This document shows, piece after piece, positions 1 to 64,000 of a stretch of 64,000 bases of DNA (position 1 is the first letter of the stretch; the number at the start of each line of letters is the position of its first letter). Source of the stretch: Escherichia coli. GTDB taxonomy: Bacteria > Pseudomonadota > Gammaproteobacteria > Enterobacterales > Enterobacteriaceae. A program made the position numbers and the translations under genes. The stretch lies in the NCBI RefSeq assembly GCF_009931435.1, contig NZ_CP043415.1. One strand, 5' to 3'. The notes under the pieces were generated by a model. The model made no database searches, was not told where the DNA came from, and saw only the letters and a list, made by a program, of their open reading frames with translations.

Positions 1-515
1 TGTCTGCGCACCTTTTCCAGGCGCGCCTGCGCATACTGTTCTTCTTCCTGTGTGATATGTTCTGTCACATAGCCTTCTGTATCATAGCGGCAGGCACCGG
101 CTTTCATGGCGCCAAGATAGCTTTCTGAACGGGTGATGGCCTTCAGTGCCCTGCGCAGTTTTTTATGAGAGAGCGGGATATTCCGCTGAGACACCTCATC
201 CAGTAAAACTTCCCGGATACCACAGGCAAGAAGCCGGGGCGTGTTACCGTCAAACAATCCCGGCCACCAGGGTTTCAGAGTGTTCACCGCCTCATCCAGC
301 GAGGGCAGCGTCAGATAAATGGACAGCGCCTGTCTGGCCTGTGCTTTCTTCGCCGCCAGCTCTGCTTCCCGGGCAGCCTTCTCCGCCAGTTTCTGCTTTT
401 TCACCTTCCATTTTGGTGGCGTGGTGACATTGATGATGGTTTTCCGGCTGCGGACAGGCGTCTCTCCTTCCGTTTTCCGCTTCAGTGTCAGTACCGGTCG
501 TTTTTGCTCTGCCAT
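1..515 (-). CDS. finO: FinO fertility-inhibition RNA chaperone; ATG at 515-513, 3' end beyond window start
   Basis: Minus-strand translation from 515 reads [40 protein letters not shown]..., matching FinO; no stop before position 1 so absent from ORF track; no IS interruption seen. Confidence 0.85.
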
Positions 516-617
516 GCTTACTCTGACCTTCGTGAAAATATGCCCTGCAGGCCGTTGAAACAACTCATCGTAACAGGAAGTTAATTTCAACGACCTTTAA
601 CGTATAAATACTGACAA

Positions 618-1478
618 TTAAAGATATTGTTTAAACCATTGTGTCTGCACAGCTACTACACGTTCAAAAAACGCGCCCTCATAAATATCATAATGGCATG
701 CATCAGCTTCCTCGTATAATTCCTTAGTACCAGAAGCAACAGCATCATATAATGCTCTTCCCTGTTCCGGTGGATTAACGCTATCCTGGCCGGCAATAAC
801 AACCAAAACTGGGCACTGTACTTTGGCTGCGCTCTCTGCCGGTTTATATTGCAACGTTTCCATGACCGTAAGGAAAGGTATTTTTATATCCATTTCGGGA
901 TGCCGGGCTTTGATTTTCTCGAAGAATACCTTCGATTCATCATCACTTAGTACCCGTGTAACCCCCACAAACATCTCTTTCCCGGTGTTTTTCTTCTTCT
1001 CTGCCATTTTATTCAGCGTGGATAGAAAAGACGCTCTCTCCGATTCATTCATCTCTCCGGTAACCAGAACCTCACCGTCAGCAAAAGCCAGCTGGCTGAC
1101 AATACATTTTACGCGTTGGTCCTGCGCAGCTGCACTGAAGACATGCCCCCCTCCCAGCGATGTTCCCCATAACCCAATACGCTGATTATCAATACATTCC
1201 TGCTTTTCTGCCCAATTGATAACTGAAATAATATCTTCGGTCTGCATTGCAGGAACCAGACGACCTCGTTCTCCATCACTCTCACCGAATCCTCGATAAT
1301 CAAAAGTAATCGTTGCGAATCCTGCTTCTGTGAAGGCATTCGCAAAGCAAGGGAGCAGAACATTCCTGATACCGCAAAACCCATGGCATAAGATAATCAA
1401 AGGATGTTTTATATTTCCTTCAGGAACACGAAATGTCAGGGCAATACCTTCAGAGAGTTTGTGATCCGTAATTTTCAT
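618..1478 (-). CDS. alpha/beta hydrolase, 286 aa (orf286-like gene between traX and finO)
   Basis: ORF track 286 aa; G-x-S-x-G nucleophile elbow (GTSLGGG); position between traX and finO as in R100-type plasmids. Confidence 0.7.
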   Translation of the reverse strand: MKITDHKLSEGIALTFRVPEGNIKHPLIILCHGFCGIRNVLLPCFANAFTEAGFATITFDYRGFGESDGERGRLVPAMQTEDIISVINWAEKQECIDNQRIGLWGTSLGGGHVFSAAAQDQRVKCIVSQLAFADGEVLVTGEMNESERASFLSTLNKMAEKKKNTGKEMFVGVTRVLSDDESKVFFEKIKARHPEMDIKIPFLTVMETLQYKPAESAAKVQCPVLVVIAGQDSVNPPEQGRALYDAVASGTKELYEEADACHYDIYEGAFFERVVAVQTQWFKQYL

Positions 1479-1536
1479 AAATATCCTGTGTTATGTTGTT
1501 TATTAATAAGCAGAATCAGCGTCAGTATCATACCAG

Positions 1537-2283
1537 TCACAACGCCAGAATGCCCAGCACAGCCAGATGACAGCCATAGAACGTCGGGAAAAAATCTCCG
1601 GGCCAGAAACGGGGTAATGATTTTCCTACACGCGACACCAGACCAACGGTCAGCACCGTCATCACAAGACCAGCTACAGCCGCCGCATCACTGGAGGCAA
1701 GGTTAAGTGCCGGAATCACGGCCAGCAGGCATGCAACCAGCACCAGACGTTCCGTTCTGTCTTCCGCCCGGTACAGCCGGTGACTGACTGCCAGCATCAG
1801 CAGCCCGGCAATGCCGTAACTGGTGCCGGACAAAGGCCCCCACAGTGCCATCAGGAGAATGGCCGCTGCAGTACGCCACCCACTGCGCGTTTCACACCAT
1901 GTCAGCACCTGTGCCGCCACTGCAAAGGCAAACAGGATATTCCCCTCATACCAGGGAAAGCCGGCCAGATAATATGCGAACTGGGCAATCATCGCCCATC
2001 CCCACAGCCGGTTAATGGCCGGTTGCCGGATATGCGCATGACGGGACAGATTCAGCCCCCACACCAGGGCAAACAGCGGAAAGGCCCCACGCCCAACCAG
2101 AAACATCCACGACTGGTCCAGATGCCGAATGCGGTTTGCATGGTCCAGAACCATCAGCACCAGTGCCACCGTTTTGATGATATCCCGCTGTCCGGGTGAC
2201 CAGACCAGCAACGACTGCAACCAGGTATCGGTCCGGGCAGCCAGTGAATCATTACGTGTTGTGTTCGTGTTATCCGTTGTCAT
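1537..2283 (-). CDS. traX: TraX pilin N-acetylase, polytopic membrane protein
   Basis: 248 aa hydrophobic ORF immediately downstream of traI; F tra operon synteny. Confidence 0.85.
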   Translation of the reverse strand: MTTDNTNTTRNDSLAARTDTWLQSLLVWSPGQRDIIKTVALVLMVLDHANRIRHLDQSWMFLVGRGAFPLFALVWGLNLSRHAHIRQPAINRLWGWAMIAQFAYYLAGFPWYEGNILFAFAVAAQVLTWCETRSGWRTAAAILLMALWGPLSGTSYGIAGLLMLAVSHRLYRAEDRTERLVLVACLLAVIPALNLASSDAAAVAGLVMTVLTVGLVSRVGKSLPRFWPGDFFPTFYGCHLAVLGILAL

Positions 2284-2302
2284 CAGCGTTTATCTTCCTG
2301 TG

Positions 2303-5300
2303 TCAGTCTCCGCCCAGGGTTTTCTCTTTCTGCAGGTCACGAACCATATCCCGCTCCATCTGCTGCAGTCGCTCCTGCAGCAGATTTTCCCGGGCAACCT
2401 CCCGGACCGCTTCCCGCACCCGTTGTGGTTCACGCAGTACACTCTCCGGCAGCGCGGCTTCCCGTTCAGATATGGCAGACCGGTCACGCTCCAGCCCGGC
2501 AATATCCCTGACAGCCTGCTCTGTTTTGCCGTCCGGCAGGTCAGGTTTGTTCTCTGCCATTTTACGGACAATTTCATCCGCACGGCGTTCCGTTTCACGG
2601 CGGATGGCCTCTTCAGCCTGCCGCTGTGCCAGTACCTCTGCCGTGACCGGTTCGCCATTTCCGGCTCCCGGCTGAACGCTGTTGTCCGGGATATCCCCCC
2701 ACACGCGACCACCGGTGATGGTACCGGGATTCCACGGACGACCTTCACCGGCGATTCTTACCACCACACCGCTGTCAGGATTATCACGGGCAATCCGGAC
2801 ACCATCCTGCATATTATCAGCCAGCAGGCTCTCTCCGTTACGGCTGCCCTGCAGGGCCACGAACTGCGCATCCCCGCTGCCTTTCACCCGGCCTTCACCA
2901 CTGAAGCCCCGCAGCCCGTTTCCGTCATCCGTGGTCAGCGGATTCAGCCAGATACCGGCGGACTTGCCGTTACGGTCAAAAGCCGGCAGTGCCACATACG
3001 GTTGCGGATATTTACGTCCCGGAGCAATAAACCGTGCAGGACTGTCTCCCCCGGCCAGCCCCGCCTGACGGAGAACGGCACGGCCTGCCGCCACGTCCCG
3101 CAGCTCCCGCGCCGTACTGAACAACCGCTCTGCATTCATGACCTCCCGGTCCGGTTTCGGCTCAAACACATCGTGGGCAGTTCCTTTCTGTACGGCATTG
3201 TTGATGGCATCCGTCCAGCCCTGACGGTTATCGGTGTACACCTGCACATGCTGCTTCATACGCGACAGGGCCACATAGGCTGACTCAAAGCCGGCCATCT
3301 GTTTCCGGTTACCTTCCGTGCCTTCAAGCGCAATGGCAAAGGTTTCACTTGCCCCCTGCGCACCGTGAGCGGTGATGGCATAGGCCAGGTCAATATGTTG
3401 CTCTGCCTGCTCCTGGCCGGGGCGAATCTCCCGGGTCTGCAGTCCGTCCGACAGCGTGACACTGTCACCGGAAACCGCTGTCACCGTCCAGACGCTGTTG
3501 GCCACATAACCGCGCTCCCGGTCACTCTTCGTGAAGCGCATCCGGTCACCGGTTCCCACCCGGATGGTGTCCGGAGTGTATAGTGTGACGCCTTCAGCCA
3601 CCGCCTCCCGGGGCGAAATCAGCCGCGTGTTACCTTCCGCATCCTCCAGGGTTATCAGCCCGTCATCCTTACTGATACCGGCAATCCGGTGATACACATT
3701 ATCCACCAGGGCAAGTGCGTCCCGATGTGTCTCCCAGGTGGAGAGACGACGCAACTCCCCGTCGCGTATATTCGCTGTGTTCAGGACAGGCACCATGACC
3801 TGCTCTTTTCCCAGCTCACCGGCCTTTTCCAGTGCATCATGAATCATGCTGTTCAGCACGCGCCGGTCCTCATTCAGGTGCGTAACAATCAGCGTCTGCT
3901 CCCGTGCTTCCGGTGTCCTGCCGGTATAGTCGCGGACAATGGCTTCATACAGTGTCATGGGGACATCCGGAAAAGCCTCGCCTTTCAGCATCGCTTTCTG
4001 CTGCGCTTCTGCCAGTTTCGCTTCCTGGCTGTGACTGAACTCCGTCACGGAGTGCTCCGGTGCCCATGCGCCCTCCAGACGTGGCACCTGAGACGGTTTC
4101 ACACTCTCAAGCCCGGACAGTGCCCTTTCCACATCCCGGTTAATCAGGCTGTATACCGCCTCCCGCAGTTCCGGCGTCTGACGCACAATCTCCTTCATGA
4201 TGGCCACATCGGCAGCACTGCGCGTCTGCTGGAGACGGAAAGGCTGACCGGGCGCGATGGCCTGCAGCTGGTCCGTGTCACCGCTGGCCACGGCACGACC
4301 ACCACCGGCCGCAATCAGGGCGTATGCCCGTGCCATGTCGGTATTGCCCACCATTGAGCTCTCATCGAGCAGGAACAGCGTGTTGCTGAAATCCGGCGTT
4401 TCTCCGCTGCGCTGCTGCAGCTGCGTGTCATGCAGAAAGGACGCCAGTGTCTGTGCATCCACGCCTGCGCTGCGCATCTCCCCGACCGCACGGTGCGTGG
4501 GCCCCAGCCCAACGACACGGGGACGCTCACTCTCCGGCAGCATGTTCACGGCTGACATCACCGCCCGGAACTGTGTGGTCTTACCCACCCCGGCATACCC
4601 CTGCACCACCGTGAAACGGTCGGACGTTTCCAGTATCATGCGGGTGGCGGCACGCTGTCCTGATGTCAGTTTCTCCATGAGTTCGCCAGGTACTCTCTCC
4701 ATCAGCGGCGTGACCGCCTCCTTACCCTCGAGAATATGGCGAAGAATGCTCTTTTCTGCCTCATACGACGCACGGGAAACCAGCAGGTCTGTGCCATAGC
4801 CTTTAGCCACATCCACATGCAGTAAATCACCCCGTTTTATCTGCGCATCGATTTCCCGCCCCAGTTCAGTAAAACTGGTTCCTTCTGCAGCAAACGACTT
4901 TGCCTCTGTCAGCAGGTCCACATGGCTGAAGGCCAGGTTTTTACTTTCCACCACCGGAAGGGCCAGATGAATGGCCTGCTGTGCCGGCGTGTGAAGTGCG
5001 GACTTCTGATGACTGATAGCCGTTTCCAGCGATGTCTCACCGGCACGCGCCTTTATCTGCTCAGAAACCACCGTAAAGGAGGGATGGCGGGCAAGTTTTT
5101 CCGCAGTACGGGTTTCATCCAGTGAGGAATACAGCCGGACATCACGACCGCTGCGGGCCAGACCGTTCAGGGTGGCGTTGTCCATTGCCATCTGTGTGAC
5201 GGAGGCAAAAACCTTCGCACTGTCGCTGACGGAATGCCCGGGCGTTTCCACCCAGCCGTTCTCCAGCTTCAGTGCCGTGAACGGTGAATCAGCCACAGGC

Positions 5301-7573
5301 AGGGTGGCCGGTTCAGCCCGCCCCGGCACAACAACCGTCATCGCATCTTCACTGACGGATGCCACCTGCAGGCGGTCACCGCCGGAGACGCGGAGTCCGG
5401 GAATTTTCCCTGTCACCCTCAGTCGCTCGCCGTCTGCCACCGGCATTTTTTCCGGCCGGAACAGCGACCAGCTGCTGTCCAGGGAGGAAATACGCACCAC
5501 CTGCGTTTCACCCTGCGCATCCCGCAGGGTCAGGCTGTGACTCTGCGCCGTCACCCGGTCGATAACATAGCGGTCATGACTGCGTGTCTCCGGGTTCCAC
5601 TGCTCCATCACCATCCCCGGACGGTACATATCCCGCAGATAACGGCTCCGGCTGTCCAGCCAGACCGGTGACAGGGCGGTCATGGTTACCTCCGGGTGTC
5701 CGAGCACGCCCTGTGTTTTCAGCTCACTGCGAATGGCCTGTGTCAGTATGGCCTGTTCCCGTACCCCGCTGACCTGTGCCACGCTCTCTTCTCCGGCTTT
5801 CACGCTGACCGCAAAATCTCCTGCCAGCCGGGCATAGCGGACATTACGGTCCGGTTCACTGATGATGGTGGCCGGTCGCTGTTCTCCCCCCTGCCAGCGA
5901 TATGTGTTCACCCCGGCATCCTTCATGGCCATCAGTGCACTGCCTGTACCGGTTCGCTGCCCGCTGTCGGTTATCAGGACCTGTACGTTATGACGTGCAG
6001 CACCGTCCAGCAGGGTTAACGTCTCTTTCAGGGAGAGTTTTTCGCCCTGGTCAACGATAACAGTACTGCCCGGCGTGAAGGCCATGCCTTCCAGCAGCTG
6101 ACGACGTCCGGTTATCAGCTCACCGGACAACCGTTCATCCTGCTTCAGGTTCATCTGCGAGCGACGGTCAGCAGCGATAATCTGCACCTCCCGCCCCTGC
6201 TCCCGGGCCATCATGACCAGTTCAGCCACCCGCTCACGCTGCCCGGCTGCACCGCCCTGCCCGGACACAATGGCCAGCGACGGACGGTCCTGTGCCAGAA
6301 CACTGACCGCATCGCTGTAACCAGCCGTCCGGGGGACACTTTTCTCCGGATGTACGGTCACCCGGTTCTGTTTCATGATGTCACGACTGAGTGCCCGGAC
6401 TGACAGCTCATCGAGCACATGAATCCCGGACGTGAACAGCCCCTTCTCACGATCGAGGGGGATAAGCTGCTCACGGCTGATGGCCTCATCGATACCGGCG
6501 CGTGCCCGTTCAATCACACCATTTTCCGGCGGCAGTATGCCGACCGTTCTGGCCAGCACGTCCGTGTACGTAAACTGCACTTTTCGTTCACTTAATCCGG
6601 CAATGGCCTGTGTCACCGCCTGCTGCACATCCGGCCCCTCCTGTGAAACAGCCCCGGGCGCCTGCGTGCGGGTCTCCGCACGCTGATCCGCCGCGTCACG
6701 ATATGCCCGGATGTCGAACCCGGTTTCCTTCAGCGTCTGCATCCATTCAGCCATTCTGACTTCAGGATCGACGTGCTGTTTGGATTTTCGCGTATCCAGT
6801 GCCGCCACATCCCGGGATTTCAGCGAGGCATCTTCCCCGACGGCCTCCCGGATTGCCTGTGAGCGTCCGGAAAAGGCCTCCACCGGTACGCCCGGCATTT
6901 CCCACATACCGTGCTTACCCACCACTTCGGTTTCATAGCCCAGCGCCTCAACCTGCTCTTTCAGTTTTTCCCGGTAGAGCCTGCCAAAGGCAATCTGATT
7001 AGCGTACACATTCTCAATGAACCCCGTTTTCCCCACTTTGTCACTGCTCAGTGTCTTCCATTCGCCGTTATGCTGCGTGACATTAGCCACCACCGCATGC
7101 GTGTGTAACTGTGGTTCCTGATCGCGACTGGTGTCGTGGTTAAACAGTGCCATCACCAGATTACCGGTCAGCACCGTTTCTGACTGTCCGTCCGTCATCA
7201 CCCGTGTGGAGGCCAGCGCCTCCACCTGACGAACAGCAAAGTCCACGGCCTGGTTATGTGCATCAATCAGGCGCTTATCGCCACCTAACATGGCCATCAT
7301 GGAGACACTTTTGGGGGCGGAGAAGGTCAGGTCGTAGCCGGGACGATGCCTGTTACTGCCATCCTGCATGCGGCTTAGATCCGCTCCGTCCGGCAGCCTT
7401 CCCTCCAGAAGACGGGTAAAAACATCCTTATCGACACTGCCCTGCAGTCCCAGCTGTTCAGCCCCCCTGCCGGCCCAGCGTTCTCCCATGCTGCCCAGCA
7501 CATAGTAATTATCCTTGTCGGTATAATAGTTCCCGGCACTGCCGGCCGATCTGACCTGCGCGATACTCATCAT
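2303..7573 (-). CDS. traI: TraI relaxase/helicase, 1756 aa
   Basis: N-terminus [26 protein letters not shown] with tandem catalytic Tyr pairs, HTHAVVANV His motif, Walker A GYAGVGKTT; length equals F TraI. Confidence 0.97.
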   Translation of the reverse strand: MMSIAQVRSAGSAGNYYTDKDNYYVLGSMGERWAGRGAEQLGLQGSVDKDVFTRLLEGRLPDGADLSRMQDGSNRHRPGYDLTFSAPKSVSMMAMLGGDKRLIDAHNQAVDFAVRQVEALASTRVMTDGQSETVLTGNLVMALFNHDTSRDQEPQLHTHAVVANVTQHNGEWKTLSSDKVGKTGFIENVYANQIAFGRLYREKLKEQVEALGYETEVVGKHGMWEMPGVPVEAFSGRSQAIREAVGEDASLKSRDVAALDTRKSKQHVDPEVRMAEWMQTLKETGFDIRAYRDAADQRAETRTQAPGAVSQEGPDVQQAVTQAIAGLSERKVQFTYTDVLARTVGILPPENGVIERARAGIDEAISREQLIPLDREKGLFTSGIHVLDELSVRALSRDIMKQNRVTVHPEKSVPRTAGYSDAVSVLAQDRPSLAIVSGQGGAAGQRERVAELVMMAREQGREVQIIAADRRSQMNLKQDERLSGELITGRRQLLEGMAFTPGSTVIVDQGEKLSLKETLTLLDGAARHNVQVLITDSGQRTGTGSALMAMKDAGVNTYRWQGGEQRPATIISEPDRNVRYARLAGDFAVSVKAGEESVAQVSGVREQAILTQAIRSELKTQGVLGHPEVTMTALSPVWLDSRSRYLRDMYRPGMVMEQWNPETRSHDRYVIDRVTAQSHSLTLRDAQGETQVVRISSLDSSWSLFRPEKMPVADGERLRVTGKIPGLRVSGGDRLQVASVSEDAMTVVVPGRAEPATLPVADSPFTALKLENGWVETPGHSVSDSAKVFASVTQMAMDNATLNGLARSGRDVRLYSSLDETRTAEKLARHPSFTVVSEQIKARAGETSLETAISHQKSALHTPAQQAIHLALPVVESKNLAFSHVDLLTEAKSFAAEGTSFTELGREIDAQIKRGDLLHVDVAKGYGTDLLVSRASYEAEKSILRHILEGKEAVTPLMERVPGELMEKLTSGQRAATRMILETSDRFTVVQGYAGVGKTTQFRAVMSAVNMLPESERPRVVGLGPTHRAVGEMRSAGVDAQTLASFLHDTQLQQRSGETPDFSNTLFLLDESSMVGNTDMARAYALIAAGGGRAVASGDTDQLQAIAPGQPFRLQQTRSAADVAIMKEIVRQTPELREAVYSLINRDVERALSGLESVKPSQVPRLEGAWAPEHSVTEFSHSQEAKLAEAQQKAMLKGEAFPDVPMTLYEAIVRDYTGRTPEAREQTLIVTHLNEDRRVLNSMIHDALEKAGELGKEQVMVPVLNTANIRDGELRRLSTWETHRDALALVDNVYHRIAGISKDDGLITLEDAEGNTRLISPREAVAEGVTLYTPDTIRVGTGDRMRFTKSDRERGYVANSVWTVTAVSGDSVTLSDGLQTREIRPGQEQAEQHIDLAYAITAHGAQGASETFAIALEGTEGNRKQMAGFESAYVALSRMKQHVQVYTDNRQGWTDAINNAVQKGTAHDVFEPKPDREVMNAERLFSTARELRDVAAGRAVLRQAGLAGGDSPARFIAPGRKYPQPYVALPAFDRNGKSAGIWLNPLTTDDGNGLRGFSGEGRVKGSGDAQFVALQGSRNGESLLADNMQDGVRIARDNPDSGVVVRIAGEGRPWNPGTITGGRVWGDIPDNSVQPGAGNGEPVTAEVLAQRQAEEAIRRETERRADEIVRKMAENKPDLPDGKTEQAVRDIAGLERDRSAISEREAALPESVLREPQRVREAVREVARENLLQERLQQMERDMVRDLQKEKTLGGD

Positions 7574-9771
7574 CAGAAATCATCTCCCGGCTCAACATCC
7601 TCCCCGCGCTCCCGGTGCACATTAATGTTCACCTCTTCACGACGCTGCATCTGCTGCTGGATGTCCGGATGATTTTCCTGTTGCCATGCCTCATAAGCGG
7701 CCATATCCACCACTTCACCGGATTCACTGATCCCGGGTGGCAGTTGCTGTTCCATCTCTTCTTCCGGTTTCATTTTCAGCTCCTGCTCGATCCCCCCTGC
7801 CGGAACATTCACACCTGAATCTGACTTCTTATCGTTGATGGCAGGAGACATCGGCTGTTGCGGCTGTTGCGGCTGTTGCGGCTGTTGCGGCTGTTGCGGC
7901 TGTTGCGGCTGTTCAGCCTGAGTCACGTCTTCTCCGGAAACAACTTCCGGCACATCCGGTTCGAAGAGGCTGGCCATCTGACGACCTTCTGCTTCCCTTG
8001 CGGCAAGTACGGCGCTCAGGCGGTTCTCCATTTCCGGGTTGATGTCACGCGGAATAAACTCAGGGGCAACCTTCGGACGTGCCTGATATTTCAGTGAGAG
8101 TTTTACTGCCGGATACGGTCCGGGCAGGGTGACATAACAGGTCAAATCCGGCAGAGACTGAATGTCGGAATAACTGACCAGCGTCTGGCGCTCCATATCC
8201 TTACCGGTCGATACCCCGTCACGTACCGGATCAGCACCGTAGGAGTACTGCTCGCTGGCTTTCAGGTGCTCTTTCTCACCAATCTCACCGGCAGCGAACT
8301 CTGCAATCTTATGGCTGGGAGAACGGAAAAAGGCACGGGTGTTCATGACGTCAAACAGCGTGGCAGCCGCTTTCTCACCGTAGATATCTTCCAGCTGGGC
8401 ATAGGACTGGATACCAAACACATAACAGCCACCGAACTTACGGGCTTCCGGCAGGATCTCCACCAGGTCCGGCAGTTTGTGTAACGTGGGTAGCTCATCA
8501 CAGAAAAACCACACACGACGGTTACGGTTTTCTCCCATTGCCAGCAGACCACGAATGGCAATGGACAGCCACATGGAGATCACCGGCTTCAGGGAGGCAT
8601 GGGTGTCGGCATTCGACGAGATAAACAGCCAGCCGTTTTTCTGATCTTCCCGGACACCCCGCATCCAGTCACGGATGGTAAAAGACTCACCGTTATGCTC
8701 AATCCCCTGCAGGTAACGGATGGCTTTCACGTAGTTGGTCAGCACAGCACGGATGGAAATCGCCGTTTTCTCAATTTTCTCTTCCACCAGGTTGGCCGCC
8801 GGTGAATTACGCAGGAAGGTACGCAGTTTTTCGATTTTGATGGAAAGCAGTGTGTCCACCAGTTTGCTGTAGCTACGGTTGGGGTCATTACGCATCAGGT
8901 ACGCCGCTTCCGCAAAAATGGTACGTCCTGAACCCTGCCAGAACGGGTCCTCTTTTGTGCCCATCGGGATCAGGGTATTTGCCGTATTATCAAAATCCGG
9001 CTGTGTCAGACACTCCTTCCATAAATCCCAGGCGGCACAGCGGGCATCCAGCGGATTCAGGATTTTATCGATGGAGGGATCATAGTAACTTTTAACAAAT
9101 TCCCCCGAACGGTCATAAATCACCACCATATCACCGCGCTGACGGGCGTAGTTGGCCAGACGACGGATAACTTCCGACTTACCGGCCCCGACCGTGCCGT
9201 GCAGACAGAAGTTCTGGATTTCGGAATCCCGGATAATCGGCAGGTCTCCAATCCGGATATCGGAGTCCTTGCCGTCTTTTTTCAGCATCCGGGCAACGTC
9301 TTTCGGATTGTCTGTCAGCTGACGACCACCTGTGGCTTCATTTTCGCTCTGTTGTTTACCCTGACGCCCCAGAATCCAGGAGACAACAAAGAAGGTAATC
9401 AGGCAAATAACCAGTGCCACAACAGCAGCCAGCACGAAGGCGGACCATAACTGCTCACTGCACCAGATCATATATTTGTCATGCAGTACCTGAGCAGCGT
9501 TCATGCGGAAGGTTTTACCGTAATACTGGATCTCATAGACCGGCTGGGATTTGATTAAATCCCGCATGCCTTCCAGCGTGGTACACCACCAGTAAATACA
9601 GCCGTTCACAAACGTCTGCCAGCTTATTTTTATCCATAAAACCAGACCAACGAGTATCCAGAAAAAAATAAACAGGCAGTAAAGCATGATATTGGCGATC
9701 TGGCTGAACATGCGGATACGCATGGACGCAATCTGACCGCCCTGGGTCATATCCTTTGCGTTAAAACTCAT
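7573..9771 (-). CDS. traD: TraD type IV coupling protein
   Basis: 732 aa, N-terminal TM segments, Walker [10 protein letters not shown]-terminal (QQP)n tract and acidic tail ...EDVEPGDDF. Confidence 0.97.
7852..7905. repeat. 9-bp tandem repeat (CGGCTGTTG)x6 encoding the TraD QQP tract
   Basis: Six perfect tandem copies read directly in the sequence. Confidence 0.9.
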
Positions 9772-9912
9772 GATGATATTCCGAAGAAAAAAAGTCAGTC
9801 GGACTGATTATTAATGATGAAAAGATTAATAACCGTTAAATTCCGGCTTCGCCGGCAACACTTCACGGTCGCACAAAGAATTTGCACAACCGCTCAGTGT
9901 TTTCATATTTAT

Positions 9913-9950
9913 TTCGGAAACGCCGGGGAGAAATAAAATTTATTTTATTT
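9913..9950 (-). terminator. Hairpin downstream of traT (candidate terminator)
   Basis: Inverted repeat CCGGGGAGAAATAAAA / TTTTATTTCTTTCCGGGG in the traT-traD intergenic region; no clean U-run. Confidence 0.4.
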
Positions 9951-10023
9951 CTTTCCGGGGTTGGACAACGAGCAAAGCGAGGCGTCAGTCAGGAGGCCGG
10001 TCAGACCAGCCTCCGGAAGATAA

Positions 10024-10758
10024 TCAGAGAATATTTGCGATTGATTTGGCCAGCTGGTCTTCGAGAACAGGCTTCGCCTCTTCAAATTTCAGGTTAACCT
10101 TGTTCGCATTTGAGACCACACGGGTCTGGTATTTATGCTGGTTACCTGTTTCTGTACTGGTCTGAATTTTCGCACCTGATGTGCCCTGACGCAGGGCGGC
10201 AACATTATCCGTTGTCACCGTTGCCTTAGTACGCTCTGCAATCTGCACATCCGTGATCATGGTATAGTTCACATCTTCCACCATCGCATCTGCAGCCATA
10301 CCCACCAGACCGGCAGCAAGGCCCACACCGAGTGTGGCACCGGCAGAATTGGAATTATATCCGGTGATACCGGCACCTAACGCTGCACCAACTGCTGCGC
10401 CTTCATAACCACGGTTCAGCCATCCCTGAGACTCCCGCAGATCCATCTTATCGGCCTTCAGCACATTCGCCTGAATCCAGTAGTAGGCTTTATCCGGAGA
10501 AGTCACCACCTGATACCCTTTTGCTTTCACAGCATCAGCAATTTTGCCCTGCAGCCCACTCATGTCTTTATCAGACGTGTTTTTGATCTGCAGAAATACC
10601 GTGCGTTCGCTGGCGGGTTCAAGCCAGATGGTCTCACTCATCTGAGTCTTCACCTCAAGGTTACGCTTCTTGATTGCTGTGCTCATCGCACCACACCCTG
10701 AAAGGGCCAGAGTGGAACTGACCAGTGCAACCATCATTAGTTTTTTTGTTTTCATCAT
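10024..10758 (-). CDS. traT: TraT surface-exclusion outer-membrane lipoprotein
   Basis: 244 aa; lipobox LALSGC; sequence matches TraT as remembered. Confidence 0.95.
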
Positions 10759-10779
10759 ATATTTACTCTCTAATATCTT

Positions 10780-11301
10780 TTATTTTACTCTTGATAACTT
10801 CTTGTTTTTGACGTAACTATTGATTGCATCAATAACACCAACAAATTGATATCTACCGATATCTAATTGAATCAAGAACGCCATAATAACCGTCACTAAA
10901 ATTGCGCCAAAACCGTATATAATCCCTCCACCTAAAAAAGACCATAAAAATATAACCCCCATATACACAATGAAATACACTTTAAGTTTTGATGATATAA
11001 CCCTCATTACGGATGATGTCTTTAGGAATTCTTCCGGCAGAGAGAAATATAACATTCTAATCCTTGCCACAATAAACAGAATAATAAGTCCAAGCCATCC
11101 TCCGGCTAACACAGCAGTGAGTGTTTCACTTGTCTTTTGTGTTATTAGAAATGACATTAGCAAGGGACAAAAAATCATCCACCCCATGATGATAAGCCCG
11201 GGTTTTAATCCCTGCCATAGTGACGGAATTCTAATATCTCCTGAGTCAATATGTTTCTTTAAAACTTCCAACTCACTACTGATAATTTGTTGTGTAATCA
11301 T
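10780..11301 (-). CDS. traS: TraS entry-exclusion inner-membrane protein
   Basis: 173 aa hydrophobic ORF between traG and traT; assignment by position. Confidence 0.6.
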   Translation of the reverse strand: MITQQIISSELEVLKKHIDSGDIRIPSLWQGLKPGLIIMGWMIFCPLLMSFLITQKTSETLTAVLAGGWLGLIILFIVARIRMLYFSLPEEFLKTSSVMRVISSKLKVYFIVYMGVIFLWSFLGGGIIYGFGAILVTVIMAFLIQLDIGRYQFVGVIDAINSYVKNKKLSRVK

Positions 11302-11333
11302 GGTCTCTCCATACCCTACCCAACATGTTATGA

Positions 11334-14150
11334 TTATTTTTTATGCTGGTAACTCTTTGCTTTCTCTAAAAGCTCTTTCGGACTATCAGCACCAGGTATT
11401 CTTTCCTGAGCCAGCTTTTCTTCATTATATTTATTATTCTGAGTTAATGCTTCTGTTTTATGATGATTTTGTAGTTCAGAATACTGCCCTTTTACAATAT
11501 TTTCCTCGCCTCGGATGCTGTTCTGAGTATCTCCGATATTACCTCGATATTCTGTGACCATATTATCAACCTGATGTTTTACATCATTACGGATATTACT
11601 GTCCTGCGTTCTTTGCTCAATAATGGCCTGATGTCCCTGATGATCAGCAATAATATCCTGGCTGCCACCACCCGAAGGTACGCTCTCCATTCCTTTACCT
11701 ATATCTCTACGGGATTCACGCCAGGTGTTATCAACACCAGGCTGTACCTGTTCCTGCACAAAAGACCACGCCATAGCCCGACGGCGTTCTGCAATCTCCG
11801 GCGAACTGGTATTTGTCAGAATAGCTTCAACATCCTGCGGTGCGTTTTTCATCACATACTGTGCAAACTGTTGCGACAGATCTTCACTCATCTGCCCACT
11901 CATACTCTCAGTACGGGATGCCATTTCAGCATATTCATGGCTGCGGGTCATATTCGTCGTGTACTGGTCGTAACTCTGTTTCGCTGAATTCAGGGCTGCA
12001 GACAACTGATCCACACGGGAATCAGCATTATTGTCAGTATGGCTGCCGGATTCACTGACTTTGCGGCTGGTAAAGTAATCGCTGGCTTCTTTAAAGTCTT
12101 GTGTAGCTCTGGCATCGATATCATGACGAGCATCATGGCTGGCCCGTGAACCACTACTGGCTTCATGTGAGTCAAGATCACTGCCATCAATGCTTGCCTT
12201 AGCTCCGGCCTGGAGACCAACCCCTCCACCGTTACCCAATACACTTATGCCTAAATGCCCTTTAGCATAAGCATCACCGTAAAGGCCAAGCGACGCATTT
12301 GTACTTCTCGAGGCCAGTTCTCTCGTCGCCTGCTCATTACTGATATTATGCGCCTTCGCATAGCTTTCCACTGCACTGCGCATACGGCTGGCCATCATGG
12401 AGTCCTGAGCACTCATCGTGCTGTCAGCACCACCAGTGACAGAGTCACTGCTCCCCCGGTTAGAGCCAAACTGACTGAGTGTGTTCCAGGCACTGGCAAT
12501 ACTGCTGCTGAAACCATGCAGGGCACTTTCGGCTCTGTTCGACGCCTCCCGGGCCATTTCCTGTTGTGCCGCTGCAATCTGACGCGTTGCATTGATACCG
12601 ACCGGTAACCGGGACATCGCTCCGCTTGCATCCATCACCATATTACCGTCACGGGTCTGTGTGGCGGTTGCGCCACTGCCGGTCTGGTACATCATCTGAC
12701 CAAACGACGTGGTGCTGTTGGTGCTCCAGCTGAAGCCGTTCACGTTTTCCGTCTGCATGTTGCCGTAGGAGTAATTACCGTCAACCACACTGCCTGCTGC
12801 ACTGGCCGTTGGACTGATAGATGAAGAGGCGAAGTGGCTGTACACGCTGGAAAAACCTGCGCCAAGGCCTTTTACCATCATCCATGACAACGGGGGGATC
12901 ATGGCTGAAAGATACCCGGCAGTGGAGGCCAGGTCAGAGTATTTCAGCTGTATCTGAGAGAGTTCAGACAACACGACCGGCGCACCATTCTGTTTCGCAT
13001 AGAATGTCATGGCACTGTTCAGAATGGCATACAACAACGGCCAGGTCTGCAGCCACATCAGGGCAAACACATACCCCTTTAATACAGACAATGTCAGCTT
13101 GTTAAAGACAGCCGCCAGTATCAGGAGCGGGAATATACCAATGGCAATCCCCGTCAGGATAGTCTGGACCATCGGCAGGTTTCGCATAGTTACATGACCA
13201 ATGGAGACATGTGCCAGACGTTGTTTCTCCATCGATGACGTGGTGGCCAGACTTACCAGGCTGGCGGTGTCACCGTTACGGGCTGCATTACTGGTGATAC
13301 CCTCTTTCAGGGCATTCATGGTGACGTTCTGGCGCATAATCTGGCTGGCAGACTGACTGGAGCCGTAGAAATAACTGTAACTGTCACTGACCAGTTGTCT
13401 GAATAACAGGTCCGGGTCCGGTCTGCCGCCAAATATCTGCTGCACATAATAATGCCAGGTCTTGCCTCCCGTCTTTGTATCGAGATTCAGCCTGTCTTTC
13501 AGCGTGACCGACGCATCCTTACAAGTTATGAAATTATTATTGTTGTCATAAACGCCCCGTAGCGGGCTGGGGCGGGAAAAAATCAGCGTGTAGGGGTCAG
13601 CGGAGGCCATCAGGTCTTCCAGCGTGTATTTATGATTCAGGTAAATATCACCCAGCACGCAGTTCTGGACGTAGTCCTGGAACAGATTGATGATTTCCGG
13701 ATTCCGGGACAGGAAATCGGTGCTTTTCACAATCAGATTCGCCCCGAACAGCATCCCCGTTTTGCTGTAGGTGACGCTGTCCGGTTGCGTGAAGATCATC
13801 TCGTAACTGGCCACCATTGCATGCCCGATACGGGTCGTCAGTGAAAGTGGCATCGCCAGACCGACCGGCACATTATCCACCCGGTGAACTTTGACCAGGT
13901 CACTGTTATCAATAATCTGCACCGATGTGCGGACATTAACCAGCAGGCTGATAAGCACAAACACGGCCACCCAGCCCAGCAAATCCATCACGTTGTGCCG
14001 CTGTACCCACATTACGGCCACCGCGAGAACAGACAATGTGAGCGCAATTTTTTCAATGGAATCCCACGTCCAGGTTCCCATAAAGGCGGCAATGGCGTTC
14101 AGGTTATTCCGCAACCACTCACCACCGGCAATCACATAAACTTCATTCAC
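11334..14150 (-). CDS. traG: TraG (F-type) mating-pair stabilisation / pilus assembly
   Basis: 938 aa with N-terminal TM region; synteny. Confidence 0.9.
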   Translation of the reverse strand: MNEVYVIAGGEWLRNNLNAIAAFMGTWTWDSIEKIALTLSVLAVAVMWVQRHNVMDLLGWVAVFVLISLLVNVRTSVQIIDNSDLVKVHRVDNVPVGLAMPLSLTTRIGHAMVASYEMIFTQPDSVTYSKTGMLFGANLIVKSTDFLSRNPEIINLFQDYVQNCVLGDIYLNHKYTLEDLMASADPYTLIFSRPSPLRGVYDNNNNFITCKDASVTLKDRLNLDTKTGGKTWHYYVQQIFGGRPDPDLLFRQLVSDSYSYFYGSSQSASQIMRQNVTMNALKEGITSNAARNGDTASLVSLATTSSMEKQRLAHVSIGHVTMRNLPMVQTILTGIAIGIFPLLILAAVFNKLTLSVLKGYVFALMWLQTWPLLYAILNSAMTFYAKQNGAPVVLSELSQIQLKYSDLASTAGYLSAMIPPLSWMMVKGLGAGFSSVYSHFASSSISPTASAAGSVVDGNYSYGNMQTENVNGFSWSTNSTTSFGQMMYQTGSGATATQTRDGNMVMDASGAMSRLPVGINATRQIAAAQQEMAREASNRAESALHGFSSSIASAWNTLSQFGSNRGSSDSVTGGADSTMSAQDSMMASRMRSAVESYAKAHNISNEQATRELASRSTNASLGLYGDAYAKGHLGISVLGNGGGVGLQAGAKASIDGSDLDSHEASSGSRASHDARHDIDARATQDFKEASDYFTSRKVSESGSHTDNNADSRVDQLSAALNSAKQSYDQYTTNMTRSHEYAEMASRTESMSGQMSEDLSQQFAQYVMKNAPQDVEAILTNTSSPEIAERRRAMAWSFVQEQVQPGVDNTWRESRRDIGKGMESVPSGGGSQDIIADHQGHQAIIEQRTQDSNIRNDVKHQVDNMVTEYRGNIGDTQNSIRGEENIVKGQYSELQNHHKTEALTQNNKYNEEKLAQERIPGADSPKELLEKAKSYQHKK

Positions 14151-15520
14151 AGCGTGCTCCCTCCGAAGTGATAGTTGTTCTGGTAACGACTGAGCATGCG
14201 GGCGGAAAGCTGCTGACGCATGTAGCTCATCTGACGATCGACAACCAGCAGCGCATCCTGCTGTACCTGCACCTGTGACTGAAACGCCGCAATCTGCCGG
14301 GTGGCATCATTCATGTTGTCGTTAATATGCCCGATAACCGCTTCGTCATAATTTCCCGTGGCCACCATCGCCCGGGCCTGCTGTATCAGCTCCTGAATGT
14401 ACTGCAGCAGGATGTCGTAACCGATATAGTCCGTCAGCTGGTAAATCATACTGTTGGAAACACCGAGCATCTGCGGGTCAACCAGGTATTTGAAGACGGG
14501 GATGGTGGTACTGGAAATAAAGCCTTTTTCCTTGTCATCCAGAGGCGTGTCACTGACAGCCTTGTTCTGAATGCTGGCCAGAAGTTTAGTAATCTGAGAC
14601 TTCAGTGCATTATCCCGGCTGATGGTCACCGGTGTGTCTGCCACCACTTTCAGGCATTTATCAGAATCGTTGCAGTGATAAATTTTTGCTGTGCCGCCTT
14701 CCATCATGGCCCGGATAATTGAGCGGTCAGTGGTTCTGGCTGACAGCGGTGTGATTTCGCCGTTGGGACCAAACACCAGTGAGCCGGTCAGCGTCATCAC
14801 AAACTCTTTCAGCTCTTTGTTGCCGTCAAACATTCTGTTTTTGGAAAGCGCATTCCACATGATGTTAATGTTTTTGGTCACCCGCTCCTTATCCTTGTCG
14901 CTGGCTTTATCCCTGACGCTGTCAGATTTACCGCCAACGGTACATCCCTGCCGGGAAGCCGCCCAGTCAGCAAAAATATTGCTCTCACCGGCAATGTCCT
15001 GACAGACTTTTTGCTGGGACACCTGCGTCCGGGGGAAAAGCCCGCCGATAATCCCCTGCGCCGCCTGGCAGGAACTGAGGTTCATGCTGTTAATGTCGCT
15101 TGCCATTTTCTGCAGGAAGTCTTTTGCGGTTTTGATTTCCGGCACCGTTGTCTGCAGGGCAAGGTCAAAAAAGTAACCGGCAGCATTACTCATAATCTGC
15201 TTAACAAAACGCTGCAGCTGCTCACCATTAATAAAACTGAACGAACCGAGATAAGCGTCGATGCCGCCACATCCGGCATTGATATCCGGCAGCGTCATGG
15301 AAATCAGCTGAACATTTTTGACCTGAGTACGGGCATACAGGGAGCCGCCGTAAGCATAGCCGGCAGCCTGCCCCTGCCAGACGCCCGGCTGTGTGGTATT
15401 GGAGGCGAAGCCCAGCTTGTTAAAGAACTGATTCATGTCGCTGTTCACATCCGCTGACGCTGCAGGCGTCACCGTCAGTAAGGCGGCACAAAGAATAAAA
15501 AGAGGCTTAATGCGAAGCAT
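14147..15520 (-). CDS. traH: TraH pilus assembly protein
   Basis: 457 aa with signal peptide; synteny. Confidence 0.9.
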   Translation of the reverse strand: MLRIKPLFILCAALLTVTPAASADVNSDMNQFFNKLGFASNTTQPGVWQGQAAGYAYGGSLYARTQVKNVQLISMTLPDINAGCGGIDAYLGSFSFINGEQLQRFVKQIMSNAAGYFFDLALQTTVPEIKTAKDFLQKMASDINSMNLSSCQAAQGIIGGLFPRTQVSQQKVCQDIAGESNIFADWAASRQGCTVGGKSDSVRDKASDKDKERVTKNINIMWNALSKNRMFDGNKELKEFVMTLTGSLVFGPNGEITPLSARTTDRSIIRAMMEGGTAKIYHCNDSDKCLKVVADTPVTISRDNALKSQITKLLASIQNKAVSDTPLDDKEKGFISSTTIPVFKYLVDPQMLGVSNSMIYQLTDYIGYDILLQYIQELIQQARAMVATGNYDEAVIGHINDNMNDATRQIAAFQSQVQVQQDALLVVDRQMSYMRQQLSARMLSRYQNNYHFGGSTL

Positions 15521-15932
15521 TATTGCTGCCCTCCCTTAATGTGTTCTCCCGGCGCATACGGCGTTTCAACAGGAATATCCCGATATTTCCGTATATTAAT
15601 TCGTACATTGGGAACAGAAAAAATGTAACAAGAAACCCGACTGCAAGCGCATATAACGCATACGGAATGACATATATCAGGATATTCCACATATAAATCG
15701 AATTATTTAATTCTTGGTCCATTTTCCACGAATCAATACAGGCATCAAAAATAATATTCATAGCTGTCCATAAAACAATTCCGGCAGTCAGAAATACCAG
15801 AGGCAATCCAGCATACCTGTCAGTAATTCTGGAAATGTATTTATAATCTCGTTCTGTACTTCTGATTTTGAGTTCAGGATTATTTTTATTTTCTCTCATT
15901 ATAAGTTCCCTCTGATATTTCCGATAATTCAT
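15507..15932 (-). CDS. trbF: TrbF (small membrane protein); true start probably internal
   Basis: Position between trbJ and traH; hydrophobic. Confidence 0.55.
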   Translation of the reverse strand: MNYRKYQRELIMRENKNNPELKIRSTERDYKYISRITDRYAGLPLVFLTAGIVLWTAMNIIFDACIDSWKMDQELNNSIYMWNILIYVIPYALYALAVGFLVTFFLFPMYELIYGNIGIFLLKRRMRRENTLREGSNNASH

Positions 15933-16260
15933 TCAGACCAGTCCTGCGGCTGTAATATATTTCAGACACCGAAATCCATCCCACAATTGCCCCCACAAAA
16001 AACACAACAGAAACAGAAAAGGTAAGGCACAGCGAAACGACAATTTCTACAGGGCTGGCGGGATAAAAAAGCCCCTGATGGATAAAGGGGATATTCAGGC
16101 TGACGATTATTCCCGTCGCGATGCCGGATATTCCGGCAATGAGTAACACCACCTGCTTATTTCGCACCTTTTTTCCCTCCGTACATCTGCAGAACGGTAT
16201 CCATCCGCGCCATAAAACCGGCGGCATCCGTTGCCCCCTGTAAAAGCGGTAATGCCTCAA
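15886..16260 (-). CDS. trbJ: TrbJ; true start probably near 16164 (about 93 aa)
   Basis: Position after trbB; hydrophobic small ORF; track ORF overlaps trbB 3' end. Confidence 0.5.
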   Translation of the reverse strand: MRHYRFYRGQRMPPVLWRGWIPFCRCTEGKKVRNKQVVLLIAGISGIATGIIVSLNIPFIHQGLFYPASPVEIVVSLCLTFSVSVVFFVGAIVGWISVSEIYYSRRTGLNELSEISEGTYNERK

Positions 16261-16702
16261 GCGTGTTGACGTTGACCAGGAAGGTGGTCGGTGTGGCCAC
16301 CGGAATATTCGGGAAGAAGGTCTGCATCACGTCCGGTGGCACCGGTAATGCTTCCGGAAAGGCGGTATCCCCCTGACCATCCAGGGTGTAGGGAAAAACG
16401 GAAAAGCCGTACTGCTGTGCCAGCTGCTTCAGTACCGGGTCAAACTGGTGACAGTAAGGGCAATGCCCCTGCATAAACAGCACCACCTTCCAGTCGGCCA
16501 GGTTAACCTGCCTGCCATTACTGAGGCGGAACCAGCGGGGAGCCGGCTTTGCTGTCCTGGCTGACGTGCCTGCTGCCGGTTGTGCAGGCTGCGTAGCCAT
16601 ACCCTGCGGATTCCAGAGTCGCTCTATTTCATCCCGGGTGGAGGCCTGCACAGCAGCGGCGCTCAGCAACAGGGTGAACAGCAGTGATTTAGTGAGAGAC
16701 AT
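16157..16702 (-). CDS. trbB: TrbB periplasmic thioredoxin-like disulfide isomerase
   Basis: 181 aa; signal peptide; CPYC active-site motif. Confidence 0.85.
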   Translation of the reverse strand: MSLTKSLLFTLLLSAAAVQASTRDEIERLWNPQGMATQPAQPAAGTSARTAKPAPRWFRLSNGRQVNLADWKVVLFMQGHCPYCHQFDPVLKQLAQQYGFSVFPYTLDGQGDTAFPEALPVPPDVMQTFFPNIPVATPTTFLVNVNTLEALPLLQGATDAAGFMARMDTVLQMYGGKKGAK

Positions 16703-16973
16703 GTCCGCCCTCCTGCTGCCCTTCCATCATGGCCTGTTGCCTGGCTTCCAGTGCCTCACGCTCTTCCCGGCTGACACGGGCAATCCATGCATCCAGCACC
16801 TGGTATGCGCCGAACAGTACGAGAATGGCCGCAATCAGCTCCGCCAGAAAAAAAGCCATCCAGGGTTTGCTGTAAACAAGACGGGCGACGATATGAAACC
16901 AGACACCCAGGGAAAATACCCACATTCCCGTAATATCAAGCCGGGGTAAAGAGAATCTGCGTTTACTTATCAT
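16689..16973 (-). CDS. traQ: TraQ pilin chaperone
   Basis: 94 aa membrane ORF, same length as F TraQ; synteny. Confidence 0.7.
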   Translation of the reverse strand: MISKRRFSLPRLDITGMWVFSLGVWFHIVARLVYSKPWMAFFLAELIAAILVLFGAYQVLDAWIARVSREEREALEARQQAMMEGQQEGGHVSH

Positions 16974-17053
16974 GTTAAACTCCGGTTATTATTTACATGA
17001 GAGTATTCATGTCTGTAATATTCGCGTTTGTGTGATATTAATCAGAGGTACAA

Positions 17054-17368
17054 ATGGAAAAGCGATCTTTTAAAGAAAAACTGGAAATAATCAGAAACAT
17101 AATAAGAGAGTCGTTACTGGGAAATGCGGCAATTATTGCGCTGATATATGCAGCATCACATTCATTACCGGTCAATGCCTTCCCTGACTATCTTGTAATA
17201 AGTTTATTAAGTATCGCAGCAGTCATCGTTGTATTATGGTTATTTTCAATTATCTATATTTATTTTTGTGAGCTATTCAGAAGCCACTGGATTGCGGTAT
17301 GGTTTATCATATGGTCTTCAGTAATCAACCTCATTATTTTGTATGGTTTTTATGACCATTTTATATGA
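17054..17368 (+). CDS. artA: ArtA (anti-tra-strand ORF)
   Basis: 104 aa hydrophobic ORF on the opposite strand exactly between traQ and trbA, as in F. Confidence 0.55.
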   Translation: MEKRSFKEKLEIIRNIIRESLLGNAAIIALIYAASHSLPVNAFPDYLVISLLSIAAVIVVLWLFSIIYIYFCELFRSHWIAVWFIIWSSVINLIILYGFYDHFI

Positions 17369-17369
17369 C

Positions 17370-17717
17370 TTAGCCTGTCATAAGCCCCCTTATAAAAAAC
17401 CACATCACTCCGGACCATACCGATGACAACACAATACAGATAAATATTCTTCTGAACCTGTCGAAGCTCGTAACGTCCGGTAATGCGGCCGCAACTATTG
17501 AAACAACCAGTGCTGCGCCCTGACTCATAATTGCACCACACAGAAACCAGAGACTGGCGGTAAGCACATATAAACACGCGATATTAATAACAAGGAAAAC
17601 CAGTGAGCTCAGGAGAAACATTTTCCTGTCATTACGCTCAGAAAAGAAATAACCGGCAATAATGACAAACATTAACAGAACAACACCTGTAAACATTTTC
17701 AAATAATCTTCACTCAT
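17370..17717 (-). CDS. trbA: TrbA
   Basis: 115 aa membrane ORF, same length as F TrbA; position. Confidence 0.6.
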   Translation of the reverse strand: MSEDYLKMFTGVVLLMFVIIAGYFFSERNDRKMFLLSSLVFLVINIACLYVLTASLWFLCGAIMSQGAALVVSIVAAALPDVTSFDRFRRIFICIVLSSVWSGVMWFFIRGLMTG

Positions 17718-17732
17718 AAATCAAATCCGCGA

Positions 17733-18506
17733 TTAAAAATTGGGTTTAAAATCTTCAGAAACGTTCAGGAACTGTTTTGCCAGGTCGTCCTGCGAAATAA
17801 AGCCGTATGATAACGGGCGAACACTGCCCTGTTTCGGGTCAACCAGCATCATGGCCGGGAAATATTTCACGCCGAGGCGCTGCGCCTGCCCCTGGTCAGT
17901 CCGGGAATCCGGCAACAGCGGATTAATCACGCCATCCACGGAAACGGGAATAACACTCAGACCATACGTATCCCGGAAGCCATTAATGACCTGCGCCAGT
18001 TGCCCGTCGATGGGGTCCTGCCCCCGGTAAAAAAACATGATGCCGTAGTGTTCAGCCAGTTTCGCAATGGCCTGTCGCTGCTGCGCCTGGTCTGCTGCCA
18101 GCTGGTTCCGTACCGTGCCGTTGTAATGGCTGTACTGCAGGTTATAGTCCAGTTCAGGATGTGCCAGCATGGCCTTTCTGGCGCTCATGGTGAAAAGCCC
18201 GGCCTGCTGAGTCCAGTAATTTTGCAGCCGGAAATATTTCACAAAATTATCCACGCCGGGATACAGAATGGCTTCGTACAGCGCCCGCTTTGTTGCCGTC
18301 TGCAGTGCGGCCAGTTTCTGCATAATATCCGGTTCCTGACGGGGGGCTGCAGGTACAGGTTTATTTTCTTTTTCCTTCGGATTTATTTTCTCGTTATACC
18401 ACTGCCAGCCTGCATCTTTTCCTGACGCCGGAAAGATAAAGCAGCAGAGTAACAGTGGCAGTAATGCTTTATTCATCTTCATTCCTTTCATCACTTTTTC
18501 TTTCAT
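17733..18506 (-). CDS. traF: TraF thioredoxin-fold pilus assembly protein
   Basis: 257 aa ORF with signal peptide (true start probably a few codons internal); synteny. Confidence 0.9.
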   Translation of the reverse strand: MKEKVMKGMKMNKALLPLLLCCFIFPASGKDAGWQWYNEKINPKEKENKPVPAAPRQEPDIMQKLAALQTATKRALYEAILYPGVDNFVKYFRLQNYWTQQAGLFTMSARKAMLAHPELDYNLQYSHYNGTVRNQLAADQAQQRQAIAKLAEHYGIMFFYRGQDPIDGQLAQVINGFRDTYGLSVIPVSVDGVINPLLPDSRTDQGQAQRLGVKYFPAMMLVDPKQGSVRPLSYGFISQDDLAKQFLNVSEDFKPNF

Positions 18507-18729
18507 CAGGTTTCTGCAGGTCAGTCAGGGCAGAAAAACAAAAATACAGAATAAACAGGAGCACACCGGAGTAAAGGATAACGAAAGCAGCGGCAAGCAT
18601 CCCGTCTGCCGTGGTTTCTTTTACCGTATCCCACGACCAGATAATTACCGGAGAAATGACAATCGCTGTAATCAAAAGCCGGATAAGAAAATCAATAAAA
18701 CGGTTCGACGTGAATATGACTTTCATCAT
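18469..18729 (-). CDS. trbE: TrbE
   Basis: 86 aa membrane ORF between traN and traF. Confidence 0.55.
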   Translation of the reverse strand: MMKVIFTSNRFIDFLIRLLITAIVISPVIIWSWDTVKETTADGMLAAAFVILYSGVLLFILYFCFSALTDLQKPDERKSDERNEDE

Positions 18730-18752
18730 TTCCCCCGGTTATTTCCCATACC

Positions 18753-20561
18753 TTACTGTCCTGCCTGTTTCAGCTGGTCAGCAATCTGCTCTTTCACTTT
18801 CTGCGTCAGAACGCCACTGTCCGGGATTTTCTGGTTATTCATCAGGTCTTCGTAGAAGTTAGTGAAATCCAGTCTGTTGAACTGAATTTTCTGCAGCTCA
18901 TCAACCGTAATCCCCCGACAGTCAGGATGCTTCGCACTACCAAAACTGATACGCAACTGACCGTTGCGCCCCTGCTGCTGGACTATCTGCGCCAGCTTCG
19001 AATCAAACTGACAGTAGCTGCGTTTTTTCTCCAGACAGACACCCAGCACTTTCTTCGAACAGAACTCCCCGACGCTGACGGTCAGTTTGTTTGATTTTGC
19101 TTTAGCCAGGGCCTTTTCATCACTGCTGCATTTGGCCAGCCCGATATCCTGTCCCCAGCCGCTGTCCTTACAGCAGTTGCTGTATCCGGCTGCAGCCTTC
19201 TTACAAAATTTCGCCTGACCGGTGAAAGCACGGACATCCACCCCGTTCAGCGCCGCAACATCCTTACCTGCTGCGGCCAGTGCCGCCAGCTGAGAAACGG
19301 CTTCGGCAAAATCATTACTCTGCCCGCTCTGAGCCTTATCGCATTCGCCATCGAGACAGAAGACGTCTCCCCCACAGACCATCACTTTCCCGGATGTTTT
19401 TGACTCACAGGAGTACGTGGCATATTCATGCAGACAGGCACCTTCTTCGGAGTAAAAGGCACACTGGTGTGACACCAGGGTACAGGCAGGATTGTCGGTG
19501 TAGGTCTGACAGGTTCCCTTGTCTGCTGACTGCGTGACATACGTGTCCCGGTATGCCCAGCAGCTCTGGTACATGCTGTATGACTGACCGTCTTTCACCA
19601 GCGTCCTGTTCCCGCCAGCCTCCGTACATTCTGTTTTTGTCAGTTTCCCCAGCTCCTTGCTGAACGGGCAGCTTTCAGACCAGACAACATACGGGGTGTA
19701 CGAGGCTTTTTTTACCCTGACAACCAGACGCAGCTTCATTGCCGTATGACGTTTGAATTTTGTATTCCCGACCCGGACGGGGTGAGATGACGTAAAAGCC
19801 ACACCGGCAGTCAGTGTTTTCTGTACTGGTGTAAATGAGGCATCTGCTGAGTATTTGGCATTCCAGCTCAGTGGGGTTCCCAGTACTGTAATTGTCATAG
19901 GTACACTCTTCTGCAGGTAAGTACGACTCCAGCTGTAATGCGCATCGACAATTTCACCGGTAACGGGAGAGGTAATGGAGACAACATACTGACCATTCAC
20001 TTCACGTGCAGGTAGCTGACTCATTTCATACTCCAGCGTCCGGGTTTCCCATGTGGTACTCCCCTGCAGCTCCATACGGGCAGTTCGTGTGCAGTACTGC
20101 TCCACCTGTAAATCCCGCTCACAGGTGTAATTCGTGTATTCACTCCTGCTAATCTCCTGCGCACTGCACTGCTGCCCGGTGTTTCCCACAATGCTGTCAG
20201 CCCGGTTCACCACATCCCTGCCGGTCTGGATAAACGGTGCATCCGGTGAAAGAATGTCTTTCGGCTTGTTCATGAATGACTCTGTAATGGTTTTTCCGGT
20301 TTCACCGGTCGCCCATTCCGTGGTGCCGTCATTTTTCAGGCCGCCATCCCCGCCGGCAGTCACGCCACCGTAATATTTTGTCTCGTCCGGATTCGCGTTA
20401 TAGCCGGGGATACTCTCCTGTGGCTTAAAGCCCTGAATACTGCTGCTTCCCTGCCCTTTGATCTGGTGAGCAAAATCAGAACCGGCCCGGTAATCACTGT
20501 TGCTGTCAGCCTGTGCCATGCCGGCAACCAGAGCCAGTATCAGAGGTAAAATACGTTTCAT
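18753..20561 (-). CDS. traN: TraN outer-membrane mating-pair stabilisation protein
   Basis: 602 aa, Cys-rich C-terminal half, signal peptide. Confidence 0.92.
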   Translation of the reverse strand: MKRILPLILALVAGMAQADSNSDYRAGSDFAHQIKGQGSSSIQGFKPQESIPGYNANPDETKYYGGVTAGGDGGLKNDGTTEWATGETGKTITESFMNKPKDILSPDAPFIQTGRDVVNRADSIVGNTGQQCSAQEISRSEYTNYTCERDLQVEQYCTRTARMELQGSTTWETRTLEYEMSQLPAREVNGQYVVSITSPVTGEIVDAHYSWSRTYLQKSVPMTITVLGTPLSWNAKYSADASFTPVQKTLTAGVAFTSSHPVRVGNTKFKRHTAMKLRLVVRVKKASYTPYVVWSESCPFSKELGKLTKTECTEAGGNRTLVKDGQSYSMYQSCWAYRDTYVTQSADKGTCQTYTDNPACTLVSHQCAFYSEEGACLHEYATYSCESKTSGKVMVCGGDVFCLDGECDKAQSGQSNDFAEAVSQLAALAAAGKDVAALNGVDVRAFTGQAKFCKKAAAGYSNCCKDSGWGQDIGLAKCSSDEKALAKAKSNKLTVSVGEFCSKKVLGVCLEKKRSYCQFDSKLAQIVQQQGRNGQLRISFGSAKHPDCRGITVDELQKIQFNRLDFTNFYEDLMNNQKIPDSGVLTQKVKEQIADQLKQAGQ

Positions 20562-21199
20562 TTCCCGGAATCTCCTTTCCCTGCCAGTAAATCATGAGCC
20601 ACCTGCCGGCAGTCACCCGTGGCGGCCACTTTCTCCAGCGCCTGGCCGACCCGCAGGTTTCCCCGGATGATGTCGTATCCCTGACTGCAGAACACCACCA
20701 GTGCCGGTACAGTGCGAATGCCGTACTGTGAAAACAGCGTCGGGTCGATCTGAACACCATCAGTCGCGCCGTCTTTCACCAGGGACAACACAGCTTCAGC
20801 GGTGGTCTTCAGGTCATTGTTCACCATGCCCCGCAGTGTGGCCGGAATACCGTAGTGCCGGGTTTCGCCCAGCATTCGTTTCAGCCCCTCTTCGGGAATG
20901 GAAAACGACACAAAATACAGAGCACCCTGCCGGGGTTTCCCGTCCTGCGAAGCCTGCTGTTTACGAACCAGCTCATCCAGGAAATGGTTATCTGAACGCT
21001 GAAGGGGGTTTTCCAGCACCTGTTTCTCCGCCCAGGCTTTCAGCTGATGGTCAGGTTTTTCACGCAGTTGTCTGCTTAAATTTTCCTGCTGCTTCAGGAA
21101 CTGGCGGTTTTCAGGAGTGTTCACGTTTTCTGACGCCATAACCGCCCCGTTCAGCATCATCAGCAGTGCTGCCAGAGATTTCATACTCAGCTTCATCAT
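20558..21199 (-). CDS. trbC: TrbC pilus assembly protein
   Basis: 213 aa with signal peptide; synteny. Confidence 0.85.
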   Translation of the reverse strand: MMKLSMKSLAALLMMLNGAVMASENVNTPENRQFLKQQENLSRQLREKPDHQLKAWAEKQVLENPLQRSDNHFLDELVRKQQASQDGKPRQGALYFVSFSIPEEGLKRMLGETRHYGIPATLRGMVNNDLKTTAEAVLSLVKDGATDGVQIDPTLFSQYGIRTVPALVVFCSQGYDIIRGNLRVGQALEKVAATGDCRQVAHDLLAGKGDSGK

Positions 21200-21204
21200 T
21201 CACC

Positions 21205-22197
21205 TCACAGGAAGACACAGTTACGTTTACGCCACATCAGGTAGCCGAAGTTTTTCTTTGTGTTGGGCGGATTTTTCCCGGTTTCCCAGCGGGTCACGCT
21301 GCGCCCGAACGGGTGGCACTGCCCGCTGTCCGGGTACATATTCACCATCTGGTAACGCCAGCGTTCTTTGGGCAGGATTGGGGACGGATATTCATTACAG
21401 ACGGCGTTATTTTTCCCGATGGTTTCCATAATCATGCCCTGACGGTGCAGCTTGAACGCCATGCGTTCACTGACCAGCAGGGAGGACTGCAACGGACTGG
21501 ACTCATTACTCACCCAGCCATTGAACGGGTACATACTGCCCTGCGAACCGGCACACCAGAACAGAACATCGAGAGGCATATTAAAGGCGCTGGCAATCGC
21601 ATCTGCTGCACAGGCCCCCTGTGCTATCGGATTGGCAAAGATGACAGCTTCCGGATTGAGAATGGTGGTCAGGCTGCTGTCCGTCCAGGTGGGGTCGATT
21701 TCAGAAAGATAAGCGATATCCAGGTCACCACCTTCCAGACAGCCCAGCGATGTGATGATGTTAAGCCAGTACGTCAGCGGGTATTTGTACCAGTGAACGT
21801 GATAGAACGCCCCGTTCACCTGCTTCTCATCCTTTTTCGCCGTTCCCTGTGCCGTTTTACCAAAAGCCGGCAGGCTGAAGCCCAGGTTCACCATGCATCC
21901 CGGTGATCGGGTGACGTCCGTCAGCGCCATCGGCTCCCAGTAACCAATGGCCAGCCCGATACGCCTGAACAGCGGCGGCGGTGCCGGACAAATCTGAATG
22001 GGCATCGACGGGTTCGCCGTGTCGGGGACCTTACCCTGACTGACTTTGATACTGCCCAGCGAGAGCGGGAAAATACAGCTCCAGCAGATATCCGTGATCG
22101 GGTTTACAAAACGCCCCTCACAGGCAGAATCCGCAGACGCTGCAGGGACATGACCGGCGAGAAGGAATAACATCAGCAGCCACAGGCTTCGCTTCAT
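21205..22197 (-). CDS. traU: TraU pilus assembly protein
   Basis: 330 aa with signal peptide; synteny. Confidence 0.92.
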   Translation of the reverse strand: MKRSLWLLMLFLLAGHVPAASADSACEGRFVNPITDICWSCIFPLSLGSIKVSQGKVPDTANPSMPIQICPAPPPLFRRIGLAIGYWEPMALTDVTRSPGCMVNLGFSLPAFGKTAQGTAKKDEKQVNGAFYHVHWYKYPLTYWLNIITSLGCLEGGDLDIAYLSEIDPTWTDSSLTTILNPEAVIFANPIAQGACAADAIASAFNMPLDVLFWCAGSQGSMYPFNGWVSNESSPLQSSLLVSERMAFKLHRQGMIMETIGKNNAVCNEYPSPILPKERWRYQMVNMYPDSGQCHPFGRSVTRWETGKNPPNTKKNFGYLMWRKRNCVFL

Positions 22198-22940
22198 TTT
22201 CTGCCCTCCTCTGCCGGAATAAATTCCACCTTCAGGAAGCGATCGCCGGGAACGGCGCTCACCCGTGCCGGGACCTGATCAATGCCGAGGCGCTGGCAGA
22301 GCACACCGTTCTGGTCAAAGTAAACACGGCTGTCCAGAGACTTCTGCATCTCCGGGATACTGCCCTGCACGAGGATAATTTTGCTCTCCAGTATGGGCGG
22401 CGTCTGGCGTTTCATCCAGGCCACCTGCGCCGGATCATCGCCATTGATGAAATACAGCGTCTGGTTAAAAGGAACATACTGCAGCGGATTCATCACTTCA
22501 CCCTGACGGGCAAACACCCGCCCTTCGTTATCCCGGATATCCGCAGCCAGTCTGACGGACGGGTCAAACAACCGGCTGCCGTATTTCTCCGTGCGTCCGA
22601 TACCGGGCACGGCAGGGGGCCGCAGACTGTTGCGGATCACCCGCTCCTTAAAGGCATCCATTTTCCGGCCCATCTCACCGGACTGCTCCAGTGCCGTCAG
22701 GCGCTGCATGATCACCGTCAGCATGTCCGGCTCCTTTACCGGCCACAGATCGCCCCAGGTACCAAGATCGGCGGCGGCCACACTCTGCCCCCATATCAGC
22801 AGGGCAATCAGCCCCCGGCATCTCATGGTTCCGCCCTCATTCGCCGGGCAATATCCTGCTGGATTTCCCGGGTGATATCCGGTGCCCCCTGTACCACAGC
22901 AGGCGACACCAGAATGACCGCGTGGTGTTTCTGCTGCCAC
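22194..22940 (-). CDS. traW: TraW pilus assembly protein; true start probably internal (overlaps trbI)
   Basis: Position between trbI and traU; track ORF 248 aa. Confidence 0.88.
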   Translation of the reverse strand: MAAETPRGHSGVACCGTGGTGYHPGNPAGYCPANEGGTMRCRGLIALLIWGQSVAAADLGTWGDLWPVKEPDMLTVIMQRLTALEQSGEMGRKMDAFKERVIRNSLRPPAVPGIGRTEKYGSRLFDPSVRLAADIRDNEGRVFARQGEVMNPLQYVPFNQTLYFINGDDPAQVAWMKRQTPPILESKIILVQGSIPEMQKSLDSRVYFDQNGVLCQRLGIDQVPARVSAVPGDRFLKVEFIPAEEGRK

Positions 22941-23209
22941 GCCTGCAGGCTGGCTTCCAGTGCCGTGTTAAAACGCGCTGAAAGGGCTTTTGACTGCGCT
23001 TCTGACAGTTGTTTCTGACTGGCGCTGTCAAAAAACGCATCCACGGTCTGTTTCATGTTGAAGGCGACAGTCACCGGTGCGTTCAGTCTGACAATGCCGT
23101 AACTGACGGCTGCGTTCAGTAACACCATTGCCAGGCATCCCGGCACCGTCCACCACCAGTGGCTGCGTCGTTCTGCCGTGACGTCGGCGGGTTTCTGCGT
23201 TGAACTCAT
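22823..23209 (-). CDS. trbI: TrbI
   Basis: 128 aa with one TM segment, directly after traC. Confidence 0.75.
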   Translation of the reverse strand: MSSTQKPADVTAERRSHWWWTVPGCLAMVLLNAAVSYGIVRLNAPVTVAFNMKQTVDAFFDSASQKQLSEAQSKALSARFNTALEASLQAWQQKHHAVILVSPAVVQGAPDITREIQQDIARRMRAEP

Positions 23210-25833
23210 GCCACACTCCTGTATTTCTCATGTTCTTCCAGCCAGGCTTCCAGCGAAGCCATTTCCGGCCCTGACTTCTTCCACGCCAGCTGCCACACTG
23301 CCTCATGAATACTCAGCCCCTCTTTACGCTTCTGCTGCACAAACTCAAAATCCGGGCCGTCAGAGCTGTACATGGCGCGGCTTAACGGGTCCACAAACAG
23401 ACGGTGCCAGGAGGAATGGTTTTCCACCTGCAGCAGGAAGGAACTGAACCACTGGTCTTTGGCCGCACCAAACTTACCAATCATGTCGCGCTGCAGTGGC
23501 AGGAACTGGTCCGGATACAGTTGGTTGTATTTCGCGAACTCCTTCGCACTCTGTTTGAGGATAATTTTGTAGGAGGAGTTACCCCATGCCGCGCGGGCAG
23601 CACTGGAGGCCTTATCAGAGTCAAAGTCGACGATGTTCTGTGTGATGGTGATATAGGCACCGGTATGACGGCGGGCCGTACGGTAGCCCTTCTCAATAAA
23701 TTCACCGACCTTGTGATTTTTGAAGTCCAGCAGACGCCAGCCTTCATCAATAACGTTCAGTTTCTTGAGGTTACGCGGCGTGCGGTACATCCTGTTCTCG
23801 ATGTAGATAATCAGGGAGAACATCACCGCAACCAGCAGTGACGGACGGTCTTCCAGTCCGCCCAGCTCCAGCACCACCATTTTTGCGTCATCCCGCAGGG
23901 ACGGCTCATCAGAGTTAAAATACTGGCCGTAAGTGCCGTTGGCAGTGTACTGGTCAAGCAGCACAATCATTTCGTCCAGACGGCTGCGGATAGTCGGTGA
24001 CTCGGCATACTGCTCGCTGTCACTGGCGTTTTTCAGGAAATCCACCACGTCATCAATACGTGCTCTGTTCTCTTTGGCCAGCCAGGAGGCTCTGACCGCC
24101 TGCAACAGCAGACCTTCATGCACTTCATCCAGGTTACCGTTGGGGCTGGCCATCACTGACAACTGGTCACGGACACGCTCCGCTGACTGGTCAATATCGG
24201 TGATGTTCGCAAACGGGTTAAAACGCAGGGTTTCACCGTCCAGATACACCCCGCCCATGTTCTCACACAGGGACTTGTATCCATCCCCCATGTCGAACAC
24301 CACGGCAAAGCCTCCGGAGTCCAGCACGCTGCGGATAAGTGGCTGTATCAGCCCGGTTTTACCGGCCCCGGAGGTGCCACAGACCGCCATGTTGTAGTTG
24401 GTGTTATTCATCCCCCGGAAGAAAATATCGATAAACGCCAGCTGGTTACGGTAGGTGGGTGCCAGCAGACCTGCCGGTGTCAGGGGGTTATCCGCCACTA
24501 ACGGCATCAGGTTGGCAACATTAAAGCTCTCTGCGCGCTGAACCACTCCGGCCTCTTTCAGCTGTTTAAACAGCCCTTTCCCGGCCATAAAGGGCAGGCA
24601 GGTCAGGAAATTGCGCATGTGGTTAAAGCGCGGTGAAATCAGCTCAAAACCGTTTTTACGAAAGCTGTTCAGGATGTCCTGCTCCACTTCCAGTGCCGTT
24701 TCATTATTGTCCTTGCAGAAGGCTGTGATGTTGAGGAAGTAGGACACGACAGAGGACTGACCGGAGCCCAGCCGCTGACGCAGTTCCCCCCACTCCTTCG
24801 CCTCTTTCTCCACGGACGGAAACCATTTGGCATAGGAGGTCTTCGACTTTTTCTCCAGGTCCATGTACTTCAGGTTGGCTTCGCTGTGGGTTTTCACCTG
24901 GTCTTCCACCACCAGAGTCAGCGTCAGGATGAACGGACAGGAGATGGACAGTTCCGGGTTCAGCAGGTTGCTGTAGTTGTCGGCCATGTTCCACAGGAAG
25001 GCGATTTCCGGGTTACGGGCCAGATGGAAATTCAGGATGCGGGCCGTGCTGTTCCTGCCGTTCTCACGCAGGCCCAGCGTCAGGTAATCAGCCCGGACTT
25101 TCAGATCAAAACTGTCCTCCACACACTGATAATTCAGATCAGAATACGGGTCCAGCTGACGTCTTTTCGGGTACAGGGAATCCGGGTTATGGTTAATCAT
25201 CTCCCCGACAATATCGATAAAGGCCTGTGCATCCACCGTCTGTGTGGTGATACTGGCCCCCTGTAACGACGCCCGGATGATTTTCACCAGGTTTTCCATT
25301 TCCAGAATGTCGGCCCGGCTTTTTTTCTTCGAGGGAGAACAGTACGAGATAAACACCCGGTAATGGCGCAGGGTCAGGGGCAGATTCATTCCCTCCGGCA
25401 GCGGAAACTGTGTCGCTGCCGCTTTCATATAATAGGCCCGGGTAATGGCGTTAAACCGTTCAGCCTGTTCACCTGACCAGGAGAACTCACGCAGCCCGTA
25501 TTCAATCCTGTCACCAACCAGCTGACTGGACATCAGATGGATACACAACGGAATACCGCGCGGCAGTTTGGTGCGCAGCATGTGATCGAGGGCCTCCACA
25601 ATGGACTCATTCGCCCCATTGATGGGGATGGCTTCCAGCATAAAGCCCATCGTGGTGTCATTCATGAACAGACCGGATTCCTGGTTGTAATCACGGTACG
25701 GCAGCAGACGGCTGAACTGCGGGAAGCTCATTTCGCCCAGAACTTCATTGGCCTTTGCGGATTCGTCAGGCAGTTTCAGTGCTGTGACGAGGGAGTTAAC
25801 CGCCTGAGTGACGGCCTCAAGTGGGTTATTCAC
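23206..25833 (-). CDS. traC: TraC (VirB4-type ATPase)
   Basis: 875 aa; Walker A GTSGAGKT; synteny. Confidence 0.97.
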   Translation of the reverse strand: MNNPLEAVTQAVNSLVTALKLPDESAKANEVLGEMSFPQFSRLLPYRDYNQESGLFMNDTTMGFMLEAIPINGANESIVEALDHMLRTKLPRGIPLCIHLMSSQLVGDRIEYGLREFSWSGEQAERFNAITRAYYMKAAATQFPLPEGMNLPLTLRHYRVFISYCSPSKKKSRADILEMENLVKIIRASLQGASITTQTVDAQAFIDIVGEMINHNPDSLYPKRRQLDPYSDLNYQCVEDSFDLKVRADYLTLGLRENGRNSTARILNFHLARNPEIAFLWNMADNYSNLLNPELSISCPFILTLTLVVEDQVKTHSEANLKYMDLEKKSKTSYAKWFPSVEKEAKEWGELRQRLGSGQSSVVSYFLNITAFCKDNNETALEVEQDILNSFRKNGFELISPRFNHMRNFLTCLPFMAGKGLFKQLKEAGVVQRAESFNVANLMPLVADNPLTPAGLLAPTYRNQLAFIDIFFRGMNNTNYNMAVCGTSGAGKTGLIQPLIRSVLDSGGFAVVFDMGDGYKSLCENMGGVYLDGETLRFNPFANITDIDQSAERVRDQLSVMASPNGNLDEVHEGLLLQAVRASWLAKENRARIDDVVDFLKNASDSEQYAESPTIRSRLDEMIVLLDQYTANGTYGQYFNSDEPSLRDDAKMVVLELGGLEDRPSLLVAVMFSLIIYIENRMYRTPRNLKKLNVIDEGWRLLDFKNHKVGEFIEKGYRTARRHTGAYITITQNIVDFDSDKASSAARAAWGNSSYKIILKQSAKEFAKYNQLYPDQFLPLQRDMIGKFGAAKDQWFSSFLLQVENHSSWHRLFVDPLSRAMYSSDGPDFEFVQQKRKEGLSIHEAVWQLAWKKSGPEMASLEAWLEEHEKYRSVA

Positions 25834-25992
25834 ATGAATTCCTTAGTTGAAAAATAAAGCGAGAAATGCGGTAGCCATGAAGGGAATACCTGTAATTAAC
25901 GCGCCATTTCCCGGCGCATATACAAAGATTTCTGTTTTCTGAATATCCACTCATGTTCATCCGGAATTAAATCACTATGTTCTGCGACTGAC

Positions 25993-26214
25993 TTATGCAT
26001 AATGTTTTCTCTGTCTTTCCTGATACGCCTGACATTCAACGCACAACGTCACACCGGGAAATATTTTCCGCCGGGCTTCCGGAATAGGATTTCCGCATGC
26101 TTCACAGAGATAAACAGGAATACCATGAGCATTTATTTTCTGGCGTATCCGGTTTATTCCTGTCATGGTCAGTTGTTCTGTCACTGAATATGCTTCATCG
26201 GCTTCATCACTCAC
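25993..26214 (-). CDS. traR: TraR (DksA/TraR-family C4 zinc finger)
   Basis: 73 aa; CEACGNPIPEARRKIFPGVTLCVEC four-Cys motif. Confidence 0.85.
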   Translation of the reverse strand: MSDEADEAYSVTEQLTMTGINRIRQKINAHGIPVYLCEACGNPIPEARRKIFPGVTLCVECQAYQERQRKHYA

Positions 26215-26348
26215 GGAATATTCCTCCCGACATGTTCTGACACGCTACCGCCCATCCCTTTTCACGCACAGGGCACTCGTTTTACAGGCAGATTTTGAAT
26301 ACAGAAAGCCCGCCGGCATTGCCGGCTGATATACAACTTCAGGGCCAG

Positions 26349-26864
26349 TTAATTAATACGTGGTTTTCCCCACGCAGACGGTTTAATAACAAAAAACACG
26401 CTGGATGGCTGATGATAAACATCCTGGTTATCAATATAAGGCGCTATCCATAATGCTGCCGTCTGCTCACCCGTTCTTAGCGGACGAGGAGGTGTTACCG
26501 GCGTAACTGAACTGACCGGAACAACCGTTTTCACTTCCCGGGCAGCGGTAAACAGCGGGCGAGGTGCCAGCAGTTTCTGCTCCGGATGTGCTGTCACCGC
26601 AGGTCTGCTGCCGGACGGAGTGGTCGCGGTGACGGTCTGCACCGGCATTGTCCGGAAGTTCCCTTCAGCCAGGCGCGGCAGTGATGCCGCAACCGGCTTT
26701 GCTTCTGAGGACTGCTCCAGTTTTTTGGCCTTCTCATTGGCCTGCTCCATCGTCATACAGGTATCGGATGTGGTGGCGTTACACTCAAATTCCGTACTGG
26801 TTCCGGCACAGCCGGAAAGTAATAAGGTCCCCAGCAGAGGAATAAAGAAAGAAATCTGTTTCAT
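26349..26864 (-). CDS. traV: TraV outer-membrane lipoprotein
   Basis: 171 aa; lipobox LLSGC. Confidence 0.9.
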   Translation of the reverse strand: MKQISFFIPLLGTLLLSGCAGTSTEFECNATTSDTCMTMEQANEKAKKLEQSSEAKPVAASLPRLAEGNFRTMPVQTVTATTPSGSRPAVTAHPEQKLLAPRPLFTAAREVKTVVPVSSVTPVTPPRPLRTGEQTAALWIAPYIDNQDVYHQPSSVFFVIKPSAWGKPRIN

Positions 26865-27112
26865 TGTCCCTCACCTTTCTCATCGCAGTTCACAAAATCC
26901 TTCTTCAAATCCCTGACCGTACAGGTTTTTACAATGTCAGGATTTTCAAAAACCGTACTCCGTGATGATTTATAAACATATGCCACAATGCGTTTCCCAC
27001 CCGCATCAGGTTCTGGTGCACTGACTTCACATAACGGAGGTGTTATTCCGGACTCATACAGCACCGGATAATTTATTTTTTTGACGCTGCCATCAGAAAC
27101 CAGCTTATTCAT
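26861..27112 (-). CDS. trbG: TrbG
   Basis: 83 aa ORF between trbD and traV; position only. Confidence 0.55.
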   Translation of the reverse strand: MNKLVSDGSVKKINYPVLYESGITPPLCEVSAPEPDAGGKRIVAYVYKSSRSTVFENPDIVKTCTVRDLKKDFVNCDEKGEGQ

Positions 27113-27458
27113 CGAAGGGCTCCTTATATTTCTGAATAATTCTGTCGATTAGTTCTTTCACCGGAACAGATTTTCCGCCACCGGATTGTCCGGCAACCAC
27201 AATATGCCCCGGAGAAGAAAATAAACTCATCGACATACCCTTCTTCATCACACCGACAGCAGCCATATTAAAATTGTCCGGCAATGACTCAGAACCGAAT
27301 TTCTCCGGTGCAGGAAGTACGATTCTTGTGGCGCAGTTACTGAGAACAGCATGCATAAAATCATCTGACACGGTTTTACCCGGCACAGAGAGGGCTGTAA
27401 TAACATTAATATTACGCATGTTCATTTTTATCTCCGTTGTTTCTGTTTGTTCTGTCAT
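27105..27458 (-). CDS. trbD: TrbD (true start probably internal; F TrbD is about 65 aa)
   Basis: Position between traP and trbG. Confidence 0.5.
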   Translation of the reverse strand: MTEQTETTEIKMNMRNINVITALSVPGKTVSDDFMHAVLSNCATRIVLPAPEKFGSESLPDNFNMAAVGVMKKGMSMSLFSSPGHIVVAGQSGGGKSVPVKELIDRIIQKYKEPFDE

Positions 27459-28002
27459 CAGGAAGATAAACAGGGCATTTCCTGATTTTTCCCGGCAGGG
27501 AAGCGTCTTCCGTATAAACTTCCTTCAGATGTTCATCTGCGGTTACCACCCGGATACATTTCATTTTTCCGGGTCGCACCGGATATTTCCCGGTGATCGC
27601 TGCCAGCGAGACATACATCAGTGCCAGTGTTGCCCATAATGCGGTGACCAGTTGCATCAGTGACCGGTCAGTCTCCCTGACATAATCTGCAGCATCAGCC
27701 GCGCGGTAATGGCAGATATCCTGTATTTCTGATCTGCCTGAAGAATCAGAGGAAGAAAACCAGCATTCACTGACCGGGAACTGTCCGGCAGGTGCTGTTT
27801 GTCTTACGAAGTTAATCTCCTTAACCAGTAATTTCCCCGGCGTGGTGTTGTCCTTCCATAAAACAAACAGAGCCATCAGGGCCATTGTGGCCAGTGGCAG
27901 AATGACGGTGTACTTCAGACACCAGAACAGTCCTCGCAGAACCCGGGCGACAACATACCGGGCGGCATGGCACGCCTGACGGGACGACATATTATTTGCC
28001 AT
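27412..28002 (-). CDS. traP: TraP
   Basis: 196 aa membrane ORF after traB, same length as F TraP. Confidence 0.7.
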   Translation of the reverse strand: MANNMSSRQACHAARYVVARVLRGLFWCLKYTVILPLATMALMALFVLWKDNTTPGKLLVKEINFVRQTAPAGQFPVSECWFSSSDSSGRSEIQDICHYRAADAADYVRETDRSLMQLVTALWATLALMYVSLAAITGKYPVRPGKMKCIRVVTADEHLKEVYTEDASLPGKIRKCPVYLPDDRTNRNNGDKNEHA

Positions 28003-29419
28003 CGTTGCCCCCTCCCTGGCTGCCGGACATAAACTGCTGCGGATTCAGGTTGCCCAGCTGCTTCAGCATCTGGTCAGTATTAAAGCCGTTAAGATGACTT
28101 TCAGCCGATGGCGGAACAGGAACCGGACTTTCCGGATTGTCTTCTTCCGCTCTGCTCTGCGTGCGTTCCAGCGCCATCTCTTCCACGGTTTTCAGCTGGA
28201 AGCCGTCCTGGAACACCACGGTCACTTCGTTGCCCGCACCAATCGGTATCACCGGGTGATACTGTTCGGCACGTTTGATGTAGTAGTCACTGAGCGTCTG
28301 TGCGGCTTTCGATGCGCCGCCACCGATACCCATTTTCAGGACATCACCAGCCCCGTAAGCGGCTGTGGCACCCAGCCCGACAGCCGGCTGGGAGGCGCGC
28401 TCCATTCCCTGACCGATACCGTCAACAAATCCCGCGCCCCATGCCCAGCCGAGGATTTTGCCGTTACGCATCACCACTTCGCCCTTGATACCGTTTTTAC
28501 CCCGGAAGCTGACATGCCCCTTAATCGGCATATCAATAGTTTTGCCGTCCTTCAGGCAACTGATATTGCGGGTGCGTACAATGGCACGCTCACTGGACAC
28601 ATCCCCCCAGGCTTCCAGACCCACAAAACATCCCGTTGCGTCATACGTCTTGCTGTTCGGCATTTCCACCAGGCCGGTGATACGCAGCTGCATCGGCACC
28701 GTGGATTCATTACCGGTGACAGAGGCATTGGCATCCGCCCCTTCAATCAGCATGGCTTTCGCAAAACTTCCTGACGGAATGTACGGCAGTGATGGTCCCT
28801 GTTTTCCCTCATTACGGGTAAACACCTTACGCTGTATCCGGTTAGGCACCGGCACAGACTGGTACGTCACCTGTGGTGGTGGCGTGACACCATTCCCGGG
28901 ATAAAACGCCGTCGGCGGTGGAACAGCAACGCTGCCCTGCGGCGGGAAGGATACGGGGGTGTTTCCTGGCTGTGGTTCGCCTTCCGGGCCGGGCGGTGAG
29001 GCAGGCATCTGCGGTACAGGCTCACCGGTCGCCGTGACGGGATTAGCACCCAGGGCTTTTACCTGCTCTGCCAGGGCGGCATTGTCCTGTCCCAACTTTT
29101 CAATACGACGCTGGTCATCACCGCGCTGTTTGTTCAGAACATCCAGCTCACGACGGATTTCCTCATACTGCTTCTGCATCTGCGCTGCCGTCACCTGCAT
29201 CTCGGTGGTGGCATGCTGACGCACCTTGTCATCAAAGGTCGTATCCACCACACCGGTCATATCCGGCACAGGCTCCTGTTCAGCCACGGTTTCACCGTTA
29301 CCGGACATGTCCACATCAGACAGATACAGTGCCCCACCAATCGCGGAGGCTGTACCGACAACCACAATCCCCAGCCACAGGTACTGCTTGCGTTTCACAA
29401 TGGTATTGATACTGGCCAT
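27992..29419 (-). CDS. traB: TraB (VirB10-like)
   Basis: 475 aa; Pro-rich linker; synteny. Confidence 0.93.
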   Translation of the reverse strand: MASINTIVKRKQYLWLGIVVVGTASAIGGALYLSDVDMSGNGETVAEQEPVPDMTGVVDTTFDDKVRQHATTEMQVTAAQMQKQYEEIRRELDVLNKQRGDDQRRIEKLGQDNAALAEQVKALGANPVTATGEPVPQMPASPPGPEGEPQPGNTPVSFPPQGSVAVPPPTAFYPGNGVTPPPQVTYQSVPVPNRIQRKVFTRNEGKQGPSLPYIPSGSFAKAMLIEGADANASVTGNESTVPMQLRITGLVEMPNSKTYDATGCFVGLEAWGDVSSERAIVRTRNISCLKDGKTIDMPIKGHVSFRGKNGIKGEVVMRNGKILGWAWGAGFVDGIGQGMERASQPAVGLGATAAYGAGDVLKMGIGGGASKAAQTLSDYYIKRAEQYHPVIPIGAGNEVTVVFQDGFQLKTVEEMALERTQSRAEEDNPESPVPVPPSAESHLNGFNTDQMLKQLGNLNPQQFMSGSQGGGNDGK

Positions 29420-30147
29420 CAGTTGCCCTCCCCGTCACGGATGACATACACATCCATGCGCGCACCTGCCAGTAACTGGCTGGCAGGCTGGCTGAACATC
29501 ACGGCACGGGTTCCCGGCTGCCAGAAGTCACTTTCCCGGATATTCAGGGCAGACAGCGTTTTATTTTCCACGGCAAAGCGGACCATCTTCAGGTGATTCC
29601 CCGTCCATACGGCATCTGCCACTGAAGACAGCCCCGCCGGGGCCTGCAGGGTTTCCTTTGTCACTGGGACCTGATACCAGCCTGCGGGTAATTTTCCGCC
29701 ACGGACGGCCTGGCTGATGGTCACAAGCAGGGATTCGTAAGGCGTGGACGTTTCCCACGCACCGGCTTCTTCTCCGGTTCCGCGCAGGTCACTGACCAGC
29801 TGAATGGTACGCCCCGCGCCTTCACGGGGAACGGCCTGAATGGAAAGATTCAGACCACGTTCTGTTTCCAGAATGAACGTAAAGGGCTTTTTGTTGACGG
29901 TGGCAACCACCACACCGCCGGAGGCGGTCTGCTCATTATTGGTCAGGGCACCATCCAGACTGTTCACGGCGATAATCCGGTCACCGGGAACGGTAAACAG
30001 ATTCGGGCTGGTATTGCTGATGGCAATACTGGCCTGACCACCGTTCACCATTGGCACCACGGTGGGGGCCAGCGTACCGTTTGCGGCCATCACGCTGCAG
30101 GAAAAAAACAGGCTGCCGAATATTATTGCCGTATTATTTTTTCTCAT
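29419..30147 (-). CDS. traK: TraK (VirB9/secretin-like)
   Basis: 242 aa with signal peptide; synteny. Confidence 0.9.
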
Positions 30148-30700
30148 CGTCTGTTTCCCCGAAATTATCCAGCCAGGTCACCCCGTTTTCCCGCTTCAGA
30201 ATAAGGATGTAATGTTTGATATCAGTGAAAGGTTTTGAATCACCAATCCAGGTTTTAAGCACACCTCGAATTTCCACACGGCCATACTGAGGCCAGACAC
30301 GAACACTGGTCTGGAAAAAGGCTGAGTTCACGTTATCGTTTTTAATACGCTTCGCTTCTTCAGCCAGAATAACTTTCATCTGGTTCTGTGCGCCCGGGCG
30401 GATATATTGCAGAAGCGCCTGATGTGAGGCATCGGCGGTTTCTGATGAAACATTCAGACGGAGGGCAATAAATGACAGCGCCATCTGCTGTAAATAAGAG
30501 GCGTCGGCACTGTTCTGTGACACGGCAAAGGGGGCATTAAATGCCATTGGCGTCACGGCAGTGCGTTGCTCATTCTGAAGACGGTAGTTATTCACCCCCT
30601 GAATGACGTTAACAGAGAGGCTGAGAACAATAAGCACTGACATAAATATAAAGGCGATGGCCATTACACGACTGGTACTTAAACGGGCACCGTGTTCCAT
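30134..30700 (-). CDS. traE: TraE
   Basis: 188 aa with N-terminal TM; synteny. Confidence 0.9.
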
Positions 30701-30721
30701 ATAACAATCCTGGTATCAGTT

Positions 30722-31033
30722 CTATTTAATCCACTGCCGGAAACACGAATCGGGAACATTATGAAAAATACCGCGCAGCAGGGCTGTTGGCATATACCAG
30801 TAAATCAGGTCACGTAACCAGGAACTGCCCCGCCCTTTTTTCAGTTTTTTAATCCCGAAATAAACCAGAACCGCTGCACCAATACCGAACAGATATTTCG
30901 ATGTTGTGATACCCCAGCCAATACAGATTGCTGCGGGGATCAGTTCATCCAGTGGCAGGCCAAACCAGCGGCTCTGGTTGGTCAGTGTTTCCGGGAAACG
31001 ATATTTCTTAAGTTTATTCTCGTCTCCCGACAT
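30722..31033 (-). CDS. traL: TraL
   Basis: Small membrane ORF after traA. Confidence 0.85.
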
Positions 31034-31047
31034 CGTTTTATTTCCTG

Positions 31048-31413
31048 TCAGAGGCCAACGACGGCCATACCCACAGCAATAAATACAGAGATGATGGCAA
31101 AACCGGCCAGGAACTTGACGTTTTTGGTCATCATGTACATGACCGCACCGACCAGAACTTCAGCCAGAACAACCCATTTAACAACACTGGAGTCCTTACC
31201 GAAGGTCGCCTTAACCGTGGTGTTACCACTTGCCATCAGGTCCTGACCACTGCTGCCGGCGGCCATCGCCAGCTGCGGGAAGAACATCATCAGAACAGCA
31301 GCCGGGATCACAGCGCGAGCCAGGCGAAGCATATTCAGACGAGTGAATTTAGAAAAAAACGACTTCTTTTTGACGGGCGCAGAAACACCCTGAACACTTA
31401 AAACGGCGTCCAT
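31048..31413 (-). CDS. traA: TraA propilin (F-type pilin)
   Basis: 121 aa; long leader then mature pilin ...[70 protein letters not shown]. Confidence 0.95.
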
Positions 31414-31455
31414 ATGATTCCTCTGTTTAATATTGATAGTGAAAAATAAAACTCT

Positions 31456-31671
31456 TTATATATCGTCTATGCTTTCAGCTTCCTCCTTTACTAAAGATGC
31501 ATTATAAAAGTCTGGAAAACGATTGAGATGATCTTTTAGTCTAATGAACACCTCATTAGTTTTTGTTCTTCCGCTACGATCTCTAGCTGCTAAAAGTTTC
31601 TGATTGGTTGTCTCATCCAGTATTAATAAGACTTTGTTACCCGGTGCGGCTCTGGTTCTCCCTCTGCTCAC
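31456..31671 (-). CDS. traY: TraY (short R100-like form, RHH), GTG start
   Basis: 71 aa basic ORF between traJ and traA; GTG start preceded by GGAGGA. Confidence 0.7.
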   Translation of the reverse strand: MSRGRTRAAPGNKVLLILDETTNQKLLAARDRSGRTKTNEVFIRLKDHLNRFPDFYNASLVKEEAESIDDI

Positions 31672-31806
31672 GTTTCCTCCGCATAATTACTTGAGATAAT
31701 AAAATATAATCATATAAATCATCTTTAATGAAAACAAAAATAGAGTAAATTATATTAACAAAAACGGGAACCAATGGTTCCCGCAAAGTAACAATAAGTT
31801 AACAGC

Positions 31807-32454
31807 CTATCTTCCCAATATTTCTTTTACTTTAGCATATAAAGGAAGTATCTTTTCCGTTCTAATCATTTCATCCAACCAGAGATCTCTAGAACTAAAT
31901 CCATGTCGTTTAAATAATTTCATGGTTTTCTTCTTTGATTTAGACACAGTGATGTTCATCTTTGCTGATGAATAATGATGGCTAAACCCTATCAGATATG
32001 GCTCAATGCCTACATATTCATCAGATAGTACAATTAATTCATTGGTGTATTTAGACACAACAAACGATGACAGATTATCATTTGCTACCCAAATAAATCT
32101 CCAGATAAAGAAATAGCCGCATGGTGTGATAACACTTTCTATGATCACACTCCATAACATATTATTAAGTAATATGTCATTATTACAATTTACACCATAA
32201 ACTGAAGAGCATGATTCAATCTCTGCTCTGGATAACTGTAATTTACATTCCAACGTTAAACTATCAAACCATTCATCACATGAATTAAATGACGATCTGA
32301 TAAGTTTTTCAAAGCGGTTATTTTCCTGAATAAAAGAACCATCCTCGAAGCGGACACATACTGGATATTTTAAAAACGAAATAGCCTCTCCAAGACTATG
32401 AGGGAAATGCAATTGACTGATGAGTGCTCTTTCTCTACGATCCATCGCACACAT
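31807..32454 (-). CDS. traJ: TraJ transfer activator (non-F allele); track ORF extends to 32532 but ATG at 32454 with RBS at 32461-32466 is the likely start
   Basis: Position between traM and traY; start lies under the finP stem-loop I complement. Confidence 0.7.
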
Positions 32455-32524
32455 AGGAACCTCCTCTAAGGATTCTATGGACAGTCGATGCAGGGAGTGG
32501 CTGCTCCCTGCATCGGCGATTTTC
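32448..32524 (+). ncRNA. finP: FinP antisense RNA (candidate)
   Basis: Two stem-loops antisense to the traJ RBS/start: CATAGGAA...TTCTATG, then CGATGCAGGGAG-TGGCTG-CTCCCTGCATCG followed by GCGATTTT. Confidence 0.45.
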
Positions 32525-32644
32525 AGTTTCAATTTTTAACGTGGCATTAACCACATAATCAATATACTAATTATTCTGATTATTGTCATCAGTTTGAACC
32601 ATAAAAAACCATGATATTTGAACAAAGTCAAAATTTATTTCACT

Positions 32645-33028
32645 TTATTCATCATCATTTTTTGGAAAGAACCTTTCCATCTCAACCGACACCTTCTCTC
32701 TGATATCTTCAACCATATTGGCATATTCAAACTTCGGTTTTCCGGAAACATGAGGGCTAAGAGACTCAATACCTAAAATCTTTGCCACCGTTGACTGCGT
32801 TTTTACAACACACTCAAGAAGAAGTTTATTAAACTCTGCCTGATTAAACGCTGATTCTTTTCGTTCCATCTGCGCTTCATAAACTCGCAATCCTAACTCA
32901 AGCAACATAGAGGCAATACTTGAATAACTAACATCTTTCTCTTTTGCTCCCTCTGCTCGCCTTTGCACAGCAATAGCATTTATTTTTTCAGACACATGGT
33001 CATTAACATAAACCTGAATTTTGGCCAT
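32645..33028 (-). CDS. traM: TraM relaxosome accessory protein
   Basis: 127 aa MAKIQVYVNDHVSEKINAIAVQRR...; adjacent to oriT. Confidence 0.93.
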   Translation of the reverse strand: MAKIQVYVNDHVSEKINAIAVQRRAEGAKEKDVSYSSIASMLLELGLRVYEAQMERKESAFNQAEFNKLLLECVVKTQSTVAKILGIESLSPHVSGKPKFEYANMVEDIREKVSVEMERFFPKNDDE

Positions 33029-33039
33029 AACACACCTTA

Positions 33040-47413: not shown

Positions 47414-47839
47414 TCAGTCCAGTGCCGCGTAAATCGCGTTACATTCGGGGTGAAATTCGATGTGGCTCCACAACTGCGCATCGCGCATCCGGTAAAGCTG
47501 GGTCAGTCCTGCATCCCCACTGTCGTGGTACAGCCACAACTGGCGGTTAATCACAAGGGAAGTCAGAATGATGCCTGCGGCATCGGCGCTGACCGTGCGG
47601 TCAAACCAGTTTTCACCGTTGACCAGATGAAAACGGTCGCCATCCGGCATCATGTAACCGCCACCGTCCGGCAGGCGGATGAAGTGCCAGAATCCGCCTT
47701 CATATTCCGGCATCATTTTTTTCGCCAGCGCGTATACAGACGCTTCGGCATACAGAAAATCCAGGCCAAACAGGTAAGGCAGAAAAGACAGACGGTCGCA
47801 CTCTTCAACGTTCAGAGTGACAGGTTTCGCATACTGCAT
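47414..47839 (-). CDS. ArdB/KlcA-family antirestriction protein (candidate)
   Basis: 141 aa; [20 protein letters not shown] resembles the KlcA/ArdB family as remembered. Confidence 0.65.
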
Positions 47840-48220
47840 GATGTTTTCCTCCGTTGTTCACATATTCCGCGACACCGGGCGGTGCCGTGCCTCCATAAAA
47901 GCCGGGCGATAAGGCGGGGATGCACAGGGCGCAAGGGAAGCCGCAGCCTGACGCACACGGCTGACGGGAGTTGGAGGGTGAGACAGCGAAATCTGAGCGG
48001 GTGAACGACCGGAAAATCACGGCAGACGGGAAGGAGGGACCGGGTGACCGCAGCGGCGAAGCGTACCCTTGCATCCCTGCCAGCCCGGCTAAGATGGAGG
48101 CACGGCACAGCCCGCACACGACACGGCGGCCACATAACTGAAAATCCACAAGGCCATGCCCCGCATGGCTGGGTAAAGCGGAGCCGCCGGCGACTTCCTT
48201 TGTGCTCTGTCCGGGGACCG

Positions 48221-48248
48221 GCAGGAAAAAGGCGGGGATTTCCCCGCC
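48221..48248 (-). terminator. Rho-independent terminator after the 256-aa gene
   Basis: Minus strand GGCGGGGAAATCCCCGCC followed by TTTTT. Confidence 0.5.
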
Positions 48249-48252
48249 ATCA

Positions 48253-49023
48253 TCAGCCCCTGATTTTTGCCAGGGCATCCGCCATGCTGCGGATTTCATC
48301 CCGTGCCTCCAGAACAACCTCCCGCAGAATATCCCGGTCAAACCAGCGACGGGACGGTTCATCCGGTATACGCAGCACATCACAGACCAGACCACTGGCC
48401 AGGATATGCTCCACACACTCACAGACCAGGTACATTTCCACAGAGGAAAAACGTGCGCCACGGTTCAGAATGGCATCGAGCACCACGGGCAGATTTTCGT
48501 CATCTTCATCAAGCCAGCAGGGGTAATCGCTTTCCTTCACAACCAGACGAAAGCGGCGCGTCTGGCGGGTCAGCAACGTCTGACCGGTGGTGGTCAGCGC
48601 CGCCCGGATACGCCGCGCATCGTCTGCCACCTGGTAACAGATGCTTCGTACTGCATTGCGCACCGCATCAAGAACTGCCCTGATTTCGTCTTCGGTCAGC
48701 CATTCACCGGCATACGGAAAAGACACCTGTGTTCCGTCTGCCGGAAGTACCGGCAGCGACTGCCACTGACTGCCGGACAGAACAAGTTCCGCCCCGGTTC
48801 CGGTCAGTTTCTGAATGGCGGAGGCCAGGTGCGGCGGCAGTACGCCATCGTGGCGGTTAACGAGTAACGTCGCCAGCCGGGGCGCATCCAGCCGCACGTA
48901 AATGCTGATCCAGCCCGGATACTTCAGGTTACGCTGGTCAACATCCGTCTCTTCCGGCCAGCCCTGCGCCAGCAGCAGGTCGCGGGCATGACGACAAATC
49001 AGTGCATTCAGCGTTTTATTCAT
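48253..49023 (-). CDS. Hypothetical protein, 256 aa
   Basis: ORF track only; no recognised motif. Confidence 0.6.
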
Positions 49024-49067
49024 GATTCATGGTCTCCCTGAATCGCCGCCCGGAGGCGGCGATAACA

Positions 49068-49535
49068 TCAGTCGTTTTCGTGCGTGTTGTTTTTCAGCAG
49101 GATGCGGGCCTGATTAACCACCGCCTGACGGCGGGTAACGCATTCCGGGACGGCGAGGCCGTAATCACGGGCGGCCCATTCACGCTTCCACAATGCCTGT
49201 TCAGCGGTCTGAATCAGGGACGCCAGCAGTTCAGCAGGGACGGTCACCTGGCGGTTTTCGCTCACGTTGCTGATAATCTCCATCGCCGCGGCGGAAGAAA
49301 TACCGGACTCAATTCGCTGGTCTTCCGGGATGTCCTCCAGGCGCGCCAGGACGGTCCTGATTTCATGATCGGACAGGGAAATATCCATTCCGTCAGCGAG
49401 GGCCTGAATCTCTTCCGGGGACCAGACAACCAGCATCAACGGCGTGTCTCCCGGATACTTTGCTGCCAGCTCCCGGCATAGCGTTTCGCATGTTCCGTAC
49501 ATTCTCGTCTCCTTCTCAATCTTTAAAGCACGCAT
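49068..49535 (-). CDS. Hypothetical protein, 155 aa (paralogue of the 133-aa protein)
   Basis: Shared RQVTVPAELL motif. Confidence 0.6.
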   Translation of the reverse strand: MRALKIEKETRMYGTCETLCRELAAKYPGDTPLMLVVWSPEEIQALADGMDISLSDHEIRTVLARLEDIPEDQRIESGISSAAAMEIISNVSENRQVTVPAELLASLIQTAEQALWKREWAARDYGLAVPECVTRRQAVVNQARILLKNNTHEND

Positions 49536-49737
49536 CCAGTTCCAGAATTTCGGTATATGCCTCCATCAGGAGGCGGTTTGCGCGAAACAACGTCTGACGC
49601 ACCAGACGTTCCGGAAGGGTGTCAGCATTAAAGCTGTACCGCCGCTCCATCTCATTCATGGTTGTACGCAGGTCGCACATGGCATTGGCCACCTCCGCCA
49701 CTTCGGCGCGAAGTTTTTCGTGTCCGGCATAGTGCAT
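49516..49737 (-). CDS. Small hypothetical protein, 73 aa, starts 1 nt after the methyltransferase stop
   Basis: ORF track; compact operon spacing. Confidence 0.45.
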   Translation of the reverse strand: MHYAGHEKLRAEVAEVANAMCDLRTTMNEMERRYSFNADTLPERLVRQTLFRANRLLMEAYTEILELDACFKD

Positions 49738-50421
49738 TTACGCAGCCTCCGGCATAAACCAGTCATCATTCGCGGCCCCCTGCTGCATGGCCCGTTGCAC
49801 GGCGGAAAGGCGTTGCTGCCCGGCACGGTGATACTGCTCAAGCAGCTCGATACCGATATACCGGCGTCCGGACTGGAGGGCGGCGACGCAGGTTGAGCCG
49901 CTGCCTGCAAACGGGTCCAGCACAATTGCGTTCGGGTGTGTGAAGCTCTCAATCAGCGGTTGCAGGCTGGTAACGGGCTTTTCCGTCGGGTGATGGCGAT
50001 TGCCCGAATATTTCCAGCCCAGCACGTCCGGCAGCGGGTTTTGTGGCAGACGTGGACGGCCTTTTGCCAGGATGTAGGCGCATTCGTGGCGATAGCCCAC
50101 ATATGCGGCCTTCGATGTGTAGTTTTTGGTGAAGACCAGGTGACCAACCACGCTGAATCCCGCATTTTTCCAGGCGGCCACAAAGCGATCGACGCGGTTC
50201 CAGCCATAGAAGCTGACCATCAGCGCATCTTTTTTGAGTACGCGGTACATTTCATTACAGGCCGGTTGCAGCCATTCATCGGTTTTATCGCCAGCGATGG
50301 TGCGCCCGGAACGGTCACGGAAACCGACGAGGTACGGCGGGTCGGTGAGGATGAAATCAATGGCGTTATCAGGGATACGGGCTATAACATCGATGCAGTT
50401 ACCGAGGACAAAACGGGACAT
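49738..50421 (-). CDS. Orphan DNA methyltransferase, beta-class N6-adenine/N4-cytosine type
   Basis: 227 aa; DPPY near N-terminus, SAM motif LDPFAGSGSTCVAA near C-terminus; no adjacent endonuclease. Confidence 0.88.
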   Translation of the reverse strand: MSRFVLGNCIDVIARIPDNAIDFILTDPPYLVGFRDRSGRTIAGDKTDEWLQPACNEMYRVLKKDALMVSFYGWNRVDRFVAAWKNAGFSVVGHLVFTKNYTSKAAYVGYRHECAYILAKGRPRLPQNPLPDVLGWKYSGNRHHPTEKPVTSLQPLIESFTHPNAIVLDPFAGSGSTCVAALQSGRRYIGIELLEQYHRAGQQRLSAVQRAMQQGAANDDWFMPEAA

Positions 50422-50804
50422 ACAAAACGCCTTCTCTTACAGAGGGCACCGGGAGGGCACCCCTGTGGTGCCCGTTCCCCGCTGCCTGTGGGCTGTTCAC
50501 CGCGTCCGGTAACGGGTCAGGCCGACCGTGGAATACCGCAGCCGTCGTCTGTTTGACGGCAAGGTTATGCCGCGAAAGCGGCTTGAAGGGCGTTCATCAG
50601 AAAAGGGCGACAGGCTGGCGTACACTGTCACCGACGCCAGCCGGGAGCGGTAAAAGCGCCCGTCCCGTGCCCGCCGGACGCGGGACACTGACCACAGGCA
50701 GCGTTTATGCCGCGCCGCGTCAGCCGGCGCAGTAAAAAGAGGAGCATGGCGACATCCTTTACCGGAAAAGAAACGGGCAGTTGCCCGCCCGTCTCCGTCA
50801 TACT

Positions 50805-51707
50805 TCATCCACCGTAATGCGCCACCTTGTCGACTATCCACGCAGGTCCGGTGACTTCCGGCAGCTCATCGTCATCTGTCGGGGAAGACCATTCCAGTTC
50901 CCCCCACAGCACATCAACAAGCTCTCCACGCTCATATCGCTGCCAGCCACAGAAATTGCAGCCCTGTTCGGCGTACCAGTGCTCCAGCGTGCAGCCGAAA
51001 CGGCGGCTTAATTCTGCAACAACGTCGCTTTCCGGCTGACACCACGGCGTGTCGAAATCCACCTGAATGAAGTTTTCCCCCTGACTGCTGATATTCAGGT
51101 CATACCCACAAGGCCACTTCACGCCATACCGTTCTGTATACCAGTGATATGCAGAAGGAACACCGTTCAGAACACCACCGTTAAAGCCATTCACTTCAAC
51201 ATCCAGGCGGGTCGGCAGAACCGTCAGCAGGTCAAACGGCATGGTTTTTTCCGGCACTACGTTGTCACACAGACGGTTCCACCACACCGATACATCCTCG
51301 TTACCCCAGATGTCACACCAGTCACCTCTTTTTGCGGTGAAATGCACAGTGATGGTTTCCCTGACATCATCCGGTAACCCTTCCCAGCGACGCTGTCCAG
51401 TACCGCTCTGCAGCCAGAGTTCATGCAGCATCAGGCAGTTTTGCTCATCCAGCAGTACACCGTTCTGCAGGTGTGTCAGCCAGCGGGTGAACGCGATATT
51501 TTCCGTCGATACAGCACCACGTCCGGCAGCCGTCACTCCGGGGCACTGCTCAGAGCGGATATTTTCAGTGATCTGCAGAAGTCCGGCACTTCCGGCCAGA
51601 AACAGCTGAATACCTTCATTTGTGGCGCGGCGATAAAACGGTGTGACTGCACCGCTGGCCCGTCGTTTAATCTCAGCAATCTGTGCCGGTTCACCAGAAA
51701 AATGCAT
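50805..51707 (-). CDS. Hypothetical protein, 300 aa; ATG sits at the predicted 3' end of the group II intron
   Basis: ORF track; Trp/Cys-rich; no family assigned. Confidence 0.6.
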   Translation of the reverse strand: MHFSGEPAQIAEIKRRASGAVTPFYRRATNEGIQLFLAGSAGLLQITENIRSEQCPGVTAAGRGAVSTENIAFTRWLTHLQNGVLLDEQNCLMLHELWLQSGTGQRRWEGLPDDVRETITVHFTAKRGDWCDIWGNEDVSVWWNRLCDNVVPEKTMPFDLLTVLPTRLDVEVNGFNGGVLNGVPSAYHWYTERYGVKWPCGYDLNISSQGENFIQVDFDTPWCQPESDVVAELSRRFGCTLEHWYAEQGCNFCGWQRYERGELVDVLWGELEWSSPTDDDELPEVTGPAWIVDKVAHYGG

Positions 51708-54096
51708 ACGATCGGGTAGCAGTGATGCATTACTGCATCACCGCCCCCTAAGAACCGTACGTGCCAGTTTCCCGGCATACGGCTCAAGCCTTTCTAAGCC
51801 CACTCTCATGAGCCGGTTTCACTACATGTATACCTTTCGCATGAACAAGTGTGTGACACATCGGATGCAGCATAATCAAATTGGAGAGGCAGTTGCTCCC
51901 TCCATCGACTCGCCGTATGATGTGATGAACCTGCCACTGGGAATCAGATGTAATCCTCTCATCACATATGGGGCATCGGCCCCGCTGCTCAAACCAGATT
52001 TGAATGAGCTTTTTCCGTCCTTGCAGTTTGTGCCGCATTTTGTCTGCACAACGCTCCTCAAAGTACATCTCCCATTGAGGATCGAACGGATTAGCTGCAA
52101 TTTTAATCGGTTTAAACCGGTTGATAGGCGTATCGATTGCTTTCCTCAGATTTGCATACTGAGGCTTACCGTTGGCAAGGAGTTCTCCGGTAGCCGTGGA
52201 GAAAGACCAGTTTCGGGCACCTTGTTGATGGAAATATCTTTTCCGAATCCACTTCTTTCCCTTATTGGGATGACGCCGAACAGCCCAACGCCATAAAGCC
52301 AGCCAGATCTCATTGTCAACTTTGTTAAATGCGACCTTGGCCACAATGTGTTGATGGTAAGCCGCCCACCCTTTGATCATTGGGTTCAGCATGCGGATCA
52401 ACGTAAGCTGATCCATAGCTTTGTTGCCTTTGATTACAGCGCGTATTTTCTTTAAAAAGGAACTGACATTGGCTTTAGAGGGTTTGATCAGCATCTTACC
52501 GCCATATTTGCGAATGTTCTGTCCAAGAAAATCAAATCCTTCCTCGATATGTGTGATTTTCGTCTTTTCCGGAGAAAGCATTAATCCTCTTTCAGCCATA
52601 AACCGCCTGACGACGGGTAATACCTGAGACTCAAGAAGTTCTTTTGACTCTCCAGTGATAATAAAATCATCAGCATATCTCACATAGTTAACTTTCGGGT
52701 TAACCAATCGTCCCTTGACTGTTCTCTTTTTAAACTCCGAAGCAAGAAGCGCCTCCAGTCCATCCAGAGCAATGTTAGCCAGTACAGGAGAAATTATTCC
52801 CCCCTGAGGAGTTCCTGAATTTACAGGGAATAACTGCCCCTTTTCCCTGTAACCCGCTTTAAGCCACTTTGTCAGGATTTGTCTGTCTGTTGAGGTGTTA
52901 TCGATTAGCCATTGATGAGATATATTGTCAAAGCATCCCCGTATATCCCCCTCAAGCACCCATTCAGCGGATGTTTTCTGCGCAAGAACACAGAAGCACT
53001 GTGCTATCGCATCTGCAGTAGACCTTCCAGTCCGAAAGCCGAAGGATCTCTGGTCAGCAGTGACTTCAGCAACGGGCTCAAGAGCCAGCAAATACAACGC
53101 CTGCATCGCCCGATCCTTCATAGTGGGTATCCCAAGGGGACGAGACTTCCCATTTGACTTAGGTATATAAACCCGCTTAAGTGGCTGTGGTTTGTAACCA
53201 CGCCGTTTCAGCAGGTTAATAGCAAGAAATTTAACCTCCGGGGAAGACCATGTCTGACCATCAACCCCAGGAGTACGTTTCCCGCTATTCTCTGTAACTC
53301 GTCTGACAGCAACTGCTCTGCCACTAAACGAGTGAGTCAGTATCCATTGCAAGGATTTGACCTTGCCATGTTTACCTTCTCGTGTTGCCTTTACGATACG
53401 CGCTTGCAGTCTCCGCACTTCCCGATAGCACTGACGCCAGTTGATACTGTGCCAGGAGTCACCGTTAAGTAAGGACGCACCTTTACAGGTTGTAGCCTGC
53501 TCAGTCATCTGCTTTTCCTTTCTGGAAGATTACTCAAACTCTCTCGTAATGAAAGACCCAGTGGAAGTCTGCCCGCTTTCGCGTAGGGTAATGTTGCCGG
53601 GCTCAACCCTTATCCGGTCCATTACAGACTGGCATTCGCTTTTTCCACCTTCTTTTACCCGCACCGCCAACAGTATCCCTTGCGGTTAACCTGCCTCACG
53701 AGGCAGCGATACGGGCTTACCATGTTCCACCTGAATAACAACAGTAGGTTAGACTCTGCTCACAACACCGGTGGTTTATTGTCCGTGTACCCCTAGCAAA
53801 CAGAGGAGTAACCAACCACATACCTTTTGGTTCAAGCCTGTCAGCATCTTTGGCTTGTTCTGGTTAACGACGCTTCAGCAGTTCACATATGTTAGTCATG
53901 CTACCGAGCCTAGACCTCCTCCGCCTGATGCTGGCAGATTACATGTAACCTCACGGTTTCATGCGATCCGAAGATCCGGTTTCATTGTCCTGACAGCTTC
54001 ACACCCCACCGTTACCAGTGACGCATGTGTCAGTAGGCTACTGATGACGGAACATCAGGTTCCCTGACGGAATCGAACTCCGCTGGAACAATTATT
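51708..54096 (-). mobile_element. Group II intron (3' boundary approximate)
   Basis: 5' end GTGCGAC (complement of 54096-54090); domain V GAGCCGTATGCCGGGAAACTGGCACGTACGGTTC at 51752-51785; internal RT ORF. Confidence 0.8.
51784..53508 (-). CDS. Group II intron-encoded reverse transcriptase/maturase with C-terminal HNH endonuclease
   Basis: 574 aa; YADD motif; maturase region; HH...C..C HNH-like C-terminus. Confidence 0.95.
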   Translation of the reverse strand: MTEQATTCKGASLLNGDSWHSINWRQCYREVRRLQARIVKATREGKHGKVKSLQWILTHSFSGRAVAVRRVTENSGKRTPGVDGQTWSSPEVKFLAINLLKRRGYKPQPLKRVYIPKSNGKSRPLGIPTMKDRAMQALYLLALEPVAEVTADQRSFGFRTGRSTADAIAQCFCVLAQKTSAEWVLEGDIRGCFDNISHQWLIDNTSTDRQILTKWLKAGYREKGQLFPVNSGTPQGGIISPVLANIALDGLEALLASEFKKRTVKGRLVNPKVNYVRYADDFIITGESKELLESQVLPVVRRFMAERGLMLSPEKTKITHIEEGFDFLGQNIRKYGGKMLIKPSKANVSSFLKKIRAVIKGNKAMDQLTLIRMLNPMIKGWAAYHQHIVAKVAFNKVDNEIWLALWRWAVRRHPNKGKKWIRKRYFHQQGARNWSFSTATGELLANGKPQYANLRKAIDTPINRFKPIKIAANPFDPQWEMYFEERCADKMRHKLQGRKKLIQIWFEQRGRCPICDERITSDSQWQVHHIIRRVDGGSNCLSNLIMLHPMCHTLVHAKGIHVVKPAHESGLRKA

Positions 54097-54491
54097 CAGG
54101 CGACTTCATGTCGCACATTTGAGCACCAGTTTGGCATGGGAATTCTCCTCTCACATGCGGCCTCCACCAGGCCGTGCCGCACCTGTAACCGGGCGACCGC
54201 ATACGAATGCAGGTGCGGCCCCGAAGCCGCAGCGCGTGGAGGAGGAACGACGAAACGTGACCGGGTGAGGAGGCCGGCGACAGCGACACACTTGCATCGG
54301 ATGCAGCCCGGTTAACGTGCCGGCACGGCCTGGGTAACCAGGTATTTTGTCCACAGAACCGTGCACAAAATGCTGTGGATAAGCTGGACACAGCCGTCCA
54401 CAGCAGGCATACAGCCACACCCTCAGAGAATTGAGCGTTTTTTAGTCACAATAATGACATTTGACTGTGTGTGGATTCAGTTATTAGAATA

Positions 54492-54507
54492 CTGTATATG
54501 CATACAG
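54492..54507 (+). promoter_or_regulatory. LexA (SOS) box CTGTATATGCATACAG upstream of impC
   Basis: CTGT-N8-ACAG palindrome about 24 bp upstream of the impC ATG. Confidence 0.7.
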
Positions 54508-54530
54508 CAAAAGAAAAGGGAGATGAGAAC

Positions 54531-54779
54531 ATGATCCGCATTGAAATTCTTTTCGACCGCCAGAGCACAAAAAACCTCAAATCAGGCACACTTCAGGCGC
54601 TACAGAATGAAATCGAACGACGTCTGAAACCACACTACCCGGAAATCTGGCTGCGTATAGACCAGGGCAGCGCCCCGTCTGTATCTGTCACAGGAGCCCG
54701 CAACGACAAGGATAAAGAACGTATCCTGTCTCTGCTGGAAGAAATCTGGCAGGACGACAGCTGGCTGCCTGCAGCATGA
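54531..54779 (+). CDS. impC: ImpC (DinI-family); track ORF starts at 54471
   Basis: MIRIEILFDRQS...KDKERILSLLEEIWQDDSWL resembles DinI. Confidence 0.8.
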   Translation: MIRIEILFDRQSTKNLKSGTLQALQNEIERRLKPHYPEIWLRIDQGSAPSVSVTGARNDKDKERILSLLEEIWQDDSWLPAA

Positions 54780-55195
54780 GTACCGTTTATCACCGTCCGG
54801 CTGACCCTTCAGGCAATGACAGTTACGTGCGACCGTTGTTTGCCGATCGTTGCCAGGCCGGTTTTCCTTCGCCTGCCACTGATTATGCTGAGCAGGAACT
54901 GGATCTGAACAGCTATTGCATCAGCAGACCTGCAGCCACCTTCTTTCTGCGCGCCAGCGGTGAATCGATGAACCAGGCTGGCGTGCAGAATGGTGATCTG
55001 CTGGTAGTGGACAGGGCCGAAAAACCACAACACGGGGACATCGTTATCGCTGAGATCGACGGGGAGTTCACCGTCAAACGACTGCTGTTGCGCCCACGCC
55101 CGGCACTGGAGCCGGTTTCAGACAGCCCGGAGTTCCGCACACTGTATCCGGAAAACATCTGTATTTTTGGTGTTGTCACTCACGTTGTTCATTGA
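54776..55195 (+). CDS. impA: ImpA (UmuD-like, S24 LexA-type peptidase)
   Basis: 139 aa; CQAGFPSPATDY, SGESM and K in FTVKRL align to UmuD. Confidence 0.88.
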   Translation: MSTVYHRPADPSGNDSYVRPLFADRCQAGFPSPATDYAEQELDLNSYCISRPAATFFLRASGESMNQAGVQNGDLLVVDRAEKPQHGDIVIAEIDGEFTVKRLLLRPRPALEPVSDSPEFRTLYPENICIFGVVTHVVH

Positions 55196-56152
55196 TTTGC
55201 GGGGGGTGAACCGTTGCATCTCTCCGGAGGTTTTTGGTCATCAGCTCAGGGAACAAGTAAAGAGCTGGACAGGACTCGCCATGGGGGTGGGCATTGCACC
55301 TACAAAAACGCTGGCCAAAAGTGCACAGTGGGCAACAAAGCAATGGCCACAGTTTTCCGGTGTGGTCGCGCTGACGGCAGAAAACCGTAATCGGACCTTC
55401 AAGTTACTGGGGCAGCAGCCTGTTGGTGAAGTCTGGGGAGTAGGACGCAGACTGACGGAAAAGCTGAATGCGCAGGGTATTAACACAGCGCAGCAGCTGG
55501 CGCAGGCTAACACGGCATTCATCCGGAAAAACTTCAGCGTCATTCTTGAGCATACAGTACGCGAACTCAACGGCGAGTCCTGCATATCTCCGGAAGAAGC
55601 CCCACCGGCAAAACAGCAGATTGTCTGTAGCCGCAGTTTTGGTGAACGAATCACAGACAAAGATGCCATGCACCAGGCTGTTGTTCAGTATGCAGAGCGG
55701 GCCGCAGAGAAACTACGTGGGGAGCGTCAGTATTGCCGGCAGGTGGCGACATTTATACGAACGTCACCCTTTGCAGTGAAAGCCCCTGTTACAGCAATTC
55801 CGCTGTGGAAAAGCTTCCATTGCCTACACAGGACAGCCGGGACATTATTGCCGCAGCATGCAGAGCGTTAAACCATGTCTGGCGTGAAGGGTACCGCTAT
55901 ATGAAGGCAGGAGTCATGCTGGCTGATTTCACACCATCGGGTATAGCGCAGCCGGGATTATTTGATGAAATCCAGCCCCATAAAAACAGCGAAAAGTTAA
56001 TGAAAACACTCGATGAACTGAACCAGTCGGGAAAAGGGAAAGTGTGGTTTGCGGGGCGAGGAACCGCCCCTGAATGGCAAATGAAACGGGAAATGTTGAG
56101 TCAGTGTTATACAACTAAATGGCGAGATATTCCCCTGGCCAGGCTGGGTTAG
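55167..56152 (+). pseudogene. impB: impB (UmuC-like) remnant: 5' ~100 codons absent, plus a frameshift near 55780
   Basis: Track ORFs 55167-55871 and 55733-56152 together align to UmuC from about residue 100 onward; no N-terminal catalytic region between impA and this point. Confidence 0.75.
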
Positions 56153-56153
56153 T

Positions 56154-56570
56154 TCAGTCATCTCCGAACATATTTTCAGCGTTTCTTCTGGTCTGGTCTT
56201 CACCGTCATTTCTCGACAGACTCTGCTCTGTAAGAGGAGTACTGCAATCCACAGACGTATGGAGACCAGATTGTTTTTCCAGTAATTCAAGCAATTTCTT
56301 TTCAACCGAAAAAGCACCTGGTATTACGCTGGAAATCACCTTATTAATATCATCCAGAGTCGTATTTTCTGTCAGTAACTCCGATATCAGCAAAGGAAGA
56401 CGTTTATCTATAGCTGCAAACGCCGCACCAGTAACTAACATCGCGCGCATGAAACGTCCCCGCTCCTTCAGTTTTTCATTTGCAATGAGCTCATCTGCTA
56501 TCTTATCTCCTGTCCGTTCATCCGGGAAAAGTTCAAATGAGCAGCGTCTGGATTTATTTTCATCACTCAT
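56154..56570 (-). CDS. parR: ParR/StbB partition adaptor
   Basis: 138 aa directly downstream of parM. Confidence 0.7.
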   Translation of the reverse strand: MSDENKSRRCSFELFPDERTGDKIADELIANEKLKERGRFMRAMLVTGAAFAAIDKRLPLLISELLTENTTLDDINKVISSVIPGAFSVEKKLLELLEKQSGLHTSVDCSTPLTEQSLSRNDGEDQTRRNAENMFGDD

Positions 56571-57543
56571 TAGTCACACCACCTTTCATTTTTATCATTC
56601 CCATGACTAAATCAAACTGCGGGGATGAGCTCAGATAAAAGCGCTCATCAGGAACCTTAGTCAGGTTCTTCACAGCCTCGGCCACAATTTCAGCCCCACC
56701 ACCAACACACATTACATGTGTATAGTCGGTGAAACGGCTGATGACATCATTAACTCGTTTAATAAGCAACTTCTGCCGTTCATTGATAACATTAATGATA
56801 GACTCACGCTGTTCAGCATTATAAATGCGACGGGAAAGGTAGTCAGGTTCATTACGGTGCACAATGATATTGTCAGCCTGGAATGAGCTCACTCTTGTAT
56901 TAGCATGTACAGCCATCTGTTCCTTAACCCCGGATGTAATCAGGGACACGCCGATATTCGGATCACACCAGGTTTTTGTAATCCCTGTCATTTTGCTACG
57001 AACATGCGACACATCAAGAGTTGTACCACCGAGATCTACGATCAAAAGGGATTCATCATCCTCAAGCCCCGCAAGAACACTGAAACCAGCGGGAATACTT
57101 TCAGGAAGAACGGAAACACTGCGAATAACAAATGCATCACTCCCCTGCACCCGTACTTCACGCATCACATTTTTTTTCTTTCTTTCAATGTTTTGCTTAT
57201 TTTTCTGATTGTTGGCGTCAAGGTATTCAGAGATCGGCAATGTGACGATGACATCAATAGGCTGCGCTTTCAGGCCGGTCTGCTGTAGCGCATGCTGAAT
57301 GGCCACAACATTCACATCACTGTACTGATAGCGTGTTTCAGTCGTTACGACAGCATCAGCACTTAATGGATCAAATGAAAACTTCTCGCCGTCGATCTCG
57401 TAATTAGCCGGGGCAGCATCATCCAGTAAACTAAAAGACCATTCCGGTTTAAAGCTGTTAGGGCTGATTAACGTTTTCACGTCACCATCCTCCAACCAGG
57501 CAAGTTTAATGTTGGTAGAACCATCATCAATAAAGATTTTCAT
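56563..57543 (-). CDS. parM: ParM/StbA actin-like segregation ATPase; start MKIFIDDGSTNIKL (track ORF extends to 57612)
   Basis: Strong similarity to R1 ParM as remembered (IDDGSTNIKL, DLGGTTLD, GGGAE motifs). Confidence 0.9.
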   Translation of the reverse strand: MKIFIDDGSTNIKLAWLEDGDVKTLISPNSFKPEWSFSLLDDAAPANYEIDGEKFSFDPLSADAVVTTETRYQYSDVNVVAIQHALQQTGLKAQPIDVIVTLPISEYLDANNQKNKQNIERKKKNVMREVRVQGSDAFVIRSVSVLPESIPAGFSVLAGLEDDESLLIVDLGGTTLDVSHVRSKMTGITKTWCDPNIGVSLITSGVKEQMAVHANTRVSSFQADNIIVHRNEPDYLSRRIYNAEQRESIINVINERQKLLIKRVNDVISRFTDYTHVMCVGGGAEIVAEAVKNLTKVPDERFYLSSSPQFDLVMGMIKMKGGVTNE

Positions 57544-57956
57544 AACCAGTCTCCGTTGCTCATAAACAAATAGAAAAAACAAATATGCTTCATACATGCA
57601 ATGTATATTCAATTATAATGGAAAGATGGTCTTTCTGAAAGGGTACAAGCAACATAAAAACACAATAAACTGCATGTATATCGCACGTACAACCTTAAGA
57701 CCAGAGAAAATCATAGATACAAAAAACATTATGAGTGTTATATGTGATACATAAATGCAATATAAAAATATCTTTGACATCATGGTTCAGGTTAAGGGAA
57801 GGGAATGAAATGGTGAAACTGAGAGGAAAGGAAAGCGGTGACGAATCATGTCACCATATACAGAAAGATGTCTAATGGGGACTCTTTAGGTACACTAAGA
57901 ATCCCCATAACGCATTTAAAAGACACACATTAGATACCCTTAAGGTATCCGATAGC

Positions 57957-58265
57957 TTATTGACCTATTGCGCCATCACGTTCAAGCTTCTCTCTTATAG
58001 CCTCAATAATATATGAGCTAAAATCCAGAGATGTTTTACTGGTCGCTTTAAGTTCCGCATGAGCTTCAAAATACGACAGCGGTATGGCCTTAAGATTCTT
58101 AGCCTTCGTCCTGGCGGCCACGGGACGACCTGAAACTTCCTCTGTACCTTCATTTGGCTGAGACGGGACTGTTGCTGTTACGGCAGAAGAAGAAGTTTGT
58201 AATCTGGCAGAATCCACCAGGTTTTTCAGTTTTTCAGCCTGTGCACTAAATTTCGCTTTGCTCAT
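57957..58265 (-). CDS. Small partition adaptor (ParG-like ribbon-helix-helix), candidate partner of the ParA ATPase
   Basis: 102 aa directly downstream of the ParA-like gene; C-terminal DFSSYIIEAIREKL. Confidence 0.5.
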   Translation of the reverse strand: MSKAKFSAQAEKLKNLVDSARLQTSSSAVTATVPSQPNEGTEEVSGRPVAARTKAKNLKAIPLSYFEAHAELKATSKTSLDFSSYIIEAIREKLERDGAIGQ

Positions 58266-58351
58266 GAGATAACCCAGGATGTTTGTTAGATACTCAAAAG
58301 ATATCCTTTAAAAACCCAAAGAATACTATATGGATACCCAATAGATACACT

Positions 58352-58996
58352 TTACTGTTTGTTATTTTCAATCAGATGATTGATTTCTTCGATCAGGGCA
58401 ATAACTTCCTTACCTCCTGCCGAATAGCGCCCATGAACAGACTCAGTGATTCCCATCCCAGTCTCAATGACATCCTCAAATTCTGCACGAGCAGAAATGC
58501 GGCTCTTCATCAGCTTCAGATGTTTGAACGATGGCAGGATTGCATCAAGCTTAGGGAATTTCTTCTTGTTAGGATTAACTTTACAGAGATACAGGTGAGC
58601 AGTTATATCAGTCCCCATGATAGAGCTGATTTCGTCCAGTACTCCATCAAAATGCATCAAACCAATACGCTCAGTCAGGGAGTCTTTTGAAGGGACAATA
58701 ACGCAGTCTGCAAAGGCAATCGCAGTACGGGTAAGATCTGAGTCAAATCCCCCACAGTCAATAAGTAACGTCTTATCGCTGTTCTTGTAGGGAGTCATAA
58801 TTTCGATTAACTCATCCACTGTTTTGGGTACTTTCACGGAAATTTCTTTTCCTTCAGGTCTCAGCCCCAGAATGATAGAAAGCCCGGTATGAGTATCCAG
58901 ATCAACTGTATCAGACTTCATTTCACCAACAATGTTTACGGATGAAGTTGTCTTACCCACACCACCTTTGGGATGCGTATTAGCAATAACAGGCAT
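58352..58996 (-). CDS. ParA-family (type Ib) partition ATPase; start MPVIANTHPKGGVGKTT (track ORF extends to 59074)
   Basis: Deviant Walker A KGGVGKTT. Confidence 0.85.
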   Translation of the reverse strand: MPVIANTHPKGGVGKTTSSVNIVGEMKSDTVDLDTHTGLSIILGLRPEGKEISVKVPKTVDELIEIMTPYKNSDKTLLIDCGGFDSDLTRTAIAFADCVIVPSKDSLTERIGLMHFDGVLDEISSIMGTDITAHLYLCKVNPNKKKFPKLDAILPSFKHLKLMKSRISARAEFEDVIETGMGITESVHGRYSAGGKEVIALIEEINHLIENNKQ

Positions 58997-59177
58997 AGTG
59001 TATCTCCAGAATCCACATGTAATACCCATAAAGCCCCCCCAAAGACACCTTTCGGATATCCAAGAGGTACTCAATAGATGTTTTTTTTACTCTATACCGG
59101 CCCGGCATGTCAACAGAATATGAAATACCGATAATATATCCATGAGATATCCGAAAGGGATTTAAAAAAGTCAGAGC

Positions 59178-59540
59178 TTAAGGAATTCTTTTGAGCATAG
59201 ACACCGCATCGGACTCAAGCATCGAAAACTGCACCCGGTGCCGTGCAGCCACATCCAGTGCAAATACCTTCGTGTAGACCTCCGTTGAACTGATGGACTT
59301 ATGCCCCATCAGGCTCTGCAGGACCTTCAGCGGTATACCGACATACAGCATGTGCATCGCATAGGAATGGCGGAACGTATGTGGCGTGACCGGGACAGAT
59401 AACGTCACACCGTCAGCGGTAACCGCTTCCCCAATCCAGGCCCTGACCGTTCTGTCCGTCACTTCCCAGATCCGCGCTTTCTCTCTCCTGCCTGTCCGTT
59501 TATTACGCCGTTCCATGGGGATTTTCAGTGTGGCCACCAT
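59178..59540 (-). pseudogene. Tyrosine recombinase (XerC/D-like) C-terminal catalytic fragment
   Basis: HTFRHSYAMHML (HxxR box), LMGHKSISSTEVYTKV (catalytic Tyr); in-frame TAG about 20 codons upstream of the ATG and no intact N-terminal domain. Confidence 0.6.
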
Positions 59541-59941
59541 CGTCTGCAGCTGGCTGACGTACCAAGAGTCGGAGAGCGGAACCAGCCGGTGAGTCTACTG
59601 CCCGGCTGGCGTTCTTCCTGCCGTCCTGGCTGCTTTTTCTGTCCGCTGCTTCAGAGTGACCAGCAGGTATTTTGGCAGTTCATCATGAACCATCGACATA
59701 TCCCTCAGTGAAGAGGAGGCTTATGGATGGTGTCGCTGCGGTAATTTCAGAACGTGCCATCATCCGTCCTGTATAGCGCATCTTCCTGCAGAAGGGTTTC
59801 AGCCGCCGCGGTAATAAATGCTCGTACCGTGCAGATAGCATTCTGCACACTCCCCGAACTGATATACACGGGTTCAAGAGATTCGGTAACTCCATCACGG
59901 TGTACCAGTGCGTTTCGGACCTTGATTACCCTCTCAAGTTC

Positions 59942-60526
59942 CTACAAAGGCCACTCATGCGGTGTTGCCAGCATCGTTGAAAAATACCGATCTATCACTT
60001 TGTGGCTCTGAAACGTTTTCTTCGCCACAAGAGACTGAGCTCGCCAGGTATAAACCTTCTCAGGAGTGGCTGTATCCGGTTCCTGCTCGACCCATTTGGA
60101 AGCACGTAATTTTCTTCTGTCTTCCTTATTAGCAATCAGCGAATCAGCTACCTGCAGAAATCGCTGCAAATGTGGAGGATGATTAAGAAGTGCCCTTGCG
60201 CTGTACATCAGAAAACTGTCCAACACACTCACACAATGAACGTAAGCCATTCGCTCCACAATTCCCGGTTGGTTGAACTGCATCAGGTTCTCTAACTCAA
60301 ACAATTCATCTTTTGCATCCTGCAGACGGTCAGGAATACTGGCAAGCGAAGCCTCAAAATATTGCTGCTCAGCCGCCTCTTCCATCCAGTCCTGAAACCA
60401 GCTGTATTCCTGTGCTGCCGCATCCCATTCAGGAGTTCCTTCCTCAGCATCCGTGTAATTTTCCGCAATCCATTCATCAGTGCGTTCTTCCTGAATTTCA
60501 AACAGCAGTTCTTTCATTTTTCCCAT
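59942..60526 (-). CDS. Hypothetical protein, 194 aa, acidic N-terminus
   Basis: ORF track only. Confidence 0.5.
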   Translation of the reverse strand: MGKMKELLFEIQEERTDEWIAENYTDAEEGTPEWDAAAQEYSWFQDWMEEAAEQQYFEASLASIPDRLQDAKDELFELENLMQFNQPGIVERMAYVHCVSVLDSFLMYSARALLNHPPHLQRFLQVADSLIANKEDRRKLRASKWVEQEPDTATPEKVYTWRAQSLVAKKTFQSHKVIDRYFSTMLATPHEWPL

Positions 60527-60714
60527 TTATACCTCACTGAATCTCCTGAAATCCCGCCTGGCATTTGTCTGTGCTCATTCCAGGATTAGATTTATTCAGT
60601 ATCCATGCTTGGCGTAATGTGATGCGATGTTTTTATCCAGAGGTATACCGCACGAAAGCATGAACCGCCCCGGAAATCCTGGAGACTAAACTCCCTGAGA
60701 AAGAGGTAAACAGG

Positions 60715-61041
60715 ATGACTAAAAATACTCGTTTTTCCCCCGAAGTCCGTCAACGCGCAGTTCGTATGGTTCTGGAAAGTCAGGGCGAATATGACTCACA
60801 GTGGGCGGCAATTTGTTCCATTGCCCCAAAGATTGGCTGTACGCCGGAGACTCTGCGTGTCTGGGTTCGCCAGCATGAGCGGGATACCGGGGGCGGTGAT
60901 GGTGGGCTCACCAGCGCTGAACGTCAGCGTCTGAAAGAGCTGGAACGTGAAAATCGTGAACTGCGCTGCAGTAACGATATCCTTCGCCAGGCTTCCGCTT
61001 ATTTTGCGAAGGCGGAGTTCGACCGCCTCTGGAAAAAATGA
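60715..61041 (+). CDS. IS629 OrfA
   Basis: 108 aa [26 protein letters not shown]... Confidence 0.95.
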
Positions 61042-61928
61042 TGCCACTGCTGGATAAGCTGCGTGAGCAGTACGGGGTCAGACCGGTATGCAGCGAACTG
61101 CATATTGCCCCGTCAACGTATTACCATTGTCAGCAACAGCGACATCATCCGGATAAACGCAGTGCCCGTGCGCAGCACGATGACTGGCTGAAGAAAGAGA
61201 TACAGCGCGTATACGATGAAAATCACCAGGTATACGGTGTGCGTAAAGTCTGGCGTCAGTTGTTACGGGAAGGTATCAGAGTGGCCAGATGCACTGTGGC
61301 ACGTCTCATGGCAGTTATGGGACTTGCCGGTGTTCTCCGGGGTAAAAAGGTCCGCACTACCGTCAGCCGGAAAGCCGTTGCCGCATGCGACCGCGTAAAC
61401 CGTCAGTTCGTGGCAGAACGTCCAGACCAGTTGTGGGTGGCTGATTTTACCTGGGTAAGCACATGGCAGGGCTTCGTTTATGTGGCGTTCATCATTGATG
61501 TGTTCGCCGGATACATCGTGGGATGGCAGGTCTCATCATCCATGGAAACAACATTCGTGCTGGATGCACTGGAGCAGGCGTTGTGGGCCCGTCGGCCGTC
61601 CGGCACAATCCATCACAGTGATAAAGGTTCTCAGTATGTATCGCTGGCCTACACGCAGCGGCTTAAGGAAGCCGGATTACTGGCATCAACAGGGAGTACT
61701 GGCGACTCGTATGACAACGCGATGGCGGAGAGCATCAATGGTCTTTACAAAGCGGAGGTAATACACCGTAAGAGCTGGAAAAACCGGACAGAAGTGGAAC
61801 TGGCCACACTAACGTGGGTGGACTGGTATAACAATCGACGATTGCTGGGAAGGCTGGGCCATACTCCTCCGGCAGAAGCAGAAAAAGCTTATTATGCTTC
61901 CATCGGAAACAATGATCTGGCAGCCTGA
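61038..61928 (+). CDS. IS629 OrfB (DDE transposase catalytic part)
   Basis: 296 aa integrase-core ORF overlapping orfA. Confidence 0.95.
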
Positions 61929-62031
61929 GTTCACAGATAAAACACTCTCCAGGAAACCCGGGGCGGTTCATTCAGTGGTGAACAGTCCATTCCGGAGACG
62001 GAATATCTTGTTAAGGCTGTATATTATACTG

Positions 62032-62073
62032 GCTGTAAACAACATGGCCACCAAGGACCATGTTGTTTACAGC
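62032..62073. other. 16-bp perfect inverted repeat hairpin between IS629 and the iutA stop
   Basis: GCTGTAAACAACATGG ... CCATGTTGTTTACAGC; no adjacent U-run. Confidence 0.4.
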
Positions 62074-62099
62074 ATACCCTTGTTACAAAAGAATCCCCG

Positions 62100-64000
62100 T
62101 CAGAACAGCACTGAGTAGTTCAGACCAAAGGTTCGGCCCCGGCCTTTGTAGTCGTACAGTGAAGCAGGGCCGTAACCCGGGCTGTAGTACAGAGGTGCAC
62201 GCTGTCCCCAGACAGTGGTATAGTCACGGTCGAAGAGGTTCTCAACGCTGAAGCTGAGTGTTCCCACCGGAAGCAGCCAACTACTGATAAAATCGACGGT
62301 AGTGTAACCATTAATATCGTTACCCTCTGCATCGCTTACGTCGAAAGAAGTGGTGCTCTGCACACGCAGACTCCACGGTTCCGGCGCCCAGCTAATGTAA
62401 GCTGTCGCTTTCGATGGACTTGATTCCTTCACGTCATATTTTTGCCATTGACCGTTCACTTTCGACTCGGTTTTCAGCACATTGAAGTTCACACCGGTAC
62501 TCCAGTCAGTATCCGGGATCAGGTAGTCCACCGCACCTTCCACGCCGTAAATACGGCGCCTGTCGTCCTTCACACTGATGGTCAGATCTTTATTCCTTTC
62601 CACGCTCTTATTGGAAAGCGAGTAATATGCTGCGATTTGAGTCCGCAGGTTGTCACCGGTAAAGCGCCAGCCCAGTTCATAAGAATCGACTTTCACGCCT
62701 TCCAGCTTACTGTCGCTGACGTTCACGCTCTTTGTCAGGGGAAGATGGCCGTTCACTGCTGCACCATAGATGCCGCGACCATAATATTTCCCCGGATCCG
62801 GCAATGCCACCCCCTGGGAAAAATTGAACCATGCCTGCTGACGTTCGGTGATGTGCATCAGCAGACCAGCATTGAACAGAAAGTTATCGTAATCTACCGA
62901 ACCACCAGGAATGGCGTCGGCAGATATCGCCTTCCCGGCAGCAATCTTCTGTTGCTGCATGTAGTCGATAAAATCATCTACCCTGTTCTCAGTATACTGA
63001 TAGCGTACGCCACCGCTGACGGTAAAAATATCATTAATGTCATAGCTGGATTGCAGGAAGGCCGCCAGATTGGTGATGTCATATGACGGATAGCGCCCGG
63101 TGGTGTAAATCTTATGGTTGTTCAGCCCTCCGGAAGCACTTGCCTGAGCCAGATCGAAGAACATCTGGTTGGAGGTAAAGCGCTCATGCTCAGCATCCAG
63201 CCCCCAGGTGATTTGCCAGCCGTCCATCAGTTGGCTGTTCAGAGTCAGTTTCATGCCGTACTGGTCGGTATCCTGCTGTGACGAGGAGAAAGCCGTCGCC
63301 TGTTTATTCGCATTTACCGTCGGGAACGGGTAGAACCGCAACGACTCATCGCGGTAGTAAACCTGACCGACCAGTTCCTGTCTCAGGAAATCACTGTCAG
63401 AGTACTGCAGGCTGATCAAATGCCGCTCAGTGCCGGGAATGCGGTCAGAATTCAGCCCCTTACTGACGTATGGTGTGCTGCTCCCGCTGATGGCGGAAAA
63501 GCCTTTCCCGAGATTAAGCCCGTAATTGTCGTCCCCCTGACTTTTATAGTACTGCGTTATCAGTTGAAGCTGCCGGGATTCATCGATGTTCAGCGTACCG
63601 GTTCCCATGATGTCCAGCCGATTGGAGTGCTGCAGGCCGGTCTGGGTGTTATCAAGCAGGGTAGCATCGCCGTTACCGTCAAACCAGCCGCCAAATTTCT
63701 GATATGCCACGGAAAGACGTCCGGAGATATGGTCATTTCCGCCGGAGACAGCACCGGCAATGCGCTCATCGTGATCTTTACTGCTGTTAAAGCCACTTTT
63801 TGTGCCAGCCTCAAACTCCATCATGGTTTCCGGCTGGCCTTTTTTGGTCACGATGTTTATCAACCCTCCGGTACTCCCGCCACCGTACAGGGCCGTCGCG
63901 CCGGAGATCACTTCAATATGGTCGATATTAAAAGGATCGACAGAGTCCAGTTGTCGGCTGTCGGAACGTGAAGAGTTGAGGCGCACACCGTCAATCAGGA
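62100..64000 (-). CDS. iutA: IutA aerobactin TonB-dependent receptor, 3' portion (N-terminus beyond window end)
   Basis: Matches IutA over more than 600 aa as remembered; C-terminus ...RTFGLNYSVLF. Confidence 0.93.
   Translation of the reverse strand, partial: LIDGVRLNSSRSDSRQLDSVDPFNIDHIEVISGATALYGGGSTGGLINIVTKKGQPETMMEFEAGTKSGFNSSKDHDERIAGAVSGGNDHISGRLSVAYQKFGGWFDGNGDATLLDNTQTGLQHSNRLDIMGTGTLNIDESRQLQLITQYYKSQGDDNYGLNLGKGFSAISGSSTPYVSKGLNSDRIPGTERHLISLQYSDSDFLRQELVGQVYYRDESLRFYPFPTVNANKQATAFSSSQQDTDQYGMKLTLNSQLMDGWQITWGLDAEHERFTSNQMFFDLAQASASGGLNNHKIYTTGRYPSYDITNLAAFLQSSYDINDIFTVSGGVRYQYTENRVDDFIDYMQQQKIAAGKAISADAIPGGSVDYDNFLFNAGLLMHITERQQAWFNFSQGVALPDPGKYYGRGIYGAAVNGHLPLTKSVNVSDSKLEGVKVDSYELGWRFTGDNLRTQIAAYYSLSNKSVERNKDLTISVKDDRRRIYGVEGAVDYLIPDTDWSTGVNFNVLKTESKVNGQWQKYDVKESSPSKATAYISWAPEPWSLRVQSTTSFDVSDAEGNDINGYTTVDFISSWLLPVGTLSFSVENLFDRDYTTVWGQRAPLYYSPGYGPASLYDYKGRGRTFGLNYSVLF

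Follow-up and report, generated by a model that had tools for sequence, protein, structure and literature searches.

IS629 beside the aerobactin genes of an Escherichia coli plasmid, read as one arm of a compound element

We propose that the IS629-type element in the window (the whole 64,000-nucleotide stretch of E. coli DNA analysed, from contig NZ_CP043415.1) is the left arm of a compound unit of ~12.1 kb, in which two IS629 copies bound an aerobactin cluster and a GCA target duplication lies at the outer ends of the whole. We put the probability of this architecture, which is common to a one-step and a two-step origin, at about 0.9. Relatives alone show the right arm: the complete element is present in 12 bovine IncF plasmids of E. 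coli that are near-identical to the window. The window itself ends inside iutA, and the best records found for it in two collections cover 93%, so that for the window replicon the right arm is read across from these relatives. An IS629-flanked aerobactin block together with separate small mutations is ordinary mobile-element biology. The features concerned are as follows, in window coordinates.

59178 to 59699, minus strand: resD pseudogene (tyrosine recombinase), delimited by aligning it to pRM11911 and to pE7476_162, whose 260-aa gene is intact.
59747 to 60526, minus strand: footprint of a 259-aa HEPN-fold gene, of which 194 aa (59942-60526) are read in the window; the stop comes from a coding-strand C>T at 59944 (CAG>TAG).
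60596 to 60660, minus strand: 3' fragment of a 98-aa ORF, its last ~21 codons and stop; the remainder lies past the distal IS629 copy, outside the window.
60658 to 60660, no strand: left GCA, one copy of the 3-bp target-site duplication; GCA recurs right after the distal copy in 4/4 plasmids and is single in the empty site.
60661 to 61970, plus strand: intact IS629-type IS (IS3 family) of 1310 bp, left arm of the compound element, recognised by its inverted repeats, ORFs and pseudoknot.
Parts of this IS: IRL 60661-60685; orfA 60715-61041; ALIL pseudoknot 60996-61112; orfB 61038-61928; IRR 61946-61970.
61971 to 62099, no strand: 129-bp spacer 3' of iutA, in which a 16-bp inverted repeat without mismatch (62032-62047 / 62058-62073) is probably the terminator of iutA.
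62100 to 64000, minus strand: iutA, the ferric aerobactin receptor gene and first gene of the cargo; its 3' part is present and the rest runs off the window.

The arm present in the window is intact, and its clean terminal repeats had been recognised by the sequence-only reading of this DNA. It has the size (~1.3 kb) and the TG...CA termini of IS629, and its imperfect 25-bp terminal inverted repeats differ at 2 positions, with 0 such repeats expected by chance. Both orfA (108 aa, HTH_Tnp_1) and orfB (296 aa, rve) are intact, orfB lies in the -1 frame relative to orfA, the Rfam ALIL frameshift pseudoknot is matched at 117.8 bits, and the RefSeq annotation speaks of a 'programmed frameshift'. 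By sequence comparison the element is a variant of IS629 / IS1203 / IS3411, being 95.8% identical to an IS1203-annotated copy of O111:H- 11128 (RefSeq 'IS1203 family') and reaching no more than 99.0% with other copies on plasmids; sub-types of IS629 are reported to lie 4-5% apart (PMC3271280). Its flanks, GCA on the left and TTC (61971-61973) on the right, form no direct repeat. IS629 target duplications are of 3-4 bp (PMC3271280), and such a duplication, absent round the single copy, is found as GCA...GCA round the two-copy unit of the relatives. The earlier claim that the insertion lacks a duplication consequently fails at the level of the whole unit, the matching GCA lying ~12 kb off, outside the window.

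The evidence for the unit comes from plasmids that carry it and plasmids that do not. pNADC1036IncF, which is 99.94% identical to the window over 17.4 kb, has a second IS629 at a distance of 10.8 kb, on the far side of iutA-iucDCBA and of an MFS transporter gene. This copy is 5'-truncated (dIS629, IS positions 271-1310), agrees with the window copy at 99.7% identity and leads into GCA|TGACCGGATTTTT and then into uninterrupted backbone. In the 142 kb of pNADC1036IncF examined, no IS629-type copy other than these two was seen, and the window has a single one; the second copy that the sequence-only reading suggested looking for is present there as the distal arm. The element is laid out as full-length IS629, iutA-iucDCBA, the MFS transporter gene and dIS629, with both IS copies in the same orientation. 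The junction of dIS629, GCA and backbone was present in all four plasmids inspected and is available in one piece in 12, while of the 15 plasmids with the left junction three do not show the right one uninterrupted. The empty site, which has one GCA and reads ...CGAAAGCA|TGACCGGATTTTT (...CGAAAGCA|TGACCGG...), occurs in pRM11911 and at least seven other plasmids, and in eight plasmids the backbone matches start exactly at the junction. As GCA is found once in the empty-site plasmids and twice in the occupied ones, the duplication brackets the 12.1-kb unit and no backbone has been lost. Because the 3-bp duplication sits at the outer ends of the whole block, the single arm has GCA as its outer neighbour and cargo (TTC...) as its inner one, and in any scan a single arm of a compound element will always seem to be without a duplication if the window cuts the element.

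The unit has two IS arms, outer ends that are the left copy's IRL and the right copy's IRR, intact orfA and orfB, and, in the relatives, a duplication flanking the whole with an empty site to match. It was found at a single plasmid site, and the chromosomal copies of the module have different left arms and no shared duplication. A literature search for an IS629-aerobactin unit found no description of one. A direct join of the left and right flanks of the window IS was also considered and set aside, since no record covers both and the flanks were thus never contiguous.

The cargo is an aerobactin module of the chromosomal type known from STEC islands. The sequence-only reading pointed to ColV/IncF plasmids as relatives, and the related plasmids are not ColV: pNADC1036IncF carries cnf2, cdt-III and F17 fimbrial genes, and the 3' end of iutA tested is ~85% identical to most plasmid iutA genes, reaching 99-100% only in the window's plasmid group and in E. 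coli chromosomal islands. A module with the identical dIS629 truncation point is also present on STEC chromosomes, its non-IS part being 99.8% identical (18-19 mismatches in 9793 bp). The right end of the IS lies 86 bp nearer iutA in the window than in most chromosomal islands. That the window IS is simply a chromosomal copy after an 86-bp adjacent deletion was rejected, as identity over the whole IS is only 95.8% and 4-5 differences from chromosomal copies fall in the last 240 bp. These comparisons show how a chromosomal-type aerobactin cluster of STEC-type islands came onto conjugative bovine E. coli virulence plasmids (CNF2, CDT-III and F17 in the relatives): it travelled as a block bounded by IS629, for which both the empty site and the target duplication are known.

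The genes on the backbone side of the IS had been read as parts of one rearrangement scar, the recombinase remnant being tied to the IS event. The damage to resD and to the HEPN-fold gene is independent of the IS. A 120-aa recombinase C-terminus following an in-frame TAG is indeed present (59178-59540, minus strand) and aligns to Pfam Phage_integrase over the C-terminal portion of that profile (positions 106-168 of 172, E 4.7e-14); it comprises the last 120 codons of the resD pseudogene. The TAG (59595-59597, from CAG) stands 19 codons upstream of the ATG of this ORF, two in-frame deletions of 96 and 156 bp and a further one of 9 bp have been sustained, and the start codon region (MSM) is retained. 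The catalytic set of a tyrosine recombinase is incomplete: HTFRHS and the tyrosine of ...EVYTKV are present, the Arg-I segment (...WNTGARINEAL...) is gone with one of the two in-frame deletions and the TAG precedes the C-terminal part. Judged by these lesions the window recombinase is dead, and the RefSeq annotation here reads 'tyrosine-type recombinase/integrase, internal stop, incomplete'. The lesions are common to the window and to the empty-site plasmid pRM11911; therefore the decay of resD is older than the insertion, and the gene decayed in place. An intact resD paralogue, 47% identical, lies by RepFIB in the relatives.

The 194-aa ORF is acidic (pI 4.7; 35 D+E against 20 K+R) and a profile search gave no Pfam match, in agreement with the sequence-only reading, yet it is not the complete gene it was taken for but a later nonsense truncation of a 259-aa HEPN-fold protein, whose gene is intact in pRHB40-C03_2 and pRM11911, among others. 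The stop falls about nine codons before a conserved R-N-x-L-V-H (Rx4H) motif, and because it precedes the motif the window product is without it. In the 259-aa family the wider motif R-[NQ]-x-L-V-H-R-N-G is nearly invariant and fits the Rx4-6H signature of the HEPN-fold family, with R201 and H206 nearly invariant in 29 of 30 members, and the protein has a HEPN-type helical-bundle fold. Searches with it returned no match in Pfam or NCBIfam, their HEPN models included, or among PDB sequences, a weak PADLOC RTasHEPN match (E 0.0023, residues 171-209) and nothing significant by Foldseek against PDB; matches to NCBIfam RecO (18 bits against a cut-off of 137) and to HetR (E 0.85) were dismissed as noise.

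Between this gene and the IS lies the fragment of the 98-aa ORF, which is intact in an empty-site plasmid (L002, 7303..7599). Its homologues are 72-80% identical, one of them being indexed in ~4,000 blocks of the assembly collection, and its borderline similarity to small upstream ORFs of more distant loci (E 0.011 and 0.1) is a lead. A 223-aa gene that follows a 98-aa homologue near pco genes proved unrelated to the HEPN-like protein. The 96-115-aa ORF and the 259-aa HEPN-fold gene, lying directly upstream of resD, might form an uncharacterised two-gene toxin-antitoxin-like (addiction or defence) cassette that, together with resD, was dismantled stepwise in the window, an idea we regard as doubtful. 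If it were true, the nonsense codon just before the Rx4H motif may reflect selection against an unneutralised toxin and not drift. The conserved pair of a small ORF and a HEPN-fold gene upstream of resD is a cheap and testable candidate for a new plasmid addiction or defence module.

For the arrival of the block we infer, at even odds, a one-step compound transposition of IS629, aerobactin cargo and dIS629. The IS3 family transposes by copy-out/paste-in and is able to form compound transposons (bioRxiv 10.1101/2023.06.07.543989). The transposase of the full copy would act on the two outer ends, left IRL and right IRR, and the whole block, its cargo drawn from the chromosomal-type aerobactin module of STEC islands, would insert once into the IncF backbone, duplicating the target GCA within the 98-aa ORF between the HEPN-like gene and RepFIB. 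The comparisons show the order of events: resD decayed before the insertion, the insertion split the 98-aa ORF, and a later CAG>TAG change truncated the 259-aa HEPN-fold gene in the sub-lineage of the window. On the compound architecture, the distal side in the source replicon would read iucDCBA, the MFS gene, IS629 positions 271-1310 and GCATGACCGGATTTTTATCAGTGGG. The intact outer IRL and IRR, orfA, orfB and frameshift pseudoknot argue for such a step, as does the lack of a solitary-IS intermediate in PLSDB; against it, the unit is known from a single insertion site and its mobility as a unit rests on one event. A one-step donor would be non-plasmid DNA in which the window IS variant adjoins TTCAGTGGTGAACAG and dIS629 is also present. 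A search for a chromosomal donor with this variant abutting TTCAGTGG found none, the chromosomal copies lying 86 or 74 bp further out and differing in sequence.

The same end structure could have been reached in two steps, a possibility to which we give a little over one chance in three: a solitary IS629 would have entered the GCA site first, and the IS629-bracketed chromosomal module would then have been captured by homologous recombination within IS629, by way of a circle excised from the island or of a plasmid-chromosome cointegrate. Chromosomal islands supply directly repeated IS629 copies round the same cargo, and the hosts are rich in IS629, IS629-containing queries matching >4,000 of 5,426 E. 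coli genomes. Moreover, dIS629 is a mosaic among plasmids, being chromosomal-like at 868-1189 in a yak plasmid and then carrying plasmid-specific bases at 1250 and 1283, while that of pNADC1036IncF resembles the left copy; this shows recombination or gene conversion between IS copies, the very process that capture needs. The intermediate, however, would read CCGCACGAAAGCA + IS629 + GCATGACCGG within 1.4 kb, and no solitary IS629 at the GCA site was found in PLSDB with a query of left flank, IS, GCA and backbone. In its simple form, capture also predicts that the right end of the left copy was carried in with the 86 bp of chromosomal flank, which are absent, and the last 240 bp of the left copy differ from the chromosomal copies at 4-5 sites, so that an extra insertion or deletion step is needed. 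The sequence-only reading had instead supposed a solitary IS with an adjacent deletion, or recombination between IS copies, that removed backbone and truncated the recombinase as a by-product. The unlike GCA and TTC flanks are what such an event would leave, 26 of 47 IS629 sites in O157 genomes are without matching duplications (PMC3271280), and IS629 right ends at 0, +74 and +86 bp from iutA indicate that local IS-linked change does occur on the cargo side. Yet the element interrupts a backbone from which nothing is missing, the site showing GCA once when empty and twice when occupied, and the lesions of resD are internal, spare its 5' end and start codon, and are found in IS-free pRM11911. 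The empty site and the distal GCA, as sequence evidence, rule against this very improbable account, which we consider for practical purposes already refuted. What stands of it is that IS629 juxtaposes the aerobactin and plasmid maintenance regions; the ancestral arrangement that it proposed to seek in related plasmids is there, as the empty site, and shows no scar. It is scarcely credible that the recombinase gene and that of the 194-aa ORF are intact and owe their stops to base-calling or assembly errors: both stops are single C>T changes and nothing specific favours error, whereas plasmids assembled independently, pRM11911 included, have exactly the same resD deletions and TAG, the stretch is 99.7-100% identical in 15 records, the 194-aa form makes up a database cluster of 48 sequences, RefSeq gives the same internal stop, and the deletions take out the first catalytic arginine whatever the stop.

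Set beside known systems, the window IS shares with IS629 / IS1203 / IS3411 its 1310-bp length, TG...CA ends, 25-bp inverted repeats, -1 frameshift between orfA and orfB, ALIL element and 3-bp duplication, and departs from them as a variant, 95.8% identical to the O111:H- 11128 IS1203 copy. The resD remnant, like ResD/rfsF of the F plasmid downstream of ccdAB, immediately follows a co-oriented two-gene cassette, and its intact relative in pE7476_162 shares 95% identity with F ResD across 243 aa; unlike F ResD, the window copy is a pseudogene with the box-I arginine region deleted and a premature stop, and it adjoins parA/parMR and not RepFIA. The slot that the putative cassette occupies upstream of resD is held by ccdAB in the F plasmid and is comparable to that of vagCD beside rfsF-resD in IncR plasmids. 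With HEPN-domain proteins (HEPN/MNT toxins, the sacsin HEPN domain) the 259-aa family shares an Rx4-6H-type motif, from which the window copy is cut off; it differs from them in an extra acidic N-terminal helical region of ~80 aa and in having a 96-115-aa protein as partner in place of an MNT nucleotidyltransferase. As for IS-bounded aerobactin elements, the unit resembles the IS1-flanked aerobactin region of pColV-K30. It also resembles the Klebsiella iuc3 composite transposon, in which the aerobactin operon of a conjugative F-type plasmid likewise lies between two copies of one IS, with truncation among the arms, there truncated IS3-family ISKpn78-like copies (PMC9997749). From both it differs in that its arms are IS629 in direct orientation, one intact and one without its first 270 bp, its cargo is the E. 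coli chromosomal-type iuc/iutA module, and both its empty site and a clean 3-bp duplication are on record.

We propose that the IS element in the window is one arm of an IS629-aerobactin-dIS629 unit, in which dIS629 is a second, 5'-truncated IS629 copy, and that the region is best explained as an ordinary IS-bounded virulence-gene block in an already decaying plasmid operon. The architecture, which is common to both routes of arrival weighed below, we put at a probability of about 0.9. The recombinase ORF, the 194-aa ORF and the IS all lie where a sequence-only reading had located them, as seen both in an ORF list and by reading the sequence directly:

59178-59540, minus strand: C-terminal ORF of a recombinase, 120 aa
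59942-60526, minus strand: 194-aa ORF
60661-61970, plus strand: IS629-type IS, 1310 bp
60715-61041: orfA of the IS (HTH_Tnp_1)
61038-61928: orfB of the IS (HTH_21 and rve)
60996-61112: ALIL frameshift pseudoknot (Rfam, 117.8 bits)

The 25-bp terminal inverted repeats of the IS occur nowhere else within the window, and its flanks indeed form no direct repeat, the left one being GCA and the right one TTC. As the window cuts the unit and leaves one arm visible, this arm must border target DNA at one end and cargo at the other. Over the 4.1 kb around these features, 15 IncFIA/FIB(/FIC) conjugative E. coli plasmids, almost all of cattle, veal or yak origin, are 99.7-100% identical to the window; one of them, pNADC1036IncF, a bovine plasmid with cnf2, cdt-III and F17 fimbrial genes elsewhere, is 99.94% identical to the window's last 17.4 kb. 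The window's exact sequence is absent from both collections searched, the best cover of its last 25 kb being 93%; the first ~1.8 kb of that stretch (39001-40780) is unmatched in the closest plasmid relatives, whose matches begin at query position 1780 or later, so the replicon is there unlike all records in both collections.

Beyond iutA, pNADC1036IncF has iucDCBA, an MFS transporter gene and then another IS629-type element, oriented like the first, which lacks the initial 270 bp (leaving positions 271-1310) and differs from the window IS at 3 positions. The check for a second IS629 copy, run on this relative, thus found a truncated one beyond the MFS gene, and the 142 kb examined contains only these two. 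Immediately past the right end of the second copy stands GCA, then TGACCGGATTTTTATCAGTGGG... In pRM11911, which lacks the IS and is 98.6% identical on the left side, the site reads ...CCGCACGAAAGCA joined directly to TGACCGGATTTTTATCAGTGGG..., and the 2.9 kb beyond it matches the DNA right of the distal copy at 95.6%. Comparison of these junctions shows GCA once where the site is empty and twice where it is occupied, and the backbone has lost not a single base, which for practical purposes refutes the adjacent deletion that the sequence-only reading had suggested; the 3-bp duplication it had thought missing is present when the whole unit is considered, since GCA recurs after the distal copy in the relatives. 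The four plasmids read share an identical distal junction, which is found in one piece in 12, while in 8 plasmids the backbone match begins precisely at the junction, as an empty site. The unit measures 12,143 bp, and we regard the finding as real.

The cargo points to the chromosome. The 3' end of iutA (62100-64000) shows ~85% identity to most plasmid iutA of E. coli, Klebsiella and Salmonella; identity of 99-100% was seen only in this plasmid group and in E. coli chromosomal islands. Among complete E. coli genomes, 234 have an IS629/IS1203 end adjoining this type of iutA, for the most part on chromosomes of O111, O26, O103 and O145 STEC. O111:H- 11128 and cattle strain SMN152SH1 carry the same module (IS629-type copy or remnant, iutA-iucDCBA, MFS gene, dIS629) with a truncation point of dIS629 identical to the plasmid's, and their non-IS DNA shows 18-19 differences from the plasmid over 9793 positions. 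It follows that the module existed beforehand and brought its distal arm with it. The right end of the chromosomal left arm is 86 bp farther from iutA (74 bp in O145 RM9872), and against these copies the window IS has 4-5 differences within the last 240 positions and 47-55 along the full element, which marks it as a separate IS629 variant nearer iutA. Compared across the spacer (window 61971-62099 against 6200-6290 of locus L004 and 1700-1790 of L027, from other replicons), IS629-type right ends fall, relative to the iutA stop, at 0 bp in these plasmids, +74 bp in O145 RM9872 and +86 bp in O111, O26, O103 and others, all in one orientation, a pattern suggestive of several IS629 insertions into this short spacer or of changes next to the IS. 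Shortly past the iutA stop, a perfect 16-bp inverted repeat with a 10-nt loop (62032-62073) is probably the iutA terminator, kept between iutA and the IS.

The unit may have arrived in one step, by compound transposition that used the full copy's IRL and the truncated copy's IRR as its ends, a route to which we give an even chance. The single duplication and the intact transposase are both consistent with this route, and the finding of no solitary IS629 at the GCA site among the plasmids searched fits it. IS3-family elements move by copy-out/paste-in and are able to build compound transposons (bioRxiv 10.1101/2023.06.07.543989), an aerobactin composite transposon flanked by IS3-family copies has already been described in Klebsiella (PMC9997749), and IS629 makes 3-4 bp duplications, seen at only 21 of 47 IS629 sites in O157 genomes (PMC3271280). 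Somewhat less probable is that IS629 first inserted alone and homologous recombination with an IS629-flanked island came second; the mosaic dIS629 among plasmids speaks for it, but it requires an extra step for the loss of 86 bp and the replacement of the left copy's end. The mosaic, read at L006 25182-26221 and at 883-1922 of L016, L017 and L018, differs among sister plasmids, resembling the chromosomal type in the yak plasmid and the left copy in pNADC1036IncF, while the left copy itself is identical in most of them, as if by gene conversion between the arms.

The recombinase remnant, which had been read as part of the rearrangement, is not. With 95% identity, the intact 260-aa recombinase of plasmid pE7476_162 corresponds to resD, which in the F plasmid immediately follows ccdAB and encodes the rfsF multimer resolvase (PMC4398462). 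The window resD retains its start region (MSM...) and has two in-frame deletions, of 96 bp and 156 bp. The first fuses two ATGTCGATG repeats, provided the ancestor had F-like internal sequence; the second removes ...WNTGARINEAL..., with the box-I arginine. A CAG>TAG change (59595-59597) and a 9-bp deletion are further lesions. Since IS-less pRM11911 has both large deletions and the TAG, resD decay is older than the insertion and unrelated to it. A recombinase of 47% identity, intact and located beside RepFIB in relatives, may cover the lost function.

The 194-aa protein does lack a recognised function, and neither it nor its family has a Pfam domain; it is the product of a nonsense-truncated gene rather than a complete one. 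At its stop codon pRM11911 has CAG and pE7476_162 GAG, both encoding 256-259 aa. Plasmid pRHB40-C03_2 has the same IS junctions yet retains CAG and a 259-aa ORF, with G for A at 59944 the sole difference there, so the insertion came before the nonsense change. The family's 68 clusters all fall within Enterobacterales, full length being the norm, with R-[NQ]-x-L-V-H-R-N-G nearly invariant. PADLOC gave a weak RTasHEPN match, while Foldseek and sequence searches returned nothing significant, and with moderate confidence we assign the 259-aa protein a HEPN fold; the window stop, about nine codons before the Rx4H motif, leaves a product without it.

In the surrounding backbone, the ParA-like ATPase gene is followed directly by a 102-aa ORF (57957-58265, minus strand) that RefSeq names 'molecular chaperone GroEL' and that has no Pfam match; its position makes that name look like a misannotation, a small DNA-binding partner of ParA being more likely. 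Beside parMR, umuC (55733-56152 and upstream; L006 8603-9570) is frameshifted and N-terminally incomplete by a near-identical relative's annotation, with a group II intron (ltrA) upstream, further decay and invasion of the same block.

What this work mainly offers is an empty site and a target duplication, both documented, for an IS629-aerobactin unit common to chromosomes and bovine virulence plasmids, together with a testable, uncharacterised cassette of putative HEPN fold. The insertion point falls within a 98-aa ORF, which in the empty-site plasmid is on the same strand as the HEPN-like gene and stops 69 bp upstream of that gene; homologues of the same length share 72-80% identity with it. 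A 78%-identical homologue (L022-L026, 4001-5841), indexed in ~4,000 blocks of the assembly collection, is followed by a 223-aa gene of unknown function unrelated to the HEPN-like gene, then by a resD of 93% identity, the whole adjoining pco copper-resistance genes. Small ORFs occupy the same position in pE7476_162 (104 aa) and an Enterobacter plasmid (115 aa; mutual E 1e-13), and their similarity to the 98-aa ORF is borderline (E 0.011). In these two plasmids the small ORF belongs to a conserved block with the HEPN-like gene, a tyrosine recombinase, ParB/ParA-like genes, ParM/ParR and umuC. The F plasmid has ccdAB in the corresponding slot upstream of resD, and IncR plasmids have vagCD beside rfsF-resD (PMC9412624); by this positional analogy the small ORF and HEPN-like gene might form a toxin-antitoxin-like two-gene cassette, a doubtful reading, and resD seems to travel with exchangeable cassettes of two genes upstream.
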